Part shown: positions 1-64,000 of the stretch, in pieces
Numbering within the stretch: the stretch's first letter is position 1
Layout: each line of letters starts with the position of its first letter
Assembly: GCA_963555755.3 (NCBI GenBank)
Contig: OY820905.2
Coordinates: 800,001 to 864,000, forward strand
Length of the DNA: 64,000 nucleotides
Direction of reading: 5' to 3'
Source of the DNA: Nitrospirales bacterium
Lineage (GTDB): Bacteria; Nitrospirota; Nitrospiria; Nitrospirales; UBA8639
Made by a program: the position numbers and the translations under genes
The notes under the pieces: generated by a model
The model's database searches: none
Seen by the model: the letters and a program-made list of their open reading frames with translations, nothing else
Told to the model about the DNA's origin: nothing

Positions 1-864
1 AAACGTGTAGCCCAAGAAGTCGAAGGCGGTGATTGGATACCCCAGACGCCGATCGGCATCTTTGCAGTATACAATCTGGGTCTTCTCCGAATGGAGTTCA
101 AGCCCCCAATCCGCAAAGCGCCGCGCTAACGCCCCTTTCAGATGTTCGGCCTGTTTCCGGGTGCGACAGTGACACACCCCATCGTCGGCATACCGCTCAA
201 ACGGGATGTGCGGATAGTACCGCCTCATCCACGCATCGAAGACATAATGCAGAAACAGGTTCGCCAGCAACGGACTGACGACACCCCCTTGCGGCGTGCC
301 TCGGGTCCGCTCCCGCACCGTCCCGTCCAACACTTGCTCCGGAGCTTTCAACCATCGCTCGATATAGAGCAGCACCCACGTAGCTTGGGTATGCCGACGC
401 ACCATGGCCAGCAGCCGGTCATGGTCGATGGTGTCGAAGAACCCTTTGATGTCAAGGTCCACCACCCAGTCATAGCGCCAACACCGCCTGCGCGCCTGCC
501 CAATCGCTTGATGCGCTGATTTCCCCGGTCGGTAGCCATAGGAATCCGGGTGAAAGTGGGCTTCCACTTCCGGTTCCAGGGCCTGTTTGACCACTGTTTG
601 CGCAATCCGGTCTGCCACGGTCGGGATCCCCAACGGACGGCTGCCGCCGCCTGCCTTGGGAATCTCCACCCGCTTGACCGGCAGGGGCCGATAACTCCCA
701 GAGGCCATCCGGTTCCAGAGCTTATAGAGGTTGTTGTCCAACCTCTGCTCAAAGTCCGCCACCGTCTGGCCATCCACCCCAGCCCCACCCTGATTGGCTT
801 TCACTCGTTTGTAGGCTTCCCACACCTGACGTTGGGTAATGGGAAATGGCTTGGCCTGAGTCAC
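1..864 (-). CDS. ltrA: Group II intron reverse transcriptase/maturase (partial, open at window edge; several substitutions at usually conserved sites)
   Basis: Manual translation from GTG 864: [70 protein letters not shown]. Absent from the ORF track because there is no stop in the window. Confidence 0.92.
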
Positions 865-1411
865 GAAAGTCCTCCCATCGCTGGTTGCTCTCTTCCCTCA
901 AGCCCGATAAGGCAACCCCTTCGCTCCAGCTCCATTACAGAACCTTCTTCACTACTACGAGTTGCTCCGCCCCTGTACCCCGCCTCGGTACTCTCACGCT
1001 TGTGGGACCTCCACTTGCGTTTCTCCCTTCGCATCGGGGTGACAGGTTCCCACGTTCTCCACAAGAGCCTGGACCGCCTTCTCGCCGCCTTCATGCCGGA
1101 CGCCATCTGGCCAGTAACCAGGTGCCCGCCAGATTCCTCCCGGAGTAACGATCCCCCCCCGGTTTTGACGTCATCCCTACGCTTTCGACACGTCCTCAGC
1201 GGTTCACTCACGTTCGACTCGACGGTCCATACCTGACAGGGTCTTGCCCTGCCTTTTCCCATTGCGCTCACCACCACCTCTCTTAAAGGCAGCAGCCATG
1301 GGTGGTTTGAAGCCTCCGCCTGTACAGCGACTTCGAGGGGCCTCCCCTCATCTCTTGTGCAGCATGGCTGCACAAAGGACTGACGTCCTTTTGTGCGCCT
1401 TCGTGGCGCAC
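1..1411 (-). mobile_element. Group II intron, RmInt1-like (bacterial class D); 3' part runs off the window start
   Basis: 5' boundary GTGCGCC at 1411 on the minus strand, then a domain I-III-like leader and an RT ORF. Predicted EBS1 (1147-1153) and EBS2 (1178-1182) pair with the upstream exon. Confidence 0.9.
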
Positions 1412-2216
1412 GATCATCGGCATACCGCACGATCTTGGCTCGGAGAGAGCGTCCAACCTCTGGACGGGCCCAGCTCCGATCCACCTCATGCAAGTACACG
1501 TTCGCCAAGAGCGGGGAAATCACGCCGCCCTGGGGTGTACCCTTCCGAGAGCCTTTGCCCCCACTCACGCGCGTCGTTCCGTGTCCAGCTTCCTCAACCA
1601 CTGACACCGTTAGCCATTGCTTGATGAGGCCTAAGACGGCCCCATCCGCAATCCGTTTCGCCACGGTGGCCATCAGTTTGGCATGGGGAATGCTGTCGAA
1701 ATACTGGGACAGGTCGGCATCAAGGACAGAGCCGTACCCCGCGTGCAGCGCTGTGGCCACCGCATCCGCCGCATCATGGGCAGACCGCTGTGGACGAAAC
1801 CCATACGAGGTCTCGCAAAAGTCCGCCTCGAAGATCGGCTCAATGACCAGCTTGACGGCCATCTGCGCCACTCGATCGGTGATGGTCGGAATCCCGAGGG
1901 GCCGGTGACCCCCATCAGGTTTGGGGCGCCACACCCGTCGCACCGCTTGTGCGCGATACCGCTTACTCTTCAGCTCGGCTTGCAGCTTCCTGAGAAATGC
2001 TTCTCTCCCTTCTTCCGCGTCGATGGCCTCCCACGTGCGCCCGTCTATTCCAGGTGCCCCGTGGTGGGACCGGACCAAGGCATAGGCATGACTCAGAATG
2101 TCCGCCTGGGTGACCTTGTCGTACAACGCATAGAAGCGAAAGCCAGATTCAGACTTGGTCTTCCGATACAGCTTCCTCTGTAGTGTCCTGATCGTACTTG
2201 GGGTTGATAGCGCCAT
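1412..2216 (-). pseudogene. Group II intron RT, interrupted one base after the YADD codons
   Basis: [57 protein letters not shown], then the inner intron. Confidence 0.9.
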
Positions 2217-2706
2217 GGCAATCCCCGGATCCTCCACTCGTCGAAAGCGTGAACAAAGTAGGGTCCCTTCCCTCGGACCGGGTTATGTTGTCCCAGGCCC
2301 TCTAACGGTACTATGAACCCCTCCGACTCCCACGACGGCCCTCAGCGATTTCGGTCTCCCTTATACGCCTTGGTTGCGGGTTCTGCGCCCGCACCGTCGT
2401 GGGTCTCCCGTCCTGCACGGTGTCTCTTCCGCCACATGCCGCCCCTGCTACCCCGGAAGATCCTGAGGGTGGGTGTTCGTTCTACTCCCTCAGACAGCGG
2501 CCTTCCCCTTCTGACCACAGGGTCGGCATCTCCAAATACGTCACGAGGCGACGTCTAGGTTCGCTTGCGCTACGGCCTGCAGCTTTGCCCATGGGAAACT
2601 TCAACCCCTGATTACTCAGACGCTGCTTCCCGGTACTAGAAAGGTGTACGAACAACTCCTTTCGCGGGACTTTAACCCGCTAGACACACCGCCGATGACG
2701 GCATGC
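1412..2706 (-). mobile_element. Outer group II intron (5' portion), host of the inner intron; class not assigned
   Basis: RT ORF preceded by about 490 nt of intron-like leader (..TCTAGCGGGTTAAAGTCCCGC..). The 5' end is approximate and looks degenerate (GCATG instead of GTGYG). Confidence 0.75.
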
Positions 2707-2849
2707 GGTCAAATCTTTGGTTGACTAATTAGGGCTTGCTGATAAAAGCTCACCCCATTGATTTGAGTAGCCTTCTGCATGTAAGAACAGGGGGAGACGT
2801 GCACAGAAAGTTCCCCCCTCTTCCCTAAAAGCTTGCACCAGGAGAACCC

Positions 2850-4571
2850 ATCTATCGGACACCTCATGTGAATCAACTGGCCTTTGAAGAGTTCGTCTTG
2901 CCCTTTGGCGGCAAACTCCGCAGTGCCAACCGGTGGGTGATGCTCGCGAAGCACATTCCCTGGGCCGAAGTCGAAACAGCGTACGCGCAGCAGTTTTCCC
3001 CAGACGACATCGGGTCTCCCGCCAAGTCCTCGCGGCTCGCGTTGGGGGCCCTCATCTTACAAGCGCGCCTGGGAGTCACGGATCGTGAACTCGTGGCACA
3101 GATTGCCGAGAACCCCTCTCTGCAATATTTTTTGGGTCTCATGGCGTATCAAGCAGAGGCGCCGTTTCATCATTCTCTGTTGACCACCTTCCGTACACGG
3201 TTTCCTGACGAGAGCCTTGAGAAGATCAACGAAGCCATCGCGCGGCGGATGGCTGACGCCCAGCCAACGAGCGATGAACCAAGAGAAGCGAAAGGAGAAG
3301 GCGAGGCCGCTCCTCCGAAAGGCCAGCTCCTCATTGATGCCACCTGTGTGCCCGCCGATATCAAATATCCCACCGACCTGCACCTCCTGCATGACGCCCG
3401 CGAGAAAACCGAAGAGCTCATCGATCACCTGCCTGCCGCTCGGACCACGGCCCAGAAGAAGCCTCGCACCTATCGGCAGAACGCCCGACAGGATTATTTG
3501 CGCATCGCAAAGAGCAAAAAGCCGAAGAGCCAGAAACTCCGACGAGGGATTGGCAAACAGCTCCGGTTTCTCCGGCGCAAGCTTAGCGCAATGGCCGGCA
3601 TGGCCCAAGACGGATTACTTGTCACCTTACCCAAGACACGCGACCGCCAGCTGCTCGTCATTCAAGAACTGTATCGGCCACAGCGCTGGATGTACACGCA
3701 GCGCTGTCATCGTATCGCCGATCGGTTGGTCAGCCTCCGCCAGCCGCATGTCCGTCCCATCGTGCGTGGCAAAGCCGGGTGCCCGGTCGAATGTGGCGCC
3801 AAAATCTCGGTCAGTCTGGTGGCGGGGGTCAGTTTTGTGGATCGCATCCGGTGGGATGCCTACAACGAATCCCTGGATTTCGTGGGACAGCTCGAAGCCT
3901 ATCGTCGACGGTTTGGCCATGATCCGGCTTCGGTGCACGTGGACCAAATCTACCGCACCCGTGCCAATCGTCAGTTTTGCCACAGCCAAGGCATTCGCCT
4001 GTCGGGACCACCCTTGGGCCATCCCCGGGTGATGAATGAGTCCACCGCCGAGCAGGTGAAGCAAGACCAGCAACAAGGCCGAGACGATGCCACGGCCCGG
4101 ATGGCCATTGAACCTAGAAACGGCAGTTGGGCGCAAAAAAGCCGTGTAAGATATTGGTGTGCATGGTGAAATACAAAAAGTCGTAGTCACCTCGGTGGTG
4201 ATAAGACATTTTTGTATTTTATCAGGTGCGCCAAGAGCTTGCGCGGACTTTTGTGATCCAATTGCTGTTTCTAGGTTGAAGGCAAGTTTGGGCAAGGCAA
4301 ACGGCGGTTTGGGTTAGGACGCATGATGGCCAAGCTTGCCATCACCTCCGAAGCGATGAGTCAGATCTCGTTTCTGGTGATGAACTTGGAGCACCTCCTC
4401 CTCCGAGTCGGGTCTTGTTTGTGTTGGGCTTGCTGCCCGAGCTGGAAGAGTACGGAGAAAGACCTTCTGGGGGCCAGCTGGCTCAAGCTGAAGCCGGATT
4501 GTCGGGCTCGTAGTGGTAGCAGAGTTGAAGCCCGGTGGGTCTGGAGTCCGCAATTGATTGCGGCTTGGTGA
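2850..4571 (+). pseudogene. IS5-family transposase, split by MITE-A, start codon apparently lost (ATC)
   Basis: LPFGGKL..NRWV, DATCVPADIKYPTD, QPHVRPIVRGK. Removing 4113-4280 restores AIE|GKFGQGKRRFGL. Confidence 0.9.
4113..4275. mobile_element. MITE-A (163 bp), empty form
   Basis: TIR CCTAGAAAC/GTTTCTAGG with TTGAA duplicated on both sides; related copies start at 12392, 19230 and 41698. Confidence 0.92.
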
Positions 4572-4889
4572 GGGGATATTTGAAAAGGCTTTTTTCAGCA
4601 ACCCCTAATTAACGTCTCCACCTGTTTTTTGCACATAACTGAAAGCGGTGATCGCCGAGGTGTTTCGCTTCGGTCCACTCCCACGCAGGCCATTGCCTTA
4701 GATTGCACAGGTTGCCCAAAAAAGAGGAATGTCCACCTCCCTTTCTCAGCCCTTATCCGACGCCTGCTGGCTGGCCCACAAGGGTCCCCTCAAAAGCGCG
4801 TTTTTAAAACCCGCATTTTCAGGGCTTGCTACTTTTGCGTGACAACCTCTCAATGGGTGTACGCTAACTTATTTTGTTAAAATGTTCAT

Positions 4890-4918
4890 TTGTACATTAT
4901 TACATTTTATGGTAGGCT
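4890..4918 (+). promoter_or_regulatory. Putative sigma70 promoter of the TA operon with overlapping AATGT/ACATT inverted repeats
   Basis: TTGTAC-N17-TAGGCT with a TG extension; it lies directly upstream of the antitoxin once IS1595 is removed. Confidence 0.5.
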
Positions 4919-4945
4919 TAATACCATAGGAAACCTTCATGCCTA

Positions 4946-6173
4946 TCAGGAAAGTGCACAAAACCTCACGGGTGGAGCCAGTAAGCATGCCACCACCGCT
5001 CGATGAAACAAGCGCGGCACATCATGGCGACGATTCAACCGATACGTAAACTCTCCCAAGTACCGGCCAAGATGTTTGACCCGTACCCCGTGATGCGTCC
5101 CATTCACCCAGGCTTTCGCATTGGAAATAAACTTATGCACCCACGGGAGCTATCGCTCACATGCTTCCTTATCGCCAGAGACAACTTGATAGTCGAGATC
5201 CACCCCGGCCACATGGCGCAAGCTCGGACTCCCATCGGTATTCACCATGGCGCCTGCTCGAATCCCGGTGTCCACGAGCTGTTGAGCATGCGTCTTGGTT
5301 TCTTTCGCGACCAACACCTTGGCAAAACCAGTGCGACTGCGGGCCCGACCTTTCGCATCCACCCAGGCCTTCGTCTCAATGGCCACCAGCACATCGCATT
5401 GATTCCCACTGGCCCGACGCCCAAACGTCCCGGCATCCAACTCCAGCACGCCATCGCCAACCTGATAGCTGGCATCCCGGTGTTGCAAGGCGGCCCGAAT
5501 CTTTTGCAGCATCCCCCACACACGGCCATAGGACTTCACGCCCAAATGCCGTTGGAGTTCCTGCGCGGACATCCCTCGTTTGCCCTGCATCACATAAAAC
5601 ACCGCCTTGACCCAGAGGAGCAGGGAGGTCTTGGAGGCCTCAAAGATCGTCCCCACCCGCAAACGCACTTGGCGAAGACACACTCGGCACGTGCGGACTT
5701 CGGGGCGAGTCCTGATGGCATAAAAGGGGATCATGCAGAATTTAGGGTTCTGGCAGCACAATACGATCAGGTGCACATAAATTTATGGCACTCCTCGTGG
5801 GTGATGTCGCCTCTCCTTTTGAGCGAATGGCGTCGTCTTGTATTTTTAGGTCGCTGCCGCATCTCATGCTGCCTCTTCCTGGCGTCATAGCCCCTTGGTC
5901 CGTGGGAAGAGGGCACGATACGATCGTGCAGCTACACAAGAAAGAACGCTCACAGGAAGCAACGCCATGGCCAAGAAACTCCATGTGGCCAAAATTGGAT
6001 GGCGGTAGGATAGAACCATATATTCTGGATGATCCATAAAAGGCCTCAGCCTGACCGGTCGGACACTGGAACTCTTTGCCCTGAAAACGACTGCGCCACA
6101 GCAGTGTTCGGGCTTCAGATTCGGTCGTGATCTCGGTAAAGAACCGCTCTGCAGTAAAAGATTCGTAGAACAT
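4946..6173 (-). pseudogene. IS1595 transposase with a 308-bp insertion and an in-frame TAG at 5150-5152
   Basis: Zn-ribbon remnant, GTIFEASK, ELD, TDG, LPWVH..ISNAKAW..GTHHGV, YLGEFTYRLNRR. Confidence 0.9.
5728..6035. mobile_element. 308-bp non-autonomous element inside the IS1595 transposase
   Basis: TIR GGATCATSCAGAAT; 8-bp TSD ATAAAAGG. Removal restores the frame AEAFY|AIRTRP. Confidence 0.85.
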
Positions 6174-6289
6174 CAATCACCTCCAACTCAATGGGAAAGA
6201 ACAGGACTGCAATCCGTCACGTTCTACCACACTGAATCATTGTGTGCACTTTCCTGATAGGCATGGAAACCTTAACAAGGAAAACAGAT

Positions 6290-6541
6290 ATGAGTCGTTT
6301 ATCCATTGAACTCACCGCCGAACAACACCAACAGGTAAAGGCCATGGCCGCCCTTTCTGGCACAAGCATTCGTGACTATGTCGTGACCCGTTTATTCCCG
6401 CTATCTTCCGACGAGGAAGCTGCCTTACGTGAATTGGAAGCGCTTCTTGATAAACGCCTGAAGGCTGCCGAAGCCGGGGCAATTAGTTCAAGAACCGTCG
6501 AAAATATCTTTCAGGACGTCTACCGTGAGACTCAATCGTAA
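6290..6541 (+). CDS. Antitoxin (RHH/ParD-like)
   Basis: MSRLSIELTAEQHQQVKAMAALSGTSIRDYV; directly upstream of a ParE-like gene. Confidence 0.8.
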   Translation: MSRLSIELTAEQHQQVKAMAALSGTSIRDYVVTRLFPLSSDEEAALRELEALLDKRLKAAEAGAISSRTVENIFQDVYRETQS

Positions 6542-6850
6542 ATGCCAGAGTATGAACTCTCCACCTTCGCCGAGGACGACCTGAAAAGTATTGCCCGTTA
6601 TACGCTTGATACCTGGGGGCTTGAACAGGCTAAGCGCTATGAACGTTTGTTGGTCACTCGATTCCGGCAGATTGCTAAAGGCCATATCAGTCCGAGGGCC
6701 TTCCTTTCACACAGACCGGACCTCCTGTTTACCCATTGTGAACATCACTACATTTTCTATCGTTCCCGTGAGGCGCAGTGCCCCTTAATTCTCGCGGTCT
6801 TTCATGAGCGCATGGATTTAATGCAGCGTCTCAAGGACCGTCTGTCATAA
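6542..6850 (+). CDS. RelE/ParE-family toxin
   Basis: YELS..AEDDL..IARYT..TWG..QA..Y, HHYIFY, ILAVFHERMD. Confidence 0.88.
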   Translation: MPEYELSTFAEDDLKSIARYTLDTWGLEQAKRYERLLVTRFRQIAKGHISPRAFLSHRPDLLFTHCEHHYIFYRSREAQCPLILAVFHERMDLMQRLKDRLS

Positions 6851-6966
6851 TCGCGATGTAAGGGAATGGGGTATTCAGGTACATTTTGCTGGGAGGTTGA
6901 CCGTAAGCGATAGCTAGAGGTTTGGCTAAAGAATCTGAGAGGTGATTGTTTTACGCACATCAGGGT

Positions 6967-8353
6967 GAGTTATACTTGAAAGTAGTGTCTAGGATCAGTT
7001 GAAAACACGCGGCGTCTCGGGTTGAAATGGGTGTTGCGAGACATCCACCACAACCACAAAGGAGAGACGCCACGATGCAGGAATGTACCAAATCAGAGGA
7101 AGAAGATCGAGGAAGGACCGATTCGCTGACGGAGTTGATTCGAACAGGGGCGCAGAAGCTTCTTGCCCAAGCCCTGAAAGCGGAGGTGGCCGAGCTCTTG
7201 GCGACCTATGCAGACCAGTCAACGGAACAGGGGCATGCGAGGGTTGTCCTCAGCGGCCATCAGCCGACGCGCGACATTCAGACGGGCATTGGGCCGGTGC
7301 CCGTACAAGTCCCAAAAGTACGGAGTCGCCAGGGCAAACCGGTCACGTTTCACTCGGCGCTGGTCCCCCCGTATGTGCGCAAGTCGGCTAGCTTGGAAGC
7401 GGCGATCCCATGGCTGTACGTAAAAGGCATCTCGACGGGAGAGATGCAACCGGCTCTGGAAGTCCTCGTGGGCCCAGAGGCCAAGGGGCTGTCCGCCAGT
7501 ACGGTGGCTCGGCTCAAGCAGATCTGGCGGAAGGAGTATACCCTCTGGCGACACCGTCGATTCGATGCCGACCAGTGGGTCTATATCTGGGTCGATGGGA
7601 TCTATCGTGGCGTACGAGCTGAAGAGCAGCGCTTAGGTGCATTGGTCGTGATCGGCATGAATGCCTCCGGGGAGAAACATCTCTTAGCGATGGAAGACGG
7701 GATTCGTGAGTCCACCCAAAGTTGGCGGGAAGTCCTGTTGCATCTGAAAGCCCGCGGGCTGAACGCGCCCGCCTTGGCTGTTGGGGATGGCGCCCTCGGC
7801 TTCTGGGCGGCCCTGGAAGAAATCTTCCCGGTGACGCGGCATCAACGGTGTTGGTGCCACAAGACACAGAATGTCTTAAATGCGCTGCCCCAAAGTGTGC
7901 AATCCAAAGCCAAGCAGGCCGTACAAGACATCTGGCGGTCTGAGACCAAAGGGTTGGCGGAACAAGCCGTTGATGTATTCCTCAACACCTATGCGCTCAA
8001 ATATCCCAAGGCCACAGCCTGTTTGCAGAAAGATCGAGAGGAGCTCCTGATGTTCTATACGTTTCCGGCTGCCCATTGGCCGAGTCTCCGGACCACCAAT
8101 CCCATCGAATCGACCTTTGGAACGATTCGGCATCGGACGATCCGCACAAAGGGATGTCTCACGCGAGATGGCATATTGCACAGGATGTTCAAGTTAGGTC
8201 AATGCGCAGAGAAAACATGGAGGCGCTTGCGAGGATTCCGAGAGTTGCCCAAAGTCGTTGCGGACATTCAATTTATCGATGGAATCGAACAGACAACCAC
8301 GGACCCGGTCGCCGCGTGAGTAACGCTTCAGACACTAGATTTGACAATAGCTC
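6967..8353 (+). mobile_element. IS256-family insertion sequence (no matching TSD)
   Basis: Imperfect TIRs GAGTTATACTTGAAAGTAGTGTCT / AGACACTAGATTTGACAATAGCTC. Confidence 0.85.
7075..8319 (+). CDS. IS256-family transposase (open frame, but degenerate at many conserved residues)
   Basis: TGIGPV.V.VPKVR, YIWVDG, RESTQSW, VGDGALGFW, QRCW.HK, RTTNPIESTF. Confidence 0.9.
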   Translation: MQECTKSEEEDRGRTDSLTELIRTGAQKLLAQALKAEVAELLATYADQSTEQGHARVVLSGHQPTRDIQTGIGPVPVQVPKVRSRQGKPVTFHSALVPPYVRKSASLEAAIPWLYVKGISTGEMQPALEVLVGPEAKGLSASTVARLKQIWRKEYTLWRHRRFDADQWVYIWVDGIYRGVRAEEQRLGALVVIGMNASGEKHLLAMEDGIRESTQSWREVLLHLKARGLNAPALAVGDGALGFWAALEEIFPVTRHQRCWCHKTQNVLNALPQSVQSKAKQAVQDIWRSETKGLAEQAVDVFLNTYALKYPKATACLQKDREELLMFYTFPAAHWPSLRTTNPIESTFGTIRHRTIRTKGCLTRDGILHRMFKLGQCAEKTWRRLRGFRELPKVVADIQFIDGIEQTTTDPVAA

Positions 8354-9194
8354 CTCCTGCAGATGGAGGTGAAATGGGTTGGCCCAAATACCCGCCAAGT
8401 CCCATTGCCGCAACAATGGAAAAGCCAATGACCAGGATCGAGGCGAAGGTTCCCATCAATCCTCCCACCAGTAAGGCCAGGAGGAAGAACATCAATCCAA
8501 AACTTAACGGGATCAATGTTTTTAAATCGTGCTGTGCGGATTCTGTAAACGTCATATTCATCATCACCATGCCTGTAAGGTAGACATTGATACCGTGATA
8601 ATTCGCACGGATTTCATCAGCCAGTTTTCGGACAAATGCCACCACCTCCGGCACTTCCGTGGTTTCATTGATCCGAGGAAGTTGGACAGTGACATTGACC
8701 GCCGTGACATGCCCTTTCGCGGAAACCAGACGATTGACGAGTAACGGCTCCGTAAGAGCAATCTCCCGTACCGCTTGAAGTTCTTCATCACCCAGTGTGG
8801 CTCCATCTTCCACGAGGTCTCGGACAATGAGGTCATCCCCGTTCGCCTCGGTGTATTGAAAGTTGGTAATGGAATCGACACGATTGGAATAAGGGATTTG
8901 CCACGCGTCTTTGGTGAGCTTTTCAACGACGGAAAGCATGGATTGGCTAAAGATGTTGCCATCAGTCGCTTCGAGAACAATAAGAACATTGTCATTTTTC
9001 GCGTAGGTATTTTCCAGTGCCTCGAATGCCAAGAGCTCTGGGTTATCCTCACTAAAAAAAATCTGGTAGTTGTTGGTGAAGTACAGATACCGTCCGCCAC
9101 TGGCTGCCAGGCCTACCACCACCAGGCTGACCACAATTATCCACCAGCGATACCGCAGAACCCATGGACCAAATGCTGTCTCGAATTTCTCCAT
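8354..9194 (-). pseudogene. MMPL/RND-family transporter, truncated by IS256
   Basis: N-terminal TM helix, periplasmic loop and first TM bundle only; the sequence stops at the IS256 end. Confidence 0.85.
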
Positions 9195-9375
9195 GAGGAA
9201 TGGCCTTTTTGAAAAATTAATTTGTCTGGAAATCTCTCGGAGCCGGTCCGAGATGAGCCATCGTCACGAGGATGTGTTGGTTTGAGTCAGATGTTTTGAT
9301 CGTGTGTGGCAAATAGTGGGACTATTCAACGAAAAGGAGATCTGGGCAAAGCCAGCGCACCCACGGTAGATCCGT

Positions 9376-11901
9376 TTAATCTTGGACAGGCTCCTGAGCT
9401 GGCTCAGCTCCCAACGGTTGGAACACCATGATTAGGGCAGCGAGCAGCGTAAGATTGCTCATGAGGGCCACCATCATGGCAAAACCGGTTAACACGCCAA
9501 AGTAGATCGTTGGGATAAAGCTCGAAAAGGCCAGGATGCTAAAGCCCAAGGTAATCGTGATCGCCGTATAATAGATGGCTCGGCCAATACTGCCATGGCA
9601 CGCCAGAATGGTTTCTCGATAGTTTTGATACTTCACAAATTCCACTTGGAACCGGTGAATATAGTGAATGGCATGATCCACGGCAATACCCACCGTAATC
9701 GCCGCAATGGTGATGGTCATAATATCCAAGGGGATCCCCACCCACCCCATCAATCCGAGCACCGAGCAGGCCGCTAACATGTTGGGCAAGATCGCCAAAA
9801 TCGAAAGCGATACACTACGAAAGAGGATGATGAACATCAAAAGAACACTGACAAACACCACACCAAGCGTCAGAATCTGCGACCTAAACAAACTTTGGAG
9901 CAGGTTGTTATAGAGCACCGCCATCCCTGTGGGATGTACCGCTTTTTCGTCAAACTTCAGATCGTCCACTAAATACTTGCGGATTTTTTCAATCAATTCC
10001 TTTCGCTTGAGCGTGGGCGCGGACTCAATCAATCGCATGGTGATACGAATTTGGTTGCCGTCTTCCCGAAGATACGGATCGATGAGCGCTTCCTTGACTT
10101 GCTCCGGAATATGTTTACGAAGTAACGCCAACTCATAGTCTTCAGGCATCTGTCCGTCATTGAGCTGTTTAAACACTTTCATCCCTGTGGCGATGGATAA
10201 AACTTTTCCTACTTCAGGAAGACTGTCCACGTAATCATGAATTTCCTCGACCAGGGTGAGCATATCGCCATTGAACCAATAGGACACGTCTTCGGATGGT
10301 GTGTCTTCGGCAAACGGGTCATCAAGCGAGTCATCAAACGGATCGGCCATCTCTTCAGGGATCTCCTCCGATACCAGGAATCCTTCTTCGGCATCGATCA
10401 CAAAATCCAACGGGACGGTTCCGCCGAGTTTCGTATCGATCAATTCCATCCCCTTGTAAATTTCGGTGGTGCTTTTAAAGTGATCGATAAAACGGTTTTC
10501 GACCTTGAGCATGGTAATGCCAACTCCACCCAGGACCGCAATAAGAAGACCACCCACGAGAATGGCCTTGGAATGTTTCAGCGTGAAAGCCGCCACGGCA
10601 ATGGTGAAGGACCGAGTCGCATCGGAACGCACAGTAGCCTTTTCGGGAGGAAAAATGACCAGCACAGTAGGGAAATAGATAAAGTTGAACACAAAGGCAA
10701 AGGTAATCCCAATCGTCATCATCCACCCAAAATCGATGACGGGACGAATGTCACTGACAATCAGGGAACAAAAGGCCACAATGGTCGTGATGGCCGTATA
10801 CAAGCACGGCTCGAACATGGTGCGCATGGTTTCAAATACCAACGTTTTTCCATCCATGTCGGGATGTTGCTCATTCAGAATTTGATGCCGCACGATGAGA
10901 TGAATGGTGAGCGACATCGTGATGATGAGCAGGAGAGAAATAAAGTTCGAAGAAATGACCGTGACCCGCCAATCCACAAACCCGAGAAACCCGACCATCA
11001 CGCTCACCGTGAGCAAACAGCAAGACATGGGCAAGAGCACCCAGCGCAGTTTTCGAAAAAAATACGTCAAGGCGACAATCAAGAACGCCAGCACACCAAC
11101 CCCGAATACCATGATGTCATGCTCGATAAACCCAATCATGTCCGAGGTAATCATCCTCACGCCACCCAAAAATATTTCAGCACTGTGGCGATGCCGATCC
11201 AGAATCTCTCGTACGACCTGGATATCCTTCCGCCCGGATTCAACAAAGAGTGCATGCCGTGCATTAAACTCCTGAATCACCGATTCCAGTTGCCCCGCTT
11301 CTTCCGCGGTGAGTTCCGAGGCCTCGGATTTTTCACGCAAACGGTTTCGTTTCTGTAACAACGCCTTGTAGACCTTATCCTCTTGAAAGATCACCTGAAT
11401 CGCCGTCGTCTTTCCATCCAGACTCACGAGATTATTTTGATAAATGGGACTTTCTAAAAACTCCTTGCGCGCAAGCTCTATATCCATCCCAGGGGTCTCT
11501 AGTGTTCTGATGCCATTCTCATCAGTCAATTCAGCTAGAGTTACTGTAGGGCTATTCACTAAGGGAGCGTTTAAAATTGACAGGGTCGTTTTGACCTTTT
11601 TCATTTTGGCGAGGTCATCCCGCAAGGCCTTCAGGCCTGCCAGTGATTCTGAAGAAAACACATCGCCCGGAGGTGTGTAGGTAACGATAAGGAAGTCATC
11701 GGAGCCATAGACGTCACGACTGTCCCGGTAGTATTTCAAATCCTGATCATTTTCAAGGACAAGCGACTCGTCCGACGCATCGAGTTTAAAGTTCTGGCTG
11801 TGAATGCCAAAAAACGCCACTAGCAGGACGAGCAGCCCTAAGGAAATGGCAGGCCTGTCAATAACCGCGCGTTTGTAGATCCGGAGAACCCCTGACTCCA
11901 T
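9376..11901 (-). CDS. MMPL/RND-family transporter
   Basis: 841 aa with two TM bundles, GIAVDHAIHY motif and large periplasmic loops. Confidence 0.9.
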   Translation of the reverse strand: MESGVLRIYKRAVIDRPAISLGLLVLLVAFFGIHSQNFKLDASDESLVLENDQDLKYYRDSRDVYGSDDFLIVTYTPPGDVFSSESLAGLKALRDDLAKMKKVKTTLSILNAPLVNSPTVTLAELTDENGIRTLETPGMDIELARKEFLESPIYQNNLVSLDGKTTAIQVIFQEDKVYKALLQKRNRLREKSEASELTAEEAGQLESVIQEFNARHALFVESGRKDIQVVREILDRHRHSAEIFLGGVRMITSDMIGFIEHDIMVFGVGVLAFLIVALTYFFRKLRWVLLPMSCCLLTVSVMVGFLGFVDWRVTVISSNFISLLLIITMSLTIHLIVRHQILNEQHPDMDGKTLVFETMRTMFEPCLYTAITTIVAFCSLIVSDIRPVIDFGWMMTIGITFAFVFNFIYFPTVLVIFPPEKATVRSDATRSFTIAVAAFTLKHSKAILVGGLLIAVLGGVGITMLKVENRFIDHFKSTTEIYKGMELIDTKLGGTVPLDFVIDAEEGFLVSEEIPEEMADPFDDSLDDPFAEDTPSEDVSYWFNGDMLTLVEEIHDYVDSLPEVGKVLSIATGMKVFKQLNDGQMPEDYELALLRKHIPEQVKEALIDPYLREDGNQIRITMRLIESAPTLKRKELIEKIRKYLVDDLKFDEKAVHPTGMAVLYNNLLQSLFRSQILTLGVVFVSVLLMFIILFRSVSLSILAILPNMLAACSVLGLMGWVGIPLDIMTITIAAITVGIAVDHAIHYIHRFQVEFVKYQNYRETILACHGSIGRAIYYTAITITLGFSILAFSSFIPTIYFGVLTGFAMMVALMSNLTLLAALIMVFQPLGAEPAQEPVQD

Positions 11902-12391
11902 AGCCTTCCATCACTCCTTTAAAAATGCCCAAATGGGCAAGACCAGCATCATCCCTAGCGGCTGAGGTAAAGTCAATAATGTCTCTATTTTTTCTCTTAT
12001 TGACTGTGGAGCCCATTTCACCTTGTTCAGGCCTTTACCCTTGATATCGTGATCTGTATTGTTGCAGATGATCGGTCAGGTGGTTCTATCCCGACCTCAA
12101 GGAGAAAAAGAACGCATGAATCAGCCAAACTATATTTTCAACAAAAGCGAGGACCAGCCAGAACGTGATCGACTCAAATTGATTGAGCAATACCACGATC
12201 CGCGCACGCGCGAGCGACTACAACAGGTCGGCATGAGTGCAAGAGGGACATGTCTCGAGGTCGGACCGGGCGCGGGGTCCATCATGCGATGGATGGCCCG
12301 AATCGTGGGTCCCCATGGGCATGTGATGGCCATTGAATTGAATCCCCGTTTTCTTTCCCGCAACACACTTCCTCATCTCACCCTCATTCAA

Positions 12392-12820
12392 CCTAGAAAC
12401 GGCAGTTGGGCGCAAAAAGGCCGTGTAAGATATTGGTGTGCATGGTGAAATAAAAAAAGTCGTGGTCACCTCAGTGGTGATGAGACATTTTTTTATTTTG
12501 CCAGGTGCGCTCAGGGTCCGTCACGAAATAACCAGTACAATTGGGAGGCCCAGATTTGTGATCGGGGCAAGGCGCGACGAGGGAGCAGAGCGGGGCTCTG
12601 TGACCGAGGAGCAACGCCGCCCCGGGCCAAAGATGGGCCTCCCCGGAGGGCCGGACGCTTTTGGGCTCCGCCAGCGTCGCTCATCGCTTCCATACTCCCG
12701 GCATACGCGCTCTTCGCTCCTTGGCTCGCTCCAAAATCGTCTCGGCCAATTGTACTGGTTATTTCGTGACGGACCCTAAGAGCTTGCGCGGACTTTTGTG
12801 ATCCAACTGCTGTTTTTAGG
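12392..12820. mobile_element. MITE-A containing MITE-B (12514-12776, 263 bp)
   Basis: TTCAA TSD; inner element has a long TIR GGGTCCGTCACGAAATAACC with TCA/TAA flanks. Confidence 0.9.
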
Positions 12821-12900
12821 TTCAAGGCGATATCAATAAGGTGGCACTCCCATCAAAGACCTTTCAAGTTGCCCACGCTCGGTTTACGTTGATTCATACA

Positions 12901-13114
12901 GGGAATGTTGAAAAAAGCCGCCAGCGGCGTTCTCGCCATTTTGCCGTGCTCACGTACTATGAGTACGCTCCGCGCGTCAAAAGGGCTGCGGCCTTGCTGG
13001 ATAGACCCTTCGGAAAGACTCAGGGCATGCTTTTTTGAACATTCCCTCCCACTGACGATGCGTGGCTCATCTGGAGCTTTTATTGGCTGTTGGAGTGCAA
13101 TATTCAACAGGCCC
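12901..13114. mobile_element. MITE-C (core plus tail)
   Basis: GGGAATGTTGAA..TTCAACAGGCCC with ATAC duplicated at the flanks; several related copies in the window. Confidence 0.88.
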
Positions 13115-13584
13115 ATACGCAGAGCTACCGACGCGCATTGAAAAAAATCATTGAAGCCCTTCGACCCGGGGGTTGGCTTGTACTGGAAGAACCAGACTTC
13201 TCCGTCGCACGGATAGTGACGGGACCCAAGGGGTTAGGACGATCCGTTCAGCGAGTGAATGAAGCCATCCAACACATGTTCTCCAACGCGGGGCTGGACC
13301 CAGCGTTCGGGGTCAAACTTCCCGGTCTACTCCAAGAAATGGGCCTCGTGAATCTCGCTGTGGATAATGATACGTCGCTTGTCCAAGGCGGGGCCCCCAT
13401 GGCCACGATTATGAAACTATCTGCTCACCAATTAGCGGTGAAATACCTCGCGACGGGTCGAGTGACCAAGACCGACCTGACCCGCTATGTCCGTTTTTCC
13501 GAAGATCCCGATTCCTGGGCCGTGTATCACGCTACCGTAGCCGTCATGGCCCAAAAACCTCGAGGCGTATCAACCAAGACCAAA

Positions 13585-13961
13585 GGGCTCGCGAAACAAT
13601 AACTTCCAATGTTTGGGCGCCGATCCATCCCGTCTGGCGGCGTTGCTCGTCCTTTCCATACAGGGAATGTTGAAAAAAGCCGCCAGCGGCGTTCTCGCCC
13701 TTTTGCCGTGCTCACGTACTGAGAGTACGCTCCGCGCGTCAAAAGGGCTGCGGCCTTGCTGGATAGACCCTTCGGAAAGACTCAGGGCATGCTTTTTTGA
13801 ACATTCCCTCCCACTGATGCGAGCAGGCTTACCTGGAGCATCTATGGGTCATGAACCTGAAATATTCAACAGACCCATACAGAGGAGTATGCGCAGTCCT
13901 CGCGCCTTGCCAGACAGGTGCCTCAACACCCAAACATAGGAAGTTATTGTTGCGCGAGCCC
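13585..13961. mobile_element. MITE-D containing MITE-C (13663-13876)
   Basis: TIR GGGCTCGCG/CGCGAGCCC with CAAA flanks; inner element flanked by ATACA. Confidence 0.88.
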
Positions 13962-14225
13962 CAAACGGATGTCGTTCGGATAATCGGGAAAATATTGTTC
14001 GATGACGGGAAGATCAAAAGCACGCAGGATCGATTCCTTCGGTTCACGTTCCAACAGAAACTCAAACGATTTCTCGATCAAGGTTTCAGGCTGAACATCG
14101 CCGCCATATCGCTGGAGGTCGTCAACATTGGCGGTGACGGTATGAATGGTACGTGATGCGCCTTCATGTATTTCCACACGAAATTGTGTGTCATTCAAAC
14201 GTTGGACACGAATATCTGCCATCAT
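13944..14225 (-). CDS. Conserved hypothetical small protein
   Basis: LIEKSFEFLLEREPKESILRAFDL..I..YFPDY motif; its stop codon lies inside MITE-D. Confidence 0.75.
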   Translation of the reverse strand: MMADIRVQRLNDTQFRVEIHEGASRTIHTVTANVDDLQRYGGDVQPETLIEKSFEFLLEREPKESILRAFDLPVIEQYFPDYPNDIRLGLAQQ

Positions 14226-14245
14226 TCACCTGTCTGAAGTTCTGA

Positions 14246-15487
14246 CTACCGCACTTCCATTTCGGTGGTGGACCACGGTTTAACTTTCTTCATCGCCCGA
14301 GCCCAAAGGGATTGATAGGTTTCACGACCCTGTAGCAACTCACAATATCGATGGAGCACGCGTTGATAGGGACCAGGAAATGTTCGACCCAACCACCGAT
14401 GCCATAAGCGTGGCAGCCCATAGACCACTCGATTCAATTTCAAGGCAATCCGAAACTCTTCCGCGAATTCTTGCATGATCGCGTCATCATACGCTTCAAG
14501 CGTAAGATGTTCATGTCGCAAAAAATTCGCAATGCTCGCCCCAGCCAGTTGTCCTGACCGCACGGCATAAAAAATACCTTCCCCTAATAACGGATCAACC
14601 AAATGCCCTGCATCTCCAACCAGCACGGCTCGGCCATGAACGAGCCCTCCATTCCATTTATGGCCTTTCAACCCGGGATGGCGATTAAACACCGGAATCG
14701 GGTACCCCACTGGCGTAGGGATCATCAATCCGGCAAGAGAGGGCTCCTCAAGTGAAAATTGCTGAAAACTGCGTTTGGGGCGACTGTCTCCACGCACGAA
14801 TTCCCCGACTCCAATTGAAAGACCATCGCGTTTCGGAAAAATCCACCCATACCCCTTTTTCGCCGTATTAAGACTAATCACCGCTAATTTCAGCCCGCCA
14901 TTCTCGCCACCATTCTCGGAGAAAACTGGTACCTGAACTTCAGAGACGCCAAAAACCTCGCTTTCCAATCCTGGAATATTCCGCAACCCTCGACCAGGAA
15001 ATAATTGCTGCGCGACCACACTCATGGCCCCATCGGCACCAACAACCATGCGACTGCGATACCGTCCTTTCGTCGTTGTTACTTCTACCCCGTCTGGAAG
15101 AGCCTGTAGCGTTTTCACTGCCTCGTCCTCATGAACGTCGGTCCCACTCTGTTGAGCGCGGGTCATGAGCCACGTATCAAACCGCGATCGCATGACCATA
15201 AACGCAAACGGCTCCTTGGACTCGACAAAGAAAGATTCCTTCGGCGCGTAGCTAAACTGCAAACGATACACGGCTTCTTCGACCACCTGTTTAAATTCAG
15301 CAGGTAAAATTTGATCGATCCGCGCAGATAACGCACCACCACAGACTTTGTATCGAGGGTGAGTGTGTTTTTCCAAGCCAAGCACCGACAACCCCGCATG
15401 ACTTAACTCATACGCCGTCGATGCCCCTGCCGGTCCCATCCCCACCACAATCACGTCATACCAGGGTTCACTAGAACCATCACTCAC
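14246..15487 (-). CDS. Geranylgeranyl reductase-family FAD oxidoreductase
   Basis: DVIVVGMGPAG, PRYKVCGG, GADGA, GYGWIFPK, LVGDAGHLVDPLLGEGI; AAGGAG precedes GTG 15487. Confidence 0.9.
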   Translation of the reverse strand: MSDGSSEPWYDVIVVGMGPAGASTAYELSHAGLSVLGLEKHTHPRYKVCGGALSARIDQILPAEFKQVVEEAVYRLQFSYAPKESFFVESKEPFAFMVMRSRFDTWLMTRAQQSGTDVHEDEAVKTLQALPDGVEVTTTKGRYRSRMVVGADGAMSVVAQQLFPGRGLRNIPGLESEVFGVSEVQVPVFSENGGENGGLKLAVISLNTAKKGYGWIFPKRDGLSIGVGEFVRGDSRPKRSFQQFSLEEPSLAGLMIPTPVGYPIPVFNRHPGLKGHKWNGGLVHGRAVLVGDAGHLVDPLLGEGIFYAVRSGQLAGASIANFLRHEHLTLEAYDDAIMQEFAEEFRIALKLNRVVYGLPRLWHRWLGRTFPGPYQRVLHRYCELLQGRETYQSLWARAMKKVKPWSTTEMEVR

Positions 15488-15755
15488 GAGAAAAAACTCC
15501 TTTACGGTGGGAGAGAGTCGAATCAAGCTTCAGAATTTCGTCGGACACACTGTATCGTATTTTCGACCTAGCCACCACAGAAAAATCTCTTGACCACCAA
15601 TGGCAAAGGCCTGAATCCCCTCCTGAATCGACAGGCATACATTATCAAATTAGTCGATTGCTATAGCTCCAAATGTGACAGAGATCTCACCGAAGTGTTA
15701 TAACTCGTTTCTCAACCAACCGAAACCCCGTGAAAAGAAAAATTAAGGAGTCTGT

Positions 15756-16319
15756 ATGCCGGATTCATCTTCCCCCCCACCACCGGGAAAAGAAATTGCC
15801 ACGCTGGGTGGCGGGTGTTTTTGGTGTATTGAAGCCGCGTTGAATCAATTGAAGGGTGTGGACTCTGCTGAATCCGGCTACATGGGCGGGAAACAACCGA
15901 ACCCAACGTATGAAGCCGTATGCACCGGGGTCTCAGGGCATGCCGAAGTTGTTCAGATCACATTTGATCCCTCAACCATCACCTTTCGTGAAATTCTTGA
16001 AGTGTTTTTTGCCCTCCACGACCCCACGACGCTCAATCGGCAGGGTAATGACATGGGCACGCAATATCGATCAGTGGTTTTCTATCATTCACCGGATCAA
16101 GAAGCGACAGTCAAGAAAGTCATTGAGACTCTGACCAACGACAAACTCTTTGACTCCCCGATTGTGACGGAAGTCTCACCTGCCCAACCGTTCTACATGG
16201 GAGAGGACTATCATCAGGAATATTTCGCGCGTAATCCTACGCAACCCTATTGCTCCACTCTCATTGGTCCCAAAATCGCCAAATTTCGCAAACAATTTGA
16301 ATCCAAATTAAAAGTATGA
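15756..16319 (+). CDS. msrA: Peptide methionine sulfoxide reductase A
   Basis: GGGCFWC, GHAEVVQ, HDPTTLNRQGND.GTQYRS, EDYHQEY. Confidence 0.96.
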   Translation: MPDSSSPPPPGKEIATLGGGCFWCIEAALNQLKGVDSAESGYMGGKQPNPTYEAVCTGVSGHAEVVQITFDPSTITFREILEVFFALHDPTTLNRQGNDMGTQYRSVVFYHSPDQEATVKKVIETLTNDKLFDSPIVTEVSPAQPFYMGEDYHQEYFARNPTQPYCSTLIGPKIAKFRKQFESKLKV

Positions 16320-16373
16320 AGGGGACAATTTTCACATCACCAACCCTGGACAATCCGATAATATTCTAATGTT

Positions 16374-18278
16374 ATGACGGCTCCCTCTACAAACGCATCC
16401 TCTGCCACCACACACCCACAAAAAAAAGATGGCATTTGGATTCTAGGCATCTCAGGATATTATCACGATAGCGCCGCCTGCATTATTCAAGATGGACACA
16501 TTATTGTTGCGGCCCAGGAAGAGCGCTTTTCCCGGAAAAAGCACGACGCCCGGTTCCCGATCCATGCCATCACGTGTTGTCTTCAAGAAGCCAACATCAC
16601 TTTGAGTGATGTGGAGACCATCGCGTTTTATGAAAAACCGTTTCTCAAATTTGAACGACTCCTCGAAACCTATTTATCATTTGCACCCAAGGGGCTTCTA
16701 TCTTTTTGGCAAGCCATGCCCGTGTGGTTAAAGGAAAAACTATTCCTCAAAAATCGGCTTACCAAGGAATTGGGGAAATTTGGCCCCCTGCAAGGGCACG
16801 GCCCCTTGCCACCATTGTCATTTTCTGAACACCATGAGTCACATGCCGCCTCGGCTTTTTATCCGTCCCCCTACGAACGGGCCGCGATTCTCTGCATGGA
16901 TGGTGTTGGCGAATGGGCCACGACATCCGTGTGGACGGGGAACAACCATTCCATCACGCCCTTGTGGGAAATCCCCTTTCCGCATTCTCTCGGCCTGCTG
17001 TACTCGGCATTCACCTACTACACAGGATTCAAAGTCAACTCCGGCGAATATAAAGTCATGGGACTGGCTCCGTATGGCCAACCAAAATACACGAAACACA
17101 TTAAGGACCATTTGATTGACATCAAACCCGATGGCACCTTTCGGCTGAACATGGAGTACTTTAATTTCTGCACCGGCCTGACCATGACCAACCACAAATT
17201 TGATGAACTTTTTGGTGGGCCACCGCGCACACCGGAATCTACCCTCACACAACGAGAAATGGACCTCGCACGATCCGTTCAAGAGGTCACCGAAGAAATC
17301 ATGTTGCAAATAGGAGAAACGATTCATCGCGAAACCGGCATGGATTATTTATGCATGGCAGGAGGGGTCGCGTTGAACTGCGTAGGGAATGGCCGTCTCC
17401 TCCGGGAAGGACCCTTCAAAGGGATCTGGATACAACCGGCTGCCGGCGACGCCGGTGGGGCCGTGGGTGCGGCCTTACAAGCCTATCATCACATGCTCGG
17501 CCATCCACGAACTTGCCACGCTCCACACGATTCCATGCGCGGTTCCTATCTTGGGCCAGCTTTTTCCAATGAGGCCATCGAACAATTCCTGGGCACCGTT
17601 GATGCATCGTACACTCGATATGCAGATGACGACTTTTTCGAAACCGTGGCAAAAGCCTTAGCCGAAGGCAAGATTGTTGGCTGGTTTCAAGGACGGATGG
17701 AATTTGGACCACGCGCCCTGGGCGGAAGAAGTATTTTAGGCGATCCTCGAAACCCCGCGATGCAATCCGTGATGAATCTCAAGATTAAACATCGAGAATC
17801 CTTCCGGCCATTTGCTCCGGCGGTGTTGCGAGAACGTGTAACCGAATATTTTGAACTCGATACCGACAGTCCCTATATGCTCCTCGTCGCACCCGTGGTG
17901 AAAAACCGACGAATCCCCCAAGCCCCACACTCCGAAAACTTGTGGGGCATCGAACTGTTGAATCAGGCCCGGTCAGATATCCCAGCCGTCACGCACCTGG
18001 ACTACTCAGCGCGGGTTCAAACGGTCCACGAAGAAACCAACCCTCGCTACTATAGACTGCTGCAAACATTTGAAAAACACACGGGGTGTGCCGTCCTGGT
18101 CAACACATCCTTTAATGTCCGAGGCGAACCTATTGTCTGTTCGCCCGAAGATGCGTATCGTTGCTTTATGAGGACGGAAATGGACCTTCTGGTTTTGGAA
18201 AATTGCGTACTGATCAAATCCGATCAAAAAGCCTGGGAAGAAGAAACTGATTGGAAGCAGGAATTTACCTTAGACTAA
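16374..18278 (+). CDS. Carbamoyltransferase (NodU/CmcH family)
   Basis: YHDSAA, QEERFSR, HHESHAASAF, GEYKVMGLAPYG, AGGVALN, EFGPRALG, NTSFN. Confidence 0.94.
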   Translation: MTAPSTNASSATTHPQKKDGIWILGISGYYHDSAACIIQDGHIIVAAQEERFSRKKHDARFPIHAITCCLQEANITLSDVETIAFYEKPFLKFERLLETYLSFAPKGLLSFWQAMPVWLKEKLFLKNRLTKELGKFGPLQGHGPLPPLSFSEHHESHAASAFYPSPYERAAILCMDGVGEWATTSVWTGNNHSITPLWEIPFPHSLGLLYSAFTYYTGFKVNSGEYKVMGLAPYGQPKYTKHIKDHLIDIKPDGTFRLNMEYFNFCTGLTMTNHKFDELFGGPPRTPESTLTQREMDLARSVQEVTEEIMLQIGETIHRETGMDYLCMAGGVALNCVGNGRLLREGPFKGIWIQPAAGDAGGAVGAALQAYHHMLGHPRTCHAPHDSMRGSYLGPAFSNEAIEQFLGTVDASYTRYADDDFFETVAKALAEGKIVGWFQGRMEFGPRALGGRSILGDPRNPAMQSVMNLKIKHRESFRPFAPAVLRERVTEYFELDTDSPYMLLVAPVVKNRRIPQAPHSENLWGIELLNQARSDIPAVTHLDYSARVQTVHEETNPRYYRLLQTFEKHTGCAVLVNTSFNVRGEPIVCSPEDAYRCFMRTEMDLLVLENCVLIKSDQKAWEEETDWKQEFTLD

Positions 18279-18296
18279 TGTACCGGAAACCAAGAC

Positions 18297-18716
18297 GTGG
18301 AAACTCACAACCTGAATCCAGAAACAACACAAGTTCAACCCCAACAACTTCGCTCTTTTGGTTTACTAGTTGGTGGAGTGTTTACACTCATTTCCGTTTG
18401 GCCTCTCGTCGTCCACCAAGAACCCCTTCGGACTTGGGCACTACTCCCAGGCTGTCTTTTACTCCTTGGTGCCCTGATCAAACCACTTTGGTTGCGGCCG
18501 CTATTCATGGGCTGGATGAAAGTCGGACATGTGCTCGGATTCGTCAACACTCGGATCATTTTGAGCATTGGATTCTTTTTTGTATTTACGCCCATTGGCC
18601 TCATTCGCCGAATGATGGGCAAAGACTCGCTTCATCGGCAATTTGAACCTGAGCAATCAACCTATCGATCCCTACGCCAAGCCAGACTTGGGGACCATAT
18701 GAAAAAACAACATTGA
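18297..18716 (+). CDS. SxtJ-family membrane protein
   Basis: LRSFG, WM..G..LG..NTRIIL..FF..FTPIG; follows the carbamoyltransferase. Confidence 0.85.
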   Translation: METHNLNPETTQVQPQQLRSFGLLVGGVFTLISVWPLVVHQEPLRTWALLPGCLLLLGALIKPLWLRPLFMGWMKVGHVLGFVNTRIILSIGFFFVFTPIGLIRRMMGKDSLHRQFEPEQSTYRSLRQARLGDHMKKQH

Positions 18717-18788
18717 AACAGTTACACAAGCACGCATGTTCCACGCTACGGTTAAAAACGATTTAGTGCCTATCAAGGAGAAGTGTCC

Positions 18789-18941
18789 ATGATCGAGTTT
18801 GCCAAAGAACTGTGGGAATTTCTCAGAGAACGAAAAAAATTCTGGCTGCTGCCCATCATCGCCTTCTTGGTGCTCTTAGGCAGCCTCATCGTGCTCACCG
18901 AAGGGTCGGCGGTGGCACCATTTATTTACACACTGTTCTAA
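18789..18941 (+). CDS. Small SxtK-like (DUF5989-type) membrane protein, 50 aa
   Basis: MIEFAKELWEFLRERKKFWLLPII..GSAVAPFIYTLF with an AAGGAG RBS; below the ORF track cutoff. Confidence 0.9.
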   Translation: MIEFAKELWEFLRERKKFWLLPIIAFLVLLGSLIVLTEGSAVAPFIYTLF

Positions 18942-18995
18942 AGATAATAAAGAAAAAAGCAAGCTATCCTTTAGGCAGCTTCCCATTTCTAGTCG

Positions 18996-19025
18996 GTCAT
19001 CCCCGACATCCCTAATCGGGAATCC
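18996..19025. repeat. REP-like palindrome GTCATCCCCGAC..TCGGGAATCC; reverse copies at 23513-23542, 24666-24695 and 33651-33680
   Basis: Four related 30-bp imperfect hairpins, all intergenic. Confidence 0.7.
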
Positions 19026-19229
19026 ACCTATTTCCTTTTTTCATTTCGACACCAGGAGAAATCTGTAGTTCGGTACGATGAAGATTTCTAACCTTCGTTC
19101 CAAACAAGGATTTCTCGTGAAGCCTTGGAAATTCCCGTGACTCCCCTGGTTTTCTCCTGATAACCAAATTAAGGACTTTGGTCCGGATATACCAGCCTCA
19201 GATTTTTTTTTGCATCTCTTGTTCATCAT

Positions 19230-19551
19230 CCTAGAAACGGCAGTTGGGCACAAAACAGCTGTGTAAGATATTGGGGTGCATGGTGAAATACAAAAGGTCA
19301 TGGTCACCGTAGGGTTCGCGCAAGAATACCTTCCCCTGTTTGGGCGTCGATCCATCCCGCCTGGCGGCGTTGCTCGTCCTTTCCATACGAGGAGTATGCG
19401 CAGTCCTCGCGCCTTGCCAGACAGGTGGCTCAGCACCCAAACAGGGGAAGGTATTCTTGCGCGAACCCTCCGTGGTGATGAGACATTTTTCTGTTTTGCG
19501 AGGTGCGCCAAGAGTTTGCGAGGACTTTGTGTTCCAAGTGCGGTTTCTAGG
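19230..19551. mobile_element. MITE-A containing MITE-D (19312-19468, 157 bp)
   Basis: TIRs of both families are present; the outer flanks differ (ATCAT / TTGAA). Confidence 0.88.
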
Positions 19552-19728
19552 TTGAAGATGATGTAAACTCACAACAAAAGCCGCGACCTCCTCTTCACGA
19601 TTTTTTCGTACCATAGCCGGAACCTACAAGAAGATGTACAAATAAGTCAATACTCATGCCTGACCCCATTACTGACCCCATTACCATATTATTCACCCAT
19701 TTCATGATCATCACCCCCTTCCACTTAA

Positions 19729-20253
19729 TTAGTGCTCAGGAACTAGAGGGTGGCGTTCAAGCGCCAAGGTCACCGCAGAAAGAAGCTCGCCTAAATTACA
19801 GGGCTTCGCTAAGGCAGCAACAGCACCTAATTTTAAAACTTTATGTTTCTCCGCTTCGTCTTGGCCCCCGCTCAAAACGATGACTGGCGGATGCTCTCCT
19901 GCTGGTTTTTTGTCAAGGTGTTGAAGCAATTCCAGACCATCCATCACCGGCATCTCAATATCGGTAATCACCAGGGCGAAGGTTTGGGCATCAAGGCATT
20001 GCAACGCCTCAGCACCATTTTCCGCCTCCTCGCAAGCAAAGGATTCCGACTCCAAAATGGAGCGAAGCATCTGCCGAACCTCTGGTTTATCGTCGACCAA
20101 GAGAATTGTTGGCGCTCCCAATTTTTTGGACTTTGGCAATCGCTTTTTTCGAGTGTTCCCAAAACGACCAACTCTCTTCCCCCGCAAAACCTCTTTCTTC
20201 CGAGTACGGGAAAGTGTGATTATGTGAGAACTGTTAAATCGTAACGCCTTCAT
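19729..20253 (-). CDS. Single-domain response regulator with a basic N-terminal extension
   Basis: ILLVDD, EAENG.EAL, ITDIEMPVMDG, LSG, AKP; GAGGTG precedes ATG 20253 (start uncertain). Confidence 0.8.
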   Translation of the reverse strand: MKALRFNSSHIITLSRTRKKEVLRGKRVGRFGNTRKKRLPKSKKLGAPTILLVDDKPEVRQMLRSILESESFACEEAENGAEALQCLDAQTFALVITDIEMPVMDGLELLQHLDKKPAGEHPPVIVLSGGQDEAEKHKVLKLGAVAALAKPCNLGELLSAVTLALERHPLVPEH

Positions 20254-20771
20254 GATTACACCTCGCTCCACCTGCAACCACCGAAGGTGTGCACCTCTAT
20301 GTATGCAGAAGGTTTGTAGAAGCCAGACTAGACGCTTCATCCTCCAAGAGTCCGGAAACCTAACTGGAAGAGTTTGAACTTTTACCCGTGAATCCAAAAA
20401 GATCGTGTATGCAGCCGGTTTGAGTTTGGTTCGCCTCTTGTGTGGTGGTCTCTGAATAGCACCAGGATGATCAACCGATGGTCGTCTTCCTGGCCTTCTA
20501 TATAGAATATCGATGCTCAGAAGGAAACCAGAAGTAACAGGAGCACTCCGAAAACAATTCCCCAATACACAGCAGACATGGCGCACCTCCTAGGTGAGGG
20601 AAGGCGAAAGCTCGAAAATGATAATACTTTACTATTATCTAATAACATAATAATATTACGCAAGGGGCGGGAGGCAATATTGTCTAAACAGTTGAGAAGG
20701 GCTTTTCAAATTAAGGGCTAGACCGGGTAATCGCCGTGTTGGACCTAGCTGGGGGAATAAGTAGAAGTATA

Positions 20772-20912
20772 GGGCACCTCTAAAAACCAGGCATTTTTTG
20801 TGAGGGCAAGGAAGCCGCGCGCGGAAAACCGGAGTGTATGGGCGAATACATGAGGATTTGAGCACGCGGCTGACGCCGCCATTACGGAAAAGGACGGTTT
20901 TTAGAGGTGCTC
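20772..20912. mobile_element. MITE-G (141 bp)
   Basis: TIR GGGCACCTCTA/TAGAGGTGCYC; near-identical copies at 43487 and 58082. Confidence 0.88.
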
Positions 20913-21237
20913 TTAATCTATTCCCAACTTTTCAAACCTCTGAAACAGGCCCACGACAAGATTAGTCCAAGGCACTGATGCGCAAGTATCTGCGAACGTT
21001 GGACTTTCGTGCGGCTCGGCGTTCCTATGCTCGCACTACATTCTTTTGCTTCGAAATTCCCTTGAAATTCCTGACGATTTACGGATAATAACAAATTCAA
21101 GAGCCACACGTTAACAGCCCCAAGCAGAAGTCTGTCATAATTCTTAAGAAACCTTTAGGGAACCTTCTAAGGACACCGACTGTGATATTATGTGGCGTTT
21201 AGATGCCGTGAGCCCTGCTCACTCCTGAGTTTTTCCT

Positions 21238-22917
21238 ATGCGACTCACTATTCGTTTCGATGATCAAGATCGTACTCTTTTCGCCGACCTGGTTCAGAGT
21301 GAAGAATCGGAAGCGATCACCTTGCATTCTATAAAAGGAATGTTGGAAGAGGCGGGTTATATAAATCTCACCGTTGACTCTAACACAATATCTGAGCTGA
21401 TTGCCTGTGCACAACAGGGAAAAGAATGTACGATTGCGCTCAAAAAGCTGGTCGATGGGACCGTGTCCGTTGCGGTCGCCAGTAATAAACGTCAGGCGTA
21501 TATAACGCTTACGGCTGCCGATGGAGGTCAACCGCTCACATTAGACATGATCACCCAGGCCATTGCCACAGTAGGAGTGCAAGATTCACTTGTGGATCAG
21601 GAGATGGTGAACAATTGCTATCAGCGGCAATCAGTTAAAGAAATTTGCATCGCTCAAGCAAAGTTATCCCTTCAAGGAAAAGACGCTACGTATATTCCGC
21701 TTGTGGAAAGCGAAACGATAGCACCTCCCGATGTGGATGATCATGGCGTGGCAGATTTGATGAATACCCACCAATTCCTATTGGTGGAGGTCGGCACACC
21801 GTTGATGAAACGTGTGCCCGCTACCGATGGTGAGGCGGGGGTGGATGTTACCGGCAAGGAAATTAAACCTGCACCGGGGAAAGATGCCGGCTTTACGACC
21901 AACCTAACCGGTGTCGAGATAGCCCCTGAAGATCCCAACGTGTTGGTAGCGGCAATAAAAGGGCACCCGGTTATTGTTAAAAATGGCGTCAACATTGATC
22001 CAACCATTCATGTGGAAAATGTCGATATCAATTCCGGAAATATCACGTTTGACGGTTCTTTAGAAGTAAAAGGTGATGTGGCCGAGGGAATGACTATTGA
22101 TGTAACCGGGGATGTGTATATTCAAGGGGGTGTTGAACGGGCAGCCGTAAAAGCGGGCCACAACATTAAGGTTGGCGGCGGCATTTTTGGTGTGGAAGAT
22201 GCTGAACGCCCTGAGGAGGAAATTATTGAATACAAAATTAACGCAGGTTCAGATATAGAAGCCAAGTTTGTTCACCTTTCAACGTTGACTTCTCAGAACA
22301 ATATTGTCGTGAAAGAATACATTAGTCATAGCTATGTGAAATCCGGCAATCAATTGTTATTGGGTCAGGAAGGTGGAAAAGGTATAGTGTTTGGTGGACA
22401 ATGTGAAGCTTTACATCGAGTGGTTATAAATCAATTAGGAAACGAAGCCTACATTCCCACCCATGTCACGGCGGGCAAACTGAATGAGTTGACTAGGGTG
22501 TATCACAACTTAGAAAACGACTTGGCAACCTGCTCTCAAGAAGTCGGTCAATTGGAATCCACCCTAGAAAAATTTCAAAAGAGTGCTCTCGGTGTTCTTG
22601 GTACAATGCCTTTAGATAAATCCGAAAAAATTCGTACTACTATCGTTGCGATCAACGAAAAGATTGTAAGAACACAAGAACTATTGAACGCCATGGAACC
22701 TGAACTTGAGTTACAGAAAAAGGCTGCGATTGAGATCACGAAAATGATTTATCCCAACGCCGTGATGACTATTAATGGTACGACCAAACATTTTTCCGAA
22801 CAGACTGGTGGAACGACGTGGGTGCAATGGGGTGACCAACTCGTTGAACAGGGTAAAGTTGAACAAGAGAAAAAGGTTGAACAGGAGAAAAAGGTTGAAC
22901 AGGAGAAAAAGGAATAG
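21238..22917 (+). CDS. FapA/DUF342-family protein
   Basis: G.DVTG..I...PGKD, VDINSGNI.FDGS..V.GDV..GM, IYP...TING. Confidence 0.85.
   Translation: MRLTIRFDDQDRTLFADLVQSEESEAITLHSIKGMLEEAGYINLTVDSNTISELIACAQQGKECTIALKKLVDGTVSVAVASNKRQAYITLTAADGGQPLTLDMITQAIATVGVQDSLVDQEMVNNCYQRQSVKEICIAQAKLSLQGKDATYIPLVESETIAPPDVDDHGVADLMNTHQFLLVEVGTPLMKRVPATDGEAGVDVTGKEIKPAPGKDAGFTTNLTGVEIAPEDPNVLVAAIKGHPVIVKNGVNIDPTIHVENVDINSGNITFDGSLEVKGDVAEGMTIDVTGDVYIQGGVERAAVKAGHNIKVGGGIFGVEDAERPEEEIIEYKINAGSDIEAKFVHLSTLTSQNNIVVKEYISHSYVKSGNQLLLGQEGGKGIVFGGQCEALHRVVINQLGNEAYIPTHVTAGKLNELTRVYHNLENDLATCSQEVGQLESTLEKFQKSALGVLGTMPLDKSEKIRTTIVAINEKIVRTQELLNAMEPELELQKKAAIEITKMIYPNAVMTINGTTKHFSEQTGGTTWVQWGDQLVEQGKVEQEKKVEQEKKVEQEKKE
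22855..22908 (+). repeat. 3 x 18-bp in-frame tandem repeat (KVEQEK)
   Basis: AARGTTGAACARGAGAAA repeated three times at the FapA C-terminus. Confidence 0.9.
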
Positions 22918-22921
22918 AGCC

Positions 22922-23330
22922 ATTTATGTGGAAAGCATTGCGAGTGAGAACGTTCCTTGTGTATTGCCGGAAGTGACCTTAGCCGATTTGCGCGAGATAT
23001 TCAAAGAGGTACCCTATCATCACCTGCTCGTTGCAGGAGATGGAGATCTGCTGGGTATTATTTCCAACAGAGATGTTTTGCGTATGTCCAGCCCGTTTAT
23101 CGATACCGCCAATGTTACTGTTCAAGATCAATCACTAGTAGAAACCAAGGCTCAAGATTTTATGTCCACACAATTAATCACCTTCAAAAAAGACACCTTA
23201 GTTGATACCGCTGCCATTCTTTTAATGGAGCATAATATTTCATGTTTGCCCGTTGTCTCTTAAGGATGATGCGATCGAAGGCATTCTTACTTGGAAAGAC
23301 ATGCTGAAATACTATGTGTATATTCGCTGA
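22922..23330 (+). pseudogene. CBS-domain protein with a 1-nt frameshift near 23260
   Basis: HHLLV..LLGIISNRD, ISCLPVVS then a stop; the shifted frame continues KDDAIEGILTWKDMLKYY. Could be a sequencing error. Confidence 0.75.
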
Positions 23331-23756
23331 ACTTTCTTGTTTTTCTAAAGCTTATTCCCGCCTCGGGCGTGGCTGAACCGCGACACCGAATCCAACTTTT
23401 GGGCGAGGGCTGTCTGAGTCCTTCGACAAGGCTCCGCGAGTTCCACAGACATACTACCCCGAGCCGAGCCAAATACCTCGGCCACCGGAACGAACCACGA
23501 AAAAATACAGATGGATTCCCGATTCAGGATGTCGGGAATAACAGCAAGAGCATTGGTAAGCCACAAGTATGGCTATCTCGTTATGCCTGCTGACCATTGC
23601 GTGGATAACGGCGGGAACATAACAGGCAGATTATTCCGATGAACAGAACCGGGAGAGGGTATCCTGGAATCCGCCTCATACGGTAAAGGGTCGAGTCTTT
23701 TGTTGAGAGTTTCAAAGATTGACGATCCCCATGGTGTTTTCTTCTTGAAGTTAACC

Positions 23757-24656
23757 CGCGTTGGGTGCGGCGGAGCTGGAGGCCCGAATCGACTTTTCGG
23801 CGAGGGCTGTTTGAGTCCTTCGACAAGACTCAGGATAGACTCCGCGAGTTCCCTCGCCATCTTATTCGGGGCGGAGGCGGAGGCACGACGGAGAGACTGC
23901 TTCTGAGCAGCCTCGGAGGGGCCGGGCACGGGCGAAAATCGACATAGGTAGGCGGTCACCCGCTTTCCCTGTCACACCACCGTACGTACGGGTCCGTATA
24001 CGGCGGTTCGGTGGGTTAAGCGATTGGCCACCAGGAGAGACTTCTCTCAACTGGTCACCCCTCGCCGGGCTTTCAACTGGGCGGTTCGCCGCGAGCGATT
24101 CGACACTTCCTCGTCAGTCCTTAGGGCTTCACCCCTATCCTCTGTCGGGAAGGCCAGGGTTAACTGGTTATTCAGCCGCTTGTCGCTCGTGAGTTCCGCT
24201 GCCTACATACCACTCCGTACCGTTCAGGCCTTCATCCCTGTCGGGACTACTATGCCCTCTGCTGACTCCTCCCGCCCGCTCTGAACTGATCACTCAGTTC
24301 TCAGTCTTGCTGCCAAGACAGACGAGAGGTCTCCCGAGGTACGCTCAACCGCTTTCAGCGCACGACCGCCAGATTTACACCCAATGCCCTTGATGGATAT
24401 GGACTTCGTGAAAACCAGCTCACTCGTCCGACACTGACTGCCTCGTATCTGGTTCTTGTTCATCGGCCCGCGCCTTTGCTCTACGCTTCCTTCAGACCCC
24501 GCCTCACGACGACGCCCTTGCGCTTCGCTATGACTTCACCTCCATCAGGTTGTCAAAGGGACTTGCACCCTCAAGCTGTTGAACATGCTCGGCACACTGG
24601 TTTTGGTTCCTTTTGCCGAAACAAAAGGAACTCGTCGCGCGGGGACGAAACCCCGC
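23757..24656. repeat. TIR-less hairpin-rich repeat H, split by a group II intron; degenerate relatives near 23360-23450 and 25170-25260
   Basis: Both halves are collinear with the copy at 33757-34071. Confidence 0.75.
23938..24597 (-). mobile_element. ORF-less group IIC intron (660 nt)
   Basis: 5' GTGTGCCGAGCATG; short domain V GAACCGCCGTATACGGACCCGTACGTACGGTGGTGTG; 3' end CGAT; no RT ORF; hairpin immediately upstream of the insertion site. Confidence 0.9.
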
Positions 24657-24713
24657 AATAAAGATGGATTCCTGATTACAGATGTCGGGAATGACAGCGG
24701 AGGATGGATCACC

Positions 24714-24881
24714 CTAGCTAAGGCGCTCGAGAAGCTCTCGGAGCACGATTTTTCGTTCCTTCAGATCTTGCCGAAACTCAAATTTTTCCGTATGCCCAAT
24801 TTCATCTCCAAGATCTGAAATGGCACCTGCCAGGACCGAACCCAATATCTCTTGTTCTTTGGTATTCAAACTTAGATCCAC
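24714..24881 (-). CDS. Small hypothetical protein, 55 aa
   Basis: AAGGAGG RBS then GTG; MDLSLNTKEQEILGSVLAGAISDLGDEIGHTEKFEFRQDLKERKIVLRELLERLS. Confidence 0.75.
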   Translation of the reverse strand: MDLSLNTKEQEILGSVLAGAISDLGDEIGHTEKFEFRQDLKERKIVLRELLERLS

Positions 24882-25373
24882 GGTAGTCCTCCTTTTCTGG
24901 AGTTTGCGGTGAACGGAACCTCATCCTATATTATCCGCGTGACACAGGTCCCCTTATTCCACTAAGAGATTGAATAATCTCAACCTCCATTCACCGAAGT
25001 CAAACACTAGGACGAAAGCCGAACTGCAGAAAGACGGCAGAAAATTTAGGGGCTAGAGGGTTTGCCCGAATTCCTTGGAGGCAACAAATTATTAAAGGAT
25101 CGAGTCTTTTGTTGAGAATTCCACAGATTGACGACCACCTACCGTTCTCCTTTCTGCACTCTCTCCCCGCCTTGGGCGCGGCGGAGCCTCCGTACGGAAT
25201 CGACCACTCTGGCGTGAACTGGCTGAGGCATTCGACAAGGACAGGCTTCGCGAGTTGCGCAGCTATATGATCTATCCCAAGCCAAACACCTTGGCCAACG
25301 GAACGAACCTCAGAACAGCAAAAGCGGATCCCCCCTATTTTTATGGGCCGCTTCACTCACTGATCGAAAACGG

Positions 25374-27527
25374 TCAGGTTGTTTCGCTTGGAACGGCCTT
25401 CATGGACAACGCAATACGCCGGCGTGGGATGTCGACCTCCAACACGGTCACTCTGACTTGTTGGTTGACCTGTACGACGGTATTGGGATCGCTGATAAAT
25501 CGATTGGCGAGCTGACTGATATGGATGAGGCCATCCTGATGCACTCCGATATCGACAAAGGCTCCAAAGGCTGTGACATTGGTGACCACTCCGGTCAGGA
25601 TCATGCCGGGTTTGACCTGCTCAATGGATTGCACCCCTTCCTGAAACCGCACCGCTTCAAATTGCTGACGTGGATCACGGCCAGGCTTAGCCAATTCGGT
25701 GAGAATATCGGTTAACGTTGGTTTTCCCACTTCCTCCGTGATGTATCGATGAAGGTCGATCGTGCGTTGTCGATCAGGGTTGTTCACCAGCTCCTTCACG
25801 GTACATCCCAAGTCTTTGGCCATCGCCTGTACCACGGAGTACCGCTCGGGATGCACCGCGCTGGCATCCAGAGGATGATCGCCATCGGTAATGCGTAAAA
25901 ATCCCGCGGCTTGCTCAAACGCTTTTGCTCCCAAGCGGGGCACTTTCTTCAAGGCCGACCGGCTTCGAAAGGGGCCATGTTCCTTTCGATAGACCACGAT
26001 GTTCGCGGCGAGTTGCGGACCCACACCAGAGACGGCGGTGAGGAGTTGCGGGCTCGCCATATTGACATCCACCCCAATCCGGTTCACGCAACTGATGACA
26101 ATATCATGAAGACGCTGCTTCAAGATCCCTTGATCGACATCATGTTGATACTGCCCGACCCCGATTGCCTTGGGATCGAGCTTCACCAGTTCGGCTAACG
26201 GATCCATGAGCCGCCGACCAATCGAAACCGCCCCACGCACGGTCACATCCTGGTCAGGAAATTCCTCTCGTGCCACCGCGGACGCGGAATACACGGACGC
26301 CCCGCTTTCGTTCACCATCACAAGGAAAATGTCCGATGGCAACGTCAACGTACGAAGAAACGTTTCGGTCTCCCTCCCTGCCGTCCCATTGCCAATGGCA
26401 ATAGCCTCAATCTTGAAACGCTCACACAACGCCACAATCGTATCCCCTGATCTGGAGGCGGACCCTGCTCCTTGATGAGGGTAGATTGTATCCGTATGGA
26501 GAAAATTGCCTTGCCGATCCAGACACACCACTTTACACCCAGTGCGAAACCCCGGATCGATGGCCAGCACCGTCTTCTGGCCCAATGGTGACGCCATGAG
26601 CAACTGCTGCACGTTTTGCGCAAACACCTCAATGGCTGTCTGATCAGCACGGGATTTTGTCAGCAGACGGGTTTCCGTTTCCATTGAGGGGGCCAGGAGC
26701 CGGGCAAAACTGTCCTGGATAGCCATGGTCACCTGAGCCGACGCCGGCCCGCTCCCTTTCAGAAAAAGGCGGTGCAGGAGAGACAGCGCTGCCGGTTCCG
26801 GCACCAACACACGAAAGGTCAGAAAGCCTTCCTGTTCGCCACGGCGCATAGCCAGAATACGATGCGAGGGCGCCGTCGCCACTGGTTCTTCCCATTCGAT
26901 ATAATCCCGAAACTTGCTACCTTGAACATCTTTCCCCCGCATCCCCGTCGTCTTGAATTTCCCGTGTTCCAAAAACAACGAGCGCATGGATGCACGAGCC
27001 TGCCGATCTTCGTTGATCCATTCAGCCATGATATCGCGCGCGCCAGCCAACGCCTCTTCCACCATCTCCACCCCCTGCTCTGGATTGAGAAACTTCCCTG
27101 CTTCGACCATGACATCTAACTGCGGATCTTGATCCCAGAGGCTCTGTGCAAACGGCTCCAGTCCCCGTTCTTTGGCGCTCATGGCGCGTGTGCGGCGTTT
27201 GGGGCGATAGGGTAAATACAGATCCTCCAAATCCGTCATCGACGTGGCAGCTTGCACTTGCTCTTGCAAACTGTCGGTGAGGTTTCCTTGTTCTTCGAGG
27301 GACGTCAAAATGGCGGACCGACGTTTGTCCAATTCTCGAAGTTGGGCCACTCGATCCCGAATGGAGGTAATGACGACTTCATCTAACCCACCCGTCACTT
27401 CTTTTCGATAACGTGCGAGAAATGGCACCGTTGCTCCATCATCCAGAAGATCCACCGTAGCCGTTACCTGCTTGATCGTAACACCCAGCTCCAACGCCAT
27501 CGTTCTGTCATGCAATTCTGATTTCAT
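25374..27527 (-). CDS. tex: Tex-family RNA-binding transcription accessory protein
   Basis: GATVPFLARYRKEVTG.LDE, DPGFRTGCK, NESGASVYSAS, IGVGQYQHDV, C-terminal S1 domain. Confidence 0.95.
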   Translation of the reverse strand: MKSELHDRTMALELGVTIKQVTATVDLLDDGATVPFLARYRKEVTGGLDEVVITSIRDRVAQLRELDKRRSAILTSLEEQGNLTDSLQEQVQAATSMTDLEDLYLPYRPKRRTRAMSAKERGLEPFAQSLWDQDPQLDVMVEAGKFLNPEQGVEMVEEALAGARDIMAEWINEDRQARASMRSLFLEHGKFKTTGMRGKDVQGSKFRDYIEWEEPVATAPSHRILAMRRGEQEGFLTFRVLVPEPAALSLLHRLFLKGSGPASAQVTMAIQDSFARLLAPSMETETRLLTKSRADQTAIEVFAQNVQQLLMASPLGQKTVLAIDPGFRTGCKVVCLDRQGNFLHTDTIYPHQGAGSASRSGDTIVALCERFKIEAIAIGNGTAGRETETFLRTLTLPSDIFLVMVNESGASVYSASAVAREEFPDQDVTVRGAVSIGRRLMDPLAELVKLDPKAIGVGQYQHDVDQGILKQRLHDIVISCVNRIGVDVNMASPQLLTAVSGVGPQLAANIVVYRKEHGPFRSRSALKKVPRLGAKAFEQAAGFLRITDGDHPLDASAVHPERYSVVQAMAKDLGCTVKELVNNPDRQRTIDLHRYITEEVGKPTLTDILTELAKPGRDPRQQFEAVRFQEGVQSIEQVKPGMILTGVVTNVTAFGAFVDIGVHQDGLIHISQLANRFISDPNTVVQVNQQVRVTVLEVDIPRRRIALSMKAVPSETT

Positions 27528-27563
27528 CTTCTCAATACATCTTTCACATCAAGAGAAAGGGAT

Positions 27564-28001
27564 TTATTCGGAGGAAAAGAACCGGGAGAGAGTGTCCCCC
27601 AACCCGCCCCACATATCGGGTTTTAGCGTAATTTGGTGCTCATGCAGGAGAACCTTTGATTGGGAAGGACAGGAAGGGAATCCTGTGCTCCTCGTTCCAA
27701 TTTTTTGCGCCAAGTACGTCCCATCCTCTCGCGCCGCTGCACTCTCCAACACGAGCAGCTGCTCCCGAGCCTCAAGCACGCAAAAACCTTGATAGCCCAG
27801 AATGTGAAATTGTGTTTTCTCTGCGAAATACGCACGATGATGGCCAGTGGAAAAGACAACATGGTCTTTTTTAATCGGCCCATGGGGACCAATTGAATAA
27901 ATAAATGTAGGGACAATTAATACGGCTACAATGGCAAGCCCGATGGGAATTAGCGGATTCCGTTTGGGTTCATCAGTATATTTCTCAGAAGATTCAGCCA
28001 T
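27564..28001 (-). CDS. Hypothetical membrane-anchored protein
   Basis: 145-aa ORF with one N-terminal TM segment and a GAGG RBS. Confidence 0.65.
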   Translation of the reverse strand: MAESSEKYTDEPKRNPLIPIGLAIVAVLIVPTFIYSIGPHGPIKKDHVVFSTGHHRAYFAEKTQFHILGYQGFCVLEAREQLLVLESAAAREDGTYLAQKIGTRSTGFPSCPSQSKVLLHEHQITLKPDMWGGLGDTLSRFFSSE

Positions 28002-28202
28002 GGCCTCTACTCTACAATATTTACGCTTTCGGGACTACGGCCATTCTATGGTCAGGATTCCCCTACATCCCTTTTGAGCCATACGAAAACACGTTGATTG
28101 TATTTTCCCCTCCATCTTCGTTAGCATGTTTCTTCCATTTTGTCGACGCACATGAATCCGACCATGGCTCTACCCAATTCCTATTCTGTAAAACTTTCCC
28201 AC

Positions 28203-28901
28203 GTGAAGAGAATCCTGCTCCTCACTCTAATCTTTTTGTCGGGATGTTCCACGACACACAGGCAATATTTATCTGATCATTGGATATCTCAACCTCAGGG
28301 GGTGTCACAACCTCAAGCTCTCCATCTCGTTTCCGCCAATTCAAGGACCTCACGTTTACAAGTTATCATTATGTACGACGGATCGCTCTCTAGCCATTCC
28401 GCGCTTCGACTCGAATCAGAAAATGGGAACGTCACGTTTTGGGATCCAGCGGGGGCGTATGGTCTGGTGGGTCACATCACCGACGCGCACGGCATACCCA
28501 TTAGGCCCTATGGCAAGCGAGTCAAGGACATTGTGATCACCCACATCCCTGACATTCCGACGTACATGAGATTCAGATGGTTGGTAGGCGATTCCTCGGT
28601 CGAGATTTTTGAATGGGATTTACCTCATGAACAAACCAAAGAGCTAAGGAAAGTCTTACGGATGGGAACGGAGGAGAATCATCCCAAGGGTGAATTTCAT
28701 ACAGAAACGGCACCAGCCTTTTGTTCGATAGCCATTTCCAATTTTCTGCAACGCTTTGTGACGCCTACCCTCACATTAGCCGACACGTATCTCTGGCCTC
28801 ACAACCTTGCGGAAGCCTTATTAGACTATTCGCCTTCAAGAGTCCGCGTGTTTGTACGAGGAAAACCAGAGATGGTCTTTTGGCCCCCGGCCAACAATTG
28901 A
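28203..28901 (+). CDS. Hypothetical lipoprotein
   Basis: MKRILLLTLIFLSGC lipobox; HSALR, FWDPAG.Y and a Cys near the C-terminus. Confidence 0.65.
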   Translation: MKRILLLTLIFLSGCSTTHRQYLSDHWISQPQGVSQPQALHLVSANSRTSRLQVIIMYDGSLSSHSALRLESENGNVTFWDPAGAYGLVGHITDAHGIPIRPYGKRVKDIVITHIPDIPTYMRFRWLVGDSSVEIFEWDLPHEQTKELRKVLRMGTEENHPKGEFHTETAPAFCSIAISNFLQRFVTPTLTLADTYLWPHNLAEALLDYSPSRVRVFVRGKPEMVFWPPANN

Positions 28902-29033
28902 CTAGGCCCTAACAATGACCAAGGCCACAATCTCAGCTCCTCATTTTAATGAAAAAATGATTTCCCCTGCAGTGCTATTCATATGCACAGGGATAAAAAA
29001 ATTTAATAAGGCTTGAGGCCTTCCCTTAAAAAT

Positions 29034-29438
29034 ATGAGCAAATCTTCATCAGCAACCTCCAAACCCATTTTTGTCGTGTTGAGTCTCGTGTTATTCGGAG
29101 CCTCAGGTTATTGGGTGTGGACTACCCAATACGCTCCAATCACCTGTGACTCCCAGGCCGCTCATGCCGAGTTAAAGACCCTTGGAGATAAGGGCATTCG
29201 AAATACCGGGCATGGCTCAAGCCTGACAAATCTGTTGTGGATTTATGTCGGTCCAAAGTGGCATGCCCTCCCCTTGAAGGAAAAACGATCCATTGACAAA
29301 ATCGTCACCTGCGCTGCCCAAACAATTGATGATCAAGGCCAACCCACATGGCAGGCCGCCTATTATGATTATAAATCTGGAAAAATGGCCGCCTTAACCA
29401 GCAAACGCTATGGCTTCCGCCTGAAGACTCCAGAGTAA
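29034..29438 (+). CDS. Hypothetical membrane-anchored protein
   Basis: N-terminal TM segment and normal codon usage. Confidence 0.6.
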   Translation: MSKSSSATSKPIFVVLSLVLFGASGYWVWTTQYAPITCDSQAAHAELKTLGDKGIRNTGHGSSLTNLLWIYVGPKWHALPLKEKRSIDKIVTCAAQTIDDQGQPTWQAAYYDYKSGKMAALTSKRYGFRLKTPE

Positions 29439-29481
29439 TCATCTCCTTGCCTCAACGGTTCCATGCTATAATTATGAAACC

Positions 29482-30159
29482 ATGCGTATTCTGATTGTTG
29501 AAGATGAACCCAAAGTCGCGTCCTTTATTCGACGAGCGTTGGAAGAAGAAAGCTATGCGGTCGATGTGTGCCCCGATGGGGTAGAGGGTCGCGACCTCGC
29601 TTGCGAGGTGAATTACGACCTGATCATTCTCGACCTCATGCTTCCGAACCTTCCTGGGCTGGGAGTCCTCAAAGGCATTCGTGCCGAAAAGGTTAAAACG
29701 CCCGTCCTCATTTTGACGGCACGATCTGAAGTGGATCAACGCGTGAAAGGCCTGGATGCGGGAGCCGACGATTACCTCACCAAACCCTTTGCCATCGAAG
29801 AATTGCTGGCCCGTTCCAGGGCACTGATGCGACGTGCCAGCGGCGAAACCTCCGGCATTCTACAAATCGATGACTTAATTTTGAATCCGATCACCCATGA
29901 GGTCACGAGAGCAGGCCAACGCATAGACCTCACCTCTAAAGAATATGCCCTACTCGAATACATGATGCGGAGTACCGGCCGCGTCTTAACCCGCCCTATG
30001 ATTTCCGAACATGTATGGGACTTGGATTTCGACACGTTCACCAATGTCATCGATGTCTACATCAGTTACCTCCGCAACAAAATTGACAAAGGCCACAAGC
30101 GCAATCTTATTCACACGGTGCGTGGAAGCGGGTACACATTAAAGGCAGCCAATGAGTAA
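29482..30159 (+). CDS. OmpR-family response regulator (CusR/CzcR-like)
   Basis: MRILIVEDE, LDLMLP, GADDYLTKPF, TNVIDVYI.YLR.KID, HTVRG.GY. Confidence 0.94.
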   Translation: MRILIVEDEPKVASFIRRALEEESYAVDVCPDGVEGRDLACEVNYDLIILDLMLPNLPGLGVLKGIRAEKVKTPVLILTARSEVDQRVKGLDAGADDYLTKPFAIEELLARSRALMRRASGETSGILQIDDLILNPITHEVTRAGQRIDLTSKEYALLEYMMRSTGRVLTRPMISEHVWDLDFDTFTNVIDVYISYLRNKIDKGHKRNLIHTVRGSGYTLKAANE

Positions 30160-31558
30160 TACCTCGATTCGTGTTCGACTCACCATCTGGTATGGTTGCG
30201 GCTTAGCATTGATCATGATTTTGTTTGCCAGCGCCTTGTATCTCGTCATGTCTCGCGCATTGGAAGATCAAATCGACCGCTCACTCGAAGACGCTGCCAT
30301 GGCCGCGGCGCGCTCATTGGAAGAACATCGATTCGGGCCATTTCTGTTGCTCGACGACCTGGCACAAGCCTTCCCTGAACTCGCACTGCTGGACAAATTT
30401 TTTCAGATATTCGGGCCACAAGGGCAAATCACCCTGCAATCGGCCAACATTTCAACTCGAAATATTCCGTTAAGCGAATCGGCCATGCAAGCGGCCTTAA
30501 AAGGTGAACCCACTTATGAGTCCGTACGCTTGCAAGGTGAAATCTCGATTCGGCTCTTGTCGTATCCCATCAGGCACGGAGAAACCCTCGTCAATATCTT
30601 ACGAGTTGGGACCTCACTTCGGCCTGTTGAAGAAATGCTGAATCGCCTGATATTTGTGCTGCTGATTGGTTCTCCATTAGCTGTGATTGTCTCGATGCTC
30701 GGCGGATGGTTTTTGGCTGGCCGTGCCCTTCGTCCGGTCGATACCATCACCCTCGCGGCTCAGCGCATTGCCGCCGGAGACCTCACGCAACGAATTCACA
30801 CGACCTCTGCCGATGAAATTGGCCGACTGGCCTCAACCTTTAACGACATGATTGCCCGCCTCGAAGCCTCCATTCGGCAAATTCGGCAATTCAGCGCTGA
30901 CGCGTCACATGAATTACGCACACCATTGACCATTACCAAAGGGGAAACGGAACTGGCATTGAGAAAAGAGAGAACCCCGGAAGTCTATCGTGAAGTCTTG
31001 GAAAGTAACCTCGAAGAGATTGATCGCATGAGCCGGATCGTTGACGAACTATTGTTTTTGTCTCGCGCCGATCTGGGAGAAATAAAAATTGCCAAAGAAC
31101 CGGTCCAACTCGACCAATTGGTCCAGGAGATTCAACATCAAGCCATCGTACTGGGAAAGGATAGGGAGGTTGAGACCATCTTAGGAACGCTTGAACCAAC
31201 CGAAGTGGTTGGAGATGAATGGCGCCTTCGCGAGCTCTTCTTGAATATCGTGGATAACGCAGTCAAGTATTCTCAAGAAAAAGGCTCCGTAGAAATCAAC
31301 CTAGAGCACGCCAACGGTATGGCCAAAATATCGGTGCAGGATAATGGGATTGGCATCAGTCCCGATGAGCAAAAATTGGTGTTCGACCGATTCTTTCGTT
31401 CCGATACCGCTCGCGCCCATGCCCAGAAAGGCACAGGATTAGGCTTGGCCATTTGCAAATGGATCGCCGAAACGCACCAAGGCCAAATCCAGGTAGAAAG
31501 CACCCCAGGCCAAGGCTCCCGCTTCACCATATTCCTTCCTCTGCTTGGCCAAGCCTAA
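30152..31558 (+). CDS. HAMP sensor histidine kinase (CusS/CzcS-like)
   Basis: Two TM segments, HAMP, ADASHELRTPL, NAVKY, DNGIG, GTGLGL. Confidence 0.94.
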   Translation: MSNTSIRVRLTIWYGCGLALIMILFASALYLVMSRALEDQIDRSLEDAAMAAARSLEEHRFGPFLLLDDLAQAFPELALLDKFFQIFGPQGQITLQSANISTRNIPLSESAMQAALKGEPTYESVRLQGEISIRLLSYPIRHGETLVNILRVGTSLRPVEEMLNRLIFVLLIGSPLAVIVSMLGGWFLAGRALRPVDTITLAAQRIAAGDLTQRIHTTSADEIGRLASTFNDMIARLEASIRQIRQFSADASHELRTPLTITKGETELALRKERTPEVYREVLESNLEEIDRMSRIVDELLFLSRADLGEIKIAKEPVQLDQLVQEIQHQAIVLGKDREVETILGTLEPTEVVGDEWRLRELFLNIVDNAVKYSQEKGSVEINLEHANGMAKISVQDNGIGISPDEQKLVFDRFFRSDTARAHAQKGTGLGLAICKWIAETHQGQIQVESTPGQGSRFTIFLPLLGQA

Positions 31559-31707
31559 CGCCAAATATTTCCGGTTCCTTCTTCATGAGGATTGGGAAAA
31601 AAATAGCTGACCGTCCTTAGTCCCCACCCTCCACTTATCATTTCGACCCTTGGGAGAAATCTCTGCCTTCCCCTGACCTAGATTTCTCACTCCGTTCGAA
31701 ATGACAA
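31272..31707 (+). repeat. 436-bp direct repeat, copy 1 (copy 2 at 32612-33047)
   Basis: Kinase 3' end plus a downstream REP-like pair; about ten mismatches between copies by eye. Confidence 0.95.
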
Positions 31708-31857
31708 GACAGTCGGCGGGGACGAAATCCCTGAAATCTAATGGATGGCCAATGCCCCCCTCCAAACTTCTGAAGATTACGACTAGGCGAAAGAACTCCT
31801 TTTTGGTATCCTGCTATTCCATGCTTTGCAAACCTTAAAGGCCATAGGTGCAAAAAG

Positions 31858-32094
31858 ATGAAAACGTTGCCAGGTCGCATCATTGTTGACCCAGAACGCT
31901 GTAGCGGAAAACCGGTATTCTCAGGGACCCGTGTGCCAGTGTATGTGGTTTTGGAAATGCTGGCTAACGACGAGAGTCAAGAGGAAATATTAAAGGAATA
32001 TCCAAACTTGACCGCTGATGACCTTCACGATGCCTTGCTCTTTGCCAGAAATGTAGCGGAGATTCCAGGCAACCCCACCTTACCTGCGGCATGA
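31858..32094 (+). CDS. DUF433-family protein (putative antitoxin)
   Basis: RI..DP..CSGKPVF.GTRVPV..VLE.LA..EIL.EYP.L. Confidence 0.9.
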   Translation: MKTLPGRIIVDPERCSGKPVFSGTRVPVYVVLEMLANDESQEEILKEYPNLTADDLHDALLFARNVAEIPGNPTLPAA

Positions 32095-32438
32095 AGGTTG
32101 TCATCGATAACAACCTTCCGTGGAGTTTAGCGCGTTTACTGACCCAGAACGGTATTGAGGCGATTCATGTCGTTGACAAAGAACTTTCTGACGTATCGGA
32201 TGATGTTTTGCGGAAAACATTCTCAAAACAAGACATTGTGTTTGTTTCTCGCGACGCGGACTTTTGGACCAACCACCCACCAACTTGGGCAATAATATGG
32301 ATCGCCAGCCATAATCCCACCTTAGCCCAAATCAAAGGATCGATTTACAAGACGCTAGCCAACATAATCCCGACCTTGAAGCCCGGACAAAGAGTCCTTT
32401 TAGCAACGGACCAAATCCGAATCTTTGAAGAGAAGTGA
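32091..32438 (+). CDS. DUF5615/PIN-like protein (putative toxin)
   Basis: MKVVIDNNL, AIHV, SD, VS.DADF; ATGA overlap with the DUF433 gene. Confidence 0.82.
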   Translation: MKVVIDNNLPWSLARLLTQNGIEAIHVVDKELSDVSDDVLRKTFSKQDIVFVSRDADFWTNHPPTWAIIWIASHNPTLAQIKGSIYKTLANIIPTLKPGQRVLLATDQIRIFEEK

Positions 32439-32611
32439 AGCCAAAACATAAGGCTGGAAATACAGGACGAGGAATAGTCAAGGGGCAGGGTGCTTGATTC
32501 AATTCTGATTAATTTCAAGTACTGCTTCGTAGTTCGGAATAGCAGGAAAGGTAGGAATGGTAGCATTGCCCAAAACCCATAATACATTAGTAAATATGAT
32601 TGACCCCTTTA

Positions 32612-32898
32612 CTCAAGAAAAAGGCTCCGTAGAAATCAACCTAGAGCACGCCAACGGTATGGCCAAAATATCGGTGCAGGATAATGGGATTGGCATCAGT
32701 CCCGATGAGCAAAAATTGGTGTTCGACCGCTTCTTTCGTTCCGATACCGCTCGCGCCCATGCCCAGAAAGGCACAGGATTAGGCTTGGCCATTTGCAAAT
32801 GGATCGCCGAAACGCACCAAGGCCAAATCCAAGTCGAAAGCACCCCAGGCCAAGGCTCCCGCTTCACCATTTTCCTTCCACTGCACAGCCAAGCCTAA
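32612..32898 (+). pseudogene. Duplicated 3' fragment of the histidine kinase (HATPase part)
   Basis: Nearly identical to 31272-31558 and lacks the 5' part. Confidence 0.9.
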
Positions 32899-33335
32899 CG
32901 CCAAATATTTCCGGTTCCTTCTTCATGAGGATTGGGAAAAAAATAGCTGACCGTCCTTAGTCCCCACCCTCCACTTGTCATTTCGACCCTTGGGAGAAAT
33001 CTCTGCCTTCCCCTGATCTAGATTTCTCACTCCGTTCGAAATGACAATGAAATCGCATTGGGAGCGGCGAAGCGTACGTGTTCGGTGGAAAAGCAGTTCA
33101 GAGCCATATTGAATAAATACATCAATAGTAATGCCTGACCCCATTTCCTAAGCTCGATCACTTCGTGCGATGCCTAGAAAGCCTTTCAAGTGGGGCAGTC
33201 GAAATGTTGAGCGTTGTAATATCCCCAGCAAGGAAAGAAGCCCGCATTGACACACTCTCCGAGTCTTTCAGATATAACTTCAGCAGTTTGAATTCTAAAT
33301 TTTCAAACCTTTCACCATTCTCGGTAATTCGGTAA

Positions 33336-33586
33336 TATAGTGGACCCCAGAATTCAGACCACAGGTTTAGTAAGATGAGGCCGTGGTTTGAAAGGGGGAC
33401 GCGATGGGGAAAATACGGGTCAGGCATAGTGCAGAATTTAAGGCCAAGGTGGCTCTTGAAGCGTTGAAAGGGCTGAAGACGGTCAACGAGTTGGCCGGAC
33501 AGTATCAACTACACCCGACGCAGATCAGCCAATGGAAGCGGCAGGTGCAAGGAGGAGCGAAAGACCTGTTTGCTCGAGGGCCGAAA
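33336..33586 (+). mobile_element. IS3-family remnant (left end plus truncated orfA from 33404)
   Basis: TAGTGGACCCC end; HSAEFKAKVALEALKG.KTVNELA..Y..HPTQI.QWK. Confidence 0.82.
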
Positions 33587-33756
33587 AAGGGGACGCTACC
33601 CTTTTATTCACCCTGAACTCCCAAGACGATCTCAAAAGCACAGAAACCCTGGATCTCCGATAAAAGCAGTCGGGGATGACGGCAGGGAACATTGATGGGC
33701 CACGCCGAACCAATCGGCTTCGATCAATCGAAACGTACGCTGTTCAATTCTTCTGC

Positions 33757-34071
33757 TGCGTTGGGCGCGGCGGAGCCGGAGTACCGAATCGGCCTTTTTG
33801 GCGAAGGCTGTTTGAGCGCAGCGAGTTCCTGAGCCATCTTATTCGGTGCGGAGGCGGAGGGACCCGGAAGAGAATGATCAAAACGTCCGTCAGCGGCGTT
33901 CTCGGCCCTTTGCCGTGCTCACGTACTACGCGTACGCTGCGCGCGCCAAAGCGCCTGCGGCCTTGCTGACGAACGTTTTGATCATTCTCTGGAGGGCCGC
34001 GCACAGGCAAAAATGGTTTGGGGTGCTTTTGCCGAAACAAAAGTGCCTCGTCATGCAGGGGCGAAACCCTG
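33757..34071. repeat. Repeat H containing a MITE-C-like core (33869-33990)
   Basis: Inner IR AGAGAATGATCAAAACGT with GGA on both sides; the intron target site is empty in this copy. Confidence 0.8.
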
Positions 34072-34100
34072 TTTTTAAATAAAAGGATTAATTGGAAAAT

Positions 34101-36353
34101 TTAAGACTGAGGGATTGGCTTAAAAAACACTGCCGAGAGCGGAGGAAGAGTAATCACCATCGAATGGGATTGGCCATGCCAGGGCATTTCTTCAGCAGTC
34201 GCGCCGCCGGCATTGCCCATATTACTCCCCCCATAGATGGCCGCATCACTATTAAGAAGTTCTTGATAATGTCCACCGAGGGGGACACCTAACCGATAAC
34301 CTTCCCGCGGGATAGGCGTAAAATTAAACACACAAACAATTTGGTCTGACTGATCCTTAGCTCGCCGAATATAAGAGAGCGTGGATTGGTCGCTGTCGTG
34401 CAGGTCGATCCATTGAAACCCTGTCCAATCAAAATCCACCTGATGGAGAGCGGGCTCTTTCACATACAAACGATTGAGATCAGCCACATACTTTTGCAAT
34501 CCTTGATGAGGTGCGTATTCCAATAAATGCCACTGCACGCTATCTTCATGATTCCATTCCCACCATTGCCCAAACTCACCACCCATGAAGATCATCTTCT
34601 TTCCCGGATGCCCCCACATGTGGCCGAACAACGCACGGAGATTGGCAAACCGTTGCCACTGGTCTCCTGGCATTTTATCCAGCAAGGCCTTCTTGCCGTG
34701 CACCACTTCATCATGGGAAAGGACTAACACGAAATTTTCCGTGAACGCATAGATTAATCCAAACGTCACATTGTGGTGATGATATTTACGATGCACGGAG
34801 TCTTCGCTGAAATACTTCAATGTATCGTGCATCCAGCCCATGTTCCATTTAAACGTAAATCCGAGGCCGCCGACATAGGTGGGGCGAGAGACGCCAGTCC
34901 AAGCGGTCGATTCCTCCGCAATCATCATGACGCCCGGATGTTCCTGATGCACCATCACGTTTAGCTCTTTGAGAAATTCCACTGCTCCAAGGTTTTCATT
35001 TCCACCATGTTGATTCGGCACCCATTCACCAGCTTTTCTGGCATAATCCAAATACAACATGGAGGCCACGGCATCCACGCGCAAGCCATCAATGTGATAC
35101 CGATCGAACCACAGCAAGGCGCTATTGATCAGAAAGTTTCTGACCTCCGTCCGGCCGTAATTAAATATCCGGCTTTTCCATTCGGGGTGATACCCCAATC
35201 GAGGGTCGGAGTGGTCAAATAAATGCGTGCCATCAAACCAGGCCAACCCATGCGGGTCATCGGGAAAATGCGCGGGTGCCCAATCCATGATGACACCGAT
35301 CTTTGCATGATGGCAGGCATCGACAAACGCCTTGAAATCCTCAGCAGATCCAAACCGGCTTGTTGGGGCAAAGTACCCAGTGGATTGATAGCCCCATGAT
35401 CCATCAAAGGGGTGCTCCACCACCGGCATCAACTCGATATGCGTAAAGCCCATGTCCTTGACGTAGGGAATGAGTTGTTCGGCAAGCTCTGAATAGGTCA
35501 ACCACCGTCCGCCTTCTTCTGTCACTCGCTTCCACGATCCCAAGTGCACTTCATAGATCGAAAGGGGTTCGGCTAACAGATCGAGGGATTGCCGCGCGTG
35601 TATCCATCCGGCATCTTTCCATTGGTACCCAGACACATCCCGGACAATCGATGCGGTCTGTGGACGCAGCTCGGCCTGCGTGGCATATGGATCGGCTTTG
35701 AGCAAGGGGACTGCACTATCCTTCGGTCGAATTTCATATTTATACTTTTCCCCTTCAGGCAGATCGGGCATAAACAATTCCCAAATCCCGGTACTCCCTC
35801 GCGAGCGCATGGGATTCCGACGACCATCCCACCCATTGAAATCTCCGACCACACTCACGCGCATGGCATTCGGCGCCCACACGGCAAAATTCACACCATG
35901 GACTTTTTGATGTTCACACGGGTGCGCACCCAGCTTTTCATATGCCTGATACAACTTCCCCTCACCAAAGAGATGCAGATCAAATTCGCTCAGGACTGGT
36001 GAAAAAGCGTAGGGATCATGCCCCTCGGTCGTTTTCCCTTTGGAATCGGTCACCCGGAACCGGTATCCGTCCGGTGTCATGCGTTCAGTGCACACAGCCT
36101 CAAAAATTCCTTTGGGATGGACAACTTGCATGGGAATAGGATCGAGAGTGGAATCGGCAGGGACCACCACAGCGGTGGCAGCATCAGGCAGAAACGCCCG
36201 AATAAAAAAGGATTGACGACCCTCCCGCTTTTCCTCGTGAGGTCCGAGGACGGCAAACGGATCCCAACACTCTGCTGAAATAATTTCTTCAAAGGTATCG
36301 GGGTATACGGATTTGGTAGATTCGTTTATACTCTTACGCGATTGTTTTTTCAT
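34101..36353 (-). CDS. glgB: 1,4-alpha-glucan branching enzyme
   Basis: [46 protein letters not shown]. Confidence 0.97.
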
Positions 36354-36377
36354 GGAATTGAACCTTCAAACTAACTA

Positions 36378-36656
36378 ATGCCCTTTTCGCTCATTGCGGC
36401 ACTGATCATTGTCTTTTTCGCGGTCGCCTTTTCTTTACAAAATGACCAAATGGTTGCGATTACATTTTTTCAATGGGACTTTCAGGGCTCTCTAGTCCTA
36501 GTATTATTGACCACCCTGTTTCTGGGCATGCTGATTCACCTGTTGGCATCGATGCCTGCACGAATCAGGAAATCACGACACGCGTCACAATTACAGAAAA
36601 GGATTGCCGAATTAGAACATTCGCTTTCGGAAAAAGTTCAACCACCAAACCATTGA
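36378..36656 (+). CDS. LapA-family (DUF1049-type) membrane protein
   Basis: F..QN...V.ITFF.W...GSL.LVLL followed by a coiled-coil tail. Confidence 0.8.
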   Translation: MPFSLIAALIIVFFAVAFSLQNDQMVAITFFQWDFQGSLVLVLLTTLFLGMLIHLLASMPARIRKSRHASQLQKRIAELEHSLSEKVQPPNH

Positions 36657-36731
36657 CTTAGGACCTGAGGTCCTAAGAGCGTACTCTAGATTATCCATTA
36701 AAGAAACCCTTAACCTTGACCGGGAGACAGT

Positions 36732-37988
36732 GTGGTAGAACGATCCCCTCAACGTGTGTTGGCCATTATCATGGCAGGCGGCAAAGGCGAACGCCTCATG
36801 CCCCTCACCGAACAACGCAGCAAGCCGGCTGTTCCGTTTGCTGGCACCTACCGTATCGTGGATTTCGTCCTGAGCAATTTCTTGAATTCCGGCGTCCTGG
36901 CCATGTATGTGCTGGTCCAATACCGTTCGCAATCGCTGATTGAACATCTTCGACGGGCCTGGCGAATTGGCGGCCCTAATCGCCAGTCCTTTATTACCGT
37001 GGTCCCACCACAAATGAAAGGCCGTGGGAAATGGTATGAAGGCACTGCTGATGCGGTATTTCAGAATCTGAACATTGTGCAAGATTTTGCGCCAAACCTT
37101 GTGGCCGTCTTTGGCGCGGATCATATATACCGGATGGATCTTCGGCAAATGATTCAGTTCCACTTGGACAACCAGGCTGATGTGACTATAGCCGCACTGC
37201 CCGTGCCCATCCAATCCGCCAAAGGGTTCGGCATTATCCAGACCGATGCGGACCAACGAATCAAAGGGTTTGAAGAAAAGCCCAAACACCCGAAACCCAT
37301 GCCCGGCAATCCGAACATGGCGTTTTCGTCAATGGGCAATTACATTTTCAATGTGGATGTTCTCATGAAAGCCCTGGAGCAGGATGCCCGAAGTCCCGGC
37401 TCCCATGACTTCGGTCGTGACATCATCCCCTCCCTCATACGATCCCACAAAATGATGGCCTATAACTTTTTGGACAATGTGGTGCTTGGCGTCCATCCGT
37501 ATGAAGAATGGGGGTATTGGCGTGACGTCGGAACGCTCGAAGCCTATTGGCAAGCCCACATGGACATCCTCGGCGAGAACCCGATATTCGATCTCCGCAA
37601 TGTCAATTGGCCGATTACGACGGATGCGTCGGGGGAACCCATCGCCAGTGTCGTTCGGTCTCAGTTAGATGACGCAATGGTCGGGCAAGGCAGCCTAGTC
37701 GTTGATGCCAATATCCGTCGATCAGTCATCGGCCGCAACGTCAGAATTGGGGAGGGAGCGGACATTGAAGAATGCGTGATTCTCGATGGCACAGTCGTGG
37801 GCTCCAAAGCTCGGTTGCGTCGCGTGATTTCCGACCGCTTTAATCTGATCCCCCCCGGGACTGAATTAGGATATGAAAAACTTCAAGACAATAACATTCA
37901 GTACTCCGTCGATAAGTCTGGCATCATCGTTCTCCCTCGCGGGCACTCGTATGGTGGCCGGGCTGTTCCTCCAATCCCTAACCCTTAA
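36732..37988 (+). CDS. glgC: Glucose-1-phosphate adenylyltransferase
   Basis: MAGGKGERL.PLT..RSKPAVPF, GTADAV.QN, ADHIYRMD, DFGRDIIP, YWRDVGT. Confidence 0.96.
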   Translation: MVERSPQRVLAIIMAGGKGERLMPLTEQRSKPAVPFAGTYRIVDFVLSNFLNSGVLAMYVLVQYRSQSLIEHLRRAWRIGGPNRQSFITVVPPQMKGRGKWYEGTADAVFQNLNIVQDFAPNLVAVFGADHIYRMDLRQMIQFHLDNQADVTIAALPVPIQSAKGFGIIQTDADQRIKGFEEKPKHPKPMPGNPNMAFSSMGNYIFNVDVLMKALEQDARSPGSHDFGRDIIPSLIRSHKMMAYNFLDNVVLGVHPYEEWGYWRDVGTLEAYWQAHMDILGENPIFDLRNVNWPITTDASGEPIASVVRSQLDDAMVGQGSLVVDANIRRSVIGRNVRIGEGADIEECVILDGTVVGSKARLRRVISDRFNLIPPGTELGYEKLQDNNIQYSVDKSGIIVLPRGHSYGGRAVPPIPNP

Positions 37989-38173
37989 CAGAGCCAATAC
38001 GGCTTCATCAGGGCTCATGGGAAGCCGAACTTCTGAACCCCTGATGCTCTTCCACCGTACAGCCAGCGAGCAGGCACATTCCACACATGTGACGGTATGA
38101 AGCTTTTGAATAATTCCAAAAAACTTCACAATGGCGACTTTGGCCTAACCTCCTCAAATGTCAGGAGCAAAGT

Positions 38174-38293
38174 GGGCTGTTCAAAAAGGCTCGTCCAGCA
38201 AGGCTGCAGGCCCGTTGGCGCGCGGAGCGTACACGGAGTACGTGAGCACGACAACGGGCCGAGAACGCCGCTGGCGACCTTTTTCAACAGTCC
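38174..38293. mobile_element. MITE-C core (short, diverged)
   Basis: GGCTGTTCAAAAAGG..CCTTTTTCAACAGTCC around the shared GGAGCGTAC..GTACGTGAGCACG core. Confidence 0.8.
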
Positions 38294-38305
38294 ACCGGTG
38301 TCAAC

Positions 38306-41203
38306 ATGACCACACCTCGCGTTCCCATCTCCACCTACCGCTTGCAATTGAACCAACACTGTACGTTTCAGGATGCCACGCAGATCATTCCTTATCTCCA
38401 CAATTTAGGAATCTCCGACTGTTATACCTCGCCATATTTGCAATCTGCCCCAGGCAGTCTCCACGGCTATGACGTAGTTGACCCCACGCAGCTCAATTCC
38501 GAACTGGGGACTCAGGACGATTACCAGACCTTTATTCAAGCCTTGGCAGACCAGGAGATGGGACACATTCTAGATATTGTTCCCAACCACATGAACATCG
38601 CCGGGCCAGGGAATGCGTGGTGGCAGGACGTGTTGGAGAATGGGCCAAGCTCCCACTACGCCGATTTCTTCGACATTAACTGGCATCCCGTCAAACCCGA
38701 GTTAGACAACAAGGTCTTGCTGCCTATCTTAGGGGATCAATTTGGCATAGTGCTGGAAAACGGTGAGATCACGCTGTCGTATCAACACGGGAGGTTTTCT
38801 CTCCAGTACTATGAACACCAACTCCCCGTTGACCCTAGCACCTGGGCCCTTATCTTGAGTTTCCGGATCGAGGAGCTCATGGAGCAACATGATCCAACCC
38901 ACGCTGACATTCAGGAACTCCAAAGCATCATTACGGCCTTATCAAATTTGCCGAACCGAAACGACCGCAATCCTCATCACATCACGGAACGCTATCGCGA
39001 AAATGAAGTCATCACACGCCGGTTGACCACTGTGATGAAAGAGAGCCAGCTCATTGCGGACTTTCTCAACGAAAACATTCGACGCTTTAACGGGACCCCG
39101 GGAACCCCTCGAAGCTTTGACCTCCTTGATACACTGCTCGGCGAGCAAGCCTACCGTTTGGCCTTTTGGCAAGTCGCCGCCGAGGAAATCAATTATCGCC
39201 GGTTTTTCGATATCAACCAATTGGCTGCCATTCGAGTCGAACGGCCCAAGGTCTTTCAACGCACGCACGAATTTATTTTTTCTCTCATTAAGGCCGGGGC
39301 CGTCAGCGGACTCCGAATCGATCATGTCGATGGGTTGTACCATCCTAGAAAATATCTTCAGCAATGGCAGGAATGGGCCCAAAAAGAATTAGGCCTGCCG
39401 GCTGATCATAAAGGACGGGCACTCTTCATTGTGGTCGAAAAAATCTTGGGCAAAGGAGAAATGCTCTCGGAAGAATGGCCCATTTTTGGCACCACCGGGT
39501 ATGACTTTCTCGGCCTGGTCAATAACCTGTTCATCGACGCTTTTCATAAACGTGGTCTGGATGCGGCATACATCCGATTCACCAAGAACCCGATGCCCTT
39601 TGAGGATTTAGCCTATCACTCCAAAAAATTGATCATGAGCAGCTCAATGCCAAGCGAGCTGAATACCCTCGGGCATCAGCTCAATGTGCTCTCCGAAAAA
39701 AATCGTCACTCCCGAGACTTTCCCCTCAATAGCTTGACCTATGCCTTGCGTGAAATCATCGCGTGTTTCCCGGTCTATCGCACGTATGTCACACCAGACC
39801 CCAGAGAACCCATTACCGACCGTGATCGAGCCTATATTCGTCTCGCTGTCATTCAAGCCAAACGAAAAAATCCAACCACGAATAGCCACGTGTTTGATTT
39901 CATTCAAGAACTGTTGCTGAAAACTCCAACCGACAATGCCCATCTGCAATGGTCGGAAGTCCATCCCTTTGTCATGAAATTCCAACAAACCACCAGTCCG
40001 GTCACTGCCAAAGGGGTGGAGGACACCGCCTTCTATTTATATAACCGTTTGATCTCACTCAACGAAGTCGGTGGGGAACCCTCGCAATTTGGCACACCAC
40101 TGTCAGCTTTTCATGAACGCATGCGGGAGCGCCAACACCTCTGGCCCTCCAGTATCTCGGCCACCTCCACCCACGATACCAAACGTAGCGAAGACGTACG
40201 CGCGCGCATCCATGTGCTCTCGGAAATGCCTAAAGAATGGAAGGCGTGTATTACCAGATGGCATCGGCTCAACAAGAAAAAGAAAACACGTCTCGACGGC
40301 CAAGACGTGCCCAACCGAAACGAAGAATATCTACTCTACCAAACCCTCGTGGGCGCTTGGCCCTTTGCTCCCCTGAATTCCTCCATCTACGAGGATTTTT
40401 GTCAACGCATGGAACAGTACATGCTCAAAGCCCTGAGGGAGGCTAAAGCACACACCAGTTGGATCAATCCCAATGAAAACTATGAGCAAGCTGTCTGTAC
40501 TTTTGCGCGAAACATCCTCGACCCCAGACAGTCATCGCAGTTTCTTGAAGATTTCCTTCCTTTCCAGGACACCATTGCGCGATATGGGATGTATAATGCT
40601 CTGAGCCAGCTCGTCTTGAAAATTGCCGCCCCCGGCATTCCCGACTTCTATCAAGGGACGGAGTTGTGGGACTTTAGCCTGGTAGACCCGGATAACCGTC
40701 GGCCTATCGACTATATCCACCGACAACAGCTCCTCATACAACTCGAATCAGATGAACAAGATGCCCCTGAAGATTTCTTTCATACGCTGTTGAGCCACTA
40801 TACCGATGGTCGAATCAAGCTCTATATCACACAAGCCTTACTGAACTTCCGACGTCAGCACCATGCCCTGTTTCAGGATGGCGACTATCACCCCCTTGAA
40901 ACTCTTGGCGAAAAGCGGCACCATCTCTGTGCATTTCAACGAACATGGAAAGAGACAACTATTTTGATCGTGGTGCCGAGGCTCTTACACCACGTCATCC
41001 CCAACCCCGAAGAACTTGCACTCGGTGAATCTGTCTGGTGTGATACACTAATCAAGCTTTCCGACCACACTTCAGAATCCCAATATCGTAACGTGTTAAC
41101 CAAGGAAACGATTTCGACCGTCACCATAGATCAGCAGCACGTATTGCCAGTCGCGAACATTTTTCACTACTTGCCTGTAGCCTTGATGGAGCACATACCA
41201 TGA
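38306..41203 (+). CDS. treY: Malto-oligosyltrehalose synthase
   Basis: STYRLQ, SLHGYDVVD, DIVPNHM, NYRRFFDI, LRIDHVDGL, STHDTKRSEDVR, LVDPDNRRP. Confidence 0.96.
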   Translation: MTTPRVPISTYRLQLNQHCTFQDATQIIPYLHNLGISDCYTSPYLQSAPGSLHGYDVVDPTQLNSELGTQDDYQTFIQALADQEMGHILDIVPNHMNIAGPGNAWWQDVLENGPSSHYADFFDINWHPVKPELDNKVLLPILGDQFGIVLENGEITLSYQHGRFSLQYYEHQLPVDPSTWALILSFRIEELMEQHDPTHADIQELQSIITALSNLPNRNDRNPHHITERYRENEVITRRLTTVMKESQLIADFLNENIRRFNGTPGTPRSFDLLDTLLGEQAYRLAFWQVAAEEINYRRFFDINQLAAIRVERPKVFQRTHEFIFSLIKAGAVSGLRIDHVDGLYHPRKYLQQWQEWAQKELGLPADHKGRALFIVVEKILGKGEMLSEEWPIFGTTGYDFLGLVNNLFIDAFHKRGLDAAYIRFTKNPMPFEDLAYHSKKLIMSSSMPSELNTLGHQLNVLSEKNRHSRDFPLNSLTYALREIIACFPVYRTYVTPDPREPITDRDRAYIRLAVIQAKRKNPTTNSHVFDFIQELLLKTPTDNAHLQWSEVHPFVMKFQQTTSPVTAKGVEDTAFYLYNRLISLNEVGGEPSQFGTPLSAFHERMRERQHLWPSSISATSTHDTKRSEDVRARIHVLSEMPKEWKACITRWHRLNKKKKTRLDGQDVPNRNEEYLLYQTLVGAWPFAPLNSSIYEDFCQRMEQYMLKALREAKAHTSWINPNENYEQAVCTFARNILDPRQSSQFLEDFLPFQDTIARYGMYNALSQLVLKIAAPGIPDFYQGTELWDFSLVDPDNRRPIDYIHRQQLLIQLESDEQDAPEDFFHTLLSHYTDGRIKLYITQALLNFRRQHHALFQDGDYHPLETLGEKRHHLCAFQRTWKETTILIVVPRLLHHVIPNPEELALGESVWCDTLIKLSDHTSESQYRNVLTKETISTVTIDQQHVLPVANIFHYLPVALMEHIP

Positions 41204-41451
41204 CCCCTCTTTCATCTGATTCGACCAATCATACGAACCAAGAATCACGCTCCAACCCGTCCTCTCCAGAGGACGTCCTTGGGTGGGAAGGACATGTCAA
41301 TGTCCCCAGTTCCCCACTATGGACGAAACTCCTGGGTAACTGGCCTGAACTTCGTACAGGATTGGCGTTTAGTATAGTATTTGTCGTGGGAGCGGTAGTC
41401 GGAAGTAGTGTCGCGCTTCTCTTTGGTTGCAATCGTACAAAATCGGAGTAA
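41200..41451 (+). CDS. Small hypothetical membrane protein
   Basis: ATGA overlap with treY; one TM segment; stop codon supplied by MITE-F. Confidence 0.55.
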   Translation: MTPLSSDSTNHTNQESRSNPSSPEDVLGWEGHVNVPSSPLWTKLLGNWPELRTGLAFSIVFVVGAVVGSSVALLFGCNRTKSE

Positions 41452-41580
41452 CTACTCAGGTGGATAGGCTGAAGGCCGAAGGCTTTTAGGAAGCCATCAT
41501 ATATGATCATACAAAACGCCGGGCATTACGAGGATTATCCTTCGGTCTTTAGCCTTCAGCCTAAATACCTGAGTAGATAC
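41448..41580. mobile_element. MITE-F (133 bp)
   Basis: TIR GTAACTACTCAGG/CCTGAGTAGATAC; flanks AAATCGGA / AAATCAGA. Confidence 0.8.
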
Positions 41581-41595
41581 AAATCAGAAGACTAA

Positions 41596-42552
41596 GGATC
41601 CGTAAAGAAATACGTGGGATATTAAGACGCTTAGATTTAGGTCAGATTTGGTCGATCTGAATGAGAGGAACCGGAAGAATAGTTGTGCTATTTTGAACCT
41701 AGAAACGGCAGTTGGGCGCAAAAAAGACGTGTAAGATATTGGTGTGCATGGTGAAATACAAAAAGTCGTGGTCACCTTAGGGCTCGCGCAAGAATACCTT
41801 CCCCGGTTTGGGCGTCGATCCATCCTGTCTGGCGGCGTTGCTCGTCCTTTCCATACGAGGAGTATGCGCAGTCCTCGCGCCTTGCCAGACAGGTGTCTCA
41901 GCACCCAAACCGGGGAAGGTATTCTTGCGCGAACCCTCCGTGGTGATGAGATATTTTTGTATTTTATCAGGTGCGCTAAGGGTCCGTCACGAAATAACCG
42001 GGACAATTGGGAGGCCCAGATTTGTGATCGGGGCAAGGCGCGACGAGGGAGCAGAGCGGGGCTCTGTGACCGAGGAGCAACGCCGCCCCGGGCCAAAGAT
42101 GGGCCTCCCCGGAAGGCCGGACGCTTTTGGGCTCCGCCGGCGTCGCTCATCGCTTCCATACTCCCGGTATGCGCGCTCTTCGCTCCTTGACTCGCTCCAA
42201 AATCGTCTCGGCCAATTGTCCCGGTTATTTCGTGACGGACCCTGAGGACCTGCGAGAAAATAACTTGATCAATATCGCGCCAAGATTTGGGTCGGATTTG
42301 GACGGAACGATTGAGAAACACTCGAGGCATAGCACAGCTATGGTGAGGGTTTTTCGATTGAGGCCCGTTCAAAGATGGCCCGAAGATTGGATGCGAGATT
42401 GTTCAAGTTATTTTCTCGCAGGTCCTAAGAGCTTGCGCGGACTTTTGTGATCCAACTGCGGTTTCTAGGTTGAAGGTTTCTCGATTGAAGATCGGCCAAA
42501 GATGGCCTGAAGATAAGATGTATACATGTTCCACTTATTTCTTTACGGATCC
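41596..42552. mobile_element. Five-element nested MITE stack: E' contains A (41698-42469), which contains D (41780-41936), B (41980-42242) and E (42246-42425)
   Basis: Each element has its own TIR pair; TTGAA TSD around A; TAA/TGA/TAA junctions around B and E. Confidence 0.88.
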
Positions 42553-42585
42553 TACTAATAACCGCCGAAAAAAAAGGGGAGGACT

Positions 42586-42945
42586 ATGGGACAAGACATT
42601 TCATCCAATGATTCATGCTGGGTCACCACATTTGTGTTTATTTCTGGGTTTATTCTTGGAGCCGTGGGCGCAGTCCTGATGGCACCAGAGCCCGGTTCCT
42701 CCATACGAAGCCGGTTGGCCAAGGGCGCAAAGATCGCACAAGAAGAGTTCGGGGATGTCGCCAATGAGACCAGAGAAGCATTTCGCTCCATTTCACAAGA
42801 TACCAAACGAACAGTGAAACAAGCCGCAGCCCGTATAACCGATGCCGTCGAAGCCACCAAACAAGCCGTCATTGCTGACGAAGAGGACAAACACTCCGCG
42901 CCTTCGTTCGATCCTCCAGGATCAGACAAAAGTGCCTTGAACTAA
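42586..42945 (+). CDS. YtxH-domain protein
   Basis: F..G.ILGAVGAVLMAPEPG..IR..L. Confidence 0.85.
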   Translation: MGQDISSNDSCWVTTFVFISGFILGAVGAVLMAPEPGSSIRSRLAKGAKIAQEEFGDVANETREAFRSISQDTKRTVKQAAARITDAVEATKQAVIADEEDKHSAPSFDPPGSDKSALN

Positions 42946-43040
42946 TAATGGCGCATCCGGTTTTTCCAAAAAAAGCAACGAGTCAACATAATGAAACGTC
43001 GAAGAGTTGAACCAAACAAAAACGAGGAGACCTCGATAAA

Positions 43041-43382
43041 TTAGGTCAGGGCGGAAAAGGTGGTGTAATCTTCGTTGGTCTGAAACATGGACAGGTATTT
43101 TGAAAAATTCACATTTTGCAAAGTACTTTTCACGGCATCTTGAGGATTCACGACAATCACACTTCCCTTCATACCCTGAAAAACCTTCACTGCAAGGGCC
43201 AGCGCCCCAAGTCCTGCACTGTCAATAAAGGAGACACCTTTCATATCAATAATCACCCGCTTGGCGTGCGCTTCCGTATGTTTTTCAATCGCTTCCTTAC
43301 ACGCATTTTTGGCGAACATATCCAGCTTCCCTGAAAGTACAAGGACGGGGACTCCTTGGGTTTTCCGTTCTTTAATGATCAT
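43041..43382 (-). CDS. STAS-domain anti-sigma factor antagonist
   Basis: LSGKLD, IIDM.GVSFIDSAGLG. Confidence 0.9.
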   Translation of the reverse strand: MIIKERKTQGVPVLVLSGKLDMFAKNACKEAIEKHTEAHAKRVIIDMKGVSFIDSAGLGALALAVKVFQGMKGSVIVVNPQDAVKSTLQNVNFSKYLSMFQTNEDYTTFSALT

Positions 43383-43486
43383 TTCAGCCCATGGGTCGCA
43401 TTGTTAATCAACCTTTCCTAACGGGAAAGTCTAACAACTTTCTCTTATTAAAAAATACTTATCGGAACCAACCTTATATTCTTAAA

Positions 43487-43627
43487 GGGCACCTCTACAA
43501 ACCAGGCATTTTTTGTGAGGGCAAGGAAGCCGCGCGCGGAAAACCGGAGTGTATGGGCGAATACATGAGGATTTGAGCACGCGGCTAACGCCGCCATCAC
43601 GGAAAAGGACGGTTTGTAGAGGTGCCC
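43487..43627. mobile_element. MITE-G
   Basis: TIRs present; TAAA duplicated at the flanks. Confidence 0.9.
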
Positions 43628-43836
43628 TAAAGTTTTCAGCGGGTTAACACAACCTTACTATGGGTTTCTGATCAACCCTATCCGAACATACCTCTAGTAA
43701 TAAACAATTTTTCACTTAATTTTCAACATGTTATATCAGACAAAGGCAATCAGGACAATTCAACATTTACCGTAAATTATTGAGAAGAAAGACCCCGTTG
43801 TGTGGGAGGAGAAAAAGGCAGAGGGCCCAATTTGGT

Positions 43837-45528
43837 TTAGGACCGATGACCGTAGAGGAAGGTAATATTGATACGTCGAGAGTCGTAGCCATCACGGAAG
43901 AGGCATCGGTCCGACTCATGAAAGAGATCGGAGTTAAAAATCAAAGCACGGTTTTCTCTATAAGGAACGGTCACCGGGGATGCCCCACTCGATCGCAAAA
44001 ACTCCATAATTTTGGGTTTGTTTTCTCTTCTATTATAGTCCTTAAAATCCCAATCCTTTGGCGCTTCTTTATCCCAGACCGTCAGTCCACCACAGGTTAG
44101 ATCCAAATTCGCCTCATTGGGTGTGATCCAAAAATTCACATTCACCGCAGCAGCATCGGCATGGATGTTCAGTGGACGACGCTGACTATCCTGCTTAAAT
44201 GCCCAAGCCTGCAACAGCTGGTGGTGGTGAAAAATACCAGGGAACTGTTCCCGCAGTTCTTCCGCCACCTGCAATAATAAGGGAGAAGCAAATCCATCAT
44301 TTAAAAATGCTCCAATATATCCTTCTTTATAATCCTTTTTCCAAATTGTGGATTCCAAACAAAAACGGCGGAGCGATTGCAACGCATCCTCTTTCAGTAA
44401 TTCATCAATAACAATAATTTCTGGGTGATTCGCCTGATAACGCCGCTGAATATCCTCCCGATTAAGATTCGGGTTTAACGCCCCTTCGGGAAGAGTGGGG
44501 TTATCGGCATAGTGCAAGATTCGGTTAAAAGACGGGGCCAAGGCTTTGGCCTGTGATGGACTCACCGCAATCGGTTCGTTGGTTCCCTGTAAGGAGGCCG
44601 CTTGCCGATTGAAAAAATCCAAGGTCTCAGAGTATGCCTCGGGAGTCGATATCGGAATTCCTTGGGTACAAAGATATTCCAATTGTTCAGCATCATGTTT
44701 AATCCGCGAGGGATACGCATATTGGACATTGACGGCACAGCCATGGTTTTGTAAGAGATCAGCAGACGTCCTGAATTCCGATAATGCGGCATCCCTCTGA
44801 CCTTGCCATAAAAGTGCCAAACCTAAATTATGATGCGCCTTGGCATACCCAGGGTTAATATGAATGGCTTTTCGAAAGGCTGCCGCGGCGTCCTCCCTTT
44901 GATCACGTTCGATATACACCATTCCAAGATTAAAATGAGATTCAGCATTTCGGGGATTGAGCCGCAACGCATGCTGATAGGCGCCAATGGCCCGATCGAA
45001 ATCATGCCGTTCTTTGAAGACCACGCCCAAGTTATTGTATCCGCCAGCATAATCGGGTTTGATGGCAATCGCATGTTCAAAAGCTAAAACCGCAGACTTC
45101 AAATCCCCTTGCTCTCGATAGACGTTGCCAAGATTACTGTGGGCCTCGACATAATCCGACTTCAGTTGCAACGCCTGTTGGTAGGCCCGCGCGGCCTCAT
45201 CCAGTTGGCCTGACTTCTCACAGACCAACCCCAGGTTATAATGGTACAAGGCCTTTTTCCCATCTTGTTGAATGGCTTGGCCAATCAAATCACACGCCCG
45301 GTCGTACTCCAACCCTTGATAGGCCACTAATCCGAGCAGGTGAAGAGCCTCCGCATGAGTAGGATGGCCCTCGAGTATGTTCCGATACAACTGTTCCGCT
45401 TGCTGGAATCGTCCTCCGCGATGATGCGCAACCGCTTCATCGAAAAGATGTTTCACAGCCAGGGTTTTGGAGTTCACTCCTGCTTTGGCCATCAATCGTT
45501 CTTTCCGTCTTCGTTCAGCGCGATTCAT
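43837..45528 (-). CDS. TPR-repeat protein with a C-terminal 2OG-Fe(II) oxygenase-like domain
   Basis: Multiple TPRs (AHSNLG, YNNLG, HFNLG); C-terminal HAD..VNVNFW, FHESD and RRINITF. Confidence 0.8.
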   Translation of the reverse strand: MNRAERRRKERLMAKAGVNSKTLAVKHLFDEAVAHHRGGRFQQAEQLYRNILEGHPTHAEALHLLGLVAYQGLEYDRACDLIGQAIQQDGKKALYHYNLGLVCEKSGQLDEAARAYQQALQLKSDYVEAHSNLGNVYREQGDLKSAVLAFEHAIAIKPDYAGGYNNLGVVFKERHDFDRAIGAYQHALRLNPRNAESHFNLGMVYIERDQREDAAAAFRKAIHINPGYAKAHHNLGLALLWQGQRDAALSEFRTSADLLQNHGCAVNVQYAYPSRIKHDAEQLEYLCTQGIPISTPEAYSETLDFFNRQAASLQGTNEPIAVSPSQAKALAPSFNRILHYADNPTLPEGALNPNLNREDIQRRYQANHPEIIVIDELLKEDALQSLRRFCLESTIWKKDYKEGYIGAFLNDGFASPLLLQVAEELREQFPGIFHHHQLLQAWAFKQDSQRRPLNIHADAAAVNVNFWITPNEANLDLTCGGLTVWDKEAPKDWDFKDYNRRENKPKIMEFLRSSGASPVTVPYRENRALIFNSDLFHESDRCLFRDGYDSRRINITFLYGHRS

Positions 45529-45615
45529 CTTAAGACCTACGATAGCCCAAACCACACACCACTGTAAATAAAACCGGTAGGGCCAGAAAAAAAGTATAGC
45601 ATTATTGAAACAGGT

Positions 45616-45652
45616 AAAAAAAAGGTGGCCTTGCACTTAGTACAAGGCCACC
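45616..45652 (-). terminator. Intrinsic terminator after the sigma factor gene
   Basis: GGTGGCCTTG..CAAGGCCACC hairpin followed by T8 on the minus strand. Confidence 0.8.
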
Positions 45653-45686
45653 AAAATATTCTCTATGACTAGTATGTATGAAAGCC

Positions 45687-47501
45687 TTAAAATCCTTCGG
45701 CAAAACTTCTGAGCTTCCGGCTTTGGCTCGGGTGCCGAAGTTTTCGTAACGCCTTGGCTTCAATTTGCCGAATCCGCTCACGCGTCACATCAAAATCCTG
45801 CCCCACTTCCTCCAACGTATGATCCGTCGCCTCCCCAATCCCAAACCGCTTGCGAATAATTTTCTCTTCGCGCGGTGTCAACGCCCCCAATGTAGTGGAA
45901 ATCTGGCGCTGGAGATCATAGCGCACGGCAGCTTCTATTGGCGACACCGCTTTCTTATCCTCGATAAAGTCCCCTAAATGACTGTCCTCTTCCTCTCCGA
46001 TCGGGGTCTCTAACGAGATGGGCTCCTTCGCAATCTTCAAGATCTTCCGCACTTTCTCCAGCGGCATCTCCATCCGCTCCCCAATCTCCTCCGGCGTCGG
46101 CTCCCGCCCCAATTGCTGTACCAAATGCCGCGACGTCCGTACCAGCTTGTTGATCGCCTCGATCATATGCACGGGGATGCGGATAGTTCGCGCCTGGTCC
46201 GCAATCGCTCGCGTGATCGCCTGCCGAATCCACCACGTCGCATACGTACTAAATTTATATCCCCGCTGATATTCAAACTTATCCACCGCCTTCATCAACC
46301 CAATATTGCCTTCTTGGATCAAGTCTAAAAACTGCAGTCCCCGGTTCGTATACTTCTTCGCAATACTCACAACCAACCGCAGGTTCGCTTCAATCAACTC
46401 CGCCTTTCCCCGCTTCATCTTCTCCTCGGCCCGCTCTAACGTCAGGAACGCCCTCTTGAATTCGGCCGCCGGCAGCAGCACCTCTTCCTGTTCGATCCGC
46501 CGCACCGTCCCCTGCCCGTCCTGAAACGCCCGCATCAGCTTTTCCAAGGCCTCATCGCTATAGCCCGTCTTCCGCCGCATCGCCGTGTAGACCGTCCGCT
46601 TCCGCCCCATCTGCCGAATCACTTTGGCGGCTTCTGTCCGTGGCTTCCCAAGCCGCCGGCAACAATCCTCCACCACACGCTCGGCTCCCCGTAACGCGAC
46701 CCCTTTCTCTTTAATCCGCCGCAACAGCTCATCCCGTACTGCCTGTTGCACATTCATGGCATCAAGCCGCTCGACAATCTGTTGCTGCACTCCATGGAGT
46801 TGCTTCCCAATCCGGGCCTGCTGCGCTGACGAAGCCTTGCGCCGCTTGTCATAGATGGTGAGTAGGCTCTTGCCCACCCGGCGCATTTTCTCGAGTTCCG
46901 CCAGGGTGCGCTGCAGAAGTTCTTCTTCATCTTGTTCGTCTTCGACGTCTTCTTCCTCGATCTCCTCCTCTTCGGTGGGCTCATGAACCAGCACGAAATC
47001 TCGAACCCGTAAATCCCCTTTTTTTATCGCAAGGCGCAGAGCGTCCAAATAGGTCAATGTCATGGGCATACCGGCAATGGCAAAAGCTAATTCATGTTTG
47101 CCATCTTCAATCCGTTTGGCTAGCTCAATCTCGCCTTCGCGAGTCAACAACGAAACACTCGCCATCTCGTTAAGATAGAGCCGCACCGGATCATCGATTC
47201 GGCTAAGGGCACCTGGAGTTAAATCAATTTCCTTTTCATTTTCCTCTGAAGATTCCTCAGCCTCCTCAGCCGCCCCCACTTCGGCAGGATCTTCGGTATT
47301 TTTCTGGTTGGTGGTTGCCCCATCAGAGGCCCCCCCTGCCACTCCTTCAATGGCATGCTCTTTAAAGGAAGGAAATAAAGTGGACAAATTCTCTGAATCG
47401 ACGGTTAATGGTCCATTCAGTTCATCGTAATGTAATTGATCCGGGTCTTTTCCAATTCCTGAGAGCGGTTTGACCCTCCCCATAACGCTGTGTTTAGGCA
47501 T
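45687..47501 (-). CDS. rpoD: RNA polymerase sigma-70 factor (RpoD-like, possibly a paralogue with reduced region 1.1)
   Basis: [56 protein letters not shown]. Confidence 0.93.
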
Positions 47502-48140
47502 TGTCTCTCCCCAAAAAGTTTACAAATTGGAATGATTGCCACATTCCTAATCTCGAATATTTTTTGCAGACGACGAGACTCGCTGTGTATTCTCTCGATA
47601 ACAATTTTTTACATACTTCACTGACCACAGAGCACACTGATAGAATTGTGCCAGTTTGGAGCCCGATATCACAATACGTAGAATATCGTAATATGTCGTT
47701 GATCGAAAAAGTTAACGTCGGGAAAACAAAGAAACTCAACCCTCGGGATCGGAACCAGTAGAAGTTGATTGTTCGGCCCAGACCTGAACCCAAACCTGAA
47801 AAAAGATTCTTTTGAAGGTTTCTAAAAAATAGAAACGCCTCCAGAAACCCGAAGACGTGCTATGGATGGCAACCCATACTTTTAGCCATTTGAGGACTTC
47901 TTTTTGATCTTTATAGAACCATCTCGTTTTCAAGCTTCCAGCCTAGAGAAATACCCATGTTGGCAAACCCTTATTACATACCAGAATAATGGTTCACTTT
48001 TCAAGAATAATCGGCTACTTTAGGCCTAAGCATTACAACCATCAATGGCTAAATGTCTTGCGAGAGAAATTAAAGCTTACAAAAACACGTATACCGCTAA
48101 AATATCACTAAAATTATATGAATCCTTATGACCCTATATA

Positions 48141-49989
48141 GTGTCTGAGAGAAAACAGGATTGCCTAAGCGTGACGCGGGTTTTCTCGGTTTTTGGGTTG
48201 TGAATCTTTCACGGTATGTGAGAGAAATCCCTGAAAACAGCCTGTTTTTCGTGTAAACTGCCTCAACATTCACCGAGTGCACAGTGTTGGTTGAGGGAGG
48301 ATCGAGACGATGCGGCAACGATTTGAACGGCAGTTGGACTTAGGGCAGACCCCAATTGAGGAAGTGCCCATTCCCCCGAAGAGTCGAGATGAATTGCCGC
48401 CGGTGTTGCGGGGGCTCCAGTGGATTTTTCAGACCCCCGACGTCAATGAGCAAATCTTTGCCTTGCTGGAACAGAAGATCCAGGGGACGAAGAAGCCGGC
48501 GACAGGACGGCCGGGGATGGACCTCTGGCATGTTCTGGTACTGGGCGTCGTCCGCCTCGCCTTGGATTGTGACTATGACCGGGTGGAATACCTGGTTCAC
48601 TATGACACATGACTCCGGCGCATCATGGGTTTGGAGTCCCACTTCCGTGGAGAGTTTGGGAAAGGGTTTCATCAAAAGACGTTGAGTGAGACTGTCTGCC
48701 ACGTCGACGAGGCCTTATTGGCGGCCATCAATGCTAGTGTGGTCCAGGCCGGGCGGCCGCTGTTTAAAAAAAAAGACGACGAGCCCATTCACGCCAAAAG
48801 TGATACCTACGTGCTTGAGCCCAACGTCCATTTCCCCACGGATTTGAATCTGCTGTGGGATGCCTGTCGGAAATGTCTGGTCTTGCTCCCGCGTCTGGCT
48901 CAGCACCTGGAGCACTCGGGGTGGCGCAAGGCCTACACGTGGCGGAAGCAGCTCAAGACGTTACTCCGGGTCTGTGGGACGATTCACCATGGCGGCGGAG
49001 CCAAGAAGCGCGAGCGGCTCGACGCAGCGGTCACGGCCTATCTGCAGAAAGCCTACGCGCTGGAGCAGAAAGTTTTTGCCAGTCTGCTGGCTCTTCGGCC
49101 CCAGGCCTTCTCCCTGCTGGAGCAAGGGATCCTGGCCGAGGGGGAGTATTATCACGAGATGCTCATCAAGCACCTGGATCTCATCGACCGGCGGGTGCTG
49201 CAGGGGGGAAACGATTCCCCATGCCGACAAACTCTTTTCACTGTTTGAACCGCATACCGAATGGATCAACAAGGGGAAAGTCTCCCCAGCGGTGGAACTT
49301 GGCCATAAATTGCTCATCACTACGGATCAATATAGCTTGGTTCTGGATTATACGGTCATGGACCAACGCCGTGACGTCAAGGAAACTCTGCCCTTAGCCG
49401 ATCGGCGGCTGGCTCGGTTTGGCGAAGGGTGCCTCCAGAGTTGGAGTGTGGATAAGGGGTTCAGCGCCCAAGCGGATCGGGAACTCTTAGAGCTGTTTAT
49501 CCCCGAGGTCATCATGCCGAAAAAGGGACGGCACTCCCAAGCCGATCAGGCCCGGGAAACGCAGAAGACCTTTCGCCGCTTACGACAGCAGCACAGTGGG
49601 ATCGAATCGGACATCAATGCCTTGGAACACCATGGGTTGAATCGCTGCCCCGACAAAGGGTGGGTGGGGTTTCAGCGCTACGTCGGGTTTGGGATCTTGG
49701 CGTACAACCTCCACAAGATCGGTCACCGGCTGTTGGCACACGACCGCCGCCGCCAGCCACGACTCCAGCAAGCCGCTTAGCGCCGCCAGTTGCCGGAAAG
49801 AATCTTCCCACCGAGGGAGACCTCTCTCACAAATCGACGGCAACGTTCAGGGAAGGGCTCTCACCCAGGACCTGGCACGAAGGGAGCACGAAAAAAGACG
49901 TTTGTAAGCACGAGAGAGGATGCCTGAGAGAGGTATTGAAAAAATATCTCGGACCATGCCCGAAAAAAACGGCGTTTTCTCTCAGACAC
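48141..49989 (+). mobile_element. ISNCY-family insertion sequence
   Basis: TIR GTGTCTGAGAGAAAAC; TATATA on both flanks. Confidence 0.88.
48310..49780 (+). pseudogene. ISNCY transposase with an in-frame TGA (48610-48612) and a frameshift in the G-run at about 49203-49208
   Basis: SRDELP..L.GLQ, GRPGMDLW, NVHFPTD.NLL.D, FSLFEPHTEWI.KGK, ES.INALEHHGL.RCPD. Confidence 0.9.
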
Positions 49990-50363
49990 TATATACCTAA
50001 CTTTTAGGCAATTAATCTAAAAAGTCACAGTTTTTTCTCCTGTGGAAAGATAGTTCATTGCAGCCTGATTATCCTCACAGGATGCCAAAGGGTTGATTTA
50101 AGGGTACTTTGTGATAGCTTGATGCCCCTTGCACAAGAAGCCTGTCTAAGAATCGACGGATCTACTGTGGGTGCCCTAGATGTGGCCAAATCGTCCGATC
50201 CTTTGCGTTGAATAACCGACTATTTGCCGCAAACGACCCAAACATCTGACTTAAACCTAGAACCAGCATGCCCTCGCGACAATGGCTAACCTTGGACAAA
50301 CTCCAAGGGTTGGGTCAGTTGCCAAAACACAACAGACTTTGATCTTCAGAAACCTTGTCCTTT

Positions 50364-51686
50364 ATGCCACTCAACTATTCAGAACAATCTAGGAATCCCA
50401 GAAAATTGATTGCCCAAACTTGGGTACCCTTAGCTGCCAGTTGGCTGCTCATGGGCTTGGAGCGACCCATTGTGAGCGCGTTCATGGCCAGACTCGAAGC
50501 CCCTGAAATAAACCTTGCCGCCTATGCCAGTGCGGTGTTTCCACTTTCGCTGATTATTGAGTCGCCCATTATCATGCTCTTGGCAGCATCAACGGCGTTG
50601 TCGAAAGACTGGGCCTGGTATCGCTTTTTGCGAAACTTTATGGCTGGATTGGCAGCCGTTCTGACCGTCATCCATATGCTCGTCGCGTTCACCCCGCTTT
50701 TTGATTTTCTCGTGTCAACCATTCTCAAAATTCCAGAAGCGGTCGTCGAACCCGCTCGGGTCGGCATGATGCTCATGACGCCCTGGACTGCCTCCATTGC
50801 CGTTCGTCGATTTCACCAGGGGATATTAATTCGACATGGTCAATCACGTTGGGTCGGCATTGGGACCGCTATCCGACTCATCGCCCTTTTGGCGGGACTC
50901 ATTCTTGGCATAGGGATAGGGACGCCCTCAGGCATTATCGTGGGAACCTTTGCCATTTCCCTTGGGGTCTTGAGCGAGGCTGTGTTTGTCCGCTTGCGCA
51001 CACAACCCATTCTCAACAAACTGAAGCAGCTGCCTCACAACCAAACTGACCCGCCTCATTTCAGAAAATTTCTACGATTTTATATTCCCCTCGCCACCAC
51101 CCCGCTCCTCACCCTACTGTCCCTGCCGATTGCCGCCGCGGCATTGAGCCGTATGCCTTCACCTATGGAAAGCTTCGCCGTATGGCCGATCCTCGGCGGC
51201 CTCGTGTTTTTATTTCAGGGTCTTGGGCTCGCCTACCAAGAAGTGGTGGTCGCATTAATCGACAAACCAGCCTTCTATGTCCCACTACGCCAGTTTGCCC
51301 TCCAACTCGCCATGGGAAACAGCACGATTCTGTTGCTCATTGCGATCAGTCCACTCGCAGAATTTTGGTTTGTTACTCTGTCGGGGCTGGCCCCCGAGTT
51401 AGCCGCACTAGGGACAACGGCCTTATGGTTCGCCATTCTGTTGCCGGCCTTAACGGTGATAGAAAGTTGGTTTCAGGGAGTTCTGGTGCATTCTCATAAG
51501 ACGAAAGGCATCATCGAAGCTGTCGCCTTGTACCTCATCGTTAGCGCGACCATTCTGGGATATGGGATTTACCTTGGAACCGTGACGGGCATTTACATGG
51601 GCTACATTGCGACTGTCTGCGGACTCACCATGCAAACCCTTTGGCTTGGATTTCGGTGTCAACAATTCGTGAAGCGTGAAACGTGA
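50364..51686 (+). CDS. MATE-like/ANKH-like multi-pass membrane transporter
   Basis: About 12 TM segments; W.PLAASWLLM..E.P, ESPIIMLL.ASTAL. Confidence 0.75.
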   Translation: MPLNYSEQSRNPRKLIAQTWVPLAASWLLMGLERPIVSAFMARLEAPEINLAAYASAVFPLSLIIESPIIMLLAASTALSKDWAWYRFLRNFMAGLAAVLTVIHMLVAFTPLFDFLVSTILKIPEAVVEPARVGMMLMTPWTASIAVRRFHQGILIRHGQSRWVGIGTAIRLIALLAGLILGIGIGTPSGIIVGTFAISLGVLSEAVFVRLRTQPILNKLKQLPHNQTDPPHFRKFLRFYIPLATTPLLTLLSLPIAAAALSRMPSPMESFAVWPILGGLVFLFQGLGLAYQEVVVALIDKPAFYVPLRQFALQLAMGNSTILLLIAISPLAEFWFVTLSGLAPELAALGTTALWFAILLPALTVIESWFQGVLVHSHKTKGIIEAVALYLIVSATILGYGIYLGTVTGIYMGYIATVCGLTMQTLWLGFRCQQFVKRET

Positions 51687-51827
51687 GGCGTGAAGCGTGA
51701 TCAGCTGTTCGAAAAATAATGATACCCGAGATAAGAACGACGAAATACCGCTTAGGTTTTTGAATTATTGAAAAATTTTCAAATATCGTTCACGTGTGAC
51801 TCATCTTATGAACATCCAAGAGCAACA

Positions 51828-51972
51828 GGGAATGTTCAAAAAGGTGCGCTCAGTCCTGTCCTGAGCTTGTCGAGGGAAAGGCCGCAGGCACTTTGGCGCG
51901 CGGAGCGTACTCATAGTACGTGAGCACGACAAAGAGCCGAGAACGCCGCTGACGCCCTTTTTCAACATTCCC
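51828..51972. mobile_element. MITE-C core with a micro-insert
   Basis: GGGAATGTTCAAAAAGG..TTTTTCAACATTCCC. Confidence 0.82.
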
Positions 51973-51976
51973 TGAG

Positions 51977-52444
51977 TTAGTCGTTGGGAGGTTCAAAGTG
52001 CCCGGATGGACGATTCTGCCAGGGAACTGTGGAGGTACGGGCTTGCTTAAGCAAGCTCCGCAAATTCACTTCAGCAGCGCGAAGCAGCTTAGGCTCTCCA
52101 TGGCGAAGCAAAGACGTGAGCAGCACGTACATTTCGCGATCGGTGTGACTGCCACGCAGGATACGTTCGGTCACGGGGTCGGGGGAATCAAGGTCAGGAT
52201 AGATAGATTCTTCTCCATCTGGATCTCCTAATACCAATTCAATCGCTTTCGGCGTGCTGTACAGCCAAGCCGGGGGAACCGCAAGCCCCTTGGCTAAGGA
52301 CTCGACCATTGACACGGATGGATCAAGAGCCCCGGTTTCAATCGACTCAATCGTCGAACTTTCCACTCCGGATTCTTTGGCTAATTTGGAGGTCGAAAAT
52401 TGACGAGCCTTGCGCCAAGCCTGAAGGGATTGATCAAGTGGCAT
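51977..52444 (-). CDS. XRE-family HTH regulator
   Basis: LA..SGV..STI..IETG..DPS...VE.LA..L. Confidence 0.82.
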   Translation of the reverse strand: MPLDQSLQAWRKARQFSTSKLAKESGVESSTIESIETGALDPSVSMVESLAKGLAVPPAWLYSTPKAIELVLGDPDGEESIYPDLDSPDPVTERILRGSHTDREMYVLLTSLLRHGEPKLLRAAEVNLRSLLKQARTSTVPWQNRPSGHFEPPND

Positions 52445-52521
52445 AATCTCAGATCATAACGAAAGAGTGGTCCCTTCGTCTACTCATTCATTTTTGAAAA
52501 TTGATGGATAGCCGACTCTTA

Positions 52522-52678
52522 GGGTTCGCGCAAGAATAACTTCCCATGTTTGGGCGTCGATCCATCCCGTCTGGCAGCGTTGCTCTTCCTTTCCATACGA
52601 GGAGTATGCGCAGTCCTCGTGCCTTGCCAGACAGGTGTCTCAGCACCCAAACATGTGAAGTTATTCTTGCGCGAACCC
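52522..52678. mobile_element. MITE-D, standalone (157 bp)
   Basis: TIR GGGTTCGCGCAAGAATAACTTC; TTA on both flanks. Confidence 0.9.
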
Positions 52679-53929
52679 TTAGGGCGTTGATGATTGGAAA
52701 TGAAACTGATGGACTTCGCCCGCATCGGGCATCTTTGATAGATCGCCATAGGGGGCCCCTACAACTAAGTGTGCGCCAACTCCATGCATCGAAAGACCAA
52801 AAAGATCCGCCGCACCGGTGGTCTTTGAGGGATTGGGAATAGTGAACTGAAGCTGGTTGGTGTGTTTATTGAAGACAAACACGGTACCCACATCAACACC
52901 CGCAGTATCATCCCCGGGAGCAGCAACCACATAGAAGTTTTCAAGAAGCCCAACCGCTTCCCCAAAATGACCTCCCTTTTGAGGGTTGGGCGCTTCGAAT
53001 TTCTTTTGAAATTTTCCCTGATGCGTAAATAGATACGCGGCGCCAGCTTCGCCATGGGTAATCTTGCGGCCTAGAGCTCCCACCAACAACGTGTCAGCAT
53101 CGCAGGCGAGAGACCATCCAAAATATTCATTGGTTTGCGGGTCGGGTGATTCGAGCGTTCGTATCAGCTTGCCAGTTTCAATATCAAACACAAACACCTT
53201 TCCATGATCGATGGGCTCAACGCCTCCCAATGGGGCACTAATTGCAAGAGTGGAACCCCAAAAAGCCAGGGTATGGCCAAATCCATCAGCCTTCCCATGT
53301 GAAGCTTCCGGCGCCAAGAACCTTTGAACCAATTGTCCAGTGGCAATCTCAAACACGTACACTTCTCCGACATCAAATTTTGTCGGCGAACTCGCGCCAG
53401 GATCTCCAATGGCCACCCATCGGCCTTGAGTGGCAACCGCGTGACCAAACACTGCCGCGTTCGAATTTGGACTGATGAACTCTCGAACAAGCTGCCCACT
53501 CTCCCGATCAAATAAAGCAACCATTCCTGACGATCGCCCCAACTTCCCCCTTCCCTTAGGAGCACCGACAATGACAAAACGATCAGTCAGTCCAACGGAC
53601 AAACCAAACATATCATCCCCGACAGGAGAAGGAGGCAAAAAGGAATGGAGGACCTTCCCGGTTTCTCGCTGAAACAAAAAGGCTTTGCCCATTTGCCCTC
53701 GGGACCCAGCCGCATGAGGTGAACCAACTAGGACCGAGTCCCCTTCGCTGGCCACGGCAAATCCAAACCCATCCAATAATGTGGGCTTCAAAGATTGAAG
53801 GCTGTGCCCCTGTTCATACCATGACTGTCCAAAAGCCTGGCCAATAAAAACCACCAGGAGAAGGAGCGGAAGCATGGATTGTAAAAAAACCAGAGATGGG
53901 GAACATATACGTTTTCTCATTTTGTACAT
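52679..53929 (-). CDS. Secreted FG-GAP repeat beta-propeller protein
   Basis: Signal peptide; about seven FG..V.....VGAP......G.V..F repeats. Confidence 0.85.
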   Translation of the reverse strand: MYKMRKRICSPSLVFLQSMLPLLLLVVFIGQAFGQSWYEQGHSLQSLKPTLLDGFGFAVASEGDSVLVGSPHAAGSRGQMGKAFLFQRETGKVLHSFLPPSPVGDDMFGLSVGLTDRFVIVGAPKGRGKLGRSSGMVALFDRESGQLVREFISPNSNAAVFGHAVATQGRWVAIGDPGASSPTKFDVGEVYVFEIATGQLVQRFLAPEASHGKADGFGHTLAFWGSTLAISAPLGGVEPIDHGKVFVFDIETGKLIRTLESPDPQTNEYFGWSLACDADTLLVGALGRKITHGEAGAAYLFTHQGKFQKKFEAPNPQKGGHFGEAVGLLENFYVVAAPGDDTAGVDVGTVFVFNKHTNQLQFTIPNPSKTTGAADLFGLSMHGVGAHLVVGAPYGDLSKMPDAGEVHQFHFQSSTP

Positions 53930-54085
53930 TCTCGCTCGTGCTCAGAGTTTGCGATGAAAACAAAAGAAGTTCAACATAGGATACTACAACATGCTATCAT
54001 GCCCGGAGGACAGAAACCCAACTAGCATCTCTCACCCAAATCCTATTTGCCGCAACGCATTCTTCATTACGAATTATTGTCACTC

Positions 54086-54871
54086 ATGCCAACTTGGCCT
54101 CTTCCCAAACGCGACCCGTGGTCTACTCCCTTTGCCGAAACATTGCTCTCTCAACTTGACCTCACACCTGGGTTAACGATTCTTGATGTAGCGAGTGGCC
54201 ATGGCCTTCCGGCATTTTACCTGGCGGAACAAACTGGGCCTACAGGGAAAGTGCTCGGGATTGATATTCACCCCACTCAACTCGCCCGAGCCCGGTCGAT
54301 TCAAGGCCAGCAACTCCCCTGGCTACAATTCGAGGAACACGATGTTCGACACCTCCCCTCCACCTTACCGTCCTTTGACCGGATCACCGGCAACCTGTCC
54401 TTTATGTTTTTTCGACCCAATCGTTTTGAGGCTCTTCAAGACTTGATTCGCCATCTGCAGCCTGGTGGGCAACTGGTTCTGACCTTTCCATCCATGGGCA
54501 CGTTTGACTCACTCTGGCAACGGGTCGATCAGGAGATGAACACTCGCCGGCTAGATAAAGAACGCACCAAGTTGTGGGACTATATTCACGAACGACCTTC
54601 CGCCCAAGACGCGCGCCACTGGCTCGAACAATTGCAGATGGAACGTATTGTCGTTGAAGATCAGCCGCTCGAAGTCGAAACCGGACCCGGGCAAGAGTTT
54701 CTATGGCACCCCCTACTCCGAGGAGGATTTCTCGATGATGTGTTTGAATGTTTTGAAGACCAACAACTCGCAGACAAATTCATGACGACTATCTCCCACG
54801 ATGTGTCCAGCTTCACACCCCTCATGGCTCAACGATGCGTGATGGCAGGATGGAAACCCCTTCAGCCCTAA
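54086..54871 (+). CDS. Class I SAM-dependent methyltransferase
   Basis: ILDVASGHG, VLGIDI, LQPGGQL. Confidence 0.85.
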   Translation: MPTWPLPKRDPWSTPFAETLLSQLDLTPGLTILDVASGHGLPAFYLAEQTGPTGKVLGIDIHPTQLARARSIQGQQLPWLQFEEHDVRHLPSTLPSFDRITGNLSFMFFRPNRFEALQDLIRHLQPGGQLVLTFPSMGTFDSLWQRVDQEMNTRRLDKERTKLWDYIHERPSAQDARHWLEQLQMERIVVEDQPLEVETGPGQEFLWHPLLRGGFLDDVFECFEDQQLADKFMTTISHDVSSFTPLMAQRCVMAGWKPLQP

Positions 54872-54880
54872 AAGGGCACC

Positions 54881-55237
54881 TTATTCCTTCTCAGAATGAC
54901 TAGAAGGCAAATCAATCACATGGCGAGTCGGTTCCTTCGAAGACGATTCACGTGTACACAGTTCAAACGGCGGGATATCCTCCTGCAAACGTTTCAATAA
55001 TCGACGAATAAATTTTTGGCTTGGGGCTTCACAACGCCATACATACTTCCCCGTTTCAAGTTCATGGAAATGCCGCTTCATACAAAAACGTGGGTCTTCC
55101 ATAAAATACGCGGACAAAAACCCAGTGATCGCATGCACCACCCAATCATGTTCTTGGGTATAGCGAAAACTCACTTCAATCTCATGGATTTCAACTGACT
55201 CGTCACCAGCCATTGGGATCCTTTCGTCAATACTCAT
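54881..55237 (-). CDS. Hypothetical protein
   Basis: 118-aa ORF filling the intergenic gap. Confidence 0.6.
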   Translation of the reverse strand: MSIDERIPMAGDESVEIHEIEVSFRYTQEHDWVVHAITGFLSAYFMEDPRFCMKRHFHELETGKYVWRCEAPSQKFIRRLLKRLQEDIPPFELCTRESSSKEPTRHVIDLPSSHSEKE

Positions 55238-55376
55238 TCAGAGCTGGAAGGTTTTCCGGCCTCGAGTGTCCCATGATGAAGCGATCCCGTTCAAGAACCG
55301 CGTAATTGTGCTAGTCATCAACCTTTGTTAACTTTACGAACCTTGTGCAACTTTGCCATCTTGAAAAGGACTTTTT

Positions 55377-56159
55377 ATGTCACAACATGCCAATCCACAG
55401 ACCAATGACTCAGATCCACCTGAACCACCCGAACCAACCTATGCGGAACGGGCTCGAACCCTCATGCACATTGCACCTGTCGCCACCCTGTGCACAACGT
55501 CTCAGAAACATCCCGATTGGCCGTTTGGATCGATCGTAACCTATGGCCTCGATGATACAGGCAATCCTTCGTTTCTCATCAGCACAATGGCCATGCATAC
55601 CAAGAATATCATGATCGATGCGCGAGCCAGTGTGTTCGTCATGCAACCTGGGGGAGAACAAAATCCATTGGGCGCGGCCCGCGTCACCATTATGGGCAAA
55701 GTAACGAAAGTGTCAAAAGATCAAGACGCTGCCATCCGCGCACCATATTTAGCCCGCCACCCGAAGGCGAGCTATTGGGCCGATTTTGGGGATTTCTCGT
55801 TTTACCTAATGGACACCATCGATGTGTATTATGTCGGTGGTTTTGGATCGATGGGATGGGTCTCCGCGGAAGAGTATGCCTTGGCCCAAGTCGATCCACT
55901 GGCCGATGCGGGACCAGGACTCATTGACCACCTCAATGCCGATCACACAAACACCTTGCTGTTACTCGCCAGAGCTTCTGGCCAGCCCGATACAGAGGAG
56001 GCCACCTTGACAGCCATCGATCGGTTAGGATTTCATCTGCGGCTTAAGATCAAGGACCGCTACACTGGCAGGCGATTGACCTTTCCACAAGAGCTCAAGA
56101 GTCCCGATGATGCCCGACCCGTTTTTGCAAACATGGTGAAGCACGCGAAGGGGGACTAA
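55377..56159 (+). CDS. HugZ-family pyridoxamine 5'-phosphate oxidase-like protein
   Basis: PFGS..Y, IST.A.HT.N, ARVT..G, DF.DF, YVGGFG, IDHLNADH. Confidence 0.88.
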   Translation: MSQHANPQTNDSDPPEPPEPTYAERARTLMHIAPVATLCTTSQKHPDWPFGSIVTYGLDDTGNPSFLISTMAMHTKNIMIDARASVFVMQPGGEQNPLGAARVTIMGKVTKVSKDQDAAIRAPYLARHPKASYWADFGDFSFYLMDTIDVYYVGGFGSMGWVSAEEYALAQVDPLADAGPGLIDHLNADHTNTLLLLARASGQPDTEEATLTAIDRLGFHLRLKIKDRYTGRRLTFPQELKSPDDARPVFANMVKHAKGD

Positions 56160-56285
56160 TCAGGTGGATAGGCTGAAGGCTGAAGGGTTTAGGAGTGGCA
56201 ATCATGCGTGATCATACAAAACGTCAGGTATTATAAGTGATAGCCTTCAGTCTTTAGCCTTCAGCCTAAATACCTGAGTCACCAC
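56152..56285. mobile_element. MITE-F, diverged copy
   Basis: CAGGTGGATAGGCTGAAGG..CCTTCAGCCTAAATACCTGAG, matching 41448-41580; ends approximate. Confidence 0.75.
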
Positions 56286-56303
56286 ACGACTTAAAGGAGT
56301 GAC

Positions 56304-57989
56304 ATGGCCACAAACGACAAACAAATAATTTTCTCACTCATTGGCGTCGGCCGAATCCATCCCCCGAAAAAACACGTGCTCAAAAATATCTACCTTTCGT
56401 TTTACTATGGCGCGAAGATCGGCGTCTTGGGACTCAACGGATCGGGTAAAAGCTCACTCCTCCGCATTATTGCTGGCGTGGACCAAGACTATATCGGCGA
56501 GATTACCATGTCCAAAGGTTACACCGTCGGGTTACTGGAACAGGAGCCACAACTCGACCCTGAGAAAACTGTCAAAGAAGTGGTGGAACAGGCACGGAAG
56601 GAACTCATTGACATGTTAGCCGAGTACGAGTCAGTGAGTAACCGGCTGGGTGACCCCATGGAACCCGATGAGATGGAAAAGCTGCTGGAGAAACAAAGCA
56701 CGCTGCAAGAAAAAATTGAGGCTGTGGATGGGTGGGAGTTGGAAAACCAACTGGACATTGCCATGGATGCACTTCGCTGTCCGCCGCCCGAGACTAAAAT
56801 CGGAATCCTCTCCGGAGGAGAAAAACGGCGCGTGGCTCTGTGTCGCCTCATGATTCAAGAGCCCGACATCTTGTTGCTCGACGAGCCTACGAATCATTTG
56901 GACGCCGAATCCGTGCAATGGTTGGAGCAGCACCTTCAACAATACAAAGGCACGGTGATTGCCGTGACCCATGATCGCTATTTCCTCGACAACGTGGCCG
57001 GATGGATTCTCGAACTGGATCGTGGGCAGGGCATACCCTACGAAGGCAATTACACCTCTTGGCTCGAACAAAAACAAGCCCGCCTTGCAAAAGAAGAAAA
57101 AACCGAATCCAAACGACGCAAAACGTTGGAACATGAATTAGAATGGATCCGAATGTCGCCCAAAGGCCGACAGGCCAAGGGGAAAGCCCGTGTCACCCGC
57201 TACGAAGAACTGGTCAGCGAGGAACATGAAAAAATTGCGGATGATTTGGAAATTTACATCCCCGCTGGTCCCCGCCTTGGTGAACTCGTCATCGAAGCGA
57301 AAGGCCTGACCAAAGCCTTCGGCGACAAACTCTTATTCGAAAACCTCACGTTTAATTTACCGCGAGGCGGAATCGTTGGGGTCATCGGTCCCAACGGGGC
57401 AGGAAAGACCACCCTGTTTCGGATGATCACGGGCGAAGAAAAACCCGACGCAGGCTCCTTCAATATCGGCGAGACCGTCAAGCTCGGTTACGTGGATCAA
57501 GACCGTACGTTGGATGGAATGAAAAACGTGTGGGAAGTCATCTCTGGAGGACAAGACACGATCAAGCTTGGCAAGAAAGAGATTAACTCGCGGGCCTATG
57601 TCAGCCGATTTAATTTTGGCGGCACCGAACAACAAAAGAAAGTGAAAGATCTCTCCGGAGGAGAACGCAATCGCGTCCACTTGGCGAGCATGCTCAAGGA
57701 AGGCGCGAACGTTCTCATCTTGGACGAACCCACCAATGATTTAGACGTGAATACATTACGCGCGCTTGAAGAAGGCTTGGAACAATTCGGCGGCTGTGCA
57801 GTCATTAGCAGCCATGATCGATGGTTCTTAGATAGGATCGCGACGCACATCTTAGCCTTCGAAGGAAACAGCCAGGTCGTCTGGTTTGAAGGCAACTACA
57901 GCGAATACGAAGCCAGTCGCAAAAAACGCCTCGGCAAAGACGCCGACCAACCCCACCGCATTCGCTATCGGAAACTGGCAAGGGAATAG
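56304..57989 (+). CDS. ettA: Energy-dependent translational throttle ABC-F protein
   Basis: GAKIGVLGLNGSGKS, two ABC domains, ELEWIR..PKGRQAK.KAR, C-terminal RIRYRKL. Confidence 0.95.
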   Translation: MATNDKQIIFSLIGVGRIHPPKKHVLKNIYLSFYYGAKIGVLGLNGSGKSSLLRIIAGVDQDYIGEITMSKGYTVGLLEQEPQLDPEKTVKEVVEQARKELIDMLAEYESVSNRLGDPMEPDEMEKLLEKQSTLQEKIEAVDGWELENQLDIAMDALRCPPPETKIGILSGGEKRRVALCRLMIQEPDILLLDEPTNHLDAESVQWLEQHLQQYKGTVIAVTHDRYFLDNVAGWILELDRGQGIPYEGNYTSWLEQKQARLAKEEKTESKRRKTLEHELEWIRMSPKGRQAKGKARVTRYEELVSEEHEKIADDLEIYIPAGPRLGELVIEAKGLTKAFGDKLLFENLTFNLPRGGIVGVIGPNGAGKTTLFRMITGEEKPDAGSFNIGETVKLGYVDQDRTLDGMKNVWEVISGGQDTIKLGKKEINSRAYVSRFNFGGTEQQKKVKDLSGGERNRVHLASMLKEGANVLILDEPTNDLDVNTLRALEEGLEQFGGCAVISSHDRWFLDRIATHILAFEGNSQVVWFEGNYSEYEASRKKRLGKDADQPHRIRYRKLARE

Positions 57990-58081
57990 AATGCTAATTT
58001 CCCCCTACACCAAAATTTAGCAGGGCCGAAACTTTTTCAAGATCACGTGGCAGGAATTCCTACACTCTGTCTTCTATTCAA

Positions 58082-58222
58082 GGGTACCTCTAAAAACCAG
58101 GCATTTTATGTGAGAGCAAGGAAGCCGCGCGCGGAAAACCGGAATGTATGGGCGAATACATGAGGATGTGAGCACACGGCTGACGCCGCCATCACGGAAA
58201 AGGACGGTTTGTAGAGGTGCCC
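58082..58222. mobile_element. MITE-G
   Basis: TIRs present; TCAA duplicated at the flanks. Confidence 0.9.
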
Positions 58223-58314
58223 TCAAATCTTTCTCGGCACCATGGCCTTTAGGTGGCTTTGCAAATTTTGTATTCGTCGTTCTAAATCACTGGGGTTTTT
58301 TCACAATTGGACAA

Positions 58315-59100
58315 TCACGGATTGGTCGAGTCAGGATGTCCAACTGCCCTTTGTTGACAAGCCAATATCATCCAGGCTGTGGCTAGGGCAGCGATAACAT
58401 GTTTCAGAGAATGGCCGCTGATTATTTGCGTGATCGAATAGATCTCGGCATCAAAGAACTCAACAATTTTGGCCAGAAGGTACGTTCCCAAGATTGCCCA
58501 AAGAAATGGACTCCGCATGAACCGCGTTCCAAATAACCCGAGCATCACGGGAATGAGTAACATTGGCAGAAACTGGACCAAGCCATATGGCCGCAAATCC
58601 CCCATTTCCCACAGTTCGGTCACATACCAATATCCAACCGAACCGGCACCAATTCCAATAAGTGGCCACAGCAGAACCGTTCCAATTTTTGGAGACACGG
58701 TATCTGCGATGATCATGGCCAACAATGCCATGAACGACACGGTCATGGGCAACCGATCCCACACGAGCGTGGCGTTGTTTGGATTAACATGGTAGTAGGC
58801 AGAGCCCAGACCAACGAATCCAACCCCGAGAAAAAAGACATGGTAGGCCAGTCGCATGTCAGCAGATTCCAACGCGAACCCTTTTGCCCGCGATGCCAAG
58901 AACCCCAGGATTCCCACGAGAATAAACAACGAATTGGTGGCTACGTTTACAAAATTGTGGATGCCGAAAAATGCCGTGGTATCGGCAAAGCGATGATAGC
59001 TCGAATCTTGGGGAACTGGATCAATAAACCATGGGACGATGACCCCACAACCCAAAAGACCCACTAAGACACTGTGCCTCCAATTCCATTGGGCAGTCAT
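58315..59100 (-). CDS. Ceramidase-like (CREST superfamily) membrane hydrolase
   Basis: Q...YH.FAD, GSAYYH..P.N.TLVWDRLPMT, SGHSLKH. Confidence 0.85.
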   Translation of the reverse strand: MTAQWNWRHSVLVGLLGCGVIVPWFIDPVPQDSSYHRFADTTAFFGIHNFVNVATNSLFILVGILGFLASRAKGFALESADMRLAYHVFFLGVGFVGLGSAYYHVNPNNATLVWDRLPMTVSFMALLAMIIADTVSPKIGTVLLWPLIGIGAGSVGYWYVTELWEMGDLRPYGLVQFLPMLLIPVMLGLFGTRFMRSPFLWAILGTYLLAKIVEFFDAEIYSITQIISGHSLKHVIAALATAWMILACQQRAVGHPDSTNP

Positions 59101-59285
59101 AGACAGCTCCCCCCAGAGGCCATGAAACACAAGGCCAACGCTCGTTTTCGGCCCATCTGGAAATCTTCAACCCCAATACCGTACAATCGCATTGCGCAGC
59201 GATGGGAATTTCTGATATCCAGCTTGTGTTACAATGGCTCATTTTTCCCATTGTTCATTGCTAGAAAAGAACAGGACGGCGCCCG

Positions 59286-59507
59286 TTGCACATTCCGACC
59301 CAACCAGACATTTGGATTGCACGAGTCATTGGCATCATCGCAATTGCCTCGGGGTTTGTTCTTGGGATCGAAGGCCTGGATCAGCCTGGTTCTATGTGGC
59401 TCTCCACTGCCCTGGGATTAATCGTGATAGGACTCTGCGCCCAAGGCTATGCCTTCTATCGCACCATCACCAAAAAAATTCAACCAACCGTCAAAAAGGA
59501 TGCATGA
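59286..59507 (+). CDS. Small membrane protein (2 TM)
   Basis: Hydrophobic ORF overlapping the start of the next gene. Confidence 0.55.
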   Translation: MHIPTQPDIWIARVIGIIAIASGFVLGIEGLDQPGSMWLSTALGLIVIGLCAQGYAFYRTITKKIQPTVKKDA

Positions 59508-59953
59508 TGTTGTTTCATTTTCTTCTACCTGCCACACACCGCCCTCTGACCACTCTCAAACTCTGGGCTGGCTTGGCTATGATCATCGTGTCACTTGGAG
59601 CCTGTAGCCATTGGCGTGATTCCTATCTCAAAAGCGCCGTAGAGGAAGCGACCCAAGATGATATTGTCGCAAAATTTGGAGATCCCTGGCGCAAGAAAGA
59701 GTCACTGTTACATGGTGGATCGACGTGGATTTACCGCTATGTCTTGACCAAAAGCGAACTCGATCCCATGGGGATCAATACGTTAGGCAAGGGGGTGAGC
59801 CAGGCCGCCAACTCAGCGGCATCGATATTGGGGAAAGGCGATCCCAATGTTGGCGCAGATAAACTCCAATGTTTCCACTATCTGCTCACCTTTGATCAAG
59901 CCAAAATTCTTAAGGATTGGGTTCGAGAATCCTGCACTCGCACGTCTCTATGA
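59504..59953 (+). CDS. Hypothetical lipoprotein
   Basis: LGAC lipobox; FG.P..W.YRY and C..Y.LTFD..IL..W. Confidence 0.7.
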   Translation: MMLFHFLLPATHRPLTTLKLWAGLAMIIVSLGACSHWRDSYLKSAVEEATQDDIVAKFGDPWRKKESLLHGGSTWIYRYVLTKSELDPMGINTLGKGVSQAANSAASILGKGDPNVGADKLQCFHYLLTFDQAKILKDWVRESCTRTSL

Positions 59954-61131
59954 CCGGGACGCACCTATCGACATTCTTCGCTCCCTGCCCTCGAGGACTG
60001 GAGGCTGTCCTCCGTGACGAGCTCACTCACGTACAGGCTGAACACTCTGAAGCACTGCAGGGAGGAGTTCGATTTTGTGGGCCATTTGATTTGTGTTATC
60101 GTGTCAATCTTCACAGTCGGATTGCCAGCCGAGTGTTATGGGCCATCTCCGAGCGCTCCTATCGGACTGAGAAAGACATTTACCACGCAGCATTGGCACT
60201 CCCCTGGCCTTCCTGGTTTTCCGTCAACAATCGCATTAAAGTCCATGTCAGTGCTCACCATTGTCCCCTGCCCAGTCTGGACTTTGTCACGCTACGAATC
60301 AAAGACGCAATTTGCGATCACTTTCGCAAGGCCATAGGCACTCGCCCAAACGTGGATACTCGCCATCCCGACATCGGGATTTATGCATTTTTAGATGAGC
60401 ATACGGTCACCTTCTACCTGGATACCACAGGAGACCCGTTATTTAAACGAGGGCTTCGCAAAACCCAAGGCCCCTCCCCGTTAAGAGAAAACCTAGCCGC
60501 GGGCATTTTGCATCTAGCCGGATGGACACCAGGAGATGTGTTGCTCGACCCCATGTGCGGGAGTGGCACCTTTCTCCTCGAGGCAGCCCAAATGGCTGGC
60601 AACATTGCCCCGGGACTCAACCGTCACTTTGCCTTTGAAAATTTTTTGCACTTTGCTCAAGCAACATGGGCACAATTACGCACCAAAAGCTTGGCCGCGC
60701 AACGATCGATTCCACCGGAAACCCTGTTTGGATTTGACCACGATTCGCAAGCCGTCAAGGCAGCGAACACGAATGTAGATGCGGCTGGGTTCGGAGACGC
60801 GATCACCATTGGACAGGCGGATATCCTGGATGTCCAGCCCCCGCATCCGCACGGGCTGCTTGTGACCAATCCGCCATATGGAGTTCGCAGCGGGGAGGAT
60901 TCGAAACTGGCCGAATGGTACCCTCAACTCGGCGATGCGCTCAAACGCCACTTTGTGGGTTGGCGAGCGTTTTTCTTTACGGCGGATCTACGATTGCCAA
61001 AACTCATTAGACTATCAGCTGCACGGAGAACGCCTCTGTTTAATGGCGCACTCGAATGTCGACTCTTTGAATATTCCATTGTGCAAGGCAGCCATCGTGC
61101 GAAACTCAAAACCGAAACACTTACGACCTAA
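59950..61131 (+). CDS. THUMP-domain rRNA methyltransferase (RlmL-like)
   Basis: CPRGLE, NLHSRIASR, L.KRG, PLRENLAAG, DPMCGSGT, TNPPYG. Confidence 0.9.
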   Translation: MTGTHLSTFFAPCPRGLEAVLRDELTHVQAEHSEALQGGVRFCGPFDLCYRVNLHSRIASRVLWAISERSYRTEKDIYHAALALPWPSWFSVNNRIKVHVSAHHCPLPSLDFVTLRIKDAICDHFRKAIGTRPNVDTRHPDIGIYAFLDEHTVTFYLDTTGDPLFKRGLRKTQGPSPLRENLAAGILHLAGWTPGDVLLDPMCGSGTFLLEAAQMAGNIAPGLNRHFAFENFLHFAQATWAQLRTKSLAAQRSIPPETLFGFDHDSQAVKAANTNVDAAGFGDAITIGQADILDVQPPHPHGLLVTNPPYGVRSGEDSKLAEWYPQLGDALKRHFVGWRAFFFTADLRLPKLIRLSAARRTPLFNGALECRLFEYSIVQGSHRAKLKTETLTT

Positions 61132-61146
61132 CCAGAAGGTTTTCTG

Positions 61147-61494
61147 ATGCCACAGATTCACAAAAGCGGAGCATTCTTACAACAATGTTTCTCCGTCCAT
61201 CCGTTATCCCTCAGTGTAAAAATGCTAACGCTTCCGGACAAAATGGGAATAGCATGTGTCAATTGCAAGTTCCGCCACCGACTCACCATTGAAAAATTTT
61301 CTCGAATCATTGGAAATTTGGCATCGTTCGATGAAGGTGCGGCCACGAGCTTGGAATCCTGTATCAGCCAACATCAAGAAGCGATCCATGTGACTGAAGT
61401 CAGTGTAGGAAAAGATATCGTGCAATTCCGATGTCGCCACTGCAAAACAGGATTTCAAGTCCGCATCACCTTGTATGAAACCTACCAACCGTAA
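61147..61494 (+). CDS. Hypothetical protein with two CxxC motifs
   Basis: CVNC and CRHC, with an internally duplicated C..H motif. Confidence 0.7.
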   Translation: MPQIHKSGAFLQQCFSVHPLSLSVKMLTLPDKMGIACVNCKFRHRLTIEKFSRIIGNLASFDEGAATSLESCISQHQEAIHVTEVSVGKDIVQFRCRHCKTGFQVRITLYETYQP

Positions 61495-61495
61495 A

Positions 61496-61709
61496 GGGAA
61501 TGTTGAAAAAAGCATGCCCTGAGTCTTTCCGAAGGGTCTATCCAGCAAGGCCGCAGCCCTTTTGACGCGCGGAGCGTACTCTCAGTACGTGAGCACGGCA
61601 AAAGGGCGAGAACGCCGCTGGCGGCTTTTTTCAACATTCCCTCCCACTGATGCGAGCAGGCTTACCTGGAGCAGGTATGGGTCATGGACCCGAAACATTC
61701 AACAGACCC
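61496..61709. mobile_element. MITE-C with its core inverted relative to the tail
   Basis: Core is the reverse complement of the 13663 copy while the tail keeps the same orientation. Confidence 0.88.
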
Positions 61710-61794
61710 CTAAAGATAAAACCTCGACGGCATTTCGTATCTCGTCATGCAAGAGCCAAAAAATTACCAGCTTCCTTTTCCAGCCTCTTGGCAG

Positions 61795-61830
61795 AAAAAA
61801 AAAGAGCCGCCCCATGTGGAACGGCTCTTT
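61795..61830 (-). terminator. Intrinsic terminator after the peroxiredoxin gene
   Basis: GAGCCG..CGGCTC hairpin with a T-run on the minus strand. Confidence 0.75.
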
Positions 61831-61858
61831 CGGAAAAAACGAGGCTTGCGAGAAGGTC

Positions 61859-62494
61859 TTACTTGTTGGGCTGTGGCGTGAACCGAAGATAAGGCTTCAC
61901 GGCCCGGTGGCCCTTGGGAAATTTGGAGGGAATCTCTTCATCCTTCACCGCAGGAACAATGATACAATCTTCCCCGTCCTTCCAATTGGCTGGGGTGGCC
62001 ACCTGATGCTTGGCCGTCAGTTGTAACGAGTCCACCACACGAAGAATTTCATCAAAATTTCTTCCAGTCGAGGCTGGATAGGTGAGGGTCAGTTTCACCT
62101 TTTTGTCCGGTCCAATCACAAACACCGACCGCACGGTCATATTATCCAACGCATTAGGATGAATCATGTCATAGAGATTGGCAACCGTCCGGTCCGGATC
62201 CGCGATGATTGGATAACTCACCGTACAATTTTGCGTCTCATTGATATCGTTTATCCAACTTTTATGAGAATCCAACGGATCCACACTCACTGCTAACACT
62301 TTCACGTTCCGCTTTTTGAATTCATCGGAAATTTTTGCGACAGCACCAAGCTCAGTAGTACAGACTGGGGTAAAATCTTTGGGATGGGAAAACAAAATAC
62401 CCCACCCATCACCCAACCATTCATGAAAATTCACGGTGCCTGCCGTGGTTTCCGCCGTAAAATTTGGAGCCTCGTCACCTAAGCGAAGTGCCAT
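61859..62494 (-). CDS. 1-Cys peroxiredoxin (Prx6 type)
   Basis: FSHPKDFTPVCTTE, YPASTGRNFDE, VATPANW. Confidence 0.95.
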   Translation of the reverse strand: MALRLGDEAPNFTAETTAGTVNFHEWLGDGWGILFSHPKDFTPVCTTELGAVAKISDEFKKRNVKVLAVSVDPLDSHKSWINDINETQNCTVSYPIIADPDRTVANLYDMIHPNALDNMTVRSVFVIGPDKKVKLTLTYPASTGRNFDEILRVVDSLQLTAKHQVATPANWKDGEDCIIVPAVKDEEIPSKFPKGHRAVKPYLRFTPQPNK

Positions 62495-62737
62495 GATGTA
62501 TTCCTCCTCATTCAAAATAATATATCAGATGGATGATAGGATAGCCGAGCAGTCAAACCGCCAATCGGTTACCTTTTCAGACTACCAGAAAGTATACGCC
62601 CCCCTGAAAAACCGAGTCAACTAGGAGCCTGCGAATCCACGTTGGCGATCAAATCATACCCATGGGGACCCATCGTATTCCAGAAGATCCTCGGTTGCTC
62701 AGCCGTGAATTCAATTGAGGCGATCGACTTGATACTT

Positions 62738-63133
62738 TTAAAATCCATACTTCCACAGCACGGCCATAGTCCAGGGTTCGACGCACCGGTGTCGATACCG
62801 GCGCTCTTCCATCGGCATGATTCTAAGCAAATCAACGACATCGATGAGTTGAGGTTTGTGGACCAACCCTTTGCTCTCAAGAGTCCGAGACCGAGGCTTG
62901 AAATCACCGACACGTTTCCAAATGTCATCCTTGGCTTCACTGCATTCATAAAAGTTATTGTACGGAGCTGCAATATGTTCCTCCGTGATGGCCCGATCTC
63001 GTTTCAACTCCGAATTCCGTGTAGCCGGATACACCTGCCGATCCAAATCTGAACACTCAAAATTCTTGGGAGTCCTTGAAAATTCCTCTTCACTGACAAA
63101 CATCGAACACCCGGACAGTGCACCAGTGGCCAA
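62738..63133 (-). CDS. Hypothetical lipoprotein-like ORF; possibly a pseudogene (in-frame TGA upstream in the putative signal peptide)
   Basis: LSGC lipobox; start not resolved. Confidence 0.4.
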   Translation of the reverse strand: MATGALSGCSMFVSEEEFSRTPKNFECSDLDRQVYPATRNSELKRDRAITEEHIAAPYNNFYECSEAKDDIWKRVGDFKPRSRTLESKGLVHKPQLIDVVDLLRIMPMEERRYRHRCVEPWTMAVLWKYGF

Positions 63134-63261
63134 AACGCTCGGGAATACGCCAGGCAGGAGGAAGAATCACCTGAGACACAGTTGACCTTTTTAACCCAAC
63201 AAGAAATGATCGAACACACGCGTATATAACGTTACCCTACCAACCAAAATTTGGGATTTAT

Positions 63262-63535
63262 GGGAATGTTGAAAACGCCGCCAGCCTTCGCTAAAGCTAC
63301 GGCTGACAAGCCAGAGCGTTCCTTGCCTGCCGGAGCGGCTTCGCGCAGGCAGGTCGCCATTTTTCCGTGCTCACGTACTATGAGTACGCTCCGCGCTTCA
63401 AAATGGCTGCGGCCTTGCTGGATAGACCCTTCGGAAAGACTCAGGGCATGCTTTTTTGAACATTCCCTCCCATTGCCGATGCGTGGCTCATCTGCAGCTT
63501 TTATTTGCTATTGGAGTGAAATATTCAACAGGCCC
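63262..63535. mobile_element. MITE-C with two extra micro-inserts
   Basis: Matches the 12901 copy plus additional hairpins at about 63284-63310 and 63327-63353. Confidence 0.85.
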
Positions 63536-63573
63536 ATTATCATTGCCGAGTAAACGACACCCACCTTCTCCAC

Positions 63574-63606
63574 AAAAAAAAGGAGAGGCTTTCACCTCTC
63601 CCTTTT
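63574..63606 (-). terminator. Intrinsic terminator after the cold-shock gene
   Basis: GGAGAGG..CCTCTCC hairpin with A/T runs on both sides. Confidence 0.75.
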
Positions 63607-63666
63607 CATATTATCCTTCCAGGGCACATAACCCTTCGCTAGACATTGACTAGCAAAACACTCACC

Positions 63667-63900
63667 TCACCCAGCTGATTGCTCAGCAGCAGCAGTTTTG
63701 ACGACATTAGCAGCTTGCGGTCCCTTCGCCCCTTCAACCATATCAAATTCCACCGACTCCCCTTCCTTCAGGGTCTTAAACCCTTCACCTTGCAAAGCTG
63801 AATAATGGACAAACACATCCTGTTCATCATCGATACGGATAAATCCAAATCCCTTGCGATCGTTAAACCACTTGACCGTTCCGGTTTTACGCTCACTCAC
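63667..63900 (-). CDS. Cold-shock protein (CspA family)
   Basis: [35 protein letters not shown]. Confidence 0.96.
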
Positions 63901-64000
63901 TGTTTCCTCCTTTTCCCGGACCCTGGAAAATACTTTTCCTCGTGCAATAGGCCCTTAACAAACAAAACCGCAAAAGGACAGTTCGCCCCCTGCGGCATCT

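Follow-up and report, generated by a model that had tools for sequence, protein, structure and literature searches.

A group II intron nested in the reverse transcriptase (RT) gene of another group II intron, in the genome of a Nitrospirales bacterium, is very probably a RYADD-homing class D intron, inserted one base after the YADD codons and likely targeted to them by base pairing. The position of the intron at YADD+1 and its pairing pattern, together with the breadth of hosts, the frame and the EBS-IBS layout, are established at the level of sequence comparison. The window analysed is a stretch of 64,000 nt (assembly GCA_963555755.3, contig OY820905.2, positions 800,001..864,000; genome label G000). 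Negative window positions refer to the rest of the chromosome (C1), which was read from the whole genome of G000.

Structure of the nested introns

The inner element, 1,869 nt on the minus strand, is a class D group II intron and is intact; both of its ends were read in G000. Its 5′ end, GTGCG, lies at 1411 and is preceded by an exon ending in TAT GCC GAT GAT C, and its 3′ end, ...CTCGAC, lies at window -457 (C1:799543). The features that define class D, namely a GUGYG 5′ end, an AY 3′ end and domains V/VI, are all present, including a match to RF00029 (domain V/VI) of 58.4 bits at the 3′ end. A match to RF01999 was found inside the intron at 1231-1349. The encoded protein of 414 aa matches TIGR04416 and possesses only RVT_1 and GIIM domains; the domain search detected no endonuclease domain in it.

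The outer RT reads ...VRYADD plus one base (C, 1412) ahead of the inner intron, and its frame continues past the intron as YADD followed by LVVLC, giving 450 aa in all. An earlier note on this DNA had placed the inner intron one base after TAT GCC GAT GAT, which is confirmed at 1411/1412 on the minus strand. Checking the upstream DNA, as that note had advised, established that the outer RT does resume in frame, after window -457. The 5′ end of the outer intron is probably the GTGTG at 2689. The features are listed in Table 1.

Table 1. Features of the nested introns at the beginning of the window
Feature	Position in window	Strand	Basis
Inner group II intron, class D / IIB3-like, 5′ part	1..1411 (full: G000 C1:801411-799543)	-	junctions and Rfam
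RT/maturase of inner intron, first 288 of 414 aa	1..864	-	RVT_1 and GIIM; own motif YADD-G
EBS3 = A, pairs with +1 = T (middle base of hydrophobic codon after YADD)	1091	-	covariation
Stem-loop ID3, 6-bp stem (1162-1157 with 1145-1140), 11-nt loop	1140..1162	-	fold
EBS1 GAUCGUU (AGUCGUU in most relatives), pairs with exon -1..-7	1147..1153	-	covariation
EBS2 GCGUA, pairs with exon -9..-13 (TAYGC)	1178..1182	-	covariation; unpaired in fold
IBS1 (GAT GAT C), both Asp codons and one base of outer RT	1412..1418	-	sequence, covariation
Unpaired linker, third Ala base	1419	-	sequence, covariation
IBS2 (TAT GC), Tyr codon and first two Ala bases	1420..1424	-	sequence, covariation
RT of outer intron, 5′ part, 275 aa ending at YADD	1412..2237	-	ORF and protein family match
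5′ RNA domains of outer intron	2441..2673	-	Rfam group-II-D1D4-6

Other mobile elements were observed in the surroundings. The outer intron has been invaded again: the 3′ strand of its domain V holds an intron of 1,994 nt with an RT gene (G000 C1:798969-796976, window -1031 to -3024, minus strand; L234). Of fourteen 5′ ends located for this third intron, eleven come after a domain-V-like strand, two after its own copy (triple tandem near 2.16 Mb) and one lies elsewhere; a sibling of the outer intron at 228996 is uninterrupted at this site. An IS5-family transposase is encoded at window 2868-4169 (+), next to the outer intron on its upstream side and in the opposite orientation. A second compact group II intron is located at window 23938-24513 (-), with matches to RF02001, RF01998 and RF00029 within about 580 nt, too short for an RT gene; it is possibly ORF-less.

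Exon recognition

Covariation was analysed in 50 distinct domain-I/exon combinations, obtained from 77 class D loci for which both junctions are known and which represent many kinds of target, by determining for each exon position the intron column that pairs best beyond expectation. Exon positions -1 to -7 had 1153 to 1147, in order, as best partners, which recovers all seven bases of the EBS1 proposed in the earlier note. Of the five EBS2 bases proposed there, four were recovered (exon -9, -10, -12 and -13 with 1182, 1181, 1179 and 1178). Position -11 missed its EBS2 partner, probably owing to a gap in the alignment there, and -8 had no clear partner column. For +1 the best column was A1091, with 84% Watson-Crick pairs, which adds an EBS3. 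The sequences are kin, and this ordered recovery is not convertible to a probability. The covariation supports the assignment of EBS1, EBS2 and EBS3, an IIB-type exon recognition, to the inner intron.

Folding recovered the stem-loop described in the earlier note. GAUCGUU was folded into an 11-nt loop closed by the CCGGGG/CUCCGG stem, and GCGUA (1182-1178) lay in an unpaired stretch; folding of the whole domain yielded local stems and not the complete group II fold. The G at 1154 is likely the delta base, judging from its position.

In the proposed recognition, EBS2 would read TAYGC and EBS1 both Asp codons and one further base. The third Ala base would fall in the unpaired linker, and G-U wobble would allow either pyrimidine at the third codon positions. 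The EBS1 AGUCGUU of most relatives has a G opposite both Asp third positions, and EBS2 provides a G opposite the Tyr third position. The EBS1 of the window copy has an A opposite the third position of the second Asp, where a G stands for 111 of 114 distinct exons, and an A-C mismatch at -2 is found in two of the three genomic copies; it may be tolerated, or an adjacent G of the G-run may pair in its place. EBS3 (A) would favour T, the middle base of the following hydrophobic codon; +1 is T in 17 of 21 hosts and another base in four. A compensatory case is the EBS2 variant GUGUA (L036), which occurs in a YIDD host.

Alternatively, target choice could depend chiefly on the RT protein, or on co-location with other introns, the EBS-IBS match being secondary. 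Distal exons are protein-read in RmInt1-type introns, according to the available part of PMC4615759, and exon positions -16/-15 are biased to C/G (78 and 97 of 114 exons), which could be protein-read, although a conserved Arg codon explains this bias equally well. Nevertheless, EBS and exon covary position by position across class D lineages, and close relatives with changed EBS (L029, L034) sit in IS66 transposase motifs instead, making such protein-led targeting very improbable.

Insertion sites of relatives

Relatives were collected in two samples chosen without regard to the exon, one from GTDB by RT similarity and one from metagenomes by EBS pattern. The GTDB sample comprised 80 loci, 19 of them with these EBS and 17 of these with a junction. 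Thirteen of the 17 junctions lie at [YF]ADD, the rest at YIDD, CADD, FADG and YADG. In the metagenome sample at least 121 loci were found, of which 119 were re-parsed; 26 lacked a junction (short contig or start unrecognised), leaving 93. Among the matches listed, 78 of the 93 junctions are at [YF]ADD+1 and 86 at xxDD+1, including eight other xxDD. The other seven, again among the matches listed, include two head-to-tail copies and one apparently one base off. Head-to-tail insertions were seen at L148 and L197, and off-target insertions in a methyltransferase-like gene (L167, FEDD), an MBL-fold gene (L172, HADD) and a resolvase (L100, HAGD). As a control, class D introns with other EBS had YADD in only one of 42 distinct exons (L027). 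That this lineage specialises on the RT motif, as the earlier note supposed, thus agrees with the tabulated 5′ exons of both samples, and in these samples introns with the same EBS do not sit mostly at non-RT sites. The control locus L027 itself is 1,830 nt long and has EBS1 AAUCGUU, an altered EBS2 region and a G in the EBS3 column; it sits at YADD-G, with G at -1 and +1.

Over the 114 distinct exons, the third codon positions hold C and T in nearly equal numbers (-11 C55/T54, -5 C62/T50, -2 C67/T46), -8 takes all four bases, and -1 is T in 73. This is in agreement with the wobble logic put forward earlier, by which TAY and GAY are both accepted.

A family-level DNA search detected distant class D introns in six of 114 other genomes, and these EBS were absent from the introns parsed among those six. 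The EBS pattern was found in three of 400 other genomes of the phylum and in four viral-collection contigs. The junction of the plasmid/viral/phylum locus L223 follows HADD.

Copies and target sites in the genome

The genome harbours three copies of the inner intron, identical at 1,869 of 1,869 positions, at C1 6424, 801411 and 3056192; this identity suggests recent movement. All three lie one base after the YADD of different group II RTs, with T at +1, and each host frame is resumed. All three are also at sites of the form TAYGCNGAYGAYY followed by T, of which the 4.6-Mb chromosome has twelve, nine of them empty. Two matching sites in G000 are outside RT genes, and no insertion was found at either.

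About 33 group II RT loci were identified in G000. Three of the 33 RT motif sites are occupied and 30 free; the occupied ones are among ten YADD sites with T at +1 (3/10), against none of the 23 others, namely 15 FADD, three YCDD, two YADD-C and three own YADD-G sites, although many of the 33 are near-identical copies and hence not independent. The perfectly paired sites at 228996 and 241984 are empty. Points against the homing explanation are these two empty sites, the -2 mismatch of two copies out of three, the four of 21 hosts without T at +1, the off-target insertions, and the rejection of an exclusive clade for introns with YADD EBS (see below). All three occupied sites are co-oriented with replication according to GC skew, and so are 31 of the 33 RT sites, so that strand bias of insertion was discarded as uninformative.

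A shared site could also reflect descent, if twintrons had arisen on one or a few occasions and had since been spread passively, as composites or by recombination. Some twintrons do recur with the same exon (e.g. L117, L139, L153, L202, L224). However, the identical inner copies of G000 occupy three unrelated host RTs, each with an empty sibling, and the 49 longest hosts fall into 39 clusters at 60% identity. This host diversity largely refutes passive spread, to which we attach almost no probability.

Public RNA runs contain joined exons (skip of 1,869, GT..AC) in contigs of X1 and X2, and also of X13 and X14, the library type of the latter two not being on record. The joined contig of X1 has 29 other letters on its outer part, as in an empty sibling gene. 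These contigs were rejected as evidence of splicing, the joined form being indistinguishable from empty sibling genes. In addition, loose-end contigs of runs X1 and X14 switch at L234:4557 to a related intron with the commoner EBS1 AGUCGUU.

Host genes and consequences of insertion

The host scan covered 69 in-frame stretches of at least 40 aa from the 114 distinct exons, 43 being too short; L223 was left out and the host of the window intron was scanned separately. The best model was a group II RT for 60 of the 69, a retron-type RT for one (L225) and a non-RT family for two, while six had none, one of these being a resolvase by Pfam. These stretches are N-terminal parts, in which the model cannot split true intron RTs from intron-like RTs. 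Class D RTs account for four of the 49 longest hosts, and one of them is 73% identical to the invader's own RT. Since 60 of 69 hosts are group II RTs and four of 49 class D RTs, the lineage parasitises mainly other group II introns, and its own class at low frequency. In 54 of 69 EBS-matched RTs the residue that follows their own YADD is G/A/S/T, and none of the three own sites in G000 is occupied. Strict self-avoidance was ruled out by the four class D hosts.

The retron-like host (L225) is the published host of B.th.I3. For this B. thuringiensis RT (L227:1280-5256 / L225:1431-5041), retron models gave the best scores. A YpsA/SLOG-family gene and a GIY-YIG nuclease lie behind it, and the intron may have split a retron-like system here.

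The earlier note suggested that the intron could disable other retroelements. Extended, this would make the lineage a dedicated suppressor of retroelements generally (introns, retrons, DGRs, defence RTs), to the benefit of intron or host. The insertion does interrupt the catalytic motif region, just past the catalytic aspartates, and one host is the retron-like RT beside the YpsA/SLOG gene (L225/L227). In the available parts of the publications, RmInt1 reportedly splices inefficiently in vivo and thereby blocks its host IS (PMC5894124), and resident introns are considered as possible repressors of mobile elements (PMC7306698). Nonetheless, the insertion is in sense orientation and the frame is restored upon splicing. 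Moreover, the hosts are overwhelmingly group II-type with a single retron-like one, 30 of 33 RT sites in G000 are free, and each invaded host family there retains an uninterrupted relative. The class D hosts, including the near relative of the invader's own RT, also argue against a suppressor. We therefore regard dedicated suppression as unlikely; of the earlier suggestion, the disruption of the motif stands, and a general disabling effect draws little from these data.

Under the favoured explanation, homing to the YADD codons, three short loops of the intron RNA would pair with the YADD codons of RT genes, and entry would be by reverse splicing. By analogy with RmInt1 (PMC5894124, available part), and because the protein has no endonuclease domain, the RNP would reverse-splice into single-stranded DNA at forks and prime from nascent strands. 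The likely gain would be a renewable supply of mobile, conserved and dispensable landing sites that persist through synonymous drift. Splicing would restore the host frame, and some harm to the host intron is a likely side effect.

Phylogeny of class D RTs and possible retargeting to transposases

RT trees were built quickly with 119 rows and carefully with 42 and 26 rows, from a sample in which YADD introns are over-represented by design; support for the deep branches is weak, and RNA and ORF are treated as one history. The window intron and L225 (the same element as L227) were placed in one clade (SH-aLRT 93; 87/86 in another tree). The clade of the window intron and the B. thuringiensis element also holds transposase-targeting introns. 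Locus L228, which we take from its host record and exon to be RmInt1 of Sinorhizobium meliloti, was grouped with the window intron across a 100-support branch from two other G000 intron RTs, with two outgroups only, and its position is unstable between trees.

Introns at the IS66 motif 'HADE' group with L023/L024/L028 (100/99) and are nested in YADD-homing introns (97/97). They retain the UCGUU core of EBS1 and differ at few EBS bases. L233 ('HLDE') is sister to L110 (100/100). An exclusive clade of introns with YADD EBS was rejected (p-AU 2e-8, and 0.03 in another tree with L233 left out), the groups having been named once a first tree had been inspected. The simplest reading of these trees would be retargeting from D-D of RTs to D-E of transposases, and we hypothesise that YADD is ancestral for the whole subclade. 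Among class D introns with other EBS (L005-L095, L228-L233), insertion likewise tends to follow the first base of a codon in conserved transposase motifs: for 34 of 42 exons, the longest frame leading up to the junction stops in phase 1. Two related class D introns, L072 and L088, have 5′ exons resembling domain V of another intron, and are placed inside the YADD-containing clade.

A broader scenario is possible, though tentative. RT active-site homing may be the old default state of much of class D, a hyperparasite reading Asp-Asp by wobble, from which several transposase lineages (IS66 'HADE', 'HLDE', 'Y[CG]DH') would have been derived by few EBS changes (D-D to D-E/D-H). Gly/Ala after the own YADD would then confer partial self-immunity, and other RT elements, occasionally retron-like, would be measurably curbed.

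Comparison with known introns

The RYADD-homing kind of intron was reportedly described by Dai and Zimmerly in 2003, and is described by Tourasse and Kolsto (2008). According to the available part of PMC2504315 (Tourasse and Kolsto 2008, citing Dai and Zimmerly 2003), B.th.I3 of B. thuringiensis israelensis inserts with IBS1/IBS2 on RYADD codons, cut one base after the second Asp, in a retron-related RT. It shares this specificity with M.a.I5, UA.I3 and P.l.I2, which form twintrons. As described there, all these introns are about 1.8 kb, B-like and En-minus, with 58-67% identity over the whole length and conservation limited to IBS1 and IBS2. Because the same target, the same register and a retron-related host are described in this text, the idea of the earlier note is not new; homing to YADD+1, including its reach to non-intron RTs, is already in print.

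Similar to these members, the window intron (1,869 nt, En-minus, in a twintron) occupies the same site in the same register in all three copies; M.a.I5, UA.I3 and P.l.I2 were compared with it by published description only. Locus L227 (B. thuringiensis JW-1 p3) has the printed B.th.I3 exon, 1,866 nt, EBS2 GCGUA and EBS1 AGUCGUU, whereas the window copy has EBS1 GAUCGUU, with A opposite -2. The window intron is 60.2% identical to L227 and 59.9% to L228, so whole-length identity does not discriminate. In contrast to the description available in PMC2504315, +1 is here also biased to T and covaries with EBS3. The available part of PMC3552965 applies the name B.th.I3 to a group g2 intron, apparently another element.

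RmInt1 (PMC5894124 and PMC4615759, available parts) is likewise class D / IIB3 and En-minus, with a common EBS1/EBS2/EBS3 layout and an RT about 61% identical. In locus L228 the cut lies one base beyond the acidic motif FIDE and EBS1 has the UCGU core as well, and its G in the EBS3 column and C at +1 agree with the G-C pair of EBS3-IBS3 given in the available text of PMC4615759. Unlike the window intron, RmInt1 targets an IS630-family element and not an RT gene. Class D introns in IS transposases (L026/L029/L034 in IS66 LHADE, L038/L041 in IS66 KY[CG]DH, L233 at WHLDE) insert, like the window intron, after the first codon base of a conserved coding motif, but differ in EBS and hosts. The Thermosynechococcus TeI3/TeI4 twintrons (PMC2882425, available part) also combine diverged outer introns with identical inner ones, interpreted as recent insertions that occurred independently; those inner introns, however, are ORF-less and lie between the first and the second ATG instead of at the active site. 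In the parts available, reviews regard such twintrons as perpetual homing sites (PMC4424553), and the commonest neighbours of group II introns are other introns (PMC7306698).

In the searchable literature, 'RYADD' was found only in PMC2504315, of which part was available. The wobble layout and the YADD-to-transposase retargeting were not found in the literature searched, with subscription papers (e.g. Michel et al. 2007) and supplements lying outside the search. Within that scope, the additions not found in print are the quantified wobble code, the IS66-targeting clade nested in YADD-homing introns, and the hypothesis of an ancestral YADD target.

Biological significance

The locus is a clean, intact and recently active example of a known habit, and G000 provides a natural test set: within one genome, three invaders are identical, seven matching sites are empty and 23 further sites match less well. 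It illustrates that an RNA-guided element can target a protein motif via the genetic code, by placing wobble Gs and an unpaired linker on degenerate positions. For annotation, an RT gene that breaks off at YADD is often the host of a twintron, not a pseudogene. Should the tree result stand, only a short mutational path would separate the targeting of RT active sites from that of transposase motifs.

Follow-up and report, generated by a model that had tools for sequence, protein, structure and literature searches.

An ORF-less group IIC intron family at a fixed site of a dispersed host repeat in Nitrospirales

Results and discussion

An ORF-less group IIC intron lies downstream of the gene for Tex

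The window (the whole 64,000-nt stretch of Nitrospirales DNA that was analysed) carries on its minus strand an intron embedded in a copy of a dispersed repeat, H (Table 1). The intron is read from 24597 to 23938, starts with GUGUG and ends with AU, and no ORF of at least 100 aa was found inside it on the intron strand. It matched three Rfam models above the gathering threshold, group-II-D1D4-3 (135.3 bits), group-II-D1D4-1 (56.8) and Intron_gpII (42.4). The predicted RNA fold was better than that of shuffled sequences (z = -2.38), with none of 20 shuffles equally good. Among 26 ORF-less copies, double changes were seen at 20 of 195 predicted consensus pairs, which supports the fold but is not a statistic, as the copies are kin and not independent; the paired changes persist in D1, D2 and D6. 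The window copy has a single private change, at the base of domain IV.

Table 1. Features of the intron locus and of repeat H in the window
Feature	Position	Strand	Basis
Group IIC intron without ORF, 660 nt, six domains	23938..24597	-	boundaries, Rfam, fold, pair conservation
EBS1 UGGU in the D1d loop, pairs with IBS1 ACCA	24414..24417	-	sequence and covariation across relatives
Predicted EBS3 (A), matches T at +1 of the 3' exon	24463..24463	-	homology (Rfam alignment)
Domain IV stump: D4a and remnants of both RT-frame ends	24010..24190	-	
Domain V, 32 nt, CGC triad at 24005-24003 (domain V positions 3-5)	23976..24007	-	
Domain VI, bulged A at 23945	23940..23974	-	
Target hairpin, second hairpin of H: 10 bp, 6-nt loop TTTCGG, no U-run after it	24606..24631	-	
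5' exon end: 4-nt spacer and IBS1 (ACCA); 8-nt tail CAAAACCA	24598..24605	-	
5' module of the occupied H copy	24598..24658	-	H 5' module profile
3' arm of the occupied H copy, with two small inserts	23758..23937	-	
Empty H copy, site at 34014, MITE-like insert in the third hairpin	33757..34073	-	
Truncated H-like 3' arm, upstream of the intron	25169..25310	-	
Truncated H-like 3' arm, downstream of the intron	23361..23495	-	
Tex gene, same orientation, upstream of the intron	25374..27527	-	

Class C (group IIC) introns have a short domain V with a CGC triad. The window element has such a domain V (32 nt), together with a six-domain RNA, GUGYG...AY ends and a bulged A in domain VI. It also has an EBS1-IBS1 pairing of 3-4 bp behind a 5' exon stem-loop, which is how group IIC is defined in the available text of PMC7923331. 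By every feature that can be checked from sequence, the element is a IIC intron, neither terminator-homing nor attC-type. The original prediction, made from the letters alone, had described a 660-nt IIC intron with both ends and domain V but no RT, and proved correct base for base; the hairpin, the CAAAACCA tail and the complementary UGGU loop that it named are likewise all present.

The intron occupies a fixed hairpin site within repeat H

The target consists of a stem, a 4-nt spacer, a 4-nt IBS1 and T at +1, the same layout as that described for the solved IIC-DNA complex in the accessible part of PMC10190682. The tail AAAACCA was found in 92 of 101 H sites, and the +1 base is T in 86 of 93 empty ones. 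The second H copy in the window has the same site unoccupied at 34014, as predicted.

The H hairpin was considered as an intrinsic terminator and rejected, as it has an A-rich tail and no U-run; a terminator search returned four terminator-like matches, the target hairpin not among them, one of which is a weak overlapping match just upstream. H was also rejected as an attC site and as a target of IIC-attC introns, which enter the bottom strand of attC at TTGT/T in integron or CALIN arrays: the H site is ACCA/T, and H does not have the attC end order. The genome encodes an integron integrase (C1:318997-319857, 405 bits), and a match to group II domain V lies 540 nt before it, but no H 5' module was found near the integrase. 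Since no U-run follows the H hairpin, read-through from the Tex gene may be a source of intron transcription. At the intron locus, genome G006 is without the segment corresponding to window positions 23330-25253 and keeps part of an H-like arm.

Intron copies entered H several times independently

A BLAST search of the genome (4.6 Mb in two contigs) recovered five full-length ORF-less copies, one 3' fragment and one 5' stub. The full copies are 91-97% identical, with 18-56 differences per pair, and no two are the same. All seven pieces adjoin the same site of H; as there are only about 100 H sites in 4.6 Mb, this position is not due to chance. With a profile of the H 5' module we obtained 110 matches, 99 of them chromosomal with a complete site, and an intron starts at 6 of these 99. 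The original prediction had proposed that a multi-copy repeat serves as a landing pad, and this holds for all seven pieces and for relatives in 12 other genomes. The findings that would have spoken against it, copies mainly behind ordinary terminators or a single ORF-less copy, were not encountered in the searches for copies and their flanks.

The idea that the intron is carried along with the repeat fared differently. In a comparison that left out 11 of the 99 H sites, occupied H copies differed from each other by 18.9 on average, as against 17.9 in random sets, and each occupied copy was closest to an empty one (7-11 differences, versus 14-22 to other occupied copies). Hitchhiking with H was therefore rejected, and several independent entries of the intron are indicated.

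A domain V pair is broken in two of the five full copies, and a third has a broken pair beside domain V. The copy at C1:1014103-1014762 (L016) carries an AUGG-type EBS1 region of another subfamily at an ACCA site and is likely a recombinant. At C1:3780421, 1.2 kb from an occupied site, an H site holds a 7-nt insert resembling the intron 3' end, a possible scar. Bias toward the lagging-strand template was not significant in this genome (5/7 vs 36/93, p = 0.10). In genome CBDFIV, the intron lies on the locally G-rich strand at 14 of 18 loci, with one tie and three against, a count confounded by gene orientation.

EBS1 covaries with the target in an H-specialised lineage

Relatives were collected with a 29-nt pattern from the 5' end of the lineage, by which divergent members are missed; it matched 76 genomic and 83 metagenomic stretches. 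Read by eye, copies lie in H in 12 other named genomes, one of which is labelled Alphaproteobacteria, has only three H matches and may have been binned wrongly. A script with conservative rules sorted the exons into 73 distinct H, 56 other, 16 tandem, 2 reversed and 7 too short, and misses some H sites, including one of the five in this genome. EBS1/IBS1 pairs were UGGU/ACCA (34), AUGG/CCAT (9) and CUGG/CCAG (4), in two insertion registers one base apart, each with its matching EBS1. Full pairing was absent from five H-site rows (two AUGG/CCAG, L162, L156 and the copy ending at C1:1014762 in this genome), so recombination among copies also moves sequence.

In a tree of the intron RNA, from which 9 of 92 rows were omitted for poor cover, 41 H rows and one terminator row formed a 42-row clade with support of 94/99, just below the starred level of the tool; the additional member, L176, sits behind an ordinary terminator. 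An AU test, run after removal of two long branches, did not reject the grouping of the H rows (p = 0.57). In the RT tree, the 11 H rows formed one clade (SH-aLRT 100), with RT identities of 83-100% inside the clade versus 54-60% to its sisters. The best solved relative of the cognate RT is the GsI-IIC RT (E = 2e-137), and the full-length RT of L047 has the RVT_1 and GIIM domains only, with no endonuclease domain, as in class C RTs.

Relatives in Planctomycetota and Acidobacteria are found behind ordinary terminators. Members of a sister IIC clade (L145, L153, L161, L038, L061, L065 and L081) lie right behind hairpins at IS200-type ends and have EBS1 UAGA or UGGA. A Y1 transposase was identified upstream in L061 and L081, in both of the ORFs scanned (2/2); ORFs near eight loci were inspected. 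Sites of the G027 type were considered as ordinary terminators and rejected; the relatives there follow Y1 transposase genes.

The short form retains both ends of the RT frame

The first ~45 codons of the RT and its last few are still present in domain IV; these remnants meet at about 24048-24035, where a short hairpin closes them. The same type of deletion junction occurs in this genome, in CAVSTN, CAWDGE, CBDFIV and JAUIKP, and in metagenome contigs. Of the 36 short copies, 26 share it, falling into two length classes; a second junction, seen in five copies, may represent a separate deletion. An ORF-less intron that moves in trans is expected to be present more than once, with a deletion common to its copies and with sound EBS/IBS pairing, and this is what the short copies show (pairing in 4/5 copies here).

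Employing PF00078, we found 35 RT matches in the genome and sorted 34 of them into eight clusters. None of the 35 is an intact cognate RT and none falls in the H clade; no present-day helper RT was found in this genome. The sole cognate trace is a C-terminal tail of 26-29 aa in the 3' fragment, which is interrupted by an IS. The nearest other RT belongs to a second, degenerate IIC-like intron (C1:3614222-3616205) whose 3' end adjoins an H copy of opposite orientation; this RT is 42-45% identical, reads YADE and has a frameshift.

The RTs of CBDFIV (432 aa) are intact, and this genome has identical short copies as well as head-to-tail arrays at 18 loci. It also has ORF-less copies in which the first 330 nt do not differ from those of an RT-bearing copy. 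On CBDFIV010000015.1 (L108, L118, L147-L149 and L170), arrays of up to three or more copies, ORF-less and RT-bearing mixed, occupy one H site. Two copies (L128 and L166) lie in H on the opposite strand.

The original prediction had also suggested mobilisation in trans and called for a search for a full-length IIC RT. The first part is supported indirectly, by a stump with both RT-frame ends and by the shared 5' halves of the two forms in CBDFIV; the search for the enzyme yielded only the tail. Because no intact cognate RT is left here, help must have been past or transient, and past mobilisation in trans followed by loss of the helper would be the simplest reading.

In RNA run X12, contigs of sister copies only were recovered, one of which crosses an unspliced exon-intron junction. 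No spliced form was seen among the contigs of four public runs; intron-skipping joints were rejected as splicing, since they come from other H copies and also occur in DNA-type runs. Group II introns are present elsewhere too, with nested pieces at window positions 861-2673, 35 domain V matches genome-wide and one RT family of 14 copies.

Probable retrohoming of the short copies with a borrowed RT

We conclude that an internal deletion removed the RT gene from this intron, which occupies a fixed H site and probably got there by retrohoming with the RT of a full-length sister from the same H-specialised lineage. The intact six-domain RNA, the RT-remnant junction shared across genomes, the single site of all seven pieces, the independent host copies, the EBS1-IBS1 covariation and the H-specific RT clade argue for this reading. 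Against it stand the five H rows with incomplete pairing, L176 behind an ordinary terminator, the two copies in H on the opposite strand, the RNA-clade support just short of the starred level and the strand bias that did not reach significance. By analogy with the IIC mechanism, the RNP would dock on the H hairpin in single-stranded DNA, EBS1 and EBS3 would read ACCA/T, reverse splicing would follow, and the inserted intron would be copied from a replication-fork primer. The helper copy in this genome would later have been cut by an IS. Its five dependents are probably stranded now and beginning to decay.

An unlikely alternative is that the short copies spread by DNA recombination, full-length introns homing into H and then being gene-converted to the short form. 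The identical 5' halves of short and long copies in CBDFIV fit such conversion, as do mosaic haplotypes such as C1:1014762, with its patch of EBS1 unfit for the site. Short copies, however, outnumber long ones, pure short-short arrays occur, and paired changes in D1, D2 and D6 have been kept among ORF-less copies. Conversion accounts for the mosaics but not for the dominance of the short form in several genomes.

Still less probable is that the RNA acts in the manner of HYERs, as a protein-independent ribozyme cleaving or invading single-stranded DNA at H with no RT of its own, or that an unrelated RT of this genome helps it. The lack of an intact cognate RT among the 35 RT matches agrees with either version, and ORF-less IIC introns that hydrolyse single-stranded DNA are cited in the available text of 10.1101/2024.08.31.610620. 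Against both, the tail of the cognate RT persists in this genome, and copies are identical and arrayed where the cognate RT is intact and diverged where it has been lost; the frameshifted YADE enzyme, at its low identity, is a poor candidate for an unrelated helper. A single insertion into one H copy, later duplicated along with H, is very improbable: all copies do lie inside H, and many H copies bear other inserts, but the occupied copies form no clade, belong to different H subtypes and show two registers one base apart with matching EBS1.

The preferred reading, retrohoming with a sister's RT, places the lineage beside known IIC introns. Like the terminator-homing introns (B.h.I1, GsI-IIC and the E.r. 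intron), it has a short domain V with a CGC triad, a 4-nt EBS1 plus EBS3 and an RT closest to GsI-IIC, and it inserts behind a DNA hairpin and short spacer, as in the part of PMC10190682 at hand. Unlike them, it uses the hairpin of one dispersed repeat, with an A-rich tail and no U-run, its EBS1 reads ACCA or CCAT/CCAG, and the copy here has no RT. With IIC-attC introns such as S.ma.I2 it shares specialisation on one folded, multi-copy family of sites, so far as the available texts describe them (PMC4424553, PMC7923331, PMC8876359); unlike attC sites, H has neither their end order nor TTGT/T, and none of its 5' modules lies near the integrase.

TeI3 of Thermosynechococcus elongatus offers a precedent: its ORF-less introns spread in trans, and they share one domain IV deletion that left both ORF ends and have EBS variants with new sites, according to the accessible text of PMC2882425. 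TeI3, though, is a IIB intron homing by EBS1/2/3 sequence, whereas a IIC intron here targets a repeat and its helper is gone. HYERs, known to us through the citing text, are ORF-less IIC RNAs of similar build; this intron family differs from them in its signs of continued retrohoming.

The IIC class itself is already known; what is real here is an ORF-less IIC family within a host-repeat-specialised lineage. To the three target habits of bacterial group II introns given in the available part of PMC4424553 (homing sites, terminators and attC), the lineage adds a host repeat on which it has specialised. The same text describes ORF-less introns of bacteria as rare and nearly always accompanied by a helper, whereas the short form described here has reached several genomes and, in this one, has persisted beyond the loss of its helper. 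Close relatives on terminators, IS200-type ends or H, each with matching EBS1, provide a natural series for the roles of hairpin, spacer and EBS1 in IIC specificity. We found no account of the lineage or of H in the literature covered, to which subscription papers and supplements did not belong; the HYER data set may include these introns.

Repeat H is likely mobile and neighbours toxin-antitoxin genes

H is about 190 nt long and multi-branched. It belongs to no Rfam family, the nine weak matches all being far below gathering. When 16 copies were folded, the strand complementary to the intron gave the better structure, with 15 covarying pairs as against 10 on the intron strand. One loop has the sequence TNC in 30 of 30 readable copies and therefore GNA on the complementary strand. 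GNA triloops mark folded DNA. A search for the H core pattern found it in 13 of 17 other genomes from the family, at 2-95 copies per genome, and in 0 of 233 others in the phylum sample. From this spread and range of copy number, H is likely mobile, and on that rests the predicted "renewable" nature of the landing pad. G002, a 110-contig assembly, has 95 H matches and no intron match.

In REP/RAYT systems, the repeat is a short hairpin that has a tetranucleotide foot and is linked to a RAYT transposase. H, as stated, is about 190 nt and multi-branched, and 1 of 17 Y1 transposase matches adjoins an H remnant. H receives other inserts at fixed spots: an IS in seven copies, a MITE in eight, and three small inserts in 10-13 copies each. 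The IS, of about 2.2 kb, lies in the third hairpin (C1:575914, 578551, 666042, 1962151, 3279412, 3298993 and 3639864), and its ORF at C1:1962151 encodes DruA and DDE transposase domains.

A neighbour-gene scan covered 78 of the 99 H sites. Toxin-antitoxin (TA) genes of three families lay within 1.5 kb of H in 18 of 55 cases, compared with an expectation of 3.3 from 2000 shifts of position, none of which gave more than 10. No such excess was seen for five other repeat families, and a sixth, a short motif, gave 6 vs 3.1. Seven TA modules were queried in other genomes. Three higBA modules (L222, L238 and L247; identity 77, 93 and 88%) are bracketed by H both here and in G002, with at least one flank different; two modules were found without H (G005, 74%; G006, 70%) and two were not found. 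No H was present at the more distant TA matches L223-L225. Closely spaced H pairs are strongly oriented (+- 13, -- 8, ++ 7, -+ 1).

Tentatively, this Nitrospirales family may have a cassette-shuffling system, so far undescribed, with H as its boundary site; as folded single-stranded DNA, H would bracket and relocate TA modules. The intron lineage would then be its parasite, a counterpart of the IIC-attC introns on a non-integron platform, with the sister lineage on IS200 ends. The TA enrichment, the higBA bracketing and the opposite-strand fold with GNA loops point in this direction, though ordinary recombination between repeats could also produce the H-TA picture, and no recombinase for such movement was identified. 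If the reading is true, H may move toxin-antitoxin genes, and the intron points to this element.

Contig C2 (14 kb) duplicates C1:4141231-4153174 plus one IS copy and starts inside H; it may be an excised circle or an assembly duplicate. Other dispersed repeat families, with 100-290 copies each, are represented in the window at 4106-4282, 12385-13961, 19223-19557, 41691-42554, 52440-52725 and 61489-63542.
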